A stretch of DNA of 38,231 bases from Candidatus Thorarchaeota archaeon (GTDB lineage Archaea; Asgardarchaeota; Thorarchaeia; Thorarchaeales; Thorarchaeaceae), in contig JBHIAE010000027.1 of assembly GCA_046758445.1 (NCBI GenBank), forward strand, positions 1-38,231. Reading direction: 5' to 3'. The translations under genes were made by a program, and so were the position numbers. Numbering within the stretch: the stretch's first letter is position 1; each line of letters starts with the position of its first letter. The notes beneath the pieces were generated by a model. The model made no database searches and was not told the origin of the DNA. It worked only from the letters and a program-made list of their open reading frames with translations. Shown here piece by piece: positions 1-38,231 of this stretch.

Positions 1-554
1 GGGTTCACAACCTTGACTCCCAGGCCACCCACCTTTTGCAGCACCCAGGCAATGTACGCGGCCAGTCCACTCAGATCCTTCTCACGGACATAATGGAACG
101 TTATCATGCTGTTGCAGAAGAGGGGTAGTAGACCTGAATCCAGGTTAGGAAGGTCTTCAAGTTCTTCCCAGCTACCTAGGCCCTTCAGAGCAGGGAGAGC
201 AGGCTCAATTGTGGTAGTGTATCCCATAGCAGAGTATCGGTAGCCAAGTACGTAGGAGTTTGGCATCGTGTACCCAACCCCGCCTCGTGTGACCTTCGTC
301 TTGGGGACAGGATCAATCCTGTGGTCCTCGGGGCACATCGCCCTACCAAAGCCGAGCTTGCTGCCGACAATGTGAGAGTGCATGTCAACACCTCCGGCCA
401 TAACCATTCGACCCTTCAAGTCAATCGTCTTTGCTTTGCCCTCAATCTTGTCGACAATCTTGCCATCCGATATCGAGATGTCCATAATCTCTCCATCAAT
501 CTTGTTCTTCGGATCATATATCCTACCGTTCTTGAGAATGATATTGCCGGCCAT
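1..554 (-). CDS. fwdA: Formylmethanofuran dehydrogenase subunit A (amidohydrolase), 5' portion; runs off left edge
   Basis: Absent from the ORF track; translated by hand from the ATG at 554, which overlaps the fwdB stop (TAATG): MAGNIILKNGRIYDPKNKIDGEIMDI...GGVDMHSHIVG...GYRYSAMGYTT...GVKVVNP. The DxHxH metal motif, GYTT and KVVNP are FwdA hallmarks. Confidence 0.93.
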   Translation of the reverse strand, partial: MAGNIILKNGRIYDPKNKIDGEIMDISISDGKIVDKIEGKAKTIDLKGRMVMAGGVDMHSHIVGSKLGFGRAMCPEDHRIDPVPKTKVTRGGVGYTMPNSYVLGYRYSAMGYTTTIEPALPALKGLGSWEELEDLPNLDSGLLPLFCNSMITFHYVREKDLSGLAAYIAWVLQKVGGLGVKVVN

Positions 555-1861
555 TACTTCACCACCTTCTTCAGCTTCTTATGTATCATTCGTAGCACGT
601 CTCTGTCAGGCAGAACTCCGTCAGGCGGATCTACAACCTTCTTCAGATAGAGAGGAAGCCCATCCATTCGGGCAGCTGCGCCATCGGCCTCGATTCCCGC
701 GAGTGCTGCAGGAATATTAACTTCAGCCAACAGTGATGTCATATTGCACTTTGGGTCTATGTTGATGATCGGGATCCTAGCCATATGATAAACCGCTCTG
801 CGCGGAAAATGGGCCGCAGGGTCTGATGCTACATTGAGTATAGCATCGGGTTCGCCTCGGACCAACATATCGACTGCAGTATATTCTCCAGGTTGGTACC
901 TTGGATATCCTCTGGCATAGTCCACAGCAAAGGGATACCCCGTTTGCCATGTGGACGTCTTGTTGGCTCCTGCCACATTGTAGTGGCCGCGCATGGGCAT
1001 CATGTTCCACTTGCCATAGGAATTCAGGTCTTGTACCAGCCGGATAGCTGCATCCACATTTCTGTGACGTCCGGCCGACTGAGTCAGTCCGAGGCCAAAG
1101 AATAGTATTCCGTATTTCGCATTCCTCAGAGCCTCTGCAATCTCAGCAATCCGCTCAACCGAGAGACCGCCTATTCTGGTGACATCAATCTCATGACCTC
1201 TCAGTATTGCCCTGAGAGCGCTAATGACCTCCAAGTCCCGCCCTGGTGCAATCTTTACGAACTCATCCGCCATGTTGGCAGTGATGGTCTTTCGGATGTC
1301 AAAGACCCAGATCTTCCGGTCTGCCTTTGGATTCTTGATGTACTCGCCTTGAACACGGATATATCGGCTGATATGTCTGGGATGAGCGAACTGTGGGTTT
1401 GAGCCCCAATACACTATCACATCTGCGCGATGCTTCACTTCAGCCAACGAGCCTGCGGCTTCGCCTGACTCTTGAGTCCCCATTATAGTTGGACCGTGAC
1501 AGACTGAGGAAGTGTTGTCTACGACTCCTCCAATCGTTTCCGCAATCTTGTAGGCCTCTCTGTGCGCATCATTCTCAGTAGAACTAAGACCGTAGACAAG
1601 CGGGCGCCTAGCCTCAGCAAGAATCTCGACCGTCTTGTCAATCGCCTCTTCGAGAGAAACTTCCACATGAGTGTCACCTTTCTTGATTGTAGGCTTGGCA
1701 ATACGATCTTCATGATGGCTCAGGAACTTCGCCTTACTAATGGCACAACCCATCTCATTCTTGATTATCCGGATGCCCTTAACCTCAAGCTGGATGTCAT
1801 CACACAAACATCCACAGAAAGGACAGACAATATGCTCGAAGACTTGAGTTTCTTCATTCAT
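554..1861 (-). CDS. fwdB: Formylmethanofuran dehydrogenase subunit B (Mo/W-bis-PGD catalytic subunit)
   Basis: N-terminal CPFCGCLCDD [4Fe-4S] motif, SSVCHGP (Cys metal ligand), HPRH, MRGHYNVAGAN, WQTGYPFAVD, RMDG; lies between fwdD and fwdA. Confidence 0.96.
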   Translation of the reverse strand: MNEETQVFEHIVCPFCGCLCDDIQLEVKGIRIIKNEMGCAISKAKFLSHHEDRIAKPTIKKGDTHVEVSLEEAIDKTVEILAEARRPLVYGLSSTENDAHREAYKIAETIGGVVDNTSSVCHGPTIMGTQESGEAAGSLAEVKHRADVIVYWGSNPQFAHPRHISRYIRVQGEYIKNPKADRKIWVFDIRKTITANMADEFVKIAPGRDLEVISALRAILRGHEIDVTRIGGLSVERIAEIAEALRNAKYGILFFGLGLTQSAGRHRNVDAAIRLVQDLNSYGKWNMMPMRGHYNVAGANKTSTWQTGYPFAVDYARGYPRYQPGEYTAVDMLVRGEPDAILNVASDPAAHFPRRAVYHMARIPIINIDPKCNMTSLLAEVNIPAALAGIEADGAAARMDGLPLYLKKVVDPPDGVLPDRDVLRMIHKKLKKVVK

Positions 1862-2263
1862 CTAGGAGTCCTCCGTGATTTGCTTGAGAAGTTCTTTAGT
1901 GTTGAGAACTGACTCACCCTTCGCAGGGAACAGCTTGGCATCCAATGCCTTGAAAGCAGGCATTCCGCTCTCAAGAGTGTCTGAGTCCGTGACTGCATTC
2001 GCATATGGTCCACAAGGGATGAATGCAACTCCGGGCTCAGCTCTTCTGTCGAGGCTGCTACGCACCACAACACTGCCGAATACGGTTTCGACACGTACAG
2101 GATCACCTGCCTCAATTCCAAGGGACTTCAGGGTGGTGCTGTCCATCTCGCAGATGGCTACTGCCTCAATGTATTCTTGATTCATCTTTCCAAGCTCCAT
2201 TCCCTTCCCCTGTTTGAGGGTTCGACCCGAGGTCAGGATTACGTTGACACCAACATTGCTCAT
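1862..2263 (-). CDS. fwdD: Formylmethanofuran dehydrogenase subunit D (molybdopterin dinucleotide-binding)
   Basis: LTSGRTLKQG, FIPCGPYAN, GMPAFK motifs. Start refined to ATG at 2263 (MSNVGVNVIL); stop abuts the fwdB start. Confidence 0.93.
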   Translation of the reverse strand: MSNVGVNVILTSGRTLKQGKGMELGKMNQEYIEAVAICEMDSTTLKSLGIEAGDPVRVETVFGSVVVRSSLDRRAEPGVAFIPCGPYANAVTDSDTLESGMPAFKALDAKLFPAKGESVLNTKELLKQITEDS

Positions 2264-2360
2264 CGACAACACCGGCCACGAATTGAGAAATCGTGCTAAA
2301 AACCAAGATATGAGTGTCTTGGTGTTCACAGGAATACAGAACAAGTTGCTGGAGAGGTCA

Positions 2361-2477
2361 TGTCAGACCAATAAGACAAGGGATGCGGGTGGGAGAAACC
2401 CATCTTTCTAATCCAAACGCACTGACCTGGGCCCGCATCCCTGATTACCCATCAGACTGTTGTACGACCAATAAGAC
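2361..2477. promoter_or_regulatory. Pair of 17-bp direct repeats (TGTcaGACCAATAAGAC / TGTacGACCAATAAGAC), putative transcription-factor operators
   Basis: Copies at 2361-2377 and 2461-2477, 15/17 identical and exactly 100 bp apart, in the divergent fwd/pdh intergenic region. Confidence 0.55.
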
Positions 2478-2606
2478 GGTTCCTGTGCGACTGCCTACAC
2501 ATAGAAACAAACCTGTTCTTCTCTCTCAGCCAGTTCGAAGCCTTTATCAGACATAGTTCTGGGATGCGGCCATAATCCAACCTCATCAAGAAGGACGAGA
2601 TGTGAT

Positions 2607-3575
2607 ATGGCTGTCAAGAAGGAAACCATTGTCGAGTTGTACACTCGAACTCTAAAGGTTAGACTGTTCGAAGAGAAAGTCTGGGACCTCTTTGGAGAGA
2701 ATCTCGTTCCCGGCACCTTGCACCTCTATCTTGGACAGGAGGCCGTGGCTGCTGGTGTCACAACTGCTCTTAGAGAAACCGATTGGATACAGAGCACTCA
2801 TCGAGGTCATGGACACGTCATCGCCAAGGGAGCAGACATGAAGCCAGCATTGGCGGAGCTTCTAGGGAAGAAGACGGGCTCTTGCAAGGGAAAGGGAGGT
2901 TCCATGCATATCACCCAGTTCGATGTAGGCGTTCTTGGGGCCACGGGGGTAGTAGCTTCAGGACTACCCATTGCAGTTGGTGCAGCGCTCTCAGCTAAGA
3001 TGAGGAAGACCGATGAAGTGGTAGCCTGTTTCTTTGGAGACGGTGCTTCCAACAACGGAACTTTCGGAGAGTCATTAAACATGGCAGCCATATGGGAACT
3101 CCCACTGGTGTGGGTTGTAGAGAACAATCTCTATGCTATGGGAACCCCCATCACACTGACTTGTCCCAGTCAGAACATAGCAGACCGGGGAGAAGCATAC
3201 TGTACTCCTTCTGTGGTAGTGGATGGAAACAACGCCTTGGAGGTCTACGAGGCGGCTGTAGAGGCTGTGAAGAGGGCCAGAGAGGGAGGAGGACCGAGCC
3301 TGATTGAGTGTAAGACCTACAGGATGAAGGGACACTCACGATTCGATCCCGCCAAATACCGTCCTGAGGAAGAGGCTGAGCATTGGTTGGCCAGAGATGC
3401 AGTTGAGATAATCAGGAACATCGCATTGGAAAAGAAAGCTCTGACAGAGAAGCAAGCTGAGAAGATACGCAACACTCTGCAGAAGGCAGTCGACAAAGCG
3501 GCTGATTTCGCCATCAAATCTGAGCATCCCTCGCCAGAGGAAACACTTGATGATGTCTTTATGGAGGCTGCCTAG
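2607..3575 (+). CDS. pdhA: TPP-dependent 2-oxoacid (pyruvate/acetoin) dehydrogenase E1 alpha subunit
   Basis: HLYLGQEA, THRGHGH, GKGGSMH, TPP motif GDGA...ENN, TYRMKGHS..DPAKYR. Substrate (pyruvate vs acetoin) cannot be resolved. Confidence 0.92.
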   Translation: MAVKKETIVELYTRTLKVRLFEEKVWDLFGENLVPGTLHLYLGQEAVAAGVTTALRETDWIQSTHRGHGHVIAKGADMKPALAELLGKKTGSCKGKGGSMHITQFDVGVLGATGVVASGLPIAVGAALSAKMRKTDEVVACFFGDGASNNGTFGESLNMAAIWELPLVWVVENNLYAMGTPITLTCPSQNIADRGEAYCTPSVVVDGNNALEVYEAAVEAVKRAREGGGPSLIECKTYRMKGHSRFDPAKYRPEEEAEHWLARDAVEIIRNIALEKKALTEKQAEKIRNTLQKAVDKAADFAIKSEHPSPEETLDDVFMEAA

Positions 3576-4550
3576 ATGTCCGAAATAACGTACAGAGAGG
3601 CACTGAAACAGGGTCTCCGTGAGGAAATGATTAGAGATGAACGGGTCTTCATCATGGGAGAGGATGTCGGAAGGAACTGGGGTGGAGCCTTTAAGGTGAC
3701 AAAAGGCCTGGCTGAAGAGTTCGGCGATGAGCGAGTGAGGGACACTCCCATCTCTGAGAACACGATAGCGGGCGCAGCGATAGGAGCAGCCATTACCGGT
3801 TTGAGACCTGTTGCAGAAATCATGTTCGGAGATCTCATCACCTTGGCCATGGACCAGGTCTGCAATCAAGCTGCCAAGATGCGCTATATGTTCGGCGGAC
3901 AGACCTCAGTACCTCTAGTCCTGAGATCAGTCTTCGGAGGAGGTAAGAACATCGCATCCCACCACTCTCAGAGTCTTGAAGCTTGGTTCATGCACACGCC
4001 CGGACTCAAGATAGCCGTGCCTGCGTTTGCCTATGATGCCAAAGGCCTGATCAAGACAGCGATTCGGGACCCTGATCCAGTGATGTTCTTTGAGCACAAA
4101 CTGGTCTATGACAAGAAAGAGGAGGTGCCGGATGAGGAGTACTTGATTCCCTTGGGTGAGGCTAGGGTTCGGCGAGAGGGCGATGACGTCACATTATGGG
4201 GTACATTCTTCATGTTGCACAAAGCTCTAGAGGTAGCCGATGAGCTAGAGAAGGACGGGATTAGTGTTGAGGTCATCGACCCTCGAACTCTGGTTCCTTT
4301 TGACAGGAAGACACTCATTGACTCTGTCAAGAAGACCGGGCGACTGGTCCTTGTCACAGAAGAAACTCGGACAGGCGCGACCACGGCGGAAGTGGCAACA
4401 ATCGTTCAAGAAGAGGCATTTGATTGGTTGGATGCGCCCATAAAGAGAGTCAATGCCCCGGACACTCCTGTACCGTTTAGCCCGACACTGGAACAATACT
4501 TCATACCGGACAACAGGCGCATTGCAGAGGCCATCCGTGGAATTGTATGA
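3576..4550 (+). CDS. pdhB: 2-oxoacid dehydrogenase E1 beta subunit
   Basis: GEDVG, DTPISE, GLRPVAEIMF, HSQSLEAWF, DPDPVMFFEHK, IDPRTLVP, LDAPIKRV. Confidence 0.93.
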   Translation: MSEITYREALKQGLREEMIRDERVFIMGEDVGRNWGGAFKVTKGLAEEFGDERVRDTPISENTIAGAAIGAAITGLRPVAEIMFGDLITLAMDQVCNQAAKMRYMFGGQTSVPLVLRSVFGGGKNIASHHSQSLEAWFMHTPGLKIAVPAFAYDAKGLIKTAIRDPDPVMFFEHKLVYDKKEEVPDEEYLIPLGEARVRREGDDVTLWGTFFMLHKALEVADELEKDGISVEVIDPRTLVPFDRKTLIDSVKKTGRLVLVTEETRTGATTAEVATIVQEEAFDWLDAPIKRVNAPDTPVPFSPTLEQYFIPDNRRIAEAIRGIV

Positions 4551-4562
4551 GAGGCTTAACCG

Positions 4563-5783
4563 ATGGTGACCATAATGATCATGCAACGCATGAGCGTCGC
4601 CATGGAGTATGGTGTGATACTCAAATGGCTGAAGAAAGAGGGCGACCCTGTGAAGAAGGGTGAGCCAGTAGTTGAGATCTTTGGAGAGAAGAACGAGTTC
4701 GAGCTAGAAGCTCCAGAGGATGGAATCCTGCTTAGGATCCTCTGTGACGTCGATGACGAGATTCCCATTAGCGAACCAATCGCCATTGTCGGGAAGAAGG
4801 GAGAAGAGATTCCAGACGTGAAGCCTCGGAAGTTAGTCGACACTGTAGCTGCGTCAGCCCCGTCTACGACTACAACGCATGTCACTCCACCTCCGCAAGC
4901 AGCCTCGCCATCAGCAGCCGCGACCTCAGTGCTTCCGTCCGGCAGAATCAAGGCATCACCTAGAGCGAAGAAGCGTGCCAAGGAACTTGGTGTAGACCTA
5001 TCAAACATAGTTGGGACCGGAAAGGATGGACGAATCGTTGAGAAAGACGTCCTCTCGGCCGAAGCCGCTCCCCTGCCAGTAAAGGATAGTCGCAAGGTGA
5101 GCGAAGTAACGACATTGACACCACTGAGAAGGACTATTGCTAGAAGAATGACGCAGAGCGCTCAACATCCTCACATCACAATGATCACCGAGATTGACAT
5201 GACAGAGGTGGTCGCACTTAGAGAAGATATCAATGCACGCAATGCCAAGAAACTAGGTTTCAGAGTTTCATTCAATGACATAATCGTGAAAGGGGTTGCC
5301 GACATCCTTGAGAGGTTTCCGAAGTTCAACGCAACCCTCGTTGGGAATGAGCTTCATACATTCAAGGAAATCAACATCGGTGTGGCTATGGCAACAGAAG
5401 AGGGACTAATTGTACCAACAGTCAAGACTGCCAATAAGAAGTCAATCACGCAGATCGCTCAAGAAACGAAAGCTATGGGCAAGAAGGCAGAGAAGAATGA
5501 GCTGTCCCCAGAGGAGATGACAGGAAGCACGTTCACGGTGTCAAACCTTGGCCCTTTCAAAGTGGACCTGTTCATACCTGTGATCAACCCACCTGAAACG
5601 GCCATTCTTGCGTTAGGCCAAATCAAGAAGAAACCTGTGATCGTCGGCGATGAGGTCGTTGTGAGGTCTATGATGATGGCGAGTTGTGCCGTTGATCATA
5701 GGGTCCTAGATGGCGCTCCAGCAGGTGAGTTTCTACAGGCTCTGAAGGAATATCTTGAGAACCCGTACTTCATGAAGGTCTAA
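4563..5783 (+). CDS. pdhC: Dihydrolipoamide acyltransferase E2
   Basis: Lipoyl domain (WLKKEGD..EIFGEK), Ala/Pro/Thr linker, peripheral-subunit-binding domain (ASPRAKK..GTGKDGRI), catalytic DHRVLDG. Confidence 0.94.
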   Translation: MVTIMIMQRMSVAMEYGVILKWLKKEGDPVKKGEPVVEIFGEKNEFELEAPEDGILLRILCDVDDEIPISEPIAIVGKKGEEIPDVKPRKLVDTVAASAPSTTTTHVTPPPQAASPSAAATSVLPSGRIKASPRAKKRAKELGVDLSNIVGTGKDGRIVEKDVLSAEAAPLPVKDSRKVSEVTTLTPLRRTIARRMTQSAQHPHITMITEIDMTEVVALREDINARNAKKLGFRVSFNDIIVKGVADILERFPKFNATLVGNELHTFKEINIGVAMATEEGLIVPTVKTANKKSITQIAQETKAMGKKAEKNELSPEEMTGSTFTVSNLGPFKVDLFIPVINPPETAILALGQIKKKPVIVGDEVVVRSMMMASCAVDHRVLDGAPAGEFLQALKEYLENPYFMKV

Positions 5784-5863
5784 TCCTGCACCGTCGGGCA
5801 GCAATCATGCCATTGCAAAGGGTTATGAGATTCCAGAAAGAATTCTATCACAGAGGATTAGTG

Positions 5864-6061
5864 ATGATTGATTCTGGAACTTGTCCGAAGTGCGGAAGCA
5901 AACAAATAGCAGGACCTCATAGAATAATGGGGCAGCACCATGTGAGGGTTGACCTTCCGGGGTTGCTGACGGCCACCCTTGAATCTCTAACTTGCGGAAT
6001 ATGCGGCTATACTGAGCATTCTACATCCCATCTGATTCTATCACGAAAAGTCAAGACTTAA
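5864..6061 (+). CDS. Small zinc-ribbon protein (CPKC...CGICGYTE)
   Basis: Two CxxC knuckles; GAGGA SD-like sequence upstream of ATG 5864; C-terminus may be frameshifted. Confidence 0.6.
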   Translation: MIDSGTCPKCGSKQIAGPHRIMGQHHVRVDLPGLLTATLESLTCGICGYTEHSTSHLILSRKVKT

Positions 6062-6120
6062 GGTTGCGTGCCGCCTGTTCGGCAAGCTAGTCGGCCTGTA
6101 ACTGATGGTGATTGTGCGAA

Positions 6121-6918
6121 ATGTCTTGGCGTCTATTGGAAGGCCCAGATGTGGATATCTATCACAGTCTTGCAGTAGAGGAAACGCTTGTCAGAGTCTG
6201 CTCTCAATCGACGGACAAGACAAGCACTTTGAGACTTTGGAAGTCTGACTCCGCAGTTGTTATTGGTCGATTTCAATGCGTGCACAAGGAAGCTGACGTT
6301 CTTCGCTGCGAGAGGAAGGGTATACCAATTGCGCGCAGATTCACTGGCGGAGGTACAGTGTATCAGGACACGGGCAATCTCAACTTCACAATCTGTGCGG
6401 ATCGGAGTGAGCCATATGTTCCTAGAAAACTCCCAGATCTCTACAAGACGTTCGTGGGCGAGATAGCATATGAGCTACAGCAAATTGGAATACCAGCGCG
6501 ATTCGACAAGCAAAGGTCATGCCTACGAATCAAAGGGAGGAAGATATCAGGGACGGCCGGATGGATCAAGCGGGGAGTATCTTTCATTCACGGCACGTTG
6601 CTGATCAATGCAGACCTCTTGGCGCTCAAGAAGTGTCTCGAAGTTCCATCCAGTCAACCTAGATATCTGAGGAATGACGGAAAGACAAGGTGTCTTGAGA
6701 GCAAATGTGACGAGGTCACAAACATCAGCTCCGAGGTTCTGGAGCCACCCTCAGAAGAAGAGATTCGGGCCGCGATAGTCAGAAGCGTCGAGAAGATAGC
6801 TGACGTTTCAGTGGTTCGAGGTCACATGACCAAGGAAGAAACTGACACTGCGTATTCTTTATATCAGAGCCGCTATAGCCTGGCCGATTGGAACCTGGGG
6901 ACGCGTGCCCCAGAGTAG
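6121..6918 (+). CDS. lplA: Lipoate-protein ligase A family (catalytic domain only)
   Basis: LRLW...VVIGRFQ, RRFTGGGTVYQD.GNLNF, GRKISGTA, HGTLL; lacks the C-terminal domain; adjacent to E2. Confidence 0.9.
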   Translation: MSWRLLEGPDVDIYHSLAVEETLVRVCSQSTDKTSTLRLWKSDSAVVIGRFQCVHKEADVLRCERKGIPIARRFTGGGTVYQDTGNLNFTICADRSEPYVPRKLPDLYKTFVGEIAYELQQIGIPARFDKQRSCLRIKGRKISGTAGWIKRGVSFIHGTLLINADLLALKKCLEVPSSQPRYLRNDGKTRCLESKCDEVTNISSEVLEPPSEEEIRAAIVRSVEKIADVSVVRGHMTKEETDTAYSLYQSRYSLADWNLGTRAPE

Positions 6919-6935
6919 ACTTTGAGTTGACTAAT

Positions 6936-7283
6936 ATGGAAGAGGATGTAGAGAAGAAACTGAAGAGCTTCCAGAAGCACTTTGGCGCTCTAAACAGGGA
7001 CATACCTGACACCAGAAACGCATTCACTGACTTGCTAAAGACAGTACATAAGGATGGAGCACTTCCGGCCAAGTTCAAGGAGATAATGGCCATCGCAATC
7101 TCCATCATAACGCCTTGTGAACCATGCATGGTCTACCATACGAAGCAGGCGCTTGCTGCAGGGGCAACAAGAGACGAGATTATGGAGGCCGCGGCTGTCG
7201 CGATTGTAATGGGTGGAGGACCCGCCACAGCCCATGTGGCAACGGTTCAGGATGCGTTAGACAAGTGGGCGCCTCAAGAATAG
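6936..7283 (+). CDS. Carboxymuconolactone decarboxylase / AhpD-like protein with CxxC
   Basis: GALPAKFKEIMAIAI...CEPCMVYH...AGATRDEIMEA...MGGGP. Confidence 0.88.
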   Translation: MEEDVEKKLKSFQKHFGALNRDIPDTRNAFTDLLKTVHKDGALPAKFKEIMAIAISIITPCEPCMVYHTKQALAAGATRDEIMEAAAVAIVMGGGPATAHVATVQDALDKWAPQE

Positions 7284-8138
7284 CCTATGCCAAGTATATA
7301 GAAACTTCCCAGGCCAAAAGACGTGATTTGTGAATTAACGAGTTTCACCGGATGTAGCATGGACGACTCCGCCAGGTCGGGGCGTTACAAGTCCGTCGTC
7401 TACTGTGACCTCTTATTCACTTCTCAGCTTGGAAACATCACCCACTTGTGAGTGTTTCTTGGTCACATGCGATCTCCCTTATTGACAATTGATGTAAATG
7501 ACGCGAATCCTTGCGCGAAGCTATTCGGGTCAAGTAGGCTTCTTCCAGAAATATCCAAGAGCCCTGAATGGTTATGTACGACATATCAGAGATGTAGGTA
7601 TCCGTGAAAAGACGGAATGCCTTCAATGAAATCTGTTTGGAGGTGTAAGGAGAATGACTGGTCGCAGGAACACCCCGAAAGAATCGTAGGCCAATGACAT
7701 TGGCGAGATTCTGATCGTGGTTCACAGATTACTGTCGACCCTGGTCATCGAATGCAATGGCTCGTAAGATGATTAAGCGATGTGTAGGATTGATCAAAGT
7801 CTTGTCAACAGGACATGAACTGTCGTCCTAGCATGTGAATCTTGAACGAACATGAGGTCATGCAAGGAATTATGGCCTGCTCTTCTATTGTTTTGAAAAG
7901 TCATAAAGTATTCTAGGCCGGAAGAGAGTCTATGAGAGCCCTTTCCGAAGTCGCTTCAGGATTCTTGTAAAGATTCTATATATAGGAAACTGTTAGCTTG
8001 TGCAATCAAGAAGTACAGCGCCACCAGCACCAAATAGAAACTACGATGTTCGCCTCTCTGATAGTGCTTTTGCTTCGAGAAGGTGCAACACGCGCCGCCC
8101 GATGATGGTGATGCTAGGCTTCCTTCGAGGTGATTGCG

Positions 8139-10439
8139 ATGAGCAGACGAAGAGTGCTTAGGAAATCTCTATTGCTGGCTTGCTTAATGTTCTTGCTTGC
8201 CCGGATGGTCGGATTCTCAGTGAGTGTAGACAATTCCACCTCTGTTAAAATGATTGCGCAATCTCAGAATAGGAGTGGTAGTCAATACTCCCCTTCGAGC
8301 GCATGGGAATACACACCTTATCGCTATGCTGATCCTGTCTACGACACCAACACAGGCCGATTCATCAACATGACCAAGAACGTTGAGGAAAACAATGCAG
8401 TATCCGTAGACCAGATCTTCTTTCGATTGGGAACGTTGAAGATGCTCGACCCCAGCCTATCCACGCTCTCCCCTTCAGTCAAAGACTACTGGATATCTCA
8501 AGTGCTTTCATTCCAGAGAACCAGCGGAGGGTTTGGAGACTGGGTCGGTGACAGGAGTAGTGTATTGGCTACTCAGAAGGCTCTACAGATCTTGAGATGG
8601 CTCGGATATGCGGGTTTGGACACCGCTCTAGTTAGTGCATATCTTGACAGACTTCAAAATAGTATTACAGATGGGTATAACTCGCATCTTCTGGATACCG
8701 ATAGCGATGTCCATTCCACTTATCATGCTGTCAAATCATATCAACTGATCAATAGCTCTCCCTCTAATCCTTCAGCGGTATCTGATTACTTCAGGAGGGC
8801 TCAGAACCCAGATGGTGGTTTCGGTCTTCAGACGAACAGTGTCAAAGGCATTTATTGGACTTCCACGGCAACCGTGACACAGGATGCCATTCTTGGCCTG
8901 TCCGTTCTAGGTCAGAATGCATCAAATCCTTCGGCTGCATTGAGCTTTCTGCAGGGCCTCCAGCTTGTTTCGTCTGGAGGGTTTGTGAATGAAATCTCAC
9001 CAATTCTCACTACATCTGGTTCCTATTCTGCTTCTGCCTTGGAGGCAATCTACAGTCTGAACGGAACTCCAGCGAGTATCACTTCAGTTACAAACTATCT
9101 CTACTCCCTAGAAACGGTAGAGGGCGGTTTCAGACTTAAACCCTCTAGTGTAGATCGTTCGTTGATTGGTACTTACTATTGCGTCCTCGGTCTTTACATC
9201 TTGGGTCAGGCTCCAGCGAATGCGACCTCAACGTTGAACTATGTTCTGAGCCCTCCTCATTCCGATGGATATGGTGGAGCACCTGGAGAAACGCCTAGCC
9301 TAAGAGAAACTTTCGACGCAGTCTATTCTCAAGTCCTGATGGGGAATTATCCTCCTAATGTCCAAGGGATCATTGACTTCGTAGCATCTTATAGAAATCC
9401 TGATGGAGGCTATGGGCTGTCCGGATCGTATGTAGAGAGTACCCTCAGAGCAATTGAGATATACAACTTGATAGGTGCATCATTTTCCAACGTTTCTGAT
9501 ACCATTAGCTATCTCAAGAGCCTGCAGCAGCCTAATGGAGGCTTTGTGAAATACCGGGGAGAAACGATAAGCTATGTGGTTTCAACGTATCGAGCAGTCA
9601 GAGCGTTAAGTCTGCTCCAGAGTCAGCCAGAGAATCTTAATGGAGCCATTGCCTTCTTGCGGGAAGCTCAGAATGATGACGGGGGGTTCGGGGGCTATTC
9701 TGGAGACTCCAGTGACGTAACGAGTACGTATCGGGCTGTTAACGCACTTAGCATTCTGGGTGCATCGCCTTCCGATGTTACTTCCGTGATCAGCTTTCTG
9801 CGAAATAGCCAGAATCCTGATGGTGGATTTAGAAGGGGGCAATCTGACACATCTTTGCCCAAGAATGTTTCCAACATCATCTTCACCTATTCGGCCCTCA
9901 GAGCTCTTAGTATCCTGGACTCATATCCATTGGATGTAAGAGGTGCATACAACTATACTAACATGGTTCAGAATTTCGACGGTGGCTACGCAGAACATCC
10001 TGGCTTCACCTCCAACATTGCCTATACATTTGTGTCGCTTTACATACTGAGGCATTTCCACGAGTTCTCAGGGTTCAGAATAATCATTCCAAATGACTTC
10101 GATTCTGAAAGATTCCAGTATTATTTCGTTAGGATTGACATATTGGGAAGGATGGGTGGTCTTGAATACAGTATTACTAACACTAACAGTTCCAATGTTA
10201 TGATGCGAGGGACCCTCCAGTCAGAAGGCCCTGTCATACTTAATGTCGCCAACTTGGAAAACGGAACATACGTCCTTAGCGTCTATGCACGAGACCCGAC
10301 AGGGGCCGAAATCCTAACTGAAGTATCGCTCTTCATTGGATTGCGACCACCTCTCCTAGTCTATTTCGGATTGATTGCGGGGATTTCATTCCTAGCCCTA
10401 GCCTCCCATAGGTATCGTAAACGAGCCAGATCCAAGTAG
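8139..10439 (+). CDS. Secreted, C-terminally membrane-anchored prenyltransferase/squalene-cyclase (PFTB/QW) repeat protein
   Basis: About 11 Q-x-x-D-G-G-F/Y-G repeats, each followed by an S/T-Y/F-x-A helix; N-terminal MSRRRVLRK + hydrophobic signal; Ig-like C-terminal segment (NGTYVLSVYARD); TM helix + basic tail; many NxS/T sequons; GAGGTGA SD before ATG 8139. Confidence 0.85.
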   Translation: MSRRRVLRKSLLLACLMFLLARMVGFSVSVDNSTSVKMIAQSQNRSGSQYSPSSAWEYTPYRYADPVYDTNTGRFINMTKNVEENNAVSVDQIFFRLGTLKMLDPSLSTLSPSVKDYWISQVLSFQRTSGGFGDWVGDRSSVLATQKALQILRWLGYAGLDTALVSAYLDRLQNSITDGYNSHLLDTDSDVHSTYHAVKSYQLINSSPSNPSAVSDYFRRAQNPDGGFGLQTNSVKGIYWTSTATVTQDAILGLSVLGQNASNPSAALSFLQGLQLVSSGGFVNEISPILTTSGSYSASALEAIYSLNGTPASITSVTNYLYSLETVEGGFRLKPSSVDRSLIGTYYCVLGLYILGQAPANATSTLNYVLSPPHSDGYGGAPGETPSLRETFDAVYSQVLMGNYPPNVQGIIDFVASYRNPDGGYGLSGSYVESTLRAIEIYNLIGASFSNVSDTISYLKSLQQPNGGFVKYRGETISYVVSTYRAVRALSLLQSQPENLNGAIAFLREAQNDDGGFGGYSGDSSDVTSTYRAVNALSILGASPSDVTSVISFLRNSQNPDGGFRRGQSDTSLPKNVSNIIFTYSALRALSILDSYPLDVRGAYNYTNMVQNFDGGYAEHPGFTSNIAYTFVSLYILRHFHEFSGFRIIIPNDFDSERFQYYFVRIDILGRMGGLEYSITNTNSSNVMMRGTLQSEGPVILNVANLENGTYVLSVYARDPTGAEILTEVSLFIGLRPPLLVYFGLIAGISFLALASHRYRKRARSK

Positions 10440-10456
10440 AACGTGGTTGAGTGGAC

Positions 10457-13400
10457 ATGTTAGGACACAAGAAGAAAGCAACGGCGATTGCCTGGCTTTT
10501 GCTGCTCTTCTTGCCTTCTGTAATGGCCGGTTCAATGCTTAGTGTGAGCCGTGCTTATTCCTATCGTGTCACTGAACAGGATCACAATCATGATCCTGTT
10601 GAAGAGATCGGCTATCTACCTCGACATGCACGCCCTGTCAGTCGGGTCGGTCTGTCACAGTCAAAGCTCTTAGAGAATGAAACATTTTCACAGAGTGTGT
10701 TTTCATTCGTAAGAAGATCTCAAGAGACTGGACAGGACATACCCTCAATGGATATGGCTTACTACAAAGGTATGGCTCTCTTCTACCTTGACGCGTTTTC
10801 CCTTCCTGTTCCAAATGCGCTTAGACAAGACGCACTTGAGTTTGCTGCAACTTCTCGAAACAGTGATGGAGGCTATGGAAACTGGAAAGATGCAAGAAGC
10901 TCAATGGAGTCAACCTTTCAGTGCCTACAGCTTCTATTGGCTCACAACAATCTGACATCATTAGATTTGGCTGAAGTCAATAGAACTCTGGAATTCGTCC
11001 ATCAACTCAAGACACCGGAACAAGGATACTTACCCCTTTTGGATTGGGATGCTCCAGATGTTTCATCATCCTTCAGAGCGATAAGTGTCTACAACCTGCT
11101 TCAAAAGGGATTCCCTCAGCTGAATATGTCAATTGATAACTCTTCAACTGTATTCTTGGCCAATGCTTTTGCTCCGCCCATTTTTGCCAATGGAGCTTCA
11201 GGTTATGCAGAAAACGTTGGAGGGCCAGCTGAGTTGCTTGCCTCTCTAAATGCTATTCAAGTCTACCTTCTTTTGAACATAACGAATCCTCCAAACTTGG
11301 ATGCTATCGGCAAGTTTCTCAATAGCCTCGTGGCATTGAATGGGGGAGTGGCGGGCCGTCTAGGTGGATTTCCTACTACTGGGTATACGGCTTCTGCTTT
11401 GCATTTGTATCTTCTACTCAAGACTAAAACGGCTTTTGACATTGATAGCTATTTACCACCTAATTTCCTGGAAAACGCAAAGAACTACATTCTGGCAAAC
11501 AGGATTGCAGGATCAGGTTTTGCTGCATCAGAACGGGACACGACCCCAGAAGTAAGTTCCACTTTCTTTTCACTTCGTGTGTTGTACATGCTGGATTACT
11601 ATGGCTTCCTGTCTTCAATACCCGACCTGACCGGAGTATACAGTTTTATTGTGGAGGGCGTTCAGCCAACTTATGGTTTTGGAGACTACCCCGGAGACGT
11701 CCCTGACGTATCTTACTCTGCATACGCCATCCTGCTAGGGAGGATTCTTGGAAATACTAGCTGGATCAATCCAGCTGTTAAAGGATTCGTGGAGGACTCC
11801 TATCGTAGGTTGAGAGGAGGCTTTGGGTTCAGACCCTTCTCCACAGCCAGGGTGAAGTATACCTATTTCGGGATTAGAGCTCTTCGGGGTTTCGAGAGTC
11901 CTTTGGTTTCAGCACTCGACATAAGGCAATTCATTCTGAATTCTCAGAACGGTGACGGAGGGTTTGGAGAACAACCCGCCTCTAGGTTGAGTTATCTCAC
12001 TCATTCTTATTGGTCGATTGCCAGCTTAAGACTTCTGGGTGGAATTGACGAGAAGTATCTTGATTTCGATTCCGTTGTAAACTGGTTATCTTATCTGCGG
12101 AAACCAAATGGAACTTACTCTAATTTCCCCGGTCATAACTCCACACTGGCTTCAACCTACAGAGCCGTACAGGTTTGTATGATGCTGGGGCAATCTTATA
12201 CTAGAGATGACCCTCTCTACACGACTCTGATGAACTATCAACTACTTTCAGGTGGCTTCCTAAACTCACTTGACGAAGCAGCTCCCACAATGGAGGCCAC
12301 ATTCTATGGAGTTTCCATAGCTCTAATGCTCGGTCGATTGATTAACCGAACTCAGATCCGACAATTCGTCCTTTCTCTTCACAATAAAGATGGAGGTTTT
12401 GGGCTAAGACCCGGATACTCTAGTCGTGTGAAGTCCTCTTTCTACGCGATCCTCACACTTGAGCTACTAGAGTCGAGCAATGCAAATAGGTCATTGACAG
12501 ATTTCAGCGAGGACCCCTTTGATATCTATGCGCCCATTGTCAGTCCAGCTTTTATCCCTCGCATTGACACCAATAGGACCTTCCAGGGTTCCTACGTCCT
12601 AACTTCTACGATTATAGAACCGGAAAGTATCCTGGAAAGAACTTGGGTACAGGCTGAATGGACCAACGGGATTACGGGCGAAACGACACGTTTCAGATTC
12701 AATGGTTCCCCGAGCCAGTCCTATGCTAACGAATGGTCCTTCAGATTGGAAGCATTTAGAGAAGATGGGTTTCTGAGATTCAGAGTTCATGCGGTTGACG
12801 CAAACAACAACTCTGCTGCCACGTACTGGATGTACTTGAGATCACTGTCGACTCTGCCAGGTGGAGACGTATATCAAATGGATGTTTTTGGGGTCTTCCT
12901 ACCTTTGCTTTTTCCCTTCATACTCGCACTTGGTATTGTTGATGGTGCCATACAATATTCGAGAGGAAGAAGACTGGAGAAGAGTGAAGTACTGATGACG
13001 ATAAGAGATGATAAGACGGGTGGAATATTCGGTGATGAAACACGGAGCATGATTGCCCTCTTTTTAGTAATGGGTGCAATTGGTGTTTTGGCACGAATGT
13101 TTCTTCAGGATGCCATCATAGTTCTGGAGAACTCTTTGTTCCTGTTCAGATTCTTGATCGGCATGGTAGTAATATTGTTTGTGAAGTATGTAGTCGGTGT
13201 CAAGACATTAGGTCTGTTTGGTCCTGCGGTGCTGGTTATCTCCATGCTTCTGGTCGGTCCTGCATGGGGCATGGCAATCTTCCTCAATATATTCGTTCTA
13301 GGTTATGTCGTAAGATTGCTCTTGCGTCCCTTTAACTTGGCCTTAGGCTTTCGCATAGGAATCCTGATGATCTTCACTGTATCATACATAGGGCTTCTTG

Positions 13401-14674
13401 AACTGATCGGTGAGGTCTTTCTGATTCCCTCTCTTAGCGGCTCAATACTTGTCCCTATCATCATTACTCCCTGGTTCATTGACAAGTATGTTGTTGAGAT
13501 TGAACAAGAAGACCATCTTCAAGCCTTCTATCGCTTGATGGTGACTCTAGCTGTGACCTCAGTTTCGTTCCTGTTTATGAGTATTGACTCATTGGTGCAT
13601 GCCTTGGTTGTTAACCCTGAACTTTGGGTCGTTTTGACAGCCTCGACACTCTACTTTGGCCGGAATACCAAATACACCATGATTGACAAGAAGCGGTTCA
13701 GTAGATTGCTCAAGGGCGGGAAGGCCCCTCTGTCATTACAGATCCGCAATCGCAACTTCATAGCTAGATACAACTCACAGATTCTCTATCCTGTCATCAA
13801 TAAGCTCAATATGAAGGAACAGTTCGAGAAATGGAGGGTTCCGACAGCCGAGCTGCTTGCCATTGTTGAAAGCGAGAATCAACTTCCTACCATAATGAGG
13901 AGACTTGCCATAGAAGAGCAGTTCAAACATGGTTTTGTGGTCAAGCCGTCACAGAGTTTCGGCGGTAAGGGAATTCTCATTGTTAGAGCGAGAGATGGCA
14001 ATGGCAACTTCGTCGTGAGCAATGATGTCTGCAGTCCAACAGCAATTGAAAAGGAGATTCGAAGAATCCTTCAAGGTGAATATCTTACTAGTCAGACCCT
14101 CACTGACAGAGACATCGTGTTGATCGAGGAGAGAATCTCCACTCATCCTGATCTCGCGAAGATATCTACAGGTCTGCCTGATGTTCGAGTGATCATCTTC
14201 AGGGGAATTCCTGTCATGGCCATGATGAGATTGTCCACAATGGAAAGTCAAGGAAGGGCCAATTTGAAACAGGGGGCCATAGGTGCAGCAGTGAAACTCT
14301 CTAGTGGATTGGTGTATCGGGCAGAGATCAAGGGAACGCAGGTTGAAAGACATCCAGACACGAGAGAGAAGATAGTAGGCTTCGCTCTGGACAATTGGCT
14401 GGAGATTCTCTCAACTGCTTGCTTGGCTCAGAAGAGCAGTGGGCTGGGCTATGCTGGGGTTGATGTTGTAATCTGTGAGGACGGTCGTACACTTGTCCTC
14501 GAGGTAAACAAGAGACCGGGGCTAGAGATACAGAATGTTTGCCAAGATAGCCTACTTAGTAGGCTTGACATGATAGAGAAAGGGGATATTGACGCATCGG
14601 AATTCTCCGCAATAAGGGCAGCTCGATTCGCTATTGAGCTGGCTCTCGAACACTGGGAAAAGGAGGAATACTGA
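10457..14674 (+). CDS. Multidomain fusion: signal peptide + ~11 prenyltransferase-like repeats + Ig/Fn3-like + TM + 7TM_transglut-like domain + alpha-L-glutamate ligase-related (RimK-like) ATP-grasp
   Basis: Repeats (SRNSDGGYG, SQNGDGGFG, LHNKDGGFG); 7TM motifs VGVKTLGLFGP, NPELW...YFGRNTKY; ATP-grasp motifs RNRNFIARYN..LYPV, FVVKPSQSFGGKGI, GLPDVRVIIFRGIPVMAMMRL.T.ESQGRANLKQGAIG, GYAGVD, LEVNKRPGLEIQ. Confidence 0.88.
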   Translation: MLGHKKKATAIAWLLLLFLPSVMAGSMLSVSRAYSYRVTEQDHNHDPVEEIGYLPRHARPVSRVGLSQSKLLENETFSQSVFSFVRRSQETGQDIPSMDMAYYKGMALFYLDAFSLPVPNALRQDALEFAATSRNSDGGYGNWKDARSSMESTFQCLQLLLAHNNLTSLDLAEVNRTLEFVHQLKTPEQGYLPLLDWDAPDVSSSFRAISVYNLLQKGFPQLNMSIDNSSTVFLANAFAPPIFANGASGYAENVGGPAELLASLNAIQVYLLLNITNPPNLDAIGKFLNSLVALNGGVAGRLGGFPTTGYTASALHLYLLLKTKTAFDIDSYLPPNFLENAKNYILANRIAGSGFAASERDTTPEVSSTFFSLRVLYMLDYYGFLSSIPDLTGVYSFIVEGVQPTYGFGDYPGDVPDVSYSAYAILLGRILGNTSWINPAVKGFVEDSYRRLRGGFGFRPFSTARVKYTYFGIRALRGFESPLVSALDIRQFILNSQNGDGGFGEQPASRLSYLTHSYWSIASLRLLGGIDEKYLDFDSVVNWLSYLRKPNGTYSNFPGHNSTLASTYRAVQVCMMLGQSYTRDDPLYTTLMNYQLLSGGFLNSLDEAAPTMEATFYGVSIALMLGRLINRTQIRQFVLSLHNKDGGFGLRPGYSSRVKSSFYAILTLELLESSNANRSLTDFSEDPFDIYAPIVSPAFIPRIDTNRTFQGSYVLTSTIIEPESILERTWVQAEWTNGITGETTRFRFNGSPSQSYANEWSFRLEAFREDGFLRFRVHAVDANNNSAATYWMYLRSLSTLPGGDVYQMDVFGVFLPLLFPFILALGIVDGAIQYSRGRRLEKSEVLMTIRDDKTGGIFGDETRSMIALFLVMGAIGVLARMFLQDAIIVLENSLFLFRFLIGMVVILFVKYVVGVKTLGLFGPAVLVISMLLVGPAWGMAIFLNIFVLGYVVRLLLRPFNLALGFRIGILMIFTVSYIGLLELIGEVFLIPSLSGSILVPIIITPWFIDKYVVEIEQEDHLQAFYRLMVTLAVTSVSFLFMSIDSLVHALVVNPELWVVLTASTLYFGRNTKYTMIDKKRFSRLLKGGKAPLSLQIRNRNFIARYNSQILYPVINKLNMKEQFEKWRVPTAELLAIVESENQLPTIMRRLAIEEQFKHGFVVKPSQSFGGKGILIVRARDGNGNFVVSNDVCSPTAIEKEIRRILQGEYLTSQTLTDRDIVLIEERISTHPDLAKISTGLPDVRVIIFRGIPVMAMMRLSTMESQGRANLKQGAIGAAVKLSSGLVYRAEIKGTQVERHPDTREKIVGFALDNWLEILSTACLAQKSSGLGYAGVDVVICEDGRTLVLEVNKRPGLEIQNVCQDSLLSRLDMIEKGDIDASEFSAIRAARFAIELALEHWEKEEY

Positions 14675-14675
14675 G

Positions 14676-15833
14676 ATGAGCAGCAGGACCACAGTATCAA
14701 GAAAGGCATCCAGGATGACTCTCCGTTTTGCTGCTTCAGTATTAGTCTTGGCATTGATGGTCTTCGCGGTAGGAGCTGTCTACAGCCTTGAAACGCAGCA
14801 GACAGAAAGAGGGAAAGCCGATTTTCGCGTGAGTTATCATTTCTATCTCAAGAACGAAGGCCCCATAGATTTGACTTCCGTGACAGTGAGATTGGCTCTG
14901 CTGAAAGACTGGATACCAGTTCAGACTGTTGAAGACCTTGCCATCGACACGTTCCCGAATCAAACAACTACCGACATCTATGAGAATGAGTTCGTGTGGT
15001 ATGACTATAGAGATTTCAAGGTGAATCAATCGATTGATCTCTGGTTTCACGCAAATCTGACATTACCTTTTGTGGACTATGCATCAGCAGACCTTCCTAT
15101 CACCCCGTATAATACTGAACTAGACATCTACAAGCTGTATACAGCCTTTGAACCTCTTGCAGATAGTACAGACCCTAGTATAAGGAATGTGGCTCAATCT
15201 CTTGAAGTTCTCAATGACCCCCTGGGAACAGCATTCAATCTGTATAATTTCACGGCAAGTTTCCTTGACTATAGATTGATGAGCTCGACCAAAGGTGCAT
15301 CCTATGCATTGAGAAATGGAGTCGGTGATTGTGACGAGTATACTTATCTCTTTGTGGCGCTTTCGAGGTCTCTTGGCATCCCTGCAGTCGAACATACAGC
15401 TTGGTTAGCGGATTTTGCACCCGGTTTTGTGACATCAGATGAAGGTGCAGTTGCTCATGCTTATCCTATGTTCTATATTGAAGGTGTAGGACTGGTTCCC
15501 GCGGATCCAACAAGAGGGAAATCTAGTATCTTTGACAACTGGCTAAGGACCGACTACAAGAGAATAACTTTGACACGCGGTCCAGACAATCCCTACAGAC
15601 TGCTCAGATATCGATGGCTGCCCATTGAAGGACTTCCTGATCCATCTGTGTTCAGCAACTACACTATCATAATCCATGACGTGAATATCCAGTATACATC
15701 AATTCTGAGAAATATCATTCTCGTATCTCTAGTTGGAATTCCAGTTGTGTTCGGGATGGCCAACGTTCTCAATGGATATCAGTTAAGACAGCTCCAAAAG
15801 AAGAAGTTAGAAGAACTACTTTCTCCGGGATAG
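14676..15833 (+). CDS. Membrane-anchored transglutaminase-like domain protein
   Basis: GVGDCDEYTYLFVALSRSLGIPA (Cys), AHAYP (His), ADPT (Asp); N- and C-terminal hydrophobic helices; AGGAGG SD, start 1 nt after the upstream stop. Confidence 0.88.
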   Translation: MSSRTTVSRKASRMTLRFAASVLVLALMVFAVGAVYSLETQQTERGKADFRVSYHFYLKNEGPIDLTSVTVRLALLKDWIPVQTVEDLAIDTFPNQTTTDIYENEFVWYDYRDFKVNQSIDLWFHANLTLPFVDYASADLPITPYNTELDIYKLYTAFEPLADSTDPSIRNVAQSLEVLNDPLGTAFNLYNFTASFLDYRLMSSTKGASYALRNGVGDCDEYTYLFVALSRSLGIPAVEHTAWLADFAPGFVTSDEGAVAHAYPMFYIEGVGLVPADPTRGKSSIFDNWLRTDYKRITLTRGPDNPYRLLRYRWLPIEGLPDPSVFSNYTIIIHDVNIQYTSILRNIILVSLVGIPVVFGMANVLNGYQLRQLQKKKLEELLSPG

Positions 15834-16013
15834 AATATCGGTCCGAGAAAAGAATGATGACTGAGAGAGGACGATACACCGGGATAATCTTCGTTTCCAT
15901 CGATTAACACCCTTTGGAAGAGCTGTTATTCAGCGCAACTGCCCACCCCAGACTTGTGGTTGGGCAAGCCAATTACCAAATGGGCCTACAGCAAGAGCCG
16001 TCTGGAGTTCGGT

Positions 16014-17057
16014 TCATTCAAGGTCTGTAAAAAGCACCTTGATTGCCTGCTGAGTTTCCATCAGCTTAAAACCATACTCCCATTTATCAAGCGATATCCT
16101 GTGTGTTATGAGAGAATAGACGTCAATCATCCGAGAACCCATAAGGCGTAGTGTCGTGATCCATGAAGATGGCAATGTTCCCCAGGTGCCTGTCATTGTG
16201 AGTTCTTTTTCTATCATGGAATCTAGGTCCATCTCCATCGATCGCCCTCTGACTCCAACGAGTGAAACGTGACCAGCCACTTTCACAAAGTCAAGGGCTT
16301 GGTTGCATGCCGCGCAAGCTCCAGACGCTTCAATAACAACGTCGGCCCCCAGACCGTCAGTGTGTTTCCGGATGATCTCCGCCGCGTTTCCAACGGACTC
16401 GATGTCCATTGTTAGGTCTGCCCCCACCTTTTTGGCAACCTCTAGACGCTTCTGGTCGGAACTCACGCCAGTCACTATCACTTCTCCTGCACCCATGGCT
16501 TTTGCGACTTGGACAGCCAACAGACCCATCGTCCCGGGCCCCTGAACTACAACGGTATCACCAGGGCAGACTGGTGTTCTCTCCGCCACGGCGTGCACAA
16601 CGCATGCAGCCGGCTCAGCAAGGGCCACTTCTTCGAGAGATACTCCCTTGGGTACCTTGTGAACGATGTACTCGGGCACAGTCAGGTACTTGGCAAATGC
16701 GCCATTGGCGAGTGAAACTCCAAGAATCCGTTTGTCTGAAGCAGTGCATCGGTTCATGTGCCCTGTCTTGCATTGATAGCACCTACCGCAGTAGGCAGTT
16801 GCTGGCGAAACAACCTTGTCTTCAACCTGAACATCCTGAACATCAGAGCCAATCTCCTTCACTGTCCCTGAGTATTCGTGGCCGAGGATGACTGGAGGAG
16901 TATAGAAGGAACTGTCATGCTTGATGTGAACATCACTTCCACAGATGCCGGCGGCAGCGACCTCCACCAAGACTTCATCTCTGGCGGGGCGGGGTGAATC
17001 AACCTCTCTGATCTCAAGATTGCCGGCACCTCGAGCGGTCTTCATAAGTCCTCTCAT
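16014..17057 (-). CDS. Zinc-dependent alcohol/threonine/sorbitol dehydrogenase (MDR family)
   Basis: GICGSD, GHE, CGRCYQC..C structural Zn site, EP, GPGTMG Rossmann motif. Confidence 0.93.
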   Translation of the reverse strand: MRGLMKTARGAGNLEIREVDSPRPARDEVLVEVAAAGICGSDVHIKHDSSFYTPPVILGHEYSGTVKEIGSDVQDVQVEDKVVSPATAYCGRCYQCKTGHMNRCTASDKRILGVSLANGAFAKYLTVPEYIVHKVPKGVSLEEVALAEPAACVVHAVAERTPVCPGDTVVVQGPGTMGLLAVQVAKAMGAGEVIVTGVSSDQKRLEVAKKVGADLTMDIESVGNAAEIIRKHTDGLGADVVIEASGACAACNQALDFVKVAGHVSLVGVRGRSMEMDLDSMIEKELTMTGTWGTLPSSWITTLRLMGSRMIDVYSLITHRISLDKWEYGFKLMETQQAIKVLFTDLE

Positions 17058-17131
17058 CGTTGCAGACCTCTGGCGCGTCTACTCTGCAGGACTATAGAAT
17101 CTTGTGGCACGGCTGTTTGCGCTGAATTGCG

Positions 17132-17425
17132 TCAAGAATCAGTTGCGTTGTTGCATCGTTCGAGAGCAACAAAGAAGCCCGATGTTTCGTCACCCTCGTC
17201 CACAGAATGAACCCTGAAGTTGGTGCCATGTTCGTTCCGCATTCTGTTTGCCACATGTGCGCCAATGAACTTCTTCCTCACATCTGAGAGTCTACCCTTC
17301 CAGAGAAAGATGCTCTTGGTAGTGTCGTCAACAATGCAGTAGACGCTGTGAGTTTCTAGATTGTCCTTTGACAAATCGACCTCAATCAGGGTGCCGTCAT
17401 CCTGCATTTCAAATCCATTGGCCAT
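17132..17425 (-). CDS. Single-domain gelsolin-like protein (eukaryotic signature protein)
   Basis: LETHSVYCIVD...IFLWKGRLS.VRKKF.GA..A...VDEGDE..GF..AL matches the gelsolin-domain pattern; start refined to ATG 17425. Confidence 0.8.
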   Translation of the reverse strand: MANGFEMQDDGTLIEVDLSKDNLETHSVYCIVDDTTKSIFLWKGRLSDVRKKFIGAHVANRMRNEHGTNFRVHSVDEGDETSGFFVALERCNNATDS

Positions 17426-17476
17426 AGGGATGCTACCCCGCACAATCCATCTGCTTATGTGACATCTCGGTTAAGC

Positions 17477-17845
17477 TCAGACACTCTCGAAATGAGCCTT
17501 GACGGTCCCACCGCAGTAGTTGCATCTGGCCTCAAGCGGGCCAGTCCAGTCAATGTCTTCATGAGTGAGGGATGCGCCACAAGAAGGACATCTCTCTGGC
17601 AGCCTTACAGTCTTGATCTCGGTACCGTCGCTCCTTCTTTGTCCACGATAGCGGTCAGGAATTACAAATGAAGGAGCCTCCGTAGTAAAGCCTGCGGCCA
17701 TGGCCTGAGATGCTCTGCAAGCACCTCTCGAAACGACGATCATTACAATGCACAGGAAGATGGGTCCGAGAATGAAGAATAGAGTAAACACGCCAAAGAC
17801 TTCCCAGAAGATGCCGAAGACACTATCAAAGATTCCGAACTGCAA
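17477..17845 (-). CDS. Membrane protein with C-terminal zinc ribbon (CPSC...CNYC)
   Basis: N-terminal hydrophobic helix; CPSCGA...CNYCG. Start probably TTG at 17845 after GAGG (the ORF track extends it to 17920). Confidence 0.7.
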   Translation of the reverse strand: MQFGIFDSVFGIFWEVFGVFTLFFILGPIFLCIVMIVVSRGACRASQAMAAGFTTEAPSFVIPDRYRGQRRSDGTEIKTVRLPERCPSCGASLTHEDIDWTGPLEARCNYCGGTVKAHFESV

Positions 17846-17952
17846 TTGATTTCCCTCAGTGCGCCTAAGCTCGGGGTACGTCCTGAGATGTGGGCTTATT
17901 ATCTTTTTTTGAACGGTCAAAGTCGATTCTGAGTGAACAGAATCATCACGGA

Positions 17953-18930
17953 CTAGGCAGCCACCTCTTCTTCCGCATCTAATGTGAAAGCTGTGGATAT
18001 GAACCTGAAGGCGAAAGCCAGCGCGCCCAGGCCGATGACTATACCCGTTACCGTCGGAAAGACTCCGTCAAATTGCGTAAGGCCCAGATACACGAGTAAG
18101 AGCCCGATACCTCCTCCGCCACCCAGATGAAGCAGGCCGCCGAACATGGTCATCGCCCTGAATGCCAGCTTTCTGGGGAACTTCAGTGAGATGACTCTTC
18201 CAGATGCACCATCTAACATTGCGTCATACTTGCGAATTGAGAAGTCATATTTGATATGCCACACAGGAACATGCACTAGGAAGACGGCTGGGATATTGAG
18301 GTCCGTCTTCATATTGGAAACGATGTCAACCTCTTTCAACGCCTCCTCTCGCAGAAGAGAGTTCATGCTACGCTTGGCGGAGTCAATGGCCGCACTTCTC
18401 TCAATTGTCGATGGCACTAGATTCCCAGCAACTTCTTTTATGAGATCTTTGTCAAAGAACTCCTTTCTACGGATGCTGATAATGTATGATGCAAGTGGCT
18501 TCGGCATGTCACTGCTAGCAGGAACAAAGACATCCTTCTCCATCTCAATATGTCCACTCTCATCAACATTCTTCCAGCTTACGCCACGAAATCGCCTCTT
18601 GCCATCAAAATCAGGTTTTGACTGCGTGCCTGTGTAATCGGCTGTCGCCTCAACCTCCACGACCCAGAAAGGGTAGTAGACCAGCTTGCTCTTCACTATC
18701 TTCGATTTTCTCTCTAGATCCTTTGGTACTCCTAGCTGCTTTGATGCCCAGGTCAACATCTTTGCCCATGCGTTCTCTAGACTGTACTGGAGACGCATCA
18801 CGTAGCTCTCTTTCAAGATCTCGCCTGTCTTGACTTGGACTGTCGTGCTACAATACGGGCAAACGATGGTGCTACTGTCTGGCGGAACCTCTATTGGACC
18901 ATCACAGTTTGGACAACTTATGTCAGTCAT
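17953..18930 (-). CDS. N-terminal zinc-ribbon protein with two C-terminal TM helices
   Basis: CPNC...CPYC; YYPFWVV; HVPVWHIKY...DGASGRV; two hydrophobic helices; ATGA overlap with the upstream paralogue. Confidence 0.8.
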   Translation of the reverse strand: MTDISCPNCDGPIEVPPDSSTIVCPYCSTTVQVKTGEILKESYVMRLQYSLENAWAKMLTWASKQLGVPKDLERKSKIVKSKLVYYPFWVVEVEATADYTGTQSKPDFDGKRRFRGVSWKNVDESGHIEMEKDVFVPASSDMPKPLASYIISIRRKEFFDKDLIKEVAGNLVPSTIERSAAIDSAKRSMNSLLREEALKEVDIVSNMKTDLNIPAVFLVHVPVWHIKYDFSIRKYDAMLDGASGRVISLKFPRKLAFRAMTMFGGLLHLGGGGGIGLLLVYLGLTQFDGVFPTVTGIVIGLGALAFAFRFISTAFTLDAEEEVAA

Positions 18931-19997
18931 CTGAACCTCTCCTCCAGTCCCTTTATCGAGCCAGCTATCGAGAACCTCTCCTCTCGCTCCTTCGCGTCGG
19001 CTGTCATCCGTATCTCATACTTCAGAACATTTCCCATGAACTTGTAGGCAGCAAGGAAGAGGATTGCTCCAATCACGACCATGGCGATTGGTATTAGTGC
19101 CGCATCCCCGTCAGATGATCCCGAAGTGAAGATTGCATATGTAATGTAGGGAGTCCCTTGAAAGAGCAAGGCTGAACCAAGAAGCATGAGCACACTGACA
19201 AACCAGTTCTTGAAACGATACCTCTTCGTCACAGGAAGTTCTCCCAATACCACCTTGCCTGTTGCGCCTGAAGCGGCAACGCGAAATGTCCCATCTCGAT
19301 GCTCATACCTCACCAGCCAGTATGGTGCATGTACATAGGTACATTCACTTGGAGTCATTTCAAGTCGATAGTCCAAGAGCTTAGTCACTTTCTTATTCAA
19401 GTCAGCTCGGTCTCGTTCAGACTTCTTGTGCTTCGCTCGGACAGGAGCATCATCTTCGCCAATCTCTGAGTTCAGTATTGGAGCCTCATTTGTAAGTCCG
19501 ATATCGAAGGACTGAGTTTCAGAGTCCTCTAGTGACTCGATGAGCTCATGAATCCCAAAAGTCGCAGCGTGTCGTCGTGCCAGCACCCATTCCGTGACCT
19601 GCCTCGAGTCCCGCTCCTCGACCTTCTCCCAGTGCTTTGAATTGCCGCTGCCTCTTTGTTGTGCGCCAAAATGGTAGGTATCGCTTTGGGCCCTCACTCT
19701 GAAAGTTGGAATCCATTGCAGACTTGGTTCCCCAATCTCGATTTCTCGAATGAACCTAGTTCCAACAGACTTTGAAGCTGCAAAACGAACCCATTCGGAC
19801 ACGACTGTCTTCACGCCCTCCGGAGAGAGTCTGTTTGTCAACAGGAGGTGTTCCTTCAGCTCTCCTCCGTCAACTATGATGGTTCTGCCGCAGAATGGAC
19901 ATGTAGTTATTACATCATCAGCTCCTAGAGGATATGGCGCATTACAGTTCTCGCAGCGGTATTGCACGAGTCGTTGTGATTCGTCCTGAGTCACCAT
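18927..19997 (-). CDS. N-terminal zinc-ribbon protein with two C-terminal TM helices (paralogue of 17953-18930)
   Basis: CENC...CPFC; WIPTFRV; HAPYWLVRY...SGATGKV; two TM helices. Confidence 0.8.
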   Translation of the reverse strand: MVTQDESQRLVQYRCENCNAPYPLGADDVITTCPFCGRTIIVDGGELKEHLLLTNRLSPEGVKTVVSEWVRFAASKSVGTRFIREIEIGEPSLQWIPTFRVRAQSDTYHFGAQQRGSGNSKHWEKVEERDSRQVTEWVLARRHAATFGIHELIESLEDSETQSFDIGLTNEAPILNSEIGEDDAPVRAKHKKSERDRADLNKKVTKLLDYRLEMTPSECTYVHAPYWLVRYEHRDGTFRVAASGATGKVVLGELPVTKRYRFKNWFVSVLMLLGSALLFQGTPYITYAIFTSGSSDGDAALIPIAMVVIGAILFLAAYKFMGNVLKYEIRMTADAKEREERFSIAGSIKGLEERFR

Positions 19998-20203
19998 TCG
20001 AACTCAAACCCAATGAATTGACTTGGAACCCACGGTCATTGTCTATGTTGCCGATGTCTATTCTCCCCACGCGGAAACCACAGACATCGATGTTTCGAGG
20101 CTGAAATAAGCGAGTTTCCGCGTTATTGAGTCTCTTCGGAACCTATAAAAGATTGGTCTTGAACAGCCGTCGCCAGCAACCTCACTGGAGGTCGAATGGA
20201 ATA

Positions 20204-20563
20204 ATGAAGATTCCCGCAAGCATCCTAAAGAGACTATACGTCAAGAACAGCCTCACCAATTTGGACGATGGCTTCAGTTTCAAGATCAAGAACTCGCTGT
20301 CGAATGGAACAGCAACCAGCATGGAGCCTGTGAAAGTCGACGGCAACGAGTATCCCGTAGAGGGCATAGTGATTAGGTCTCAGGATGGAGAGGTAAAGGC
20401 AGCCGAGGTCAACGAGTCCAACGCATTCATCATAAAGGTTGGACTTGAGGTGGAGATTCACGTGAAGGCAGATCCACTTCCAGAAGGCCCACATACTATA
20501 GGCATTAGTTTTGAAACCAGAGAGATTGGCGAGATTACTTTCGAAGTAGATGACGAGATTTGA
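20204..20563 (+). CDS. Small beta-rich hypothetical protein, resembling the accessory N-terminal domain of some HMG-CoA reductases
   Basis: MKIPASILKRLYVKNSL.N..DGFSFKIKN pattern, recalled from stand-alone archaeal and Chloroflexi proteins; GGAGGT SD upstream. No catalytic HMGR motifs. Confidence 0.55.
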   Translation: MKIPASILKRLYVKNSLTNLDDGFSFKIKNSLSNGTATSMEPVKVDGNEYPVEGIVIRSQDGEVKAAEVNESNAFIIKVGLEVEIHVKADPLPEGPHTIGISFETREIGEITFEVDDEI

Positions 20564-20825
20564 GGGGAACCGCAGAAGACTGATTGTCTTCTGCATCACC
20601 TATAGTCACAACAGTTTCACATGGAACCGTTGACTAGTCTAGGTCATTTCTTTGCGAAGACCAAGAATAGAGGTAGAGGGATGTGTGCATAGTTTAGAGC
20701 TCTGTATCACACTGTCCTCCATCCTATTCGTCACTACAGTTCGGAAGCGTCGGATATAATGGAAATCTTCCCTACCCGCAATAGTTTTCTGCGTATCTTC
20801 ATCAAAGACTACGGTGGTTGGTGAG

Positions 20826-21740
20826 ATGTACGTTAAGATAAGGGGTGATGGCGCCGTCGGCATAGGCAGAGCTAGTGAAGGTGACGCAGAGATCACTCTG
20901 GGGTATGGCGAGGCACACATGATTGCTGCTGCCTTGGAGAAGCTTGCCCAGACCGCCCGAAGTTACAGTCAGGTCTATCATAAGACAACTGATGTTGGTG
21001 CTGGCAACAAGATCGAGTTTGCACGAGCAGAAGATGGAACGATATCTATTGCTGGAGACAGGCAGTCATACTATTGTACAGAGGCTGAGATTAGGTCGCT
21101 TGCTGAGAAGCTGAAACACCTCCCTCCAGTTGAAGTTGCCCCGGCCTCGGACTACGTGCAGAAGATATCACCGACTAAGGGACACTGCATGGTGGTCACA
21201 AACGGCGGTCAGTCGATTCAGTTGAAGTTGAGTGAAGCAGCGCTAGTCAAGACTGCTGTCCAAAATAGCATCGATAGTAGATACTTCGACGATGAGCTAG
21301 TGGTTGGCGATAGATTGCTGAAAGTTCAAAGAAGCAGCGACCTCAAGTGGCAATTGAGCGATGATTCAACCACCGTGAAGTTCACAGCGTACGAAGTCGA
21401 GGCGCTCATTGCAGGACTACACAATGGGATTCTTGATGTCATCATGGATATGGTCAAATCAATGGGGACAGATGACCTTGCAGACATTCGCGTGAAGAGT
21501 CAAGTGCAACGGATAGAACAGGAGGCAACCAAGCTCCTAGTGGATCACAGAAGAGGGAAGAGTGTAGTCAGGGACCTAACAAAGGGGGCCAGAAAGATAC
21601 TGGGAACGGGCGAAGACGCGGATGCACGGACCGTCCGGTTCATCGAACTCTGCAGATTCATTCAGACCAAGTTAGAGCCTGCGTTTCACGGGCAGCTCTT
21701 GGACCTATTGTCACAAACTTTCACTGGTGGGAAGAGATAG
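20826..21740 (+). CDS. Hypothetical protein with four beta-beta-beta-alpha internal repeats and a helical C-terminus
   Basis: Long ORF with GGTGA SD; repeats ITLGYGEAHMIAAAL, YYCTEAEIRSLAEKL, IQLKLSEAALVKTAV, VKFTAYEVEALIAGL. Confidence 0.75.
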   Translation: MYVKIRGDGAVGIGRASEGDAEITLGYGEAHMIAAALEKLAQTARSYSQVYHKTTDVGAGNKIEFARAEDGTISIAGDRQSYYCTEAEIRSLAEKLKHLPPVEVAPASDYVQKISPTKGHCMVVTNGGQSIQLKLSEAALVKTAVQNSIDSRYFDDELVVGDRLLKVQRSSDLKWQLSDDSTTVKFTAYEVEALIAGLHNGILDVIMDMVKSMGTDDLADIRVKSQVQRIEQEATKLLVDHRRGKSVVRDLTKGARKILGTGEDADARTVRFIELCRFIQTKLEPAFHGQLLDLLSQTFTGGKR

Positions 21741-21750
21741 CCGCGAAGAC

Positions 21751-23181
21751 TCAGAAACCCGATTCGCGCTCCAGAACGGCTGTGGACCATGGATATCTCT
21801 CAAGCACTCTCTGCATGAGTTTCCGAATCTTGCGTTCCTCAGAAGTGCCCCCATATGCTAGCAGAACCACCAAGCCTCCTCGCGTTCTCTTGAACTTCTG
21901 GTACATTGTCTTGGTGGTGTTTATCGAATCACAAACCACCATTACATCAGCCTGAGGAATATCAAGATCACGTTCGCCAACTGGTGACATGACTAAGACC
22001 CGGGCATCGTCGTTCTCTCTGAACTCTCTGAGCACCTCTCCCTTGTCATTGGTCTGCCCGGTGACAACAAGAACCTGGAGGCCTGCTTTCTCGAGGACAG
22101 TGGAGATTTGAGAAACCATCTCAAGATATGATGTAAGAACGAGAGTCTTTTGGTGGTCAAGTGCTATCTTGAGTACTCGTGTGACCTTTGCAGGCACCTC
22201 AGCCAGTGACCCTCTCAGTTGGCTGACATTGAAGTACTGCTTCATGAAGTCACTATGAAACATCTTGAGGAATTGCTTTGAGGGCATGGCATAGACATAC
22301 TTGCGGAGCATAAGCAATCCTGAGTAGCGTCCCTTCAACTCCTCCGTCACAGGTAGGCGTTCCAGAAGGAGATGCACTCGCCGGGCGTCACCCTCAACAA
22401 GATCCAGATTGTCACTCTCTGCTAACTCTGTCATTATCTCAGAGCGAGTGTTAAGAATTAACTCGTCTAATACTGTGGAGATGGACCTCAGTTTAGGGTC
22501 GGTCACAGTCACGACTGTCAGAAAGGTAGGTTCTAGATAGTCCTCGACATCAGTGTCGTATAGATCTTCCATTGAGATGACCTCGGCATTCGGTATGTGA
22601 TGTTTCAGCGTCTTCAACTCGTCGCGAATCTCAAGTTGTTCCCTTGCAAAGACAGCATGATCATCACGCAGAGTTCCACTCATACCAATCAGCCATTTGT
22701 CACCAAGAAGAGCGAGGATAGTCTGCCATGGAAAGACCAGTGTGGTCTTTCCGCCAGTTCTTCGAATCAAGGTGTCGACCTCATTGATGACAAGGGCATC
22801 GTAGGATTCGAACAGACCCGAATCCTTCTTCGCCACACCTGCTAGCACTTGAGGAGTTGCCACAACTACTCGCTTGTCCTTCAGGACTGTTGGCCTTCTT
22901 GGAGACGGTACCCTTGATGACAGCTCACCAAGTTCATCGTCCAATCCCCCGTATTCTCCTTTGAGGTAGTCTACGGTTTCTGCGAGAGATGATGACGAAT
23001 GGACTATTATGAGAAACTTGAGGTCTGTGAACCTTTCTGCCACAAGTTGGTGTGTGATGAATCGCTTCCCCAAGCCGCAATCGAGCTCAAGGAGTAGGTT
23101 TGTGCCCTTCAGCTCACTGACTTTGTCAAGTATATAGTTCTGATACCCCCTGGGAGTGTATCGCGGCTTTGTATCCGACAT
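21751..23181 (-). CDS. Hef/FANCM-like SF2 helicase homologue with degenerate motifs; no nuclease domain
   Basis: PRGYQ, LDCGLGKR, VATPQ, INEVD, GMSGT, SPVGERDLDIP, YQKFKRT, GTSEE. Confidence 0.8.
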   Translation of the reverse strand: MSDTKPRYTPRGYQNYILDKVSELKGTNLLLELDCGLGKRFITHQLVAERFTDLKFLIIVHSSSSLAETVDYLKGEYGGLDDELGELSSRVPSPRRPTVLKDKRVVVATPQVLAGVAKKDSGLFESYDALVINEVDTLIRRTGGKTTLVFPWQTILALLGDKWLIGMSGTLRDDHAVFAREQLEIRDELKTLKHHIPNAEVISMEDLYDTDVEDYLEPTFLTVVTVTDPKLRSISTVLDELILNTRSEIMTELAESDNLDLVEGDARRVHLLLERLPVTEELKGRYSGLLMLRKYVYAMPSKQFLKMFHSDFMKQYFNVSQLRGSLAEVPAKVTRVLKIALDHQKTLVLTSYLEMVSQISTVLEKAGLQVLVVTGQTNDKGEVLREFRENDDARVLVMSPVGERDLDIPQADVMVVCDSINTTKTMYQKFKRTRGGLVVLLAYGGTSEERKIRKLMQRVLERYPWSTAVLERESGF

Positions 23182-23319
23182 CTGTACAGCTCGTCCCTTG
23201 TGGTGGATAAGAACCCACCACTTTCTCGTCGGTGAGGTCGTTCTTTGCGCGTCTTATAACGTTTGACAAACATTGGTAATGTGCCGCATCAGGAAGAGGC
23301 TATGTCCAGACTAACTCGG

Positions 23320-24195
23320 CTAGTCTTCGGAAGGCACTTCTTCGATGTCTTCCTCAGGAATCAGTTCAGATACGTCAGTTCCGAAGGGGCCGCCAATGAC
23401 CTGATGCTTCTCCAGTTCAGTTTGACTAGGCGTTCGCGGAATGGCTCTGCCGTGAACCCAGATAGTGTTGGGCGGAATGACTTTGTCTTTGGGAACAACA
23501 GTGTTGGCGCCGACAATGACGTTGTCACCAATGTCAGCTCCCGGAAGAATAACGGCGTTTGCTCCGACGATGACATTGTCACCAATCTTCACTGTCTTCA
23601 GATAGAGTCTGTCACCTTCATACACATGGCCGCTCATTATCGCGTCGTAACCAAAGAAACAGTGGTTACCAATGATGGTTCTCTCAGGGTTGAAGAGGCG
23701 TCCATTCCCAACGACGGTGTACTTTCCGATATCTGCACCAAACCATATGTGCCTCGGCTTGGTGTCAAAGAATACACTCAAGAACCAGGCAAAGTACGGA
23801 AACAGAATGTAGTAGACTTCGTAGTACTCATACAGGAGCCACTCTTCGGTCTCCATTGAGTAGTAGCCATCTTCGAGGTATGGGATGACTCTACGCGAGA
23901 TTCTAAACATGATTGCCAACAGAGCCAAGAACAAGCCATAACACAAGAGAGCAAGTGTTGGCAGAAAGACGATGAACCAGAACCGCTCGAATGCTACCTC
24001 CGGAAAGATAGATCCAAAGGCACCTTGCAAGAACTGCTGGATGTCAGCGAAAGGCCAGCCAATCTGAGTCATTATGATATCGATTTGATCATAGGCAATC
24101 AGCACAGCACCAATGGCCGGTATCGCTGCCAATGTTATGCTGAAGAGTATTGATATGGCCAGATAGATACCATACGCTATGGATTTGATTCTCAT
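23320..24195 (-). CDS. Membrane protein with left-handed beta-helix (hexapeptide repeat) acyltransferase domain
   Basis: 2-3 N-terminal TM segments; FGADIG, TIIGNHCFFG, VKIGDNVIVGANAVILPGADIGDNVIVGAN. Confidence 0.85.
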   Translation of the reverse strand: MRIKSIAYGIYLAISILFSITLAAIPAIGAVLIAYDQIDIIMTQIGWPFADIQQFLQGAFGSIFPEVAFERFWFIVFLPTLALLCYGLFLALLAIMFRISRRVIPYLEDGYYSMETEEWLLYEYYEVYYILFPYFAWFLSVFFDTKPRHIWFGADIGKYTVVGNGRLFNPERTIIGNHCFFGYDAIMSGHVYEGDRLYLKTVKIGDNVIVGANAVILPGADIGDNVIVGANTVVPKDKVIPPNTIWVHGRAIPRTPSQTELEKHQVIGGPFGTDVSELIPEEDIEEVPSED

Positions 24196-24353
24196 TCCTC
24201 AACCTTCTACGAACTGAGATGCTGACCGGCACAGGTTCTATTTTAAACATAGCAATATCACAATTCCGACTCGCTTCTTCCGTAGGGGAAACAGATATAG
24301 AGAAGACGGAACCGACGGCCACAAGCATTGAAGCTTCTAGGAGCACCTATGGT

Positions 24354-25583
24354 ATGCCTCAAGACCTAGTCATAGTAGGAACAGGTCCCGCAGGACTCAT
24401 GACAGCGGAAAGAGCGGCGTCGAAAGGATTGAGTACGCTCGTTCTTGAGAAGAGAGCCGCCGTCACTGACTCACTGATGGGAGAACTTGTCACTGACAAC
24501 GCACTGAAGCTTCTCAGGGTTGAGCCGAGTTCTGAGTACATAGGGAACCGGTACAAGGCAATTGTCGGAGAGAGCCTTGACACAGGGGCGAACATTGCGG
24601 TAGGTGAGGGCCTGCTTGGGAACTCATACTTGCTGGATGAAGATAAGTGCCAAGAGCTGATGCGAGATCGAGCACTGTCTGACGGGGCAGAGTTCCACTA
24701 TCGCACCCGAGTGCAGTCAGTGATCCATGAGAAGGACCAGGTAGTAGGCGTGAAACACAATGGATCCAATGAGGAACGAGCAAGTATCACAGTGGGAGCC
24801 GACGGAGCTTTCAGCCGAGTATCAGAGACTGCAGGATTCACTCATCCAAAATGGCTTCTCTCTTATGGTATAAGATGGAAGCTGGCTGACTGCAAAGGTG
24901 TTGATTCAGACACCGCATTCTTCTATGTGGGGAAGGATGTTTCGCTCGGTTACATGTGGCTGTATCCGAGAAGCGAAACCGAGGTGAATTTGGGCATCGG
25001 CCGAGTACCTTCATCGAGAAACAAATGGGAGAAGCTTCCCCCCATGTTGGACGTTCTAATGAAGTACAAGAAACGTTTCCCTGAACTGAGAGACTCAAAG
25101 ATAGTGGCACAGAATGGCGGAGTTGTTCCTTGTGCCGGCATTATCCCAAGATTCACTGATGCGGGTGTTTCGCTATGCGGCAACGCTGCAGGGCAGGTTT
25201 CCTCCATTGTGGGTGGAGGCGTGACCACTTGCTTCCATGCAGGGACTATGCTGGCCAAGCATGCCAAGAGAGCAGTAGATGAAGACGACTTCTCTAGAGC
25301 CAGCATGAGGAAGTACGAGAAGGAGTACCGCCGGTCCAAGCTGGCGTCAAACATACAGAACACAGGAAAAGGGATGTGGGCGGTTAGCAGGTACTCCGTG
25401 TACAATGATCCACTTGAGGCTGCTGAGGTTGTGCTTGAAGAACTAGACGCCAAGACACTGAACAGCCTAATCCAAGGCCAAGCCGGTGTTTCGGATATAA
25501 TGACTCTCCTGACCAACTTCCTGCCCATGGTCCTAAGGATAGGAAAGGGATACCTTAGGGCAATCGCAGTAGGGGGGCTATAG
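24354..25583 (+). CDS. Geranylgeranyl reductase-family FAD-dependent oxidoreductase
   Basis: DLVIVGTGPAG, VGADGAFS, GYMWLYP, VNLGIG, GNAAGQVS..GGG; start refined to ATG 24354. Confidence 0.85.
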   Translation: MPQDLVIVGTGPAGLMTAERAASKGLSTLVLEKRAAVTDSLMGELVTDNALKLLRVEPSSEYIGNRYKAIVGESLDTGANIAVGEGLLGNSYLLDEDKCQELMRDRALSDGAEFHYRTRVQSVIHEKDQVVGVKHNGSNEERASITVGADGAFSRVSETAGFTHPKWLLSYGIRWKLADCKGVDSDTAFFYVGKDVSLGYMWLYPRSETEVNLGIGRVPSSRNKWEKLPPMLDVLMKYKKRFPELRDSKIVAQNGGVVPCAGIIPRFTDAGVSLCGNAAGQVSSIVGGGVTTCFHAGTMLAKHAKRAVDEDDFSRASMRKYEKEYRRSKLASNIQNTGKGMWAVSRYSVYNDPLEAAEVVLEELDAKTLNSLIQGQAGVSDIMTLLTNFLPMVLRIGKGYLRAIAVGGL

Positions 25584-25837
25584 AGGAAGAACGCGCGATT
25601 CCTGAAACGGGGTCCGCCCCCCACCCACCCTGCTTCGTCGCAGCGGCGAACAAATGTCCGGCCGTAACACGCCCATGAGGACGCCTTCTATACATCCATG
25701 CGGAGTTCCTGCATACTGCCGCGTTGTATTCAGTGTCTAGAAGATATAAAAAGAGTTGCCGTTGTAAACCGGAATACAGTTAGTATGTCTTCAGTTTAGG
25801 CCATGATTTGAAGAAAGACACAGGAAGATGCGTAGCA

Positions 25838-26893
25838 ATGACGTTGGACAGGATCCTCGATGAAGAACTTAGAAATCTTGGCTTCAGAACAGGCGGAAAC
25901 CGTGAGTCGCGTGAGATGACGATACTTCGCACCCTCCTGCGAATGCAGAAGGGCACCCCCAAACATTTCAGCTTCAGTGAGATCTACCATGCTCTCCAAG
26001 ATCACGCACCAAGAACGGAACCGAAGAAGCCCTGGGTACACAAGGCCTTGAAGTTCCTTCAGGAGAAGAAGCTCATCCGACTCGAAAGCCAGGAATCGTA
26101 TCGCAAGAGATACATTGCAGACGTCAATACCGTCATGACCGGACTTGAGAAGCTGAGAGAAGAGAGAGTCTTAGAGCTCGAGAAGAAGAAGTTGACAATC
26201 AACAGTGAGCTGCAAAGACTTGTTGAATGCGAATGCGGCATGCTCGCGCGGGATCTTGTGCACGAACTCACTGGTGAGAGCCACACTCCAAGCTCGAGAT
26301 TCATCAGAGGAATGGACGAATTTCACAGGGTCACAAACTCGACGATATACGAACGTGCCGGGAAGAATGATGTAATCCGTTCTATAGCCATCTGGGTCGG
26401 AGCTTTCGGGAAGGAGTCGCCTGAGCGGTTCATGCGCGTTTTTGAGGCGGCCAGGAAAGGTGCGGACGTGCGATACGGGCTTCATCCGGACATGCTAGTC
26501 AAGGGACACCTTCTGCAGGATGATGTATCAAGCAGCTGGATTACAGACACGACTAGAAAACTGATCAACTGCAAGGAACACGGACTCAGTATTGATGTTA
26601 GAATCCTGAGTGTGGATCGGAGAGGGTATCAATTCGTCAGTCTCAACGATGAGGTCATGGCTTTCTTCGTATCAGAGTCCCCTATTACGGCGGCTTGGAT
26701 AACTCGTAGCTTCAATCCCGACCTGATTGACAATGCCATAGCAACCTTTGATGAGGCATGGGAGAATAGCAGATCTGTACTGGATTTGACACCCGAGGAT
26801 ATCAAGTCCTTCGGAGCAAAACCAGAGGATTATCTGCCCTCAGCAGTTTCAGATGCACTTAGAGAGAACTCTGATCACGCCAGTGACAAATGA
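25838..26893 (+). CDS. TrmB-like regulator (wHTH + coiled coil + PLD-like effector domain), paralogue 1
   Basis: SFSEIY..KPWVHKALKFLQEKKLI wHTH; coiled coil; RGMDE; GADVRY; YQFVSLNDE; NPDLIDNAIATFDEAWE. Confidence 0.72.
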   Translation: MTLDRILDEELRNLGFRTGGNRESREMTILRTLLRMQKGTPKHFSFSEIYHALQDHAPRTEPKKPWVHKALKFLQEKKLIRLESQESYRKRYIADVNTVMTGLEKLREERVLELEKKKLTINSELQRLVECECGMLARDLVHELTGESHTPSSRFIRGMDEFHRVTNSTIYERAGKNDVIRSIAIWVGAFGKESPERFMRVFEAARKGADVRYGLHPDMLVKGHLLQDDVSSSWITDTTRKLINCKEHGLSIDVRILSVDRRGYQFVSLNDEVMAFFVSESPITAAWITRSFNPDLIDNAIATFDEAWENSRSVLDLTPEDIKSFGAKPEDYLPSAVSDALRENSDHASDK

Positions 26894-26905
26894 GGTGAAG
26901 AATCT

Positions 26906-27832
26906 TTGAATCAGAAGCGATTTGAAGAAACACTGAGAATCCTTGACTTGACGGCAAGTGAAAAACGCTTCCAGGTACTCGGAGCTCTACTGCGTGCCCA
27001 AGCTGAGCCTGGCTTGTCTGTAGGATTTGATGATATTTACGACGGCTTGGGCGGACCGGGTGAGAAGACTACTGTGGCCCATTCGTTGATATACAGATGC
27101 CTCACGTCACTTGAGGAACAAGGATTCATTCATGTGGATCGCGGCTCATACAAGCATGGCTACATAGCTAGTTCAGATACGATTCTGACTGCATTGAATC
27201 GGCTGACCCAAGATAAGATTGACTTCTTGGAGGAAGAGATAGGTAGGCTGGGGTCAGAGGAGCAATCTGTAGGAAGGCTTGACATCGACCTCCTGAGCAC
27301 AAACATGATAGAATTGCTTACTGGGGAACAATCAGGAGAGCAGACAAGATTTGGCCACGGTGTAGATGGCGTCAGACGACTCATCGAGAGTGAAATCTAC
27401 AGCAAAGCAAAAGAAGGAGATATTGTTCGCGCAAGCCTTGACTGGATTATACATAGGCCCTCTGTAAGCGACAAGCGACTCAGGCCAATGGTTGAGCTAG
27501 CTGAGAAAGGTGTCGAACTGCGTGGGTTAGGACGTCTAAAGCTGAGAAGGAAGGTCATGCACAGTTTCGCAACCCTGTACAAGAAACTGAAACAGAGGGG
27601 CTTGAAAGTAGGCCTAAGATTCATGTTGAACCCCAAAGCAACATACCAGCTCCTTGGAAGGAATGATGAGGGAATCATATTGATTGCCTCAGAACAGCCA
27701 TTTACGGCGACTTGGATTCCCAGAAGTGAGAACCCATTTCTGATTGACGACGCCATTGATACCTTTGACAGGGACTACTTTCAAGCCAGAGATGTTCTGG
27801 AACACCCAACCTGGGAGGAGAGAATGCCATGA
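26906..27832 (+). CDS. TrmB-like regulator, paralogue 2
   Basis: GFDDIY...HSLIYRCLTSLEEQGFI; HGVDGV; KGVELRG; YQLLGRNDE; NPFLIDDAIDTFD; GAGGTGA SD before TTG. Confidence 0.72.
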   Translation: MNQKRFEETLRILDLTASEKRFQVLGALLRAQAEPGLSVGFDDIYDGLGGPGEKTTVAHSLIYRCLTSLEEQGFIHVDRGSYKHGYIASSDTILTALNRLTQDKIDFLEEEIGRLGSEEQSVGRLDIDLLSTNMIELLTGEQSGEQTRFGHGVDGVRRLIESEIYSKAKEGDIVRASLDWIIHRPSVSDKRLRPMVELAEKGVELRGLGRLKLRRKVMHSFATLYKKLKQRGLKVGLRFMLNPKATYQLLGRNDEGIILIASEQPFTATWIPRSENPFLIDDAIDTFDRDYFQARDVLEHPTWEERMP

Positions 27833-28815
27833 GAATCACAGACCGAGTCGGACTTCTTCAGAGCATTGGTTTAGACCTCTCAGCAAAGGAGATGAGGATT
27901 CTTCGTGCGGTACTGTCAGCCGCAGGTGGCCTCTCGAGATCAGTGTCGGCCAAAGAAGTCTGGAAACATGTTATCGGTCTTGATGGCAAGAATGTTTCGG
28001 AGGCTTGGGTCTACCGCAAACTGTCAGAACTAGTAGAGAATGAATTCGTGGTCGTTGACCGCATTGAAAGACCGATAAGGTACATGGTAACGAATGACTC
28101 CATTATATCCGCGCTAGAACAATGCAAAAATGCTAAGCTATCAGAACTTGCGACTGCCAGAGAGAAGGTGATGGAAGAGGTCGGATTCCTGAGATCAATT
28201 GATGTGAAGAAGCTCTCGAAGGAAATGAGGAACACTCTGACTGGGAACGTTCTGAGTCGAACTTCAGGTGTCGTCGAAGGCATCGACTATGTGAGGGGCA
28301 TCATCCATGGCGAAATACTAGATGTGGCTGGTCCCGGAGATGTAATCAGAACTCTGAACCCGCTGGTAGTTCTCGAGAGAGGTCCGCCACAGAGCAGCGC
28401 CACTGACCGTAGACTGCTTGAAACTACATTCAGAGGTGTGACTCTCAAGGCATTGAATATTCTTATGGCACAGCCCGAAGGCGCGGGCCTGGCACTCCTC
28501 ACGAGATTCATCAGTAATCTGAGCGAAACGTTTCATGAGGCGATACGCACCGAGAGGTTAGAGCTAAGGGCACTCCCACCCGGAACGAGATCATATCGTA
28601 TGCTTAGCCTCAATGATGAGATCATGATGCTCTACCTTACGGATGTTGCAGCTGCGGACACAGCAGCCTTAGTCTACAAAAAGGACAACCCCAAACTAAT
28701 CGAAGATGCCATCAAGACATTTGAAAGACTTTGGGAGCAGGCTCACGACATTTCGGCCGTGCTGACGCAAAAGATGTCGACCGGTACTAAACTCAAACAC
28801 GACAAAGAGGGCTAG
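27829..28815 (+). CDS. TrmB-like regulator, paralogue 3
   Basis: LQSIGL..SAKEMRIL, AWVYRKLSELVENEFV...RPIRY; EGIDYV; RGVTLKA; YRMLSLNDE; NPKLIEDAIKTFERLWE; ATGA overlap. Confidence 0.75.
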   Translation: MRITDRVGLLQSIGLDLSAKEMRILRAVLSAAGGLSRSVSAKEVWKHVIGLDGKNVSEAWVYRKLSELVENEFVVVDRIERPIRYMVTNDSIISALEQCKNAKLSELATAREKVMEEVGFLRSIDVKKLSKEMRNTLTGNVLSRTSGVVEGIDYVRGIIHGEILDVAGPGDVIRTLNPLVVLERGPPQSSATDRRLLETTFRGVTLKALNILMAQPEGAGLALLTRFISNLSETFHEAIRTERLELRALPPGTRSYRMLSLNDEIMMLYLTDVAAADTAALVYKKDNPKLIEDAIKTFERLWEQAHDISAVLTQKMSTGTKLKHDKEG

Positions 28816-29892
28816 TCAGACTTCGTCCATTCCAATGACCCACTCTTTGCTCTTTGAGAGCGTTAAGAGAATGTCATCACACACGGCTTGAAAGTCCTCA
28901 TATGTACCATATTCACCGCCAGCCGCATATGGGTGACCACCACCATTGAACAGACCTGCCGCAGCATTACATAGGGTCGTTTCACGGCCTCTCCTGAAGC
29001 CAAGAAGTCCTCCTTGACTCACAGTTATCAAGAGGTCTGCCACCTCCAAAGATTGTCCTTCAATCAGGAGATTGCTGGAATCAGCCAGAAACGTACCAAG
29101 GTCTGTCGTTGTCACCCCTGTTGGAATCTCAACAATACGAACAAGACGGCCGTGAACGACTTGGTCGCAGTGTGCCGCCAGCGCCTTCTTCATCTTCTTC
29201 AGACGCTCCTTACGGTATTGACGCACCTGTCGTTCCAGCAACGAATCTTTGAATCGCTTCGCTGCGTCATCCCAAAGCCCTTCGACGCCCTGTTCTGCCA
29301 GCTTGACGAGTAAGGGCTTGATCGCATCGTTCATATCTTCCTTCTTGTTCATCGCGGTGAATCTTGTTATCGAGAGAGCATCTGTAAGTGCCACTGCGGC
29401 ATCGATCTCTCGAAGATTGAAGTCAGTATCATGGGCAATCCTGGCGAGCTCCATCGAAATCTCGTCGCGAGGCATCAGTACTTTGTGTGCAATCTCCGTT
29501 GCACAATAGTCATGATTGACCTTCAGTACGGGATTGTTCTCGAGGGTTAGAACAGTCTTAACAGCTCGATCACTCCAGTGATGATGATCCAGCCAGACAA
29601 CTCTGCAACCTTGAGATACCGCCCTTGATAGACCACTAGAAACGAGATTAAGTGAACTATCATCGATACTCAAGTCTGTGACAACGATCAGTGTTTGTCG
29701 ACGGTTGGCCACTTTCGAGAAGACAGGCTCAAATAATCCATAGTCCGTGAGCATAACGTCGAAATCTAGTCCTTTGGATTTCGCATAACGCCAGACGACA
29801 GCGGCCGAGTTTAGGCCATCTACGTCTTTGTCGTGGGAAATCGAAAGCAGCGAATTGACCTTCCCGGTCCTCGCATTGTTGTCAACGCCCAT
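28816..29892 (-). CDS. DHH/DHHA1 family phosphoesterase (NanoRNase-like)
   Basis: SHDKDVDG, TDL, WLDHH, GGGHPYAAGG. Confidence 0.9.
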   Translation of the reverse strand: MGVDNNARTGKVNSLLSISHDKDVDGLNSAAVVWRYAKSKGLDFDVMLTDYGLFEPVFSKVANRRQTLIVVTDLSIDDSSLNLVSSGLSRAVSQGCRVVWLDHHHWSDRAVKTVLTLENNPVLKVNHDYCATEIAHKVLMPRDEISMELARIAHDTDFNLREIDAAVALTDALSITRFTAMNKKEDMNDAIKPLLVKLAEQGVEGLWDDAAKRFKDSLLERQVRQYRKERLKKMKKALAAHCDQVVHGRLVRIVEIPTGVTTTDLGTFLADSSNLLIEGQSLEVADLLITVSQGGLLGFRRGRETTLCNAAAGLFNGGGHPYAAGGEYGTYEDFQAVCDDILLTLSKSKEWVIGMDEV

Positions 29893-30006
29893 GGTCCGTC
29901 TTGATGCTCACTGGAGTACGCCTTTTGTTTCTTTCCTCTGTGTGCATTCCTTCTACTGTATCATACGGAAGTGTTTTGTGTCGCGTCTATTGGATAAGGC
30001 CTGAGC

Positions 30007-31899
30007 TTGACCGAGATGGCAGAACCCGACTCCAGCAGGGTCTTGATGACCGGGAATGAAGCCATTGCGAGAGGTGCGATTGAGGCAGGGGTGCGGTTCT
30101 GCTCTTCATATCCGGGAACGCCATCGACCGAAATTGCAGCTACCATCATGCAGTATGCGGAGAAGTTGGGAATATACGCGGAGTGGAGTGTTAACGAGAA
30201 GGTTGCCCTCGAGGCTGCGGCGGGAGCAAGCTGGGCGGGCTTGCCGGCAATCTGCTCAATGAAATCACTCGGTCTAAATGTCGCTTCTGACTTCCTGCTC
30301 AACGTCAATCTGTCGGGCTCGGGCAGCGGGGGCTTGGTCGTTGTCGTTTGCGACGACCCCAGAGGTCACTCATCAAGTAATGAACAGGACTCGCGATTCT
30401 ATGCCAAGGCCGCAAGAGTCCCGCTTCTTGAGCCTTCCAGCTATCAAGAGGCGAAGGAAGTCATGACCTTTGCCTACGATCTTTCCAGGAAACACGAAAT
30501 CCCGGTGATTGTCCGCAGCACAACTAGGCTGAGCCATTCTCGAGGCATTGTGGAGCTTGGTGAGAGCAGGGAGTGGACTCCGGAAGGGCCACTCAAGGTT
30601 TCTGAGAATCTGTTCAACATACCCAACCCCCACCTTCGTCATCGAGACCTGTTGCTGAAGATTGATGATGTTGCAGGAGAATTCGAGAACTGTTCGTTCA
30701 ACCGTATTCATGGACCCACAAAGAGGGGAATCCTCACAATATCATCTGGAATCTGTCAGAGATATGCGGAGGAAGCTGTGGAGAAACTCGGACTACAACA
30801 TGCACGAAGACTTGGTCTTGTTACCACTCACCCCATCCCCAAGGGCCTCGTAGCTGATGCTGTCAAGAGAGCATCAGAAGTTCTGTTCTTGGAAGAGGTA
30901 GACTCCTTCATTGAGGACGAGATTCGAGCCATTTCAACTGAGGAAGGTATTGGAGGAAAAGTGAGCTTCCACGGAAGACGATCGGGAGAAATTCCTGGCT
31001 ATGGAGAGATGAACACTGGCAAGGCCATAGTTGCGCTCAGAGAGGTGTTGGGCATCGAACCGCCTGCCGTAGACCAATCAATCATGTCGGCAATTGAGGA
31101 TGCAAGGAATTTACTAATACCTAGACCGCTGACCTTCTGTGCGGGGTGTACGCATAGGAATGCCTACTGGGCGATTCGTAAGGTAAGAGAGAACCTTGGA
31201 GAGAATCTTGTTGTTGCAGGAGACATAGGGTGTTACTCGCTCGGTGTCTTCTACGATGAGGCTATGAACACTATGCAGGCGATGGGCTCAGGTATCGGAG
31301 TTGCCACTGGGCTTGGCCAGCTTGAAAGATTCGGTCTAACCACCAAGATTGTAGCGGTTGCAGGTGATTCAACCTTCTTCCACGCGTGCATCCCGGCTCT
31401 TGTCAATGCTAAGCATAAGAAGGCGGATCTGACCTTCCTGATCCTCGACAACTCCACTACGGCAATGACTGGGTTCCAACAACACCCAGGATCATCTGAG
31501 CAAAACACCGAGCATCGGCGAGTGAGTATTGAACAGATTGTTCGTGCAGTTGAGCCAGATATTGTCGAAGTTGCTGACGCAACCGATATTCCAACGACTT
31601 TAGCTGTGGTGAATGATGCAATAACAAAGACAGGATTGAAGGTCATCATCCTCAACAGCATATGCCGGCTGGAGGAACAGAGGCTTGGCGAAACCTACGA
31701 TGAACTGCCAGGGATTGTAGTAGATTCTGACTCATGTGTCGGCGAAGATTGCATGGTCTGTGTGAGTCAATTTGGCTGCAATGCATTAGGTTGGGAAAGC
31801 AGGTTAGGCATTCCAATCATTCTTGATCACGTATGCACGAAATGTGGAGCCTGCATTGCTGTGTGTCCTCAGAACGCAATCATGGAGGATGAAACTTGA
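30007..31899 (+). CDS. iorA: Indolepyruvate:ferredoxin oxidoreductase alpha subunit
   Basis: MTGNEAIARGA, YPGTPSTEI, NEKVALE, SSNEQDSR, FCAGCTHR, GDIGCY, GDSTFFH, LDNSTTAMTGFQ, C-terminal ferredoxin CTKCGACIAVCP. Confidence 0.95.
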   Translation: MTEMAEPDSSRVLMTGNEAIARGAIEAGVRFCSSYPGTPSTEIAATIMQYAEKLGIYAEWSVNEKVALEAAAGASWAGLPAICSMKSLGLNVASDFLLNVNLSGSGSGGLVVVVCDDPRGHSSSNEQDSRFYAKAARVPLLEPSSYQEAKEVMTFAYDLSRKHEIPVIVRSTTRLSHSRGIVELGESREWTPEGPLKVSENLFNIPNPHLRHRDLLLKIDDVAGEFENCSFNRIHGPTKRGILTISSGICQRYAEEAVEKLGLQHARRLGLVTTHPIPKGLVADAVKRASEVLFLEEVDSFIEDEIRAISTEEGIGGKVSFHGRRSGEIPGYGEMNTGKAIVALREVLGIEPPAVDQSIMSAIEDARNLLIPRPLTFCAGCTHRNAYWAIRKVRENLGENLVVAGDIGCYSLGVFYDEAMNTMQAMGSGIGVATGLGQLERFGLTTKIVAVAGDSTFFHACIPALVNAKHKKADLTFLILDNSTTAMTGFQQHPGSSEQNTEHRRVSIEQIVRAVEPDIVEVADATDIPTTLAVVNDAITKTGLKVIILNSICRLEEQRLGETYDELPGIVVDSDSCVGEDCMVCVSQFGCNALGWESRLGIPIILDHVCTKCGACIAVCPQNAIMEDET

Positions 31900-32510
31900 C
31901 TAGCAGCTACAACATCCTGATTGCAGGAGTCGGCGGACAGGGCAATCTAATGTGCGGGAGGATTCTTGGCGAGGCCGCCATGCGAATGAACCTTAGGCCT
32001 GTAATTGGCGACACCTTCGGAGCCTCCCGACGAGGCGGAACGGTGTATACACATCTAAGAATCAGCGAACATCACGTGGGACCACTGATTCCTGAAAGTG
32101 AGGCGAGCTTTGTACTAGGACTAGAACCAATGGAAACTCTAAGAGCCGTCGTGAGGTATGGAGGAGAGAAGACTGTCATTCTCTTCAGCACACAGAAAGT
32201 GGAAACTGGAGATTCATTGGCCGGAAACCTCACCTACCCCTCTATTGGTGAACTCACGAAAGCACTTGAATCGATCTCAGAAGATGTGTACGCACTGGAT
32301 CCGAAAAGGATATTGGATGAACTTGGGACTACGCGTGTCCTAAACTCGTACATGTTGGGTGCACTTACTGGGCTGAACAGAACGCGACTAGAACGAAACG
32401 AAGTGCGGGAACTAGTCGGGTCAATGACGAAACCTTCTGACACGAATCTGGCCGCTTTTGATGCGGGTCTGGAAGACCTCTCAGATCTGCTGAAGAGTAA
32501 GAAACAGTAG
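31896..32510 (+). CDS. iorB: Indolepyruvate:ferredoxin oxidoreductase beta subunit
   Basis: NILIAGVGGQG, GASRRGGTV, LEPME, NSYMLGAL, NLAAFDAG; TTGA overlap with iorA. Confidence 0.93.
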   Translation: MTSSYNILIAGVGGQGNLMCGRILGEAAMRMNLRPVIGDTFGASRRGGTVYTHLRISEHHVGPLIPESEASFVLGLEPMETLRAVVRYGGEKTVILFSTQKVETGDSLAGNLTYPSIGELTKALESISEDVYALDPKRILDELGTTRVLNSYMLGALTGLNRTRLERNEVRELVGSMTKPSDTNLAAFDAGLEDLSDLLKSKKQ

Positions 32511-32515
32511 ACGAT

Positions 32516-34813
32516 CTAACGTTGCTTTTTGGCTTCTGTAGCCTTCCGGGCGTCTCTCCACATGAGTTCTGCCAATACTGTGAACATATCGGCAACTCCG
32601 TCACCTGTTTTTGCGGAGGATTCCATGTAGAGGAAGCCTTGGTCTTCAGCCCACTTCTTTGCCTCAGTGGGGGGTACTGCTCTGTCAGGGAGGTCAATCT
32701 TGTTCCCGACTACAATCATAGGTACTCTAACACCGATTGACTCGTCAGCCTCAGCTACCCACTTAGACAGCTCGGTGAAAGAACGTCTTCGCGTAACGTC
32801 GTAGACAAGGATGATTCCAGCCGCGCCACTGTAGTACATCTTCCGTACTGCCTTGAACCTGGCCTGACCTGCCACGTCCCAGCACTGTAGCTTGATGCCA
32901 ACAGCATATTCGGGTTCTGGTGGTGAGATGTGTGTGAGCTTCACCGCAAACTGCGATCCAATCGTGGTCTTGTAGTCTCGCTCGAAGACTCCAGTGACAT
33001 ATCGGTTCACAAGAGTAGTCTTGCCGACTGCACCCTCTCCAGTTACCATTGTCTTGAAGAGATACGTATAGCTGTCAGTTGGAGCGCCAGGGCGGGGCGG
33101 TTTGAGAGTTCTTGCCCGAATCTCACTGACAAGGGCGCTCTCTTCGGGAGTTTCCTCAATGGCAACGACAGAGGGCTCAATCACAACTGGTTCCTCCATC
33201 ATCGCTGCGACATCATCGTATGCTGAGAGATCTGGAGTGCCGGCATCGTCAACTCCAAACAGTTGATCGAGGAGCTGTTCTGCCTCCTTGAGCGATTCAG
33301 CGGCCGCTTCATCAGGAGCAGTCATCTTCAGGATTTCGGCGGCCCGGTCCCGGTCAACTGAACTGAATCCCGCCTCTATCTCCACAGCTTCTTGCTCAAC
33401 CACTGGTGACTCTGGTTCTGCCTGAAAAGCCACTGGAGGCATGGCCGCAGGGGCTGCCACTGCAAGCCCTTTCTCAACAAGAATCGCGGTTTCCGGAGTT
33501 GTCACCTGTTTGACTTGTCCGGAAGCATCAGTCCACATAAGCACAATGGGTCTCATGATCACGGTCCCTTCCGCGGTCGGCATGAGCTCAACCTCAACAA
33601 ACTTCGTTTCTCTAGGACCTAGGTCAAAACGAAGCTGTGGGTCTGTAACATCCAGGTGATCCTTCGGAAACCAGTACAGCTTTCCTGTGATTCCAGCAAC
33701 TGGCTCATCGCTGATGTTTGCAACTGTCACACGGCCGACGAGGTTTACCCCGGTCTTGGCCTCAGCACTGACCTCAAAGCTAGGAATCACTTGGTATAGC
33801 CCTTCGATGACTCTGAGAGGGCCGTTCGAGATTCCGACGAGAATCTCCTTTCTGTTGTCACCGCCTGCGTTTCCAACGCTGAGTGAGAGGATCTTCTCGC
33901 CAATGTTCACTGAAGCGATTTCTTGGAGTTCAGCCAATTGGAGATTGTAGAATCTTACTTTGTAGTCAGAAGTGGCGATTATCACCTCATCCATGTGGTC
34001 TGCATTGACCTCTTCCATCGATATGGATAGCGCATTCACGCCTTCGAGCTTGGCAAACAGGTCAAGCTTACTCTCCTCGTTACGATACACTCGAACAGAT
34101 CCATCCCTGGTGACTACTCCAAGCTCCATCTTGCGATCGCCCAGAATATCGCCTGCTTCAACTGAGATAATGGGAGATGGGAGGTCTAACATCTCAATCT
34201 GTTCAACGGAGTCGTCCCGAATCTTGAAGACTCTGAGAGTTCCATCAAGGTTCCCGGTGACAATCTCGTCTATCTCGTCACCAATTACATCACAAGTGCC
34301 GATGGTTATTGGCATGTCTTGAAGCTGATGCCGCGCGTACTCACTCAACCTGTTCTCTGCGTCCATCTGAATGACTCGGAGAGTAGAGTCACTACCCCCC
34401 ACCAGAATCTCATTCTTCTCGTCACCGGTGACGTCCGTGACCACAACCGTAGTGATGAATCGATCAACAGGATGCTCGGCCAACATCTCAAGTCGTCCAC
34501 TGGGAGCAAATCTGTAGATCTGGAGTGTTCCGGATTCACCTGGTACTTCTCCTGGAGCCAGACTACGACCGACAACTATCTCCATCTGCCCGTCATTGTC
34601 TGCATCAGCAATCTGCACTGAGAGAATACTGCCTTCCAAGTCTTGCTGGGCCAAGAATGTGATCTCGGGGCCATTAGCATCATACAGCCTGAGAACTCCG
34701 TCCCGGTCCCCAGTACACAGCTCTGCGCTGCCTGACCCTGTGACGTCTCCAACAGCAATAGCTGTGGTACTCTTGTCATCCTCTATCTCGAAGAGAGTCT
34801 TGGGCGTGGTCAA
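32516..34813 (-). CDS. FG-GAP-type 7-bladed beta-propeller + Ig-like domain + acidic linker + C-terminal Rab-like small GTPase
   Basis: Seven D-x-x-G-D-x-x-x-E-I repeats; GTPase G1 GEGAVGKT, G2 YKTTIG, G3 WDVAGQ, G4 NKID, G5 SSAK; RabF-like IGSQF, KLQCW, RFKAV, YYSGA, LVYDVT. Confidence 0.9.
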   Translation of the reverse strand: MTTPKTLFEIEDDKSTTAIAVGDVTGSGSAELCTGDRDGVLRLYDANGPEITFLAQQDLEGSILSVQIADADNDGQMEIVVGRSLAPGEVPGESGTLQIYRFAPSGRLEMLAEHPVDRFITTVVVTDVTGDEKNEILVGGSDSTLRVIQMDAENRLSEYARHQLQDMPITIGTCDVIGDEIDEIVTGNLDGTLRVFKIRDDSVEQIEMLDLPSPIISVEAGDILGDRKMELGVVTRDGSVRVYRNEESKLDLFAKLEGVNALSISMEEVNADHMDEVIIATSDYKVRFYNLQLAELQEIASVNIGEKILSLSVGNAGGDNRKEILVGISNGPLRVIEGLYQVIPSFEVSAEAKTGVNLVGRVTVANISDEPVAGITGKLYWFPKDHLDVTDPQLRFDLGPRETKFVEVELMPTAEGTVIMRPIVLMWTDASGQVKQVTTPETAILVEKGLAVAAPAAMPPVAFQAEPESPVVEQEAVEIEAGFSSVDRDRAAEILKMTAPDEAAAESLKEAEQLLDQLFGVDDAGTPDLSAYDDVAAMMEEPVVIEPSVVAIEETPEESALVSEIRARTLKPPRPGAPTDSYTYLFKTMVTGEGAVGKTTLVNRYVTGVFERDYKTTIGSQFAVKLTHISPPEPEYAVGIKLQCWDVAGQARFKAVRKMYYSGAAGIILVYDVTRRRSFTELSKWVAEADESIGVRVPMIVVGNKIDLPDRAVPPTEAKKWAEDQGFLYMESSAKTGDGVADMFTVLAELMWRDARKATEAKKQR

Positions 34814-35009
34814 CTTAGGCTACCATCCACATGCAGTGAACATCAGCCATCTGACCCACCTTTAACTGCCTAGGGCCCAGATGGTGGTTCATCTAACATC
34901 ACTTTGAGGGAATGCCGCCTTTTTGTACTTTGTTAGCTCAGGTGTCTGCAGAAGTCGCCGAATCGCGCAATGACACAGTATTTAACGAAGACCATAGCTA
35001 TCTCGGTCG

Positions 35010-35819
35010 GTGAATCGGGTGCCCACGCTCTCTGTACGCAAGATTGTGAAATCTTATTCGAACGGAGAGGATGAGGAAACACGTGTGCTTGACGGTATCT
35101 CATTTGACATTCAGGATGGGGAGTTTCTTGGGGTGGTCGGGCCATCAGGTTGTGGAAAGACTACGCTGCTAAAGATCATCGCAGGACTTCTGGAGGCGGA
35201 TGAGGGAGAAGTGCTCATTGATAATGCTCCAGTTGGTCCCGGACACAACAGAGTTGGCTTCATCTTTCAACAGGAGTCGCTGTTTCCTTGGAGAACTGTA
35301 AGAGAGAACATTGAGTACGGCCTTGAGATTGCCGAGCGGCCTGAGGAGAACAAGAGAGCACTCTCAGATGAGATAATCTCACTTGTGGGAATGACAGGGT
35401 TGGAAGACAATTTGCCGCACGAGATTTCAGGCGGCCAAGCCAGAAAGACTGAGATGGCAAGGAGTCTCATCACAAAACCTGACATCCTTATTGCTGATGA
35501 GGCGCTCTCAAATCTGGATGCGCAGACCAGGAACTACCTACAAAGCGAATTCCTGAGAATCAGCGATGAAACAGGTTCCACTGTCCTGTTTGTTTCTCAT
35601 AATGTAGACGAAGCCGTCTTCATGTCAGATAGGATTCTGGTAATGAGCAACGTCCCATCCAGAATCATCGCAGAGTATGAGATAGACCTCCCACAACCGC
35701 GTAACAGGACCTCACCCGAGTGTCTTGCATATCGTGCAAGGATTCTCGATATTCTAAAGGTCGAACAGGAGAAGGCTATGGATCGTCAGACTAGACTGAA
35801 ACTCCACGGCGCCACCTGA
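35010..35819 (+). CDS. NitT/TauT-family ABC transporter ATP-binding protein
   Basis: GPSGCGKT, FQ..SLFPWRTVRENI, ISGGQ, LIADE, SHNVDEA. Confidence 0.93.
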   Translation: MNRVPTLSVRKIVKSYSNGEDEETRVLDGISFDIQDGEFLGVVGPSGCGKTTLLKIIAGLLEADEGEVLIDNAPVGPGHNRVGFIFQQESLFPWRTVRENIEYGLEIAERPEENKRALSDEIISLVGMTGLEDNLPHEISGGQARKTEMARSLITKPDILIADEALSNLDAQTRNYLQSEFLRISDETGSTVLFVSHNVDEAVFMSDRILVMSNVPSRIIAEYEIDLPQPRNRTSPECLAYRARILDILKVEQEKAMDRQTRLKLHGAT

Positions 35820-36618
35820 GAAGTCTTTTCTCTATCATCAATAGAAGGAAGCTGGCTACAAACCCGATGAGCCCTATGACCAGCATACTTGAGATGACTG
35901 CCCCCGTCCATCCCGTCTGCTGCATGGTCCAGATTAGGTATCCAAGACCCATGTTACTTCCAATCATCTCAGCAGCGACTAGACACATCCATCCGATGCC
36001 AAACCCAATTCGCAGCCCGGCAAAGACCTCAGGCGCAGCAGAGGGGATTACCACGGAAGTGACTATTTGCGGCTCGCGAGCACCGAATGTCTTCGCCACT
36101 TCAACATGAACCGGTTCCGTTCGCTTCACGCCGGTTGTAGTATTGATAAGAATTGGAAAGAAGGCCCCGACCCAGATTATGAAGACTTGAGCAGATAGTA
36201 GGCTCGCGAAGATGAGCAAAGAGAGTGGAATCCAAGCAATTGGAGGTATAGGTCGCATGGCCTCAACAACCGGTCCCAGAATCGAATCGACAACTCTGTA
36301 TCTGCCTATCGCAACTCCAAGTGGAATTGCAGTCAATGCTGCCACCGTGAAACCTACTAGAACGATGAAAAGACTATGAGCCATGTGATCAATGAGGAGA
36401 ATACCCCCGCTATCACCCACAGTAGAGAGCCTGATGAAGGCATCAATTACCTCCAAAATGGTGCTCCTTGAGAAGAAGGCTACAATAATCCATAACAGAA
36501 TCAGGAGGAAGCCAGCAACTAGCCATCTGAGGGTCACAGACTCAGAAACCAATGAAAAGCTGGACTGGCGACCACTCTCACGAATGAGGCTGTCCTGAGG
36601 ATGTTCTACGGATGACAT
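35791..36618 (-). CDS. NitT/TauT-family ABC transporter permease
   Basis: RPIPPIAWIPL, FFPILINT, EAA-like VEVAKTFGA, LVAAEMIG..GLG. Confidence 0.93.
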   Translation of the reverse strand: MSSVEHPQDSLIRESGRQSSFSLVSESVTLRWLVAGFLLILLWIIVAFFSRSTILEVIDAFIRLSTVGDSGGILLIDHMAHSLFIVLVGFTVAALTAIPLGVAIGRYRVVDSILGPVVEAMRPIPPIAWIPLSLLIFASLLSAQVFIIWVGAFFPILINTTTGVKRTEPVHVEVAKTFGAREPQIVTSVVIPSAAPEVFAGLRIGFGIGWMCLVAAEMIGSNMGLGYLIWTMQQTGWTGAVISSMLVIGLIGFVASFLLLMIEKRLLRWRRGVSV

Positions 36619-36672
36619 CTTCTACAGGGGTCAGCTGGTTGGGTGTCTTTTGTGTCTGCCGTTTTCTGATGA

Positions 36673-37665
36673 CTAGGTGCTCTCGATGAAGGTTGTGTTA
36701 ATGAAACTATCAAGGAAGAGGTCAATGTCACTTGGAACCCTGTCAGGAAGAAGTAGGCCTTGGTCTATCAAGAATGACAGGTATCTCTCGATTCCTGTCC
36801 GGTTGACATTATAGTCATAGATAATTCGATTGAAAGCGGTTTCCACAGCGGAAACAGCATCCTCCATCTCCAACCATGTAGCCGCGATCTGGATGGCTTG
36901 CGTTGGATTGTTTACTATCCATTCCTCGGCACGTTTGTGAATGTCAACGACTTCCTGAACGATTTCAGGATTTGACTCGAGGAAAGCGTTCGAAGTAGCT
37001 ACAACACAACAAGGATGTCGAGGCCATATCTCCCCAGAGAGAACGAGTGGAACAGCCAGATTATCAAACTCTGCTCGTGCGTTGAACGGCTCCCAAGCAA
37101 TGAACGCCGGATCATCCTCCGATAGAGAGTTTGCCATGTTCGAGGGGGACGTTGATTTTGCAGTGATGTCTGACCATGCTAGTCCGGACTGATTCAGCGC
37201 CAAGCGGAGAAGGAAGTTCTGAACGGTAGAAGGACCTGGCTGAAAGACACCCTTTCCAGAAAGGTTTGCCACGGTAGTTATCAGACCGGCATCATAGTCA
37301 GCCTTCCGGACCATGATTGCAGAACCTTCGAGATTGGCCGCAGCAACGACCGTGACCATGATGTCTTGGTTTATGCGCTTCGTCAATGCAGGTGCTGCAC
37401 CAAGATATCCCATGTCAATCTGACCGCCAAGAAATCCGTCCATCTCCAACGCGCCATTTCCGAAAGCGACGAGTTCGACCTTAAGGCCAGCCTCCTCATA
37501 CCATCCGTTGACATAGGCAACACGAAATGCGAGTTGGTGGAGATCCTTTTCGAGGTATCCGATCCTTACATCAGGTAATGTCGTGGGGTACCAGAATGCC
37601 ACTAGTGCAACCGAAGATAGAACCACTACTACGACAGTCGCCGCAATTGCCCTGTTCTTGTCCAT
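36673..37665 (-). CDS. NitT/TauT-family ABC transporter substrate-binding protein
   Basis: N-terminal TM anchor; VRIGYL, IDMGYLGAAP, AWEPF, WPRHPCC; start refined to ATG 37665. Confidence 0.9.
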   Translation of the reverse strand: MDKNRAIAATVVVVVLSSVALVAFWYPTTLPDVRIGYLEKDLHQLAFRVAYVNGWYEEAGLKVELVAFGNGALEMDGFLGGQIDMGYLGAAPALTKRINQDIMVTVVAAANLEGSAIMVRKADYDAGLITTVANLSGKGVFQPGPSTVQNFLLRLALNQSGLAWSDITAKSTSPSNMANSLSEDDPAFIAWEPFNARAEFDNLAVPLVLSGEIWPRHPCCVVATSNAFLESNPEIVQEVVDIHKRAEEWIVNNPTQAIQIAATWLEMEDAVSAVETAFNRIIYDYNVNRTGIERYLSFLIDQGLLLPDRVPSDIDLFLDSFINTTFIEST

Positions 37666-37777
37666 TCTAGCTTGTCTCCTCTCGAGAGGTCGCAAGATGA
37701 GAAGGAATCCTAGACTCATATGAGGATTGGGTTATGTACCCGTCTTTCAGTAAGTTGATTAGAAAGCCCTAGTTAGT

Positions 37778-38161
37778 ATGTCATTCATGTCGTTCCAAGA
37801 ACGCATTCCAGAACAGCTAAGACTTCGGGAAGAGGTGATCTCTGCAAGTACAGACGACGAAGTCGGAGTGTTTCCGACAAGCGACTACGTTCTCATCGAG
37901 ATCTCAAACAAGGTGGGCAAGATACACATACCTAAGATAGCAGCAACCATTCGAAACTTGGTGAAGAGCGACCGAAGGATGGTGGCAATAAGAGGGTACG
38001 GCTTCAAGGGTGTGGGTCTATCTGTTAGAATTGCTCACGAAATGAAGAAGCGTGAGCAGCGGTTTGTATATCAAATGGCCTTCGACACATTTGAGGCCTT
38101 TGATCCTGATACCGACAAACCGCTAACAAGTGTGCAGATAGTCGTGATGCCTCCGGAGTGA
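37778..38161 (+). CDS. Divergent Alba-like DNA/RNA-binding protein
   Basis: VAIRGYGFKGVGLSVRIAHEMKKR...FDT......LTSVQIVV parallels Alba's V.IKARG.AI.KAV.VAE...I.T.....VS.IEI. Confidence 0.55.
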   Translation: MSFMSFQERIPEQLRLREEVISASTDDEVGVFPTSDYVLIEISNKVGKIHIPKIAATIRNLVKSDRRMVAIRGYGFKGVGLSVRIAHEMKKREQRFVYQMAFDTFEAFDPDTDKPLTSVQIVVMPPE

Positions 38162-38231
38162 GATTATTCCCATTCCAGCGTGATGAGAAACTGTTTTCTA
38201 TACTGAGCTCGTCCAGTTGGGAAGTTGGTCT

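Follow-up and report, generated by a model that had tools for sequence, protein, structure and literature searches.

Background

The described system closest to the locus reported here is RloABC of Pseudomonas aeruginosa (bioRxiv 10.1101/2025.03.18.643919, PMC12239564), a tightly linked operon which combines an intracellular RimK-related ligase of the ATPgrasp_ST family, a 7TM_transglut membrane core fused in RloB to an ectodomain made of a beta-sandwich and a catalytically inactive transglutaminase (TGase) fold, and the retropepsin RloA. Loss of rloB or rloC rescues a triple rloA protease mutant of P. aeruginosa (bioRxiv 10.1101/2025.03.18.643919), indicating that the protease and the ligase/7TM proteins act in one pathway. 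Envelope-related phenotypes are known for the Rlo system, which has a role in osmotic-stress tolerance, and RloB and RloC are important in bacteria for an intact envelope, for antibiotic tolerance and for vesicle formation. RimK, which glutamylates ribosomal protein S6, and LysX/ArgX lengthen the C-termini of cytoplasmic proteins, and the pseudomurein endoisopeptidases are TGase-fold cysteine peptidases.

Here we analyze three genes, A, B and C (Table 1), in a window of 38,231 nucleotides (the whole stretch analyzed) from a Candidatus Thorarchaeota archaeon (GCA_046758445.1 JBHIAE010000027.1:1-38231). The operon is an undescribed variant of the bacterial Rlo cell-envelope system; no publication describing it was found in a full-text literature search.

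Results and Discussion

Organization of the operon and topology of its products

The three ORFs are co-oriented and coupled, with gaps of 17 nt between A and B and 1 nt between B and C, and AAGGAGG lies immediately 5' of the C start codon. Translation of B is taken from the ATG at 10457, and an alternative in-frame GTG is found at 10451. All three products carry membrane anchors, as the original prediction had stated, and Pfam searches detected the four domains that it had named: Prenyltrans (PF00432) in A (3e-54) and in B (3e-40), 7TM_transglut (PF14402) at residues 902-1086 of B (6e-20; 72 bits against a cut-off of 25), ATPgrasp_ST (PF14397) at residues 1099-1377 of B (1.3e-52; 179 bits against a cut-off of 31) and Transglut_core (PF01841) in C (4e-12; 46.7 bits against a cut-off of 23).

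Table 1. Coordinates of the A-B-C operon and its features in the window
Feature	Position	Strand	Description
Gene A	8139-10439	+	766 aa; signal anchor, disordered linker, two tandem toroids (~65-644), beta-sandwich (647-733), C-terminal TM helix, basic tail
Gene B	10457-14674	+	1405 aa from ATG, 1407 aa from GTG; toroid ectodomain, 9 TM helices, cytoplasmic ATP-grasp ligase
Toroid region of B	10703-12550	+	Residues ~85-700; diverged paralogue of A
Membrane domain of B	12884-13666	+	Residues 812-1072; two extra helices (812-834, 866-884) and conserved 7TM_transglut core (896-1072)
Internal ATG of B	12995-12997	+	Met849; in the cytoplasmic loop that joins the anchor helix of the toroid to the 8-helix/ligase part
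ATP-grasp ligase domain of B	13733-14644	+	Residues 1095-1398; K1165, Gly-rich loop 1169-1174, E1226, D1338, E1351, N1353, R1355
Gene C	14676-15833	+	385 aa; beta-sandwich followed by transglutaminase-fold core, flanked by N- and C-terminal TMs
Catalytic triad codons of C	15330-15506	+	Cys 15330-15332, His 15456-15458, Asp 15504-15506

A and C have a hydrophobic anchor at both the N- and the C-terminus, with cytoplasmic ends rich in K/R, and the final seven helices of B can be aligned with the 7TM domain of RloB. N-glycosylation sequons number 12, 14 and 5 in the ectodomains compared to none in the ATP-grasp domain, a bias repeated in 11 orthologues. The anchors, the sequons and the RloB alignment agree in supporting the predicted topology, in which the ligase lies inside and the toroids and C outside. 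PADLOC gave no match to A, B or C, and a defence-system reading of the operon was rejected on this ground.

Toroids of A and B

Two extracellular barrels of about 11 repeats each had been expected from the sequence. The barrel fold held, and its description was refined: each barrel appears to be formed by two tandem alpha/alpha toroids resembling prenyltransferase beta subunits. The AF2 model of A (pLDDT 88.8) contains 24 helices arranged as 12 hairpins, followed by the beta-sandwich and the TM helix, and its best Foldseek matches were the beta subunits of RabGGTase, GGTase3 and FTase (TMt 0.68-0.70, rmsd about 3.6 Å, about 283 columns). For B, a second toroid region is indicated by homology to A over about 600 residues (about 24% identity across some 600-700 residues). 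The toroid proteins of non-Asgard archaea matched A much better than B.

The toroids of A and B share with prenyltransferase beta subunits and class II terpene cyclases both the fold and a repeated GG[FY] motif, and their tandem layout resembles that of squalene-hopene cyclase. They differ from these enzymes in being extracellular and membrane-anchored, and in having no alpha subunit, Zn site or DxDD. No invariant Cys or His was found among 13 A or 12 B orthologues, indicating that a Zn site is missing, and the DxDD motif was absent from both A and B; roles as thioester (A2M-like) proteins, prenyltransferases or cyclases were rejected for these reasons, and the toroids are presumably non-catalytic. 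Large prenyltransferase-like toroids are thus displayed on the surface of Asgard, DPANN and Thermoplasmata cells.

Membrane domain and ligase of B

The B architecture recurs in 28 protein clusters of 1248-1509 aa. Residues 903-1091 of B aligned to the 7TM domain of bacterial RloB (residues 322-510) with Prob 99.9% and E 3e-31 in hhalign, and this core is strongly conserved from bacteria to archaea, including intramembrane Pro, Trp, Arg, Asp and Glu motifs. The membrane domain was modelled by AF2 with a pLDDT of 83.8; in Foldseek and VIA-wide searches with a 608-residue model of B, the ATP-grasp domain filled the match list and hid any matches of the 7TM part.

Met849 of B marks the fusion seam. 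Of 12 fused orthologues 9 have Met at the corresponding column, a stand-alone form (P0050) begins with the residue of the same column, and in a Heimdall locus (L015/L024) B is split exactly at this position. The codon is also a possible internal start.

In the ligase domain the ATP/Mg residues K1165, E1226, D1338, E1351 and N1353 are invariant, and the D/E/N segment can be aligned to RimK, although the RimK Pfam match is marginal (22 bits). RimK and LysX/ArgX were the nearest structures in a search with the model; their sequence similarity to the B ligase is weak (PDB phmmer E 0.009), and they differ from it in that the B ligase is membrane-tethered. TIGR02291 scored 209 bits, below its equivalog cut-off of 314, which places the B ligase in the same family but not as an equivalog. 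Judged by sequence, the domain is a cytoplasmic RimK/LysX-type ATP-grasp amidoligase that keeps all ATP/Mg residues. The free C-terminus of RloB was considered as a ligase substrate and is unlikely to be a general one, since the archaeal equivalent of that terminus appears to be fused to the ligase.

Gene C, a transglutaminase-fold protein

Residues 32-301 of C aligned to residues 31-272 of RloB over 239 columns (hhalign Prob 98%, E 2.6e-13), and C is a homologue of the whole periplasmic part of RloB, beta-sandwich and transglutaminase fold included. Together with the 7TM alignment, this bears out the proposed kinship to the bacterial system of ATP-grasp, 7TM, inactive TGase and protease. The external Cys-His-Asp that had been noted was located at Cys219, His261 and Asp277 (numbering from the ATG at 14676) and is kept by 14 of 15 Asgard orthologues. 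All 16 C proteins have the His and the Asp regardless of the nucleophile, which is Cys in the Asgards and Ser in most other archaea (9 of the 16). An intact TGase had been described as an added component: it is indeed a separate protein with a complete triad, but rather than an addition it is the homologue of the RloB ectodomain, detached into a gene of its own.

The best solved relative of C in profile searches was P. aeruginosa TgpA (PDB 6g49; 4e-9), and a TGase-fold cysteine peptidase (PDB 3isr) was also matched (2e-7). TgpA is annotated as a protein-glutamine gamma-glutamyltransferase. Like these proteins, C is a membrane protein with an extracytoplasmic TGase-fold core bearing Cys-His-Asp; the similarity is confined to that core, and C adds an RloB-type N-terminal beta-sandwich and the setting of a ligase operon. 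The C-terminal helix of C was considered as a stand-in for helix one of the RloB 7TM domain and rejected, RloB TM1 aligning to B 896-915.

Modelling of C with the 7TM part of B gave an ipSAE of 0.46 (best control 0.00); 58 of 80 solved complexes attain the mark for this score, against 2 of 110 mismatched pairs, and values at the mark yet no higher than 0.60 were given by only 7 of the 80 solved complexes and by both mismatched pairs. At least 88% of contacts agreed between runs and the partners had pLDDT of at least 83. These models weakly support docking between C and the 7TM part of B.

Comparison with RloABC and distribution

The archaeal operon shares with RloABC the inside ligase, the 7TM core, the two-part ectodomain and the tight linkage of its genes. 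It differs in that the 7TM core is joined to the ligase, whereas in RloB it is joined to the TGase domain; the archaeal TGase domain forms a protein of its own that keeps its triad, the position N-terminal to the 7TM core of B is taken by toroids, one or two double-toroid ectodomains are added in archaea, and the host is an archaeon without a periplasm. A further difference is the RloA retropepsin: as had been noted, no protease gene of this type (PF05618) was found by profile search in the window or in the 92.7%-complete genome. The archaeal module thus looks like RloB/RloC cut at another point, plus toroids and minus RloA, and would constitute a natural dissection in which the 7TM core always stays with the ligase and the RloB ectodomain is a free, catalytically equipped enzyme. 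The union of ligase and 7TM domain in one polypeptide holds for B; it fails as a distinction from bacteria, since this fusion is common in archaea and present in some bacteria.

The predicted co-occurrence of the three genes was seen in every locus where the contig allows it, the A-B-C order being kept in 16 of 16 Asgard loci as far as contigs extend, with unrelated flanks. The operon is pan-archaeal and not Asgard-specific: the order toroid, 7TM-ligase, TGase was also found in Woesearchaeota, Micrarchaeota, Thermoplasmata and one further archaeon, and a Thaumarchaeota contig beginning at the ligase gene has B and C only. What is Asgard-specific is the second toroid fused onto B. Across 19 loci the only recurrent genes were members of the cassette. 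The unfused archaeal cassette (Woesearchaeota, Micrarchaeota, Thermoplasmata and locus L017) is likewise a self-contained module of the same three families in the same order, with genes that overlap or nearly so. It differs from A-B-C in having a single toroid protein, a 7TM-ATP-grasp protein of 540-580 aa without ectodomain, and Ser as TGase nucleophile, except in L017, the sister of the Asgard clade, which has Cys.

TGase domains and peptidases show a complementary pattern. In bacteria with a split RloB, Cys and His were lost in 9 of 9 sampled proteins, and an RloA-like ORF was present in 39 of 46 loci (confirmed by Pfam in 5 of 5 checked); the other seven, which include loci on truncated contigs, had no RloA match. 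Nine loci of a third archaeal clade lack a TGase and have a subtilase adjacent or fused, which in fusion P0067 is placed outside by a TM helix. Where the triad is complete, the module lacks a peptidase gene; this applies to Asgard and other archaeal loci and, among the bacterial TGase-7TM-ligase triple fusions, to L019, the single locus examined. The PF05618 protease was found in none of the archaeal loci examined. Haloarchaeal 7TM-ligase genes with neither a TGase nor a peptidase neighbour are an exception. Two of the three redundant RloA paralogues of P. aeruginosa lie outside the operon, so that absence from a locus is weak evidence. The Ser-for-Cys nucleophile of most non-Asgard versions and this mutual exclusion with dedicated peptidases point to peptidase-like processing rather than glue as the role of C, most likely outside (iso)peptide processing.

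Function of the module

We consider it somewhat probable that A-B-C is an archaeal Rlo-type envelope module made of an inside ligase, a 7TM core, outside processing by C and toroid platforms. At the inner membrane face the ligase would assemble a short chain or tail of amino acids, and the 7TM core would hand the product, or its effect, to the outside. There C, docked on the 7TM core, could perform an acyl-enzyme step, most likely one that trims or cleaves an (iso)peptide bond by hydrolysis, so doing the job of the secreted retropepsin RloA in bacteria and of the subtilase in the third archaeal clade. The toroids may be binding platforms for the product or its carrier, and by analogy with the Rlo phenotypes the physiological role would be cell-envelope maintenance. 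No biochemical activity is known for RloB/RloC relatives, so that what is said here of the product, its export and the chemistry of C is inference. That an inside ligase and an outside (iso)peptidase are paired through a single conserved membrane domain is a testable claim, and the C ectodomain and the ATP-grasp are soluble domains usable in assays.

The original prediction was that a peptide polymer such as polyglutamate is exported by the 7TM domain and cross-linked by C to the toroids as a covalent layer. This seems unlikely to us, and nothing tested gave support to the polyglutamate product, its export or its cross-linking to the barrels. In its favour are the triad of C conserved in Asgards and the name given to its closest solved relative, TgpA. 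An analogous ligase/transglutaminase pairing has been proposed for pseudomurein, where the leading candidates for forming Glu-Lys cross-links are exported transglutaminases and the pathway also involves ATP-grasp ligases (PMC11915815). These candidates and the TgpA annotation leave room for a transamidase role of C. Toroids and C are, moreover, always co-encoded in two archaeal clades, and residues 21-53 of A form a disordered linker rich in Ser and Gln. On the other hand, the acyl donors of transglutaminases are Gln carboxamides, not Glu carboxylates, which makes polyglutamate a poor substrate. The frequent Ser nucleophile of C also argues against cross-linking, as we know of no transglutaminase with Ser in this position, as do the functional replacement of the TGase slot by peptidases in other lineages and locus L032, where C has no adjacent toroid gene.

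More doubtful is a receptor-coupled ligase, in which the toroids and C sense a ligand outside or the state of the envelope and the 7TM core relays this to switch the cytoplasmic ATP-grasp, which would modify an intracellular target in the manner of RimK and S6, nothing being exported. The structural closeness of the ligase to RimK and LysX/ArgX would suit such a target, the toroids have no catalytic motifs, and the ectodomain on the 7TM core swaps between lineages (TGase, toroid or none). However, the conserved intramembrane motifs look more like those of a transporter or enzyme than of a signal relay, the recurrent extracytoplasmic peptidase partners suggest a product or target reachable from outside, and the rescue of periplasmic-protease mutants by rloB/rloC loss (bioRxiv 10.1101/2025.03.18.643919) also tells against it.

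We hold it to be improbable, beyond the two preceding readings, that the module is a peptide-polymer machine in which the membrane-tethered ATP-grasp assembles a carrier-bound peptide that is flipped by the 7TM core, the isoprenoid-type toroids hold the carrier and C, with Cys or Ser, transpeptidates the peptide into an extracellular, covalent wall-like mesh. If true, this would be a functional analogue of Ddl/MurJ/transpeptidase, and such a polymer would exist in lineages thought to have none (Asgard, DPANN, Thermoplasmata).

Very improbable, finally, is a modifier of glycans or peptides linked to lipid, in which the ligase would amidate a carboxylate of a dolichol-linked precursor, the 7TM core flip it, the toroids hold the carrier and C transfer or trim the head group: the assignment of the ligase to ATPgrasp_ST ('sugar-transfer associated'), the isoprenoid nature of archaeal lipid carriers and the closeness of the toroids to isoprenoid-binding prenyltransferase beta subunits and terpene cyclases would fit, but the Zn ligands and DxDD of isoprenoid enzymes are missing, and no glycosyltransferase or other glycan gene is conserved beside the cassette across the loci compared.

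With regard to the preferred reading of a ligase paired with outside processing, CPR bacteria also have the ATPgrasp_ST domain in direct fusion with a domain of carboxypeptidase type (DUF1704).

Organization and setting of the operon

The operon encodes a toroid surface protein (A), a protein joining a toroid, membrane helices and an ATP-grasp ligase (B) and a membrane-anchored transglutaminase (TGase)-fold protein (C). The domains that the original prediction listed for them were all borne out by Pfam, and NCBIfam also matched TIGR02291 ('alpha-L-glutamate ligase-like', score under its cut-off) and the model of RloB. The latter belongs to a bacterial envelope system comprising a retropepsin-like protease (RloA), a TGase-fold ectodomain with a 7TM part (RloB) and an ATP-grasp ligase (RloC). 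Contig C27, which makes up the window, belongs to a 3.25 Mb Asgard genome (92.7% complete), and the operon proteins have their closest relatives in Thorarchaeota MAGs. About 400 nt separate A from its upstream gene, a region containing a TATA-like run that is a possible archaeal promoter. The gelsolin-repeat ORF is consistent with Asgard origin.

Features of the window and their positions
Feature	Position	Strand	Remarks
2-oxoacid dehydrogenase E1alpha/E1beta/E2 cluster, lipoate-protein ligase, CMD/AhpD-like protein	2607-7283		immediately upstream of operon; no E3 gene seen in this interval
TATA-like run (tatatata)	7974-7990		about 155 nt 5' of A start
Operon A-B-C	8139-15833	+	filled by three ORFs
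ATG of B	10457		17 nt after A stop
Internal ATG of B (Met849)	12995-12997		weak purine-rich stretch 5'
ATG of C	14676		1 nt after B stop; AAGGAGG directly ahead
Single gelsolin-repeat ORF	17132-17443	-	103 aa; PF00626, 5.6e-05

Toroids of A and B

The AlphaFold2 model of A (pLDDT 88.8) showed 12 hairpins (24 helices), a beta-sandwich and a TM helix. The beta subunits of RabGGTase, GGTase3 and FTase superposed on half of the helical part (TMt 0.68-0.70), and two-domain terpene cyclases aligned loosely across all of it, indicating that each predicted 'barrel' is two tandem toroids. Activity as prenyltransferases or cyclases was rejected, since A and the B ectodomain lack invariant Cys or His and the DxDD motif. 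In a Woesearchaeota toroid protein (L029:4316-6988) Pfam detected PF05817, the N-terminal domain of Ribophorin II, at 28.5 bits (cut-off 23.4); A and B of the window had no such match.

Topology and origin of B

The C-terminal 608 residues of B were folded at pLDDT 83.8, and hhalign aligned residues 903-1091 with RloB 322-510 (99.9%). This alignment places two extra helices (812-834 and 866-884) before seven RloB-type helices, and with nine in total the ectodomain lies outside the cell and the ligase in the cytoplasm. This orientation agrees with the sequons, of which the ectodomains of A, B and C carry 12, 14 and 5 and the ligase 0. The nearest relatives of the ATP-grasp domain are ArgX/LysX and RimK, and its Lys, Gly loop and Asp/Glu/Asn Mg ligands are kept in 21/21 aligned relatives.

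The toroid-7TM-ligase fusion forms 28 protein clusters (1248-1509 aa). In one Heimdall locus B is cut exactly at the cytoplasmic loop into an anchored toroid protein and an eight-helix ligase protein, and 9 of 12 fused orthologues retain Met849, which lies at this seam. B thus arose by fusion of a duplicated A-like gene to the ligase gene. The internal ATG may be a relic of the original start, or may itself serve as a start site giving a barrel-less ligase. Of 400 genomes from the phylum, 17 have the fusion, whereas all 16 other members of the genus lack it; this patchy distribution, together with the lower GC content of the operon (45-48% in window 8001-16000 versus 48-52% in the flanks), suggests lateral transfer among Asgards.

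Distribution of the cassette

The A-B-C order is maintained in every Asgard locus to the limits of its contig, the flanking genes being unrelated, and over 19 loci only cassette genes recurred. Outside the Asgards, 7TM-ATP-grasp fusions of 520-620 aa proved common across archaea when named genomes were scanned and an exhaustive HMMER search was run. The complete cassette (toroid, 7TM-ligase and TGase-fold protein) was recovered from Woesearchaeota, Micrarchaeota, Thermoplasmata and other archaea; a Thaumarchaeota contig starting at the ligase gene shows only B and C. A midpoint-rooted FastTree of the ligase domain, read from its topology alone, gave four groups: the Asgard clade with its sister locus L017; a DPANN/Thermoplasmata/Thaumarchaeota clade with haloarchaea nested within; a Bathyarchaeia/Methanomassiliicoccales clade; and bacterial RloC proteins. 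Instead of the fused Asgard type, one Asgard genome (G077, L014:3509-4552) carries the unfused Ser-type cassette that belongs to the DPANN/Thermoplasmata clade.

In the literature searched, Rlo-type systems were covered by just two sources, the Rlo preprint and a vesicle screen in Shewanella, and archaea by none. The pan-archaeal distribution of the cassette is new, as are three features of C and its counterparts: homology to the entire RloB ectodomain, a Cys/Ser division of the nucleophile and alternation of the TGase-fold protein with peptidases across lineages.

Identity and role of C

Residues 32-301 of C aligned with RloB 31-272 (98%, hhalign). Since the match takes in the beta-sandwich as well as the core, C is a free-standing RloB ectodomain. 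In a 16-sequence alignment of C proteins His and Asp are invariant. At the nucleophile position the Asgard clade and L017 have Cys, and the other nine have Ser. When C was modelled together with the membrane portion of B, the predicted complex scored 0.46 versus 0.00 for controls, a hint that C may dock there.

In split bacterial loci, with separate rloB and rloC genes, RloB has lost Cys and His (9/9 sampled) and RloA adjoins it in 39 of 46. Bacterial TGase-7TM-ligase triple fusions mostly retain Cys-His-Asp (10 of 17 checked), and RloA was absent at the one such locus examined. In the third archaeal clade the TGase is missing, and nine loci have a subtilase either next to the ligase or fused to it; in fusion P0067 a TM helix puts the subtilase on the outside. 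CPR/Gracilibacteria proteins of about 790 aa (P0033-P0049) fuse ATPgrasp_ST to DUF1704, of tyrosine/phenylalanine carboxypeptidase type; P0036 additionally has an RloA-type PF05618 domain. The ligase is thus partnered by either an outside peptidase or a catalytically complete TGase-fold protein. This pattern, with the finding that loss of rloB or rloC rescues a triple rloA protease mutant of P. aeruginosa (bioRxiv 10.1101/2025.03.18.643919), favours C as a putative (iso)peptide-processing enzyme that would act outside, paired with the ligase inside.

The original prediction, in which C as a true transglutaminase attaches the ligase's peptide polymer to the toroids, stays alive: the best solved relative of C is TgpA, exported transglutaminases have been proposed to cross-link pseudomurein (PMC11915815), RloA paralogues can sit away from the operon, and haloarchaea, with neither TGase nor peptidase adjoining the ligase gene, are an exception to the partner pattern that favours processing. 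In Haloarcula japonica (L040:6926-9411), where no toroid, TGase or peptidase lies near the 7TM-ATP-grasp gene, this gene overlaps a downstream gene for a DUF1508 protein, making this ligase form available in a cultivable host.

Follow-up and report, generated by a model that had tools for sequence, protein, structure and literature searches.

A three-gene cassette with a fused central gene

The window, by which we mean the whole stretch of 38,231 nucleotides analysed here, carries three closely spaced genes at positions 8139-15833, all of them, like every feature discussed below, on the forward strand. The central gene (10457..14674) is a stop-free frame that reaches its stop at 14674 from either a GTG at 10451 or an ATG at 10457, giving 1407 or 1405 amino acids; a database twin (P0004) of 1405 amino acids agrees with the ATG start. 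It encodes a real, conserved membrane protein of Asgard archaea in which a signal peptide is followed by about 11 repeats of the prenyltransferase type and then, in this order, by a beta-rich module, an anchor helix, a cytoplasmic linker, a PF14402 membrane core and an ATP-grasp ligase. An earlier note on this DNA had described a single uninterrupted frame of this kind, and both the frame and its domain coordinates, which are off by no more than a few tens of bases, proved correct.

Upstream (8139..10439) lies the gene for P0002, a secreted toroid protein (type B) of 766 amino acids from its ATG, with a GTG at 8130 as alternative start, which was recognised from Pfam matches, hydropathy and orthologues. 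Its signal peptide is followed by prenyltransferase-type repeats (Prenyltrans, 185 bits in four stretches) and a beta-rich module, and the C-terminus is formed by an anchor helix whose tail is basic; the hydrophobic segments span residues 9-34 and 732-760. Orthologues with 42-46% identity stand upstream of the fused gene at two further loci (L002 and L003). By comparison, P0002 and the toroid of the fused protein are only 21% identical. Downstream (14676..15833) lies the gene for P0003, a transglutaminase-fold protein identified by Pfam, hydropathy and alignment of the catalytic triad, with N- and C-terminal anchor helices, an intact Cys-His-Asp triad and a conserved cytoplasmic LLSP tail. Its ATG comes 1 nt past the ligase stop and is preceded by GGAGG. 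Gaps of 17 nt and 1 nt within the cassette, together with this GGAGG ahead of the third gene, point to operon coupling. In the 850-nt non-coding stretch before the cassette we read a TATA-like box, TATATATA (7977..7990), as a possible archaeal promoter. We consider it very probable that the three genes (8139-15833) form an operon with the fused frame in the middle, and that its core and ligase are homologous to the transmembrane part of bacterial RloB and to RloC. A search for a retropepsin of the RloA/RimB type found none, either in the cassette or in the genome, which is 92.7% complete.

Does the transglutaminase-fold protein touch the membrane domain? Complex prediction gave a score of 0.34 for this pair against 0.00 for the best control, with three runs that have at least 92% of their contacts in common and a partner pLDDT of at least 82. 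Of 80 solved complexes, 58 reached the pass mark we used, as did 2 of 110 mismatched pairs; passes with a score no higher than 0.60 came from just 7 of these 80 complexes and from both mismatches that passed, so that the model hints weakly at a contact.

Domain architecture and predicted topology

The N-terminus (10457..10528) looks like a signal peptide, as had been claimed: the sequence reads KKK, a hydrophobic run and VMA/GS, with a hydropathy peak at residues 12-30. The type-A toroid ectodomain that follows (10733..12520) was delimited by Pfam, a structure-database match and a repeat count. Prenyltrans (PF00432) matches in three stretches (E 3e-40), bearing out the repeats reported in the earlier note, and we count 11 G-G-aromatic repeats at a spacing of ~47-59 amino acids across residues 140-648 (one of them, at ~408, by eye), a number that suffices for two (alpha/alpha)6 barrels. 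The repeats belong to the same family as those of the Rab GGTase beta subunit (1dce_B/3pz1_B, E 1.9e-12). The type-A toroid lacks both the Zn-ligand Cys and a DxDD motif; in all cassette toroids Ser or another residue takes the place of the Cys and DxDD is absent. Most likely, the toroid serves for binding and is not a transferase.

Next to the membrane lies a beta-rich module (12533..12850, the 'FRVHAVDANNN' segment), defined by conservation and by its counterpart in the toroid partners: residues ~695-800 average 39% identity among Asgard copies, and a similar module ends every toroid partner. A Pfam scan of these residues returned no match; the Ig-like fold (Ig/Fn3-like in the earlier note) is presumed. 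The anchor helix TM-a (residues 812-835; 12884..12955) was placed by hydropathy, an AF2 model and conservation, the last of which is low (21%); stand-alone toroid proteins have its counterpart at their C-terminus, as an anchor. TM-a leads into a basic, disordered cytoplasmic linker (12956..13036), where AF2 pLDDT falls below 50 at residues 846-858 and conservation is 22%.

The membrane core (13037..13666), assigned by Pfam, alignment and profile search, matches 7TM_transglut (PF14402) over residues 902-1086 with 72 bits against a cut-off of 25, and NF052267 also matches the transmembrane part. By our own count six passes follow TM-a. Invariant residues are G916, G921, F923, R968, P1002, P1056 and W1059, and at 54%, as against 60% for the ligase, the core is conserved like an enzyme. 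Profile searches with this domain retrieved 1734 representatives, mostly of the RloB type (~510 amino acids, transmembrane domain C-terminal). Solved structures offered no convincing relative: RnfA (Z 8.1) and NqrE (Z 7.7), the best matches, amount to helical-protein noise, and Foldseek gave E >0.5, so that a role of the core as conduit is conjectural. A suggested comparison with PgsC/CapC found no footing, a CapC/PgsC match being absent from the Pfam scan at E <= 0.01. In the homologue alignment a juxtamembrane connector (13667..13744) with invariant R1082-F1083 joins core and ligase.

The ligase (13745..14674), characterised by Pfam, alignment and an AF2 model (pLDDT 87.4, pTM 0.81), matches ATPgrasp_ST (PF14397) over residues 1099-1377 with 179 bits against a cut-off of 31.4 and TIGR02291 with 209 bits, and ends in a W-E-K-E-E-Y tail; the RimK family TIGR00768 reaches 21 bits against a cut-off of 143. 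The KP...GGKG, DVR and ExN motifs named in the earlier note are present and, like the full catalytic set to which they belong (K1165 with GGKG, E1226, D1244, R1246 of DVR, N1271, D1338, and E1351 and N1353 of ExN), invariant in 55 homologues. The best fold match to the model is ArgX (3vpb, Z 16.8, rmsd 3.2, 221 aligned residues), with RimK (4iwx) at Z 15.9, rmsd 3.3 and 214 aligned residues; Foldseek likewise retrieves RimK (E 2e-8). Judged by sequence and model, the ligase looks competent.

From sequence and models we predict that the signal peptide is cleaved and that the glycosylated toroids and the beta module lie outside, that TM-a crosses out-to-in ahead of the six-pass core, that the ATP-grasp domain is inside, and that the folded domains of both partner proteins are outside. 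All 14 NxS/T sequons fall within residues 76-786, whereas the last 607 residues are free of them (P = 3e-4 against an even spread), which fits an external ectodomain.

Distribution and origin of the fusion

The same Pfam set recurs in 28 protein clusters of 1339-1509 amino acids, 48-71% identical across the C-terminal 548 residues, and the fused gene is present in 11 of the 201 Asgard genomes that were sampled (frames of 1364-1431 amino acids, except one 584-amino-acid frame on a short contig). Database entries from Thor-, Heimdall- and 'Odin'-labelled MAGs name these proteins 'sugar-transfer associated ATP-grasp domain-containing protein'. Our literature search found no paper on the toroid-7TM-ATP-grasp architecture, so that it may still be called undescribed, as the earlier note had it, but with 28 clusters in public databases it is not unique. 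One might suspect an assembly artefact or read-through of two genes, given that the genome is a draft of 113 contigs and that a natural split form breaks at the same joint. The fused frame is nevertheless present in 28 clusters from independent assemblies and, free of internal stops, in 10 other genomes of the phylum, which leaves this explanation a negligible probability. Misassembly as the origin of the fusion is contradicted by this recurrence across clusters and genomes.

The split form (L004) has a separate toroid gene, 40% identical to the fused toroid and ending in an anchor helix and KRRRRN, and 21 nt further on a 556-amino-acid 7TM-ATP-grasp gene; stop and restart coincide exactly with the poorly conserved, low-confidence linker of the fused protein. 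The order toroid, (toroid-)7TM-ATP-grasp, Transglut_core is kept there as well as in a Heimdall (L002) and an 'Odin'-labelled (L003) genome, in L005, in Woesearchaeota (L008), in Thermoplasmatales (L020) and in Micrarchaeota (L021), and no description of the unfused archaeal cassette was found in print. In most Asgard copies the toroid is fused and a second, diverged toroid gene lies upstream. In all likelihood, a neighbouring toroid gene was joined in Asgard archaea to a 7TM-ATP-grasp gene through the disordered cytoplasmic linker, the unfused cassette occurring in several archaeal phyla.

The fusion had been read as Rosetta-stone evidence that 7TM_transglut and the ligase work together. It does argue that its parts cooperate, but the link between those two was already known from the rloB-rloC pair and from fusions of ~512-610 amino acids that are common in archaea and bacteria; what is new is that the toroid is linked to 7TM-ATP-grasp, and conservation of the three-gene cassette supports this link. 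The 2009 amidoligase survey of Iyer et al. is said to have defined the 7TM/ligase link.

A candidate mechanism and its alternatives

Taken as a whole, our explanation (cassette identity, topology and an inside-to-outside mechanism) has a probability of roughly 55%; the mechanism by itself falls somewhat short of even odds. We propose that ligation occurs in the cytoplasm, followed by hand-over across the membrane and processing or cross-linking outside. By analogy with RimK and LysX/ArgX, the nearest structural relatives, which act on peptide or protein carboxyl groups, the ligase would use ATP to activate a carboxylate as acyl phosphate and add one or more amino acids. The core, with its invariant buried Arg968, may then pass or present the product to the outer face, where the Cys-His-Asp transglutaminase-fold enzyme would cross-link or trim it and the non-catalytic toroids would bind or scaffold it, the outcome being a modification of the cell envelope. 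The Woesearchaeota copy has Ser for the transglutaminase Cys, so that catalysis by this partner is not universal.

An outward direction is suggested by the fact that all cassette partners are extracytoplasmic. In addition, 7TM-ATP-grasp-subtilase fusions have an extra helix (593-622) that puts the subtilase outside, and a bacterial TGase-7TM-ATP-grasp fusion adjoins genes for a TPR protein and an Omp85 barrel. Against the mechanism, RimK and LysX/ArgX modify cytoplasmic proteins, so that an inward-looking role fits equally, and none of the bacterial or archaeal members has a known substrate, product or transport activity. One inward-looking role would be that of a receptor-enzyme, the alternative offered in the earlier note, in which toroids bind an external ligand, the core signals and the ATP-grasp domain tags cytoplasmic proteins or peptides, much as RimK glutamylates S6. 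The order ectodomain, membrane, cytoplasmic enzyme is receptor-like, the closest folds are those of enzymes with cytoplasmic protein targets, and a haloarchaeal (Natronomonas) 7TM-ATP-grasp protein stands alone, with neither toroid nor transglutaminase, which indicates that the core module can work without them. However, the domains attached to this core (transglutaminase fold, subtilase, toroid, secreted retropepsin) are extracytoplasmic scaffolds or enzymes that act on peptides, with no classical sensor of the Cache, PAS or CHASE type among them, and the cassette has no conserved gene for a cytoplasmic target. Moreover, the genetic partner in Pseudomonas is a secreted protease whose absence is suppressed by loss of rloB or rloC (PMC12239564). 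We regard the receptor reading as unlikely and weaker than the outward mechanism.

Alternatively, the ligase might add amino acids to the cytoplasmic tail of a cassette protein (the ...LLSP end of the transglutaminase protein or its own W-E-K-E-E-Y) to control assembly or turnover, with the core a mere docking platform. RimK and LysX/ArgX do act on protein C-termini, transglutaminase partners keep a cytoplasmic LLSP/LLNP tail, the ligase ends with a near-invariant Trp and a short, often acidic tail, and fusions of ATPgrasp_ST domains to peptidases that act on C-termini (MATCAP/DUF1704, retropepsin) recur. Yet tails outside Asgard are not uniformly acidic or conserved, the strong conservation of the core and its invariant buried Arg would go unexplained, and the extracellular enzymes would have no role; this, too, we consider improbable.

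Less probable still is that the ligase amidates, with an amino acid, a carboxylate on a polyprenyl-linked sugar, the core flipping the lipid and the toroids holding its isoprenoid tail outside. The family name 'sugar-transfer associated', the kinship of the toroids with isoprenoid-binding prenyltransferases and terpene cyclases and the sugar-nucleotide genes near some cassettes (L004, L005) would suit such a role, but these neighbours are not conserved, the cassette has no conserved gene for a glycosyltransferase or a flippase, the toroids have neither Zn nor DxDD sites, and the nearest ligase folds act on peptides.

Comparison with known systems

The rloABC operon of P. aeruginosa, where the 7TM_transglut/ATP-grasp pairing has been studied genetically, encodes a secreted retropepsin (RloA), an inactive transglutaminase with a 7TM domain (RloB) and an ATP-grasp protein (RloC) (Lormand et al., mBio 2025, PMC12239564). 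There, the defects of mutants without secreted RloA proteases are suppressed when rloB or rloC is deleted, which fits an RloBC product that needs processing outside the cytoplasm; the study leaves Rlo biochemistry open and, for ATP-grasp families, cites the survey of Iyer et al. (PMC12239564). Our cassette shares the membrane-domain family (PF14402, with NF052267 on the transmembrane part), the ligase family (PF14397, TIGR02291-like) and the arrangement of a transglutaminase-fold domain outside and a ligase inside. It differs in that core and ligase form one polypeptide, that the ectodomain on the core is a double toroid rather than a dead transglutaminase, that the transglutaminase-fold protein, whose triad is intact, has a gene of its own, and that no RloA/RimB-type retropepsin was found in cassette or genome; the host is an archaeon without periplasm or peptidoglycan.

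The unfused archaeal cassette (7TM-ATP-grasp of ~512-620 amino acids) of Woesearchaeota, Thermoplasmatales, Micrarchaeota, another genome and one Asgard lineage has the same three families in the same order but keeps the toroid as a separate anchored protein. Bacterial Transglut_core-7TM-ATP-grasp fusions (e.g. P0032, 822 amino acids) likewise unite an ectodomain with the same core and ligase in one chain; their ectodomain, however, is a transglutaminase and their partners (TPR, Omp85) belong to a Gram-negative envelope.

Other known systems compare as follows. RimK, the poly-alpha-L-glutamate ligase of ribosomal protein S6, shares the ATP-grasp fold and catalytic residues and, together with RimB, follows a ligase-plus-peptidase logic like that of the cassette, but is soluble, without a membrane domain. 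LysX/ArgX, the best structural match, join an amino acid to the C-terminal carboxylate of a protein, but are soluble biosynthetic enzymes, and no gene for a LysW-like carrier is present here. The likeness to PgsBCA/CapBCA is one of concept only: an ATP-dependent polymerase of amino acids sits in the membrane and releases what it makes on the outside. PgsB, however, belongs to the Mur-ligase type of enzymes and has no ATP-grasp fold. The beta subunits of protein prenyltransferases (Rab GGTase, FTase), finally, share the repeat family, whereas the toroid described here is secreted, rich in glycosylation sequons and devoid of their Zn-ligand Cys.

A recurrent fusion with a patchy distribution

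The fused gene (10457-14674, forward strand) is a single stop-free frame, open throughout from either GTG 10451 or ATG 10457 to 14674; a 1405-aa database twin agrees with the ATG start that the earlier note had chosen, and the three Pfam families lie where that note had placed them. Proteins with the same domain set form about 28 clusters at 90% identity (1339-1509 aa) and share 48-71% identity across the C-terminal 548 aa. When 201 genomes of the phylum were searched with PF14402 (7TM_transglut, the membrane core), the fused gene was recovered in 11 of them, spread over 7 of 59 genera; ten carry frames of 1364-1431 aa without internal stops, and the eleventh, on a short contig, has one of 584 aa. 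That the same frame recurs across clusters and genomes contradicts a chimeric or artefactual joint between the domains and rules out misassembly. The architecture is real, conserved and was read correctly at the outset. It had also been thought undescribed, and no publication on the archaeal cassette came to light; with some 28 clusters and 11 genomes it is nevertheless not unique. Since it occurs in only 11 of the 201 genomes and was not found in four sampled genomes of the same genus, the fused gene is a patchy accessory gene. Its host genome comprises 3.25 Mb in 113 contigs and is 92.7% complete. We are highly confident of its identity as the toroid-7TM-ligase gene of a cassette related to rloABC of Pseudomonas aeruginosa (Rlo).

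Gene order and the origin of the fusion

The fused gene stands between a second toroid protein (8139-10439), which has a signal peptide and a C-terminal anchor, and a transglutaminase-fold protein (14676-15833) anchored at both its N- and C-terminus. The intergenic gaps are 17 nt and then 1 nt, GGAGG precedes the third start, and the gene after the cassette is convergent. Upstream lies an unusually long non-coding stretch of 850 nt (7284-8130) with a TATA-like TATATATA box at 7977. Scans of these 850 nt for small ORFs and for sigma-70-type promoters and terminators, a model that does not cover archaeal promoters, revealed no candidate precursor-peptide gene, and the window holds no tRNA and no Rfam element. 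Further downstream, on the reverse strand, a 103-aa single-domain gelsolin is encoded (17132-17443; PF00626, E 5.6e-5). The gelsolin domain is an Asgard hallmark, and together with the Thorarchaeota, Heimdallarchaeota and 'Odinarchaeota' labels on close homologues of the fused protein it assigns the window to an Asgard archaeon.

The order toroid, (toroid-)7TM-ATP-grasp, Transglut_core recurs among Asgard sequences, namely in a Heimdall MAG (L002), an 'Odin'-labelled MAG (L003) and an Asgard-like metagenome contig (L004), and it is found again at a further related locus (L005) and in Woesearchaeota (L008), Thermoplasmatales (L020) and Micrarchaeota (L021) MAGs. The non-Asgard middle gene, at about 512-620 aa, consists of membrane core and ligase only. 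The Asgard cassettes carry an extra, diverged toroid gene, type B, whose copies are 42-46% identical among themselves and 21% identical to the fused type A.

How did the long Asgard form arise? L004 retains a split form, in which a toroid gene that shares 40% identity with the window's fused toroid ends in an anchor helix followed by KRRRRN, and the ligase gene begins 21 nt further on. The break point corresponds to a segment of the fused protein that AF2 models as disordered (residues 846-858, pLDDT < 50). The linker (22%) and the anchor helix (21%) are also the least conserved parts; the membrane core reaches 54% and the ligase 60%. Because the break coincides with this disordered and least conserved segment, we conclude that the Asgard architecture is one of neighbouring genes fused via a cytoplasmic tether.

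The toroid ectodomain

The PFTB repeats that had been read from the sequence are borne out by PF00432 (139 bits, E 3e-40). Eleven G-G-aromatic repeats, spaced by about 50 aa, span residues 140-648 and are enough for two barrels. The type-A toroid matches the beta subunit of Rab GGTase (E 1.9e-12) and falls into the prenyltransferase-beta class. However, the Zn site of that class (Asp-x-Cys ... His) is absent: the fused toroids have Ser at the D-x-C column, and the Cys occurs in no cassette toroid. The DxDD cyclase motif is likewise absent from both toroid proteins of the window. With both the Zn-ligand Cys and DxDD missing, a role in binding or as a scaffold is likelier for the toroid than one as a transferase.

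All 14 N-glycosylation sequons of the fused protein fall within residues 76-786, and the C-terminal 607 residues are free of them (P ~3e-4 if an even spread is assumed). For the beta-rich segment that follows the toroid (residues ~695-800), a putative Ig/Fn3-like module in the earlier note's reading, Pfam returned nothing useful at E <= 10. Toroids of the Woesearchaeota (L008:3238-5910) and Micrarchaeota (L021:1701-4508) cassettes show faint matches to the Ribophorin_II N-terminal domain (E 2.4e-4, below cut-off), which may be due to chance.

Membrane core and ligase

The membrane core matches PF14402 over residues 902-1086 (72.2 bits, cut-off 25); for the RloB model NF052267, which aligns to the TM part only, the score is 44 bits (cut-off 900). 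A profile of the TM domain gathers 1734 representatives at 50% identity, mostly RloB-type; among the best 150 matches listed, about 25 combine an N-terminal core with the ligase and 7 are toroid fusions of 1350-1430 aa. Among the invariant core residues are several glycines and prolines and Arg968, which is buried; the connector to the ligase has an invariant Arg-Phe pair.

AF2 models residues 800-1407 with a pLDDT of 87.4 and a pTM of 0.81, and the membrane part alone (806-1092) with a pLDDT of 89.1. For the core model, the best VIA matches, RnfA (8ahx_A; Z 8.1, rmsd 3.5, 122 aligned) and NqrE (7xk3_E; Z 7.7), and the best Foldseek match (E 0.56) lie within the noise expected of helical proteins. 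Neither the core alone nor the two-domain model had a membrane-protein match above noise, which speaks neither for nor against a transporter fold and is not in itself evidence of a new fold.

Stand-alone homologues have a short basic N-terminus immediately ahead of the first core helix, which suggests a cytoplasmic location for both ends of the core. Together with the anchor helix, this would orient the fused protein from outside to inside, in agreement with the positions of the sequons.

The ligase is recognised by PF14397 (ATPgrasp_ST) at residues 1099-1377 (179 bits; cut-off 31.4). The ATP-grasp motifs that the earlier note called intact are so: K1165, GGKG, E1226, D1244/R1246, D1338 and E1351/N1353 are invariant across 55 homologous sequences. 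TIGR02291 ('alpha-L-glutamate ligase-like') gives 209 bits, under its equivalog cut-off of 314.2, so that on profile scores the enzyme is a relative of that family and not an equivalog. Its model matches many ATP-grasp enzymes at Z 12-17, led by ArgX (3vpb; Z 16.8, rmsd 3.2, 221 aligned), RimK (4iwx; Z 15.9) and LysX/ArgX (5k2m; Z 15.0), and Foldseek concurs. ArgX, RimK and LysX ligate amino acids onto peptide or protein carboxylates. When the ligase sequence was compared with the PDB, RimK was the sole match (E 0.0099); the RimK family model TIGR00768 gives 21.4 bits against 143.4, which places the ligase outside that family, and the two share only the fold and a C-terminal motif. Elsewhere in the host genome, a 301-aa frame (contig C5:87299-87865) matches ATPgrasp_ST weakly (30.5 and 19.8 bits) and is probably a separate RimK-like ligase unrelated to the cassette.

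At its C-terminus (14650-14671) the ligase has a near-invariant Trp, after which comes a short tail that is often acidic (E-K-E-E-Y in this copy). It is conceivable that the protein modifies itself there.

The transglutaminase-fold partner

The third protein of the cassette scores 46.7 bits against the PF01841 core (cut-off 23). Five of the six cassette copies, including those of Asgard and of L005, keep the Cys-His-Asp triad (GDCDEY, AHAY, DPT). In the Woesearchaeota copy (L008:7566-8597) Ser replaces the catalytic Cys, a parallel to the 'inactive' transglutaminase of bacterial RloB. The fused gene is co-inherited with an extracellular Cys-His-Asp enzyme.

The cytoplasmic tail of this protein (15770-15833) ends in K-L-x-x-L-L-S/N-P, conserved with the equivalents in the Asgard copies of L002-L004; the motif may serve for docking or be a target of modification. 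This conserved tail, and the Trp and acidic residues on which the ligase terminates, would fit a scheme in which the ligase tags cytoplasmic tails within its own complex, a reading that we nonetheless hold to be improbable.

Complex prediction for the transglutaminase protein and the membrane domain gave a score of 0.34 (best control 0.00), with contacts that agreed to 92% or more from run to run and a partner pLDDT of at least 82. In calibration, passes scoring 0.60 or less made up 7 of 80 solved complexes and both of the mismatches that passed (2 of 110), and we take the prediction as weak support for contact between the two.

A possible route from inside to outside

A competent-looking cytoplasmic ATP-grasp is covalently joined to extracellular modules by way of a polytopic core that is conserved. 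We suggest that ligation would take place inside the cell, where ATP is present, that the product or modified substrate would be passed across the membrane or presented at it, and that outside enzymes would then cross-link or trim it on the toroid scaffolds. We put the probability of this mechanism at roughly 0.45. Three lines point outward, if indirectly: all partners are extracytoplasmic, the suppression seen in bacterial genetics fits, and some bacterial relatives have envelope-spanning neighbours. The receptor-enzyme that the earlier note offered as an alternative, in which the barrel senses an external ligand and controls peptide tagging inside the cell, would run in the opposite direction to these lines, and we think it as improbable as the tagging of tails. 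A route by way of lipid-linked glycans is the least probable of these three alternatives. A pseudomurein-type link was set aside as an analogy only, the literature case being one of unlinked genes in Methanobacteriales.

Inside-to-outside transfer might be taken a step further: the cassette could be a secretion-coupled, non-ribosomal amino-acid polymerase, in which the membrane-embedded ATP-grasp would assemble a chain, of peptide or poly-amino-acid type, right at a hitherto unrecognised membrane conduit and the extracellular transglutaminase would cross-link the chain onto the toroids. We regard this extension as rather unlikely. Were it true, some archaea, Asgard lineages included, would have a covalent peptide surface layer, and the long-sought chemistry of bacterial Rlo would be revealed.

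Comparison with Rlo and other known systems

That proteins of these membrane and ligase families are paired is known from rloB-rloC of the rloABC operon (PMC12239564). In P. aeruginosa, deletion of rloB or rloC suppresses the defects of mutants in the RloA protease (PMC12239564), and in Shewanella an RloB-like gene affects membrane-vesicle output (PMC12096838). The earlier note had taken the fusion as Rosetta-stone evidence that 7TM and ligase work together. That is correct, but since the pairing is known and direct fusions of core and ligase are common, it is not new; the new link is that of the toroid to the 7TM-ligase.

Other relatives join the same core to different partners. One protein (P0032) is a Transglut_core-7TM-ATP-grasp fusion adjoining TPR and Omp85 genes. 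In others (P0094 and P0099, 935-951 aa; locus L006:2467-5274) the 7TM-ATP-grasp is followed by an extra helix that puts an S8 subtilase outside the cell. Two cultured haloarchaea, Natronomonas sp. EA1 (L022:4177-6483) and Halorubrum kocurii JCM 14978 (L023), have a 7TM-ATP-grasp relative and may be tractable for genetics; its neighbours in the former are TauE-family and Na+/H+ antiporter-family genes, with toroid and transglutaminase absent. ATPgrasp_ST is also found fused to a MATCAP/DUF1704 carboxypeptidase (P0033-P0049, including P0041; about 790 aa; among them proteins from Gracilibacteria and other Patescibacteria), to a retropepsin (P0127) or to both (P0036). Such one-chain pairs of ligase and peptidase recall the tubulin tyrosination cycle.

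From the archaeal cassette the module is seen to be ancient and portable, working without peptidoglycan or periplasm. Its partners on the outside are exchangeable: a transglutaminase, dead or live, a subtilase, a toroid and a retropepsin all occur. The Asgard version is physically tied to a double toroid, a new obligatory partner and the one added piece of information. Together these properties narrow what the module may do to a task that every kind of envelope shares. In Asgard archaea it is a candidate machine for modifying the envelope, with a patchy distribution (about 5% of the genomes sampled), and its single-chain constructs may be more convenient in biochemical work and cryo-EM than the split system of bacteria.

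Two known systems set the cassette in relief. PgsB of the poly-gamma-glutamate synthetase PgsBCA/CapBCA is of the Mur-ligase type, whereas the ligase here is an ATP-grasp; no Mur-ligase PgsB and no CapC/PgsC family was detected with Pfam and NCBIfam at E <= 0.01. The rloABC operon includes the secreted retropepsin RloA, whereas no match to the RloA/RimB-type retropepsin PF05618 was found in the whole genome, at 92.7% completeness, or in seven related cassettes. And while RloB bears an inactive transglutaminase N-terminal to its 7TM, here the toroid occupies that position and the transglutaminase is a separate gene with its triad intact.

Follow-up and report, generated by a model that had tools for sequence, protein, structure and literature searches.

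A seven-bladed FG-GAP-class propeller fused to a Rab-like GTPase, conserved in one order of Asgard archaea

A fusion gene specific to one order

The stretch of DNA analysed here ("the window") comprises 38,231 nucleotides of a Candidatus Thorarchaeota archaeon assembly (contig JBHIAE010000027.1). On its minus strand, an intact open reading frame of 765 amino acids occupies exactly positions 32516 to 34813. Translation starts at a TTG codon, with a TAG two codons upstream, and ends at the stop codon in 32516-32518. The TTG is the correct start, since orthologues open at the same position (consensus MxSPKILFEIEDD). From N- to C-terminus the protein consists of a beta-propeller (residues 1-340), an Ig-like beta-sandwich (341-448), a linker (449-555) and, following a short extension, a G domain (584-752). 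The features are as follows.

32516..34813, minus strand: whole gene, propeller-Ig-linker-Rab-like GTPase fusion (P0001); from the open reading frame and full-length orthologues
33794..34813, minus strand: seven-bladed FG-GAP-class beta-propeller, residues 1-340; from AF2, Pfam, Foldseek and VIA
34580..34606, minus strand: DADNDGQME in blade 2, residues 70-78; from regex scan and orthologue alignment
33470..33793, minus strand: Ig-like beta-sandwich, residues 341-448; from AF2 strands, alignment and sub-threshold Pfam matches
33149..33469, minus strand: acidic Ala/Glu/Pro/Val-rich flexible linker, residues 449-555; from AF2 pLDDT and composition
33257..33310, minus strand: amphipathic helix in the linker, residues 502-519, SLKEAEQLLDQLFG; from AF2 and linker alignment
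33065..33148, minus strand: ordered N-terminal extension of the G domain, residues 556-583; from pLDDT and alignment
32558..33064, minus strand: Rab-like G domain, residues 584-752; from Pfam Ras, PDB matches, alignment and tree
32897..32932, minus strand: interswitch (beta2-beta3) hairpin, residues 628-639, HISPPEPEYAVG; from phmmer alignment gaps and conservation
32516..32557, minus strand: basic C-terminal tail, residues 753-765, plus stop; from AF2 and cysteine scan

A sequence-only reading of the region had proposed this very arrangement of propeller, beta-sandwich, acidic linker and Rab-like domain, and the reading frame, Pfam matches and AF2 models all confirm it. The same reading held that the protein lacks a signal peptide and resides in the cytosol. 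Indeed, no signal peptide or transmembrane helix was found by Kyte-Doolittle analysis, every 19-residue window of the fusion scoring 1.31 or less. GTPases require cytoplasmic GTP; this, together with the lack of any hydrophobic segment, indicates that the fusion is cytoplasmic. The full-length AF2 model has a pTM of 0.58, a value at which the placement of the domains relative to one another carries no confidence.

The fusion is widely conserved among close relatives. Database searches returned 167 relatives, the best 120 of which are all full-length fusions with 63-100% identity; full-length orthologues span 740-826 amino acids at 63-96% identity. Of the 85 genomes in the window's family, 80 carry the gene, in single copy, as does the one genome of a sister family belonging to the same order. 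The sister-family protein (P0124, 781 amino acids) is 40% identical and has the same architecture. Among 400 genomes of the phylum, no other family was found to carry the fusion; these families only have propeller proteins without GTPase, 22-36% identical. Single propellers of the FG-GAP class also include a 336-amino acid Thor paralogue and a 552-amino acid protein of another Asgard family. These findings establish the fusion as a genuine gene, strongly conserved within a single Asgard order and confined to it, hence not a feature of the whole Asgard lineage. The restriction weakens its bearing on eukaryogenesis.

A literature search on Asgard BBSome, FG-GAP or propeller-GTPase proteins turned up no paper describing the fusion. 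Tran et al. (2024) describe GTPases fused to longin and to roadblock domains and make no reference to a propeller (PMC10933270); Kostlbacher et al. (2026) use none of the terms BBS, ITFG2 and propeller in their main text.

The genes next to the fusion, encoding a 2-oxoacid:ferredoxin oxidoreductase, a DHH protein and an ABC transporter, offer no functional hint. Within the genus, its conserved neighbours are an iorA/iorB-like oxidoreductase in convergent and an ABC transporter in divergent orientation; in the sister family, POR and DHH genes likewise lie close by. We read these conserved flanking genes as inherited synteny and set the neighbourhood aside as a functional link.

The C-terminal G domain

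The G1 to G5 motifs of the G domain fall at residues 592-599, T617, 646-650, 704-707 and 732-735, respectively. All five show no variation among 31 orthologues: GEGAVGKT, T617, WDVAGQ (which includes the catalytic Gln650), NKID and SAK. Mean column identity is 0.90 throughout the domain, which carries a net charge of +5. Judged by its motifs, the G domain is complete and should be fully competent, in agreement with the initial description of a Rab-like GTPase with all G motifs and the catalytic glutamine.

Assignment to the Ras superfamily follows from a Pfam Ras match (PF00071, E 6e-45, 153.1 bits against a cut-off of 21.6); TIGR00231 scores 80.7 bits (cut-off 42.5). The best PDB match is 7EZB, Thor-Rab (1.5e-41), and the remaining 59 of the best 60 matches listed are eukaryotic Rabs. 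A Pfam Roc match is also obtained (E 1.8e-29), at 103 bits versus 153 bits for Ras. No COR domain is matched by Pfam, the protein ending 13 residues past the G domain. Grouping with Roc had been named at the outset as one outcome that would refute the proposal; the sequence comparisons instead identify the domain as Rab-like, of the Thor-Rab type, and not Roc.

Possible signatures of the Rab family can also be made out by eye in the alignments: the segments IGSQF, KLQCWD, RFKAVR, YYSGA and LVYDVT resemble RabF1-5, and the invariant residues F622, W645 and Y660/661 may correspond to the Phe, Trp and Tyr of the Rab hydrophobic triad. Among stand-alone proteins, the nearest are 182-amino acid Asgard proteins annotated "Rab family GTPase", with 49-58% identity. 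In a GTPase tree that contained no eukaryotic GTPases, the fused proteins form a clade (support 99/97) beside this 182-amino acid family (88/59, moderate). The G domain thus appears to have branched from the stand-alone family, the placement next to this neighbour being moderately supported.

Thor-Rab (7EZB/7EZD/7EZE) and the 182-amino acid family resemble the fused domain in G-domain sequence, in having all G motifs and in lacking a prenylation cysteine; the Rab-family-like segments IGSQF, KLQCWD, RF..VR.MYYSGA and LVYDVT are common to the fusion and the Asgard Rabs. However, the Asgard Rabs are single-domain proteins, whereas the fusion adds about 580 residues ahead of the G domain, made up of the propeller, Ig domain, linker and pre-G extension, and its interswitch hairpin is longer. 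This hairpin (HISPPEPEYAVG) exceeds that of Rab14 by about 6 residues and that of Thor-Rab by 4, and its ISPP segment is conserved. At the C-terminus, the 13-residue basic tail extends helix alpha5 (helix 740-764 in the AF2 model). No cysteine is present in the last 30 residues in any of the 31 orthologues, and so there is no prenylation motif; the combination of Cys prenylation motif and hypervariable tail that characterizes eukaryotic Rabs is not seen in the fusion.

The propeller-Ig platform and its linker

The AF2 model of residues 1-450 has a pLDDT of 92.6 and a pTM of 0.87. Residues 1-340 form 28 strands arranged as seven four-stranded blades, the motifs of which are legible in the sequence (e.g., DADNDGQMEIVVG, DVTGDEKNEILVG and DVIGDEIDEIVTG). 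The match to FG-GAP_3 (PF13517; 68.1 bits, cut-off 26.9) and the seven blades place the propeller in the FG-GAP class. Its net charge is -34. Blade 2 contains the sole canonical DxDxDGxxE motif of the fusion, DADNDGQME, which resembles the Ca2+ loops of integrins. The motif is nearly invariant among orthologues, with D70, A71, N73, D74, G75 and E78 strictly conserved, and may constitute a Ca2+-binding site.

The strands of the Ig-like sandwich (342-447, pLDDT about 90) are separate from the propeller. Conserved motifs include GK.YWFPK and RPIVLMWTD. The most frequent Pfam match is ASH (PF15780), which matches 27 of 31 orthologues at E values up to 10 (best 3.7e-5), all sub-threshold; the window's own domain scores 13.9 bits, under the gathering cut-off of 27. 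Transglut_C, fn3_6 and BatD also give sub-threshold matches, in fewer members than ASH, and a family profile of the domain finds only chance-level matches among PDB sequences (E 0.3 or worse). The similarity is therefore best described as possibly of ASH/Transglut_C type, sub-threshold in every instance. The adaptin-ear likeness suggested earlier for this domain finds no echo in its sequence.

The linker that follows (about 107 residues, net charge -21, enriched in A, E, V, P and D) is the least conserved part of the protein, with a mean column identity of 0.54. It is predicted to be disordered (pLDDT <50 at 456-504 and 520-555) except for one helix, SLKEAEQLLDQLFG, whose conservation in the window's family does not extend to the sister family. 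Order resumes in the extension preceding the G domain, ES.LV.EIR.R.PKPPRPG...DSY.YLFK, which is conserved and has a pLDDT of 75-86; its PKP..PG...DSY.YLFK part is common to both families.

A probable leashed switch and competing interpretations

From the anatomy of the protein, we consider it probable that the fusion is a GTP switch permanently leashed to its own protein-binding platform. The G domain would cycle between GDP and GTP while the leash, likely flexible given its pLDDT below 50 and net charge of -21, would keep it a few tens of nanometres at most from the large, very acidic propeller-Ig platform. Through this permanent leashing, nucleotide state would govern what switch and platform together engage: a partner or surface could be drawn to the platform by the GTP form, or else a ligand of the platform could be delivered to the GTPase.

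Alternatively, regulation could occur in cis, with the propeller-Ig part either docking the G domain in an autoinhibited state or offering it a GEF or GAP-like surface, and the output of this self-regulating switch being read by other proteins. The covalent tether raises the local concentration of both modules, their charges are opposite (-34 for the propeller, +5 for the G domain), and the conserved, ordered pre-G extension and conserved interswitch insertion are unique to the fused form. Furthermore, propellers are known to act as GEFs, those of RCC1 and Sec12 serving Ran and Sar1, respectively. However, no RCC1- or Sec12-specific likeness of sequence or fold appears among the top matches, and the domains are not confidently placed in the full-length model. 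A predicted complex of propeller-Ig with the extended G domain, GTP and Mg scored 0.00, a value obtained without controls that speaks neither for nor against docking. Overall, we regard cis regulation as unlikely.

A further possibility is that the propeller-Ig part shares true homology with BBSome-type coat subunits or was their precursor. The protein would then combine a proto-coat or tether and its recruiting GTPase in one chain, and would bear directly on how eukaryotic trafficking arose. The expectation that BBS2, BBS9, BBS7 and ITFG2 would be the best structural matches was borne out. In Foldseek, BBS2 (2.5e-18), BBS9 (8e-18) and BBS7 (6.7e-15) are the top matches of the propeller, the BBS/ITFG2 range extending to 6e-14; E values for BBS2, BBS9, BBS7 and BBS1 are 4-6 orders of magnitude better than those for integrins or COPI, and the BBS alignments extend beyond the propeller (469-527 columns). 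In VIA, BBS2 again ranks first (Z 35.5, rmsd 2.2, 296 residues aligned, 18% identity), followed by ITFG2 (Z 35.0, rmsd 2.7, 325 residues). Yet the WD40 propellers of Ciao1, alpha-COP and RACK1 score Z 32-33, just 2-3 Z units below BBS2, which means that geometry alone cannot settle the affinity of the propeller. Searching PDB sequences with the family profile gave ITFG2 as the best solved structure (3.5e-8) and BBS7 at 1.9e-4, and three Pfam families are matched above their cut-offs: Beta-prop_BBS7 (60.7 bits), BBS2_Mid (46.9) and PHTB1_N (38.1). In a 2026 preprint (PMC13734099), one of the listed structural clusters shared by Asgards and eukaryotes carries the label BBS7/ITFG2.

Six unrelated prokaryotic FG-GAP proteins (P0132, P0137, P0138, P0139, P0144 and P0164) were used as controls for these matches. 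They match BBS2_Mid (28-67 bits) and, except for P0137, Itfg2 (34-63 bits) and BBS7 (38-61 bits); three of the six also match BBS1 (22-56 bits). Where they match these families, P0132, P0137, P0138 and P0139 score as well as the fusion or better, and the top PDB matches of P0138 and P0139 are likewise ITFG2 and BBS2 (8.8e-7 and 8.5e-11). The sequence affinity of the propeller to BBS proteins thus does not exceed that of generic FG-GAP proteins. In a set of 1.84 billion representatives, its closest non-orthologous relatives by sequence are prokaryotic FG-GAP proteins with many repeats, 1000-5000 amino acids long and 28-35% identical per stretch, the best-scoring having E values of 3e-39 to 7e-26. 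At least one of them, P0139, bears DUF11, a domain that typifies proteins of the cell surface. The fusion shares with such FG-GAP/VCBS repeat proteins the blade motif D-x-x-G-D-x-x-x-E-[IL]-[IV]-x-G but differs in having exactly one closed propeller, a cytoplasmic location and an attached GTPase.

Comparison of domain organization leads in the same direction. BBS2, BBS7, BBS9 and BBS1 (6VBU, 6VOA, 6XT9) also have a cytoplasmic seven-bladed FG-GAP-like propeller followed by a beta-sandwich, and the BBSome resembles the fusion in principle in that a small GTPase acts together with such a propeller. However, the propeller of BBS2, BBS7 and BBS9 is followed by a coiled coil, a GAE (adaptin-ear) domain, a platform and a helical C-terminus, while in the fusion it is followed by one Ig-like sandwich, the disordered linker and the GTPase, and Pfam families for the BBS C-terminus, GAE and platform are not matched. 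The GTPase of the BBSome, ARL6, is a separate, Arf-like protein; that of the fusion is Rab-like and covalently attached. ITFG2 is the FG-GAP propeller of the four-subunit KICSTOR complex (with KPTN, SZT2 and C12orf66) in the Rag/mTORC1 pathway. It resembles the fusion in its cytoplasmic FG-GAP-type propeller (9V6E, 9O5A) but has this propeller alone, without Ig domain or GTPase, and is matched by the control FG-GAP proteins equally or better.

We conclude that the likeness to BBSome and ITFG2/KICSTOR propellers is real and common to the whole class of FG-GAP propellers, which makes it no proof of ancestry. Because the unrelated controls match equally, WD40 propellers nearly tie and the nearest relatives are prokaryotic, the BBSome reading holds at the class level only, and the fusion is not a BBSome orthologue and probably not a KICSTOR one. 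Of the earlier proposal, the rank of BBS2, BBS9, BBS7 and ITFG2 as best structural matches stands; a specific relationship to the BBSome is not supported. With the Ig domain devoid of an adaptin-ear signal in its sequence and the fusion limited to one order, true homology to coat subunits, or a precursor role, seems quite improbable. It is no more probable that the fusion preserves, in one chain, an ancient partnership between FG-GAP propellers and small GTPases that predated eukaryotes and was later used by BBSome-ARL6 and KICSTOR-Rag. Were this the case, the fusion would offer a living model of a proto-adaptor or coat under GTPase control, one that could assemble on membranes or remodel them.

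Equally doubtful is a signalling role unrelated to membranes, in which a ROCO-like or Ca2+-responsive GTPase would act, for example, on the Asgard actin cytoskeleton, with the propeller as sensor or scaffold. ROCO proteins are Roc-COR GTPases, of which LRRK2 also bears a propeller; like the fusion, they are multidomain and can combine a Ras-superfamily G domain with a beta-propeller. The Roc match, the single invariant blade-2 loop and the lack of a lipid anchor are compatible with such a role. However, the fusion has no COR, its G domain is terminal and Rab-like with a Ras score far above that for Roc and only Rabs among the best 60 PDB matches, its propeller lies at the N-terminus and belongs to the FG-GAP type, not to WD40, and Ca2+ binding by the loop is itself putative. 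Also in line with this role, Tran et al. examined GFP fusions of Asgard Rab-like and related proteins in HeLa cells and saw a diffuse distribution, not one on membranes (PMC10933270).

Finally, a chimeric reading frame produced by misassembly or by loss of a stop codon between two genes is already refuted by recurrence of the same unbroken frame, 757-826 amino acids long, in 80 of 85 family genomes, including closed or near-closed ones, and in many independent metagenomes.

To our knowledge, almost nothing is known of what the many Rab-, Arf- and Rag-like GTPases of Asgard archaea control. A covalently leashed GTPase names its own partner domain, which makes the fusion an unusually tractable entry point into the archaeal Rab-like system: a single recombinant protein can serve to probe whether its conformation changes with the nucleotide, whether it captures partners and whether it binds membranes. 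Cytoplasmic propellers of the FG-GAP class to which the BBSome and KICSTOR propellers belong occur in several Asgard families, in different fusions. Given its restriction to one order and the class-wide nature of its BBSome likeness, the fusion informs on the domain toolkit of Asgard archaea, and on its shuffling, more than on the direct descent of eukaryotic coats.

Architecture, conservation and gene context

Two elements of the window are central here:
32516-34813, minus strand: uninterrupted 765-aa open frame of the fusion, TTG start
34580-34606, minus strand: DADNDGQME, residues 70-78, in blade 2 of the propeller

A TAG stands two codons upstream of the TTG. The start is sound, since orthologues begin at the same residue (consensus MxSPKILFEIEDD). 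Every element named in the sequence-only reading was recovered from the open frame, Pfam, AlphaFold2 and a hydropathy scan. Pfam identified a Ras-family G domain at residues 587-750 (E 6e-45) and, on the N-terminal 340 residues, FG-GAP_3 (68 bits), Beta-prop_BBS7 (60.7), BBS2_Mid (46.9), PHTB1_N (38.1) and Itfg2 (33.5), each above its own cut-off. In the AlphaFold2 model of residues 1-450, built with 31 orthologues (pLDDT 92.6, pTM 0.87), residues 1-340 form seven blades of four strands each and residues 342-447 a beta-sandwich distinct from them. At full length, the model (pLDDT 77, pTM 0.58) predicts disorder at 456-504 and 520-555 with a helix between (502-519), an ordered pre-G segment (556-583) and a normal small-GTPase fold with a final long helix (740-764). 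No hydrophobic segment is present in the protein (maximum 19-residue hydropathy 1.31), and the last 30 residues lack Cys in 31/31 orthologues; the fusion is a cytoplasmic protein without a lipid anchor.

Within the sandwich (338-450), the orthologue alignment shows strong conservation of the motifs GK.YWFPK and RPIVLMWTD. Sequence methods place this domain weakly. All its Pfam matches are sub-threshold: ASH in 27 of the 31 orthologues (E 3.7e-5 at best; the window's sandwich scores 13.9 bits, the cut-off being 27), Transglut_C (16 orthologues), fn3_6 (11), BatD (9) and TRAPPC13_C (3); PDB sequences gave nothing meaningful. Foldseek alignments extend past the propeller for BBS2/7/9 and integrin alpha chains alike (469-628 columns), which shows no more than that both have a sandwich after the propeller. 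With a net charge of -21, the acidic linker carries, within the window's family, three conserved islands: GTGFG, an amphipathic helix (SLKEAEQLLDQLFG) and the pre-G extension, the last being the only one kept in the sister family.

The source genome (3.25 Mb, 113 contigs, 92.7% complete) has about 17 small-GTPase genes besides the fusion gene. Database relatives of the fusion carry the name Thorarchaeota (e.g. AM326_07550 of SMTZ-45), and the best 120 of 167 matches in a 5.8-billion-protein collection are all full-length fusions (740-826 aa, 63-100% identity). A survey of 400 genomes of the phylum, with residues 1-450 as query, found an orthologue in 80 of the 85 genomes of the window's family (62-95% identity over the query; open frames of 757-826 aa where the contig leaves the gene uncut) and in the one genome of a sister family of the same order, where the contig end truncates the gene. 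Outside the order, these 400 genomes yielded no fusion, only GTPase-less propeller proteins at 22-36% identity. Exhaustive phmmer comparison of residues 1-450 with 1.84 billion representatives returned only three clusters of full-length type, one of them containing the sister-family protein P0124 (781 aa, 40% identity, identical Pfam architecture), which shares 90% identity with the sister-family fragment. Column identity averages 0.80 in the propeller, 0.73 in the Ig domain, 0.54 in the linker and 0.90 in the G domain. Judged by this distribution and conservation, the fusion is old within its order, present in a single copy and strongly constrained. It is confined to that order and is no Asgard-wide trait.

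The gene neighbours offer no functional clue. DHH-family and 2-oxoacid:ferredoxin oxidoreductase genes adjoin the fusion gene in the window (28816-32510) and in the sister-family locus (L026:1-9736), the DHH proteins being 49% identical; this microsynteny is kept although the fusion protein has diverged by about 60% in sequence, with no functional link evident. Just beyond the DHH gene, the sister-family locus (L026:9794-13144, minus strand) encodes an Arf-like GTPase of 319 aa, which includes extra sequence, and a protein of 772 aa without a Pfam match; the two could be another GTPase-plus-large-partner pair.

The propeller and its likeness to BBS proteins and ITFG2

The propeller had been read as BBS2-like. 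Foldseek indeed ranks BBS2 (2.5e-18), BBS9, BBS7, ITFG2 (6e-14) and BBS1 at the top, with CRTAC1, integrin alpha chains (~1e-12) and COPI below. VIA-align gives a near tie: BBS2 (Z 35.5, rmsd 2.2, 296 residues, 18% identity) and ITFG2 (Z 35.0) are closely followed by Ciao1 (33.3), LGI1 (32.7), alpha-COP (32.4) and RACK1 (32.2). The family profile matches, among PDB sequences, ITFG2 (3.5e-8, 36 bits), BBS7 (1.9e-4, 23.5 bits), then WD40 proteins and BBS2 (0.015); integrins are absent from these matches.

FG-GAP proteins from the representative search served as Pfam controls (P0132, P0137 and P0139, with 7-15 repeats; P0138, P0144 and P0164, with a single propeller). They match BBS2_Mid at 28-67 bits, most of them also Itfg2 (34-63) and BBS7 (38-61), and three match BBS1 (22-56). 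ITFG2 and BBS2 are the top PDB matches of P0138 and P0139 too (ITFG2 at 8.8e-7 and 8.5e-11, respectively); the window's propeller as a single sequence reaches 0.0019, weaker than both. Its nearest non-orthologous relatives are prokaryotic FG-GAP proteins (90-150 bits). Because the controls give like Pfam and PDB matches, and because the prokaryotic relatives outscore ITFG2 and BBS7 in bits, the BBS/ITFG2 affinity belongs to FG-GAP_3-type propellers as a class and is not specific to the fusion. The likeness thus holds, but as a trait of the class.

A preprint of October 2026 (PMC13734099) labels one Asgard-eukaryote structural cluster BBS7/ITFG2 and matches it to the catalogue of Kostlbacher et al. 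2026, whose main text does not mention it; BBS7/ITFG2-like Asgard propellers are so already catalogued.

Other propeller proteins were observed. In another Asgard family (genome G261), L021:1048-2706 (minus strand) encodes a 552-aa cytoplasmic propeller protein, common there (propeller match in 60 of 135 genomes), with Beta-prop_BBS7 as best Pfam match (77.6 bits versus 44 for FG-GAP_3) and a helical, winged-helix-looking C-terminus of about 200 aa. Cytoplasmic propellers of this class are thus joined to lineage-differing partners in Asgards. A propeller paralogue of 336 aa stands alone in the window's genome (contig C1:112207-113169, plus strand; L024:1690-2700); it is 23% identical to fusion residues 7-331 and has no Ig or GTPase domain. 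Other genomes of the family contain similar proteins of 335-357 aa.

The GTPase domain

The G motifs and catalytic Gln are all invariant among orthologues, and the PDB matches listed are Rabs, bearing out the Rab-like assignment: Thorarchaeota Rab 7EZB is the best (1.5e-41), and the remaining 59 are eukaryotic Rabs (Rab14, 30, 35, 43, 1, 4, 25, 2, 11, 10, 8 and Sec4). The closest stand-alone relatives are Asgard 182-aa "Rab family GTPase" proteins (49-58% identity), one of which matches 7EZB at 191 bits. A maximum-likelihood tree was built from the genome's own paralogues, the fused domains and the 182-aa proteins; in it the fused domains form a single clade (support 99/97) adjoining the 182-aa family (88/59), which includes the genome's own copy on contig 8. 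No COR domain follows the G domain, so the fusion does not belong to the ROCO proteins. Three traits are particular to the fused form: an interswitch hairpin of greater length (HISPPEPEYAVG), a pre-G extension that is conserved and contains PKPPRPG, and a short basic C-terminal tail without Cys.

Another small-GTPase paralogue of the genome (contig C12:58668-59195, minus strand) lies within a 388-aa open frame, with its G domain at residues 13-187 and, as in the fusion, extra sequence, here about 200 residues.

Possible roles

The fusion joins a competent Rab-like switch, flexibly and covalently, to a very acidic propeller-Ig platform (net charge -34 in the propeller, -5 in the Ig domain). It is most likely a switch tethered to its own scaffold: the platform would provide a protein-binding surface, and the nucleotide state of the G domain would control what platform and G domain engage. 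It seems improbable that the propeller regulates the G domain in cis, whether as an autoinhibitory dock or as an exchange factor. We consider a non-membrane signalling role somewhat less probable still. Such a role might be Ca2+-sensitive via DADNDGQME, a putative Ca2+ loop. Motifs of this kind, DxDxDGxxE, bind Ca2+ in integrin FG-GAP repeats; this one is the only full copy in the protein and stays nearly invariant across 31 orthologues, the 40%-identical sister-family protein among them. A proto-coat, as first proposed from the BBS2 likeness, is equally doubtful, the controls making that likeness class-wide and the coiled coil, platform and helical C-terminus that define BBS2/7/9 beyond the propeller being absent.

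The fusion is real and conserved, and its architecture has apparently not been described before. Tran et al. 2024 (PMC10933270), who solved a Thor-Rab structure and surveyed Asgard GTPase architectures, report longin and roadblock fusions and mention no propeller; no description of a propeller-Ig-Rab fusion was found in the literature. Both components were already known, the GTPase as an Asgard Rab-like protein and the propeller as a member of the FG-GAP class. Liu et al. 2020 (bioRxiv 10.1101/2020.10.19.343400) note multidomain ESP architectures to be mostly lineage-specific products of domain shuffling, a description that the fusion fits.
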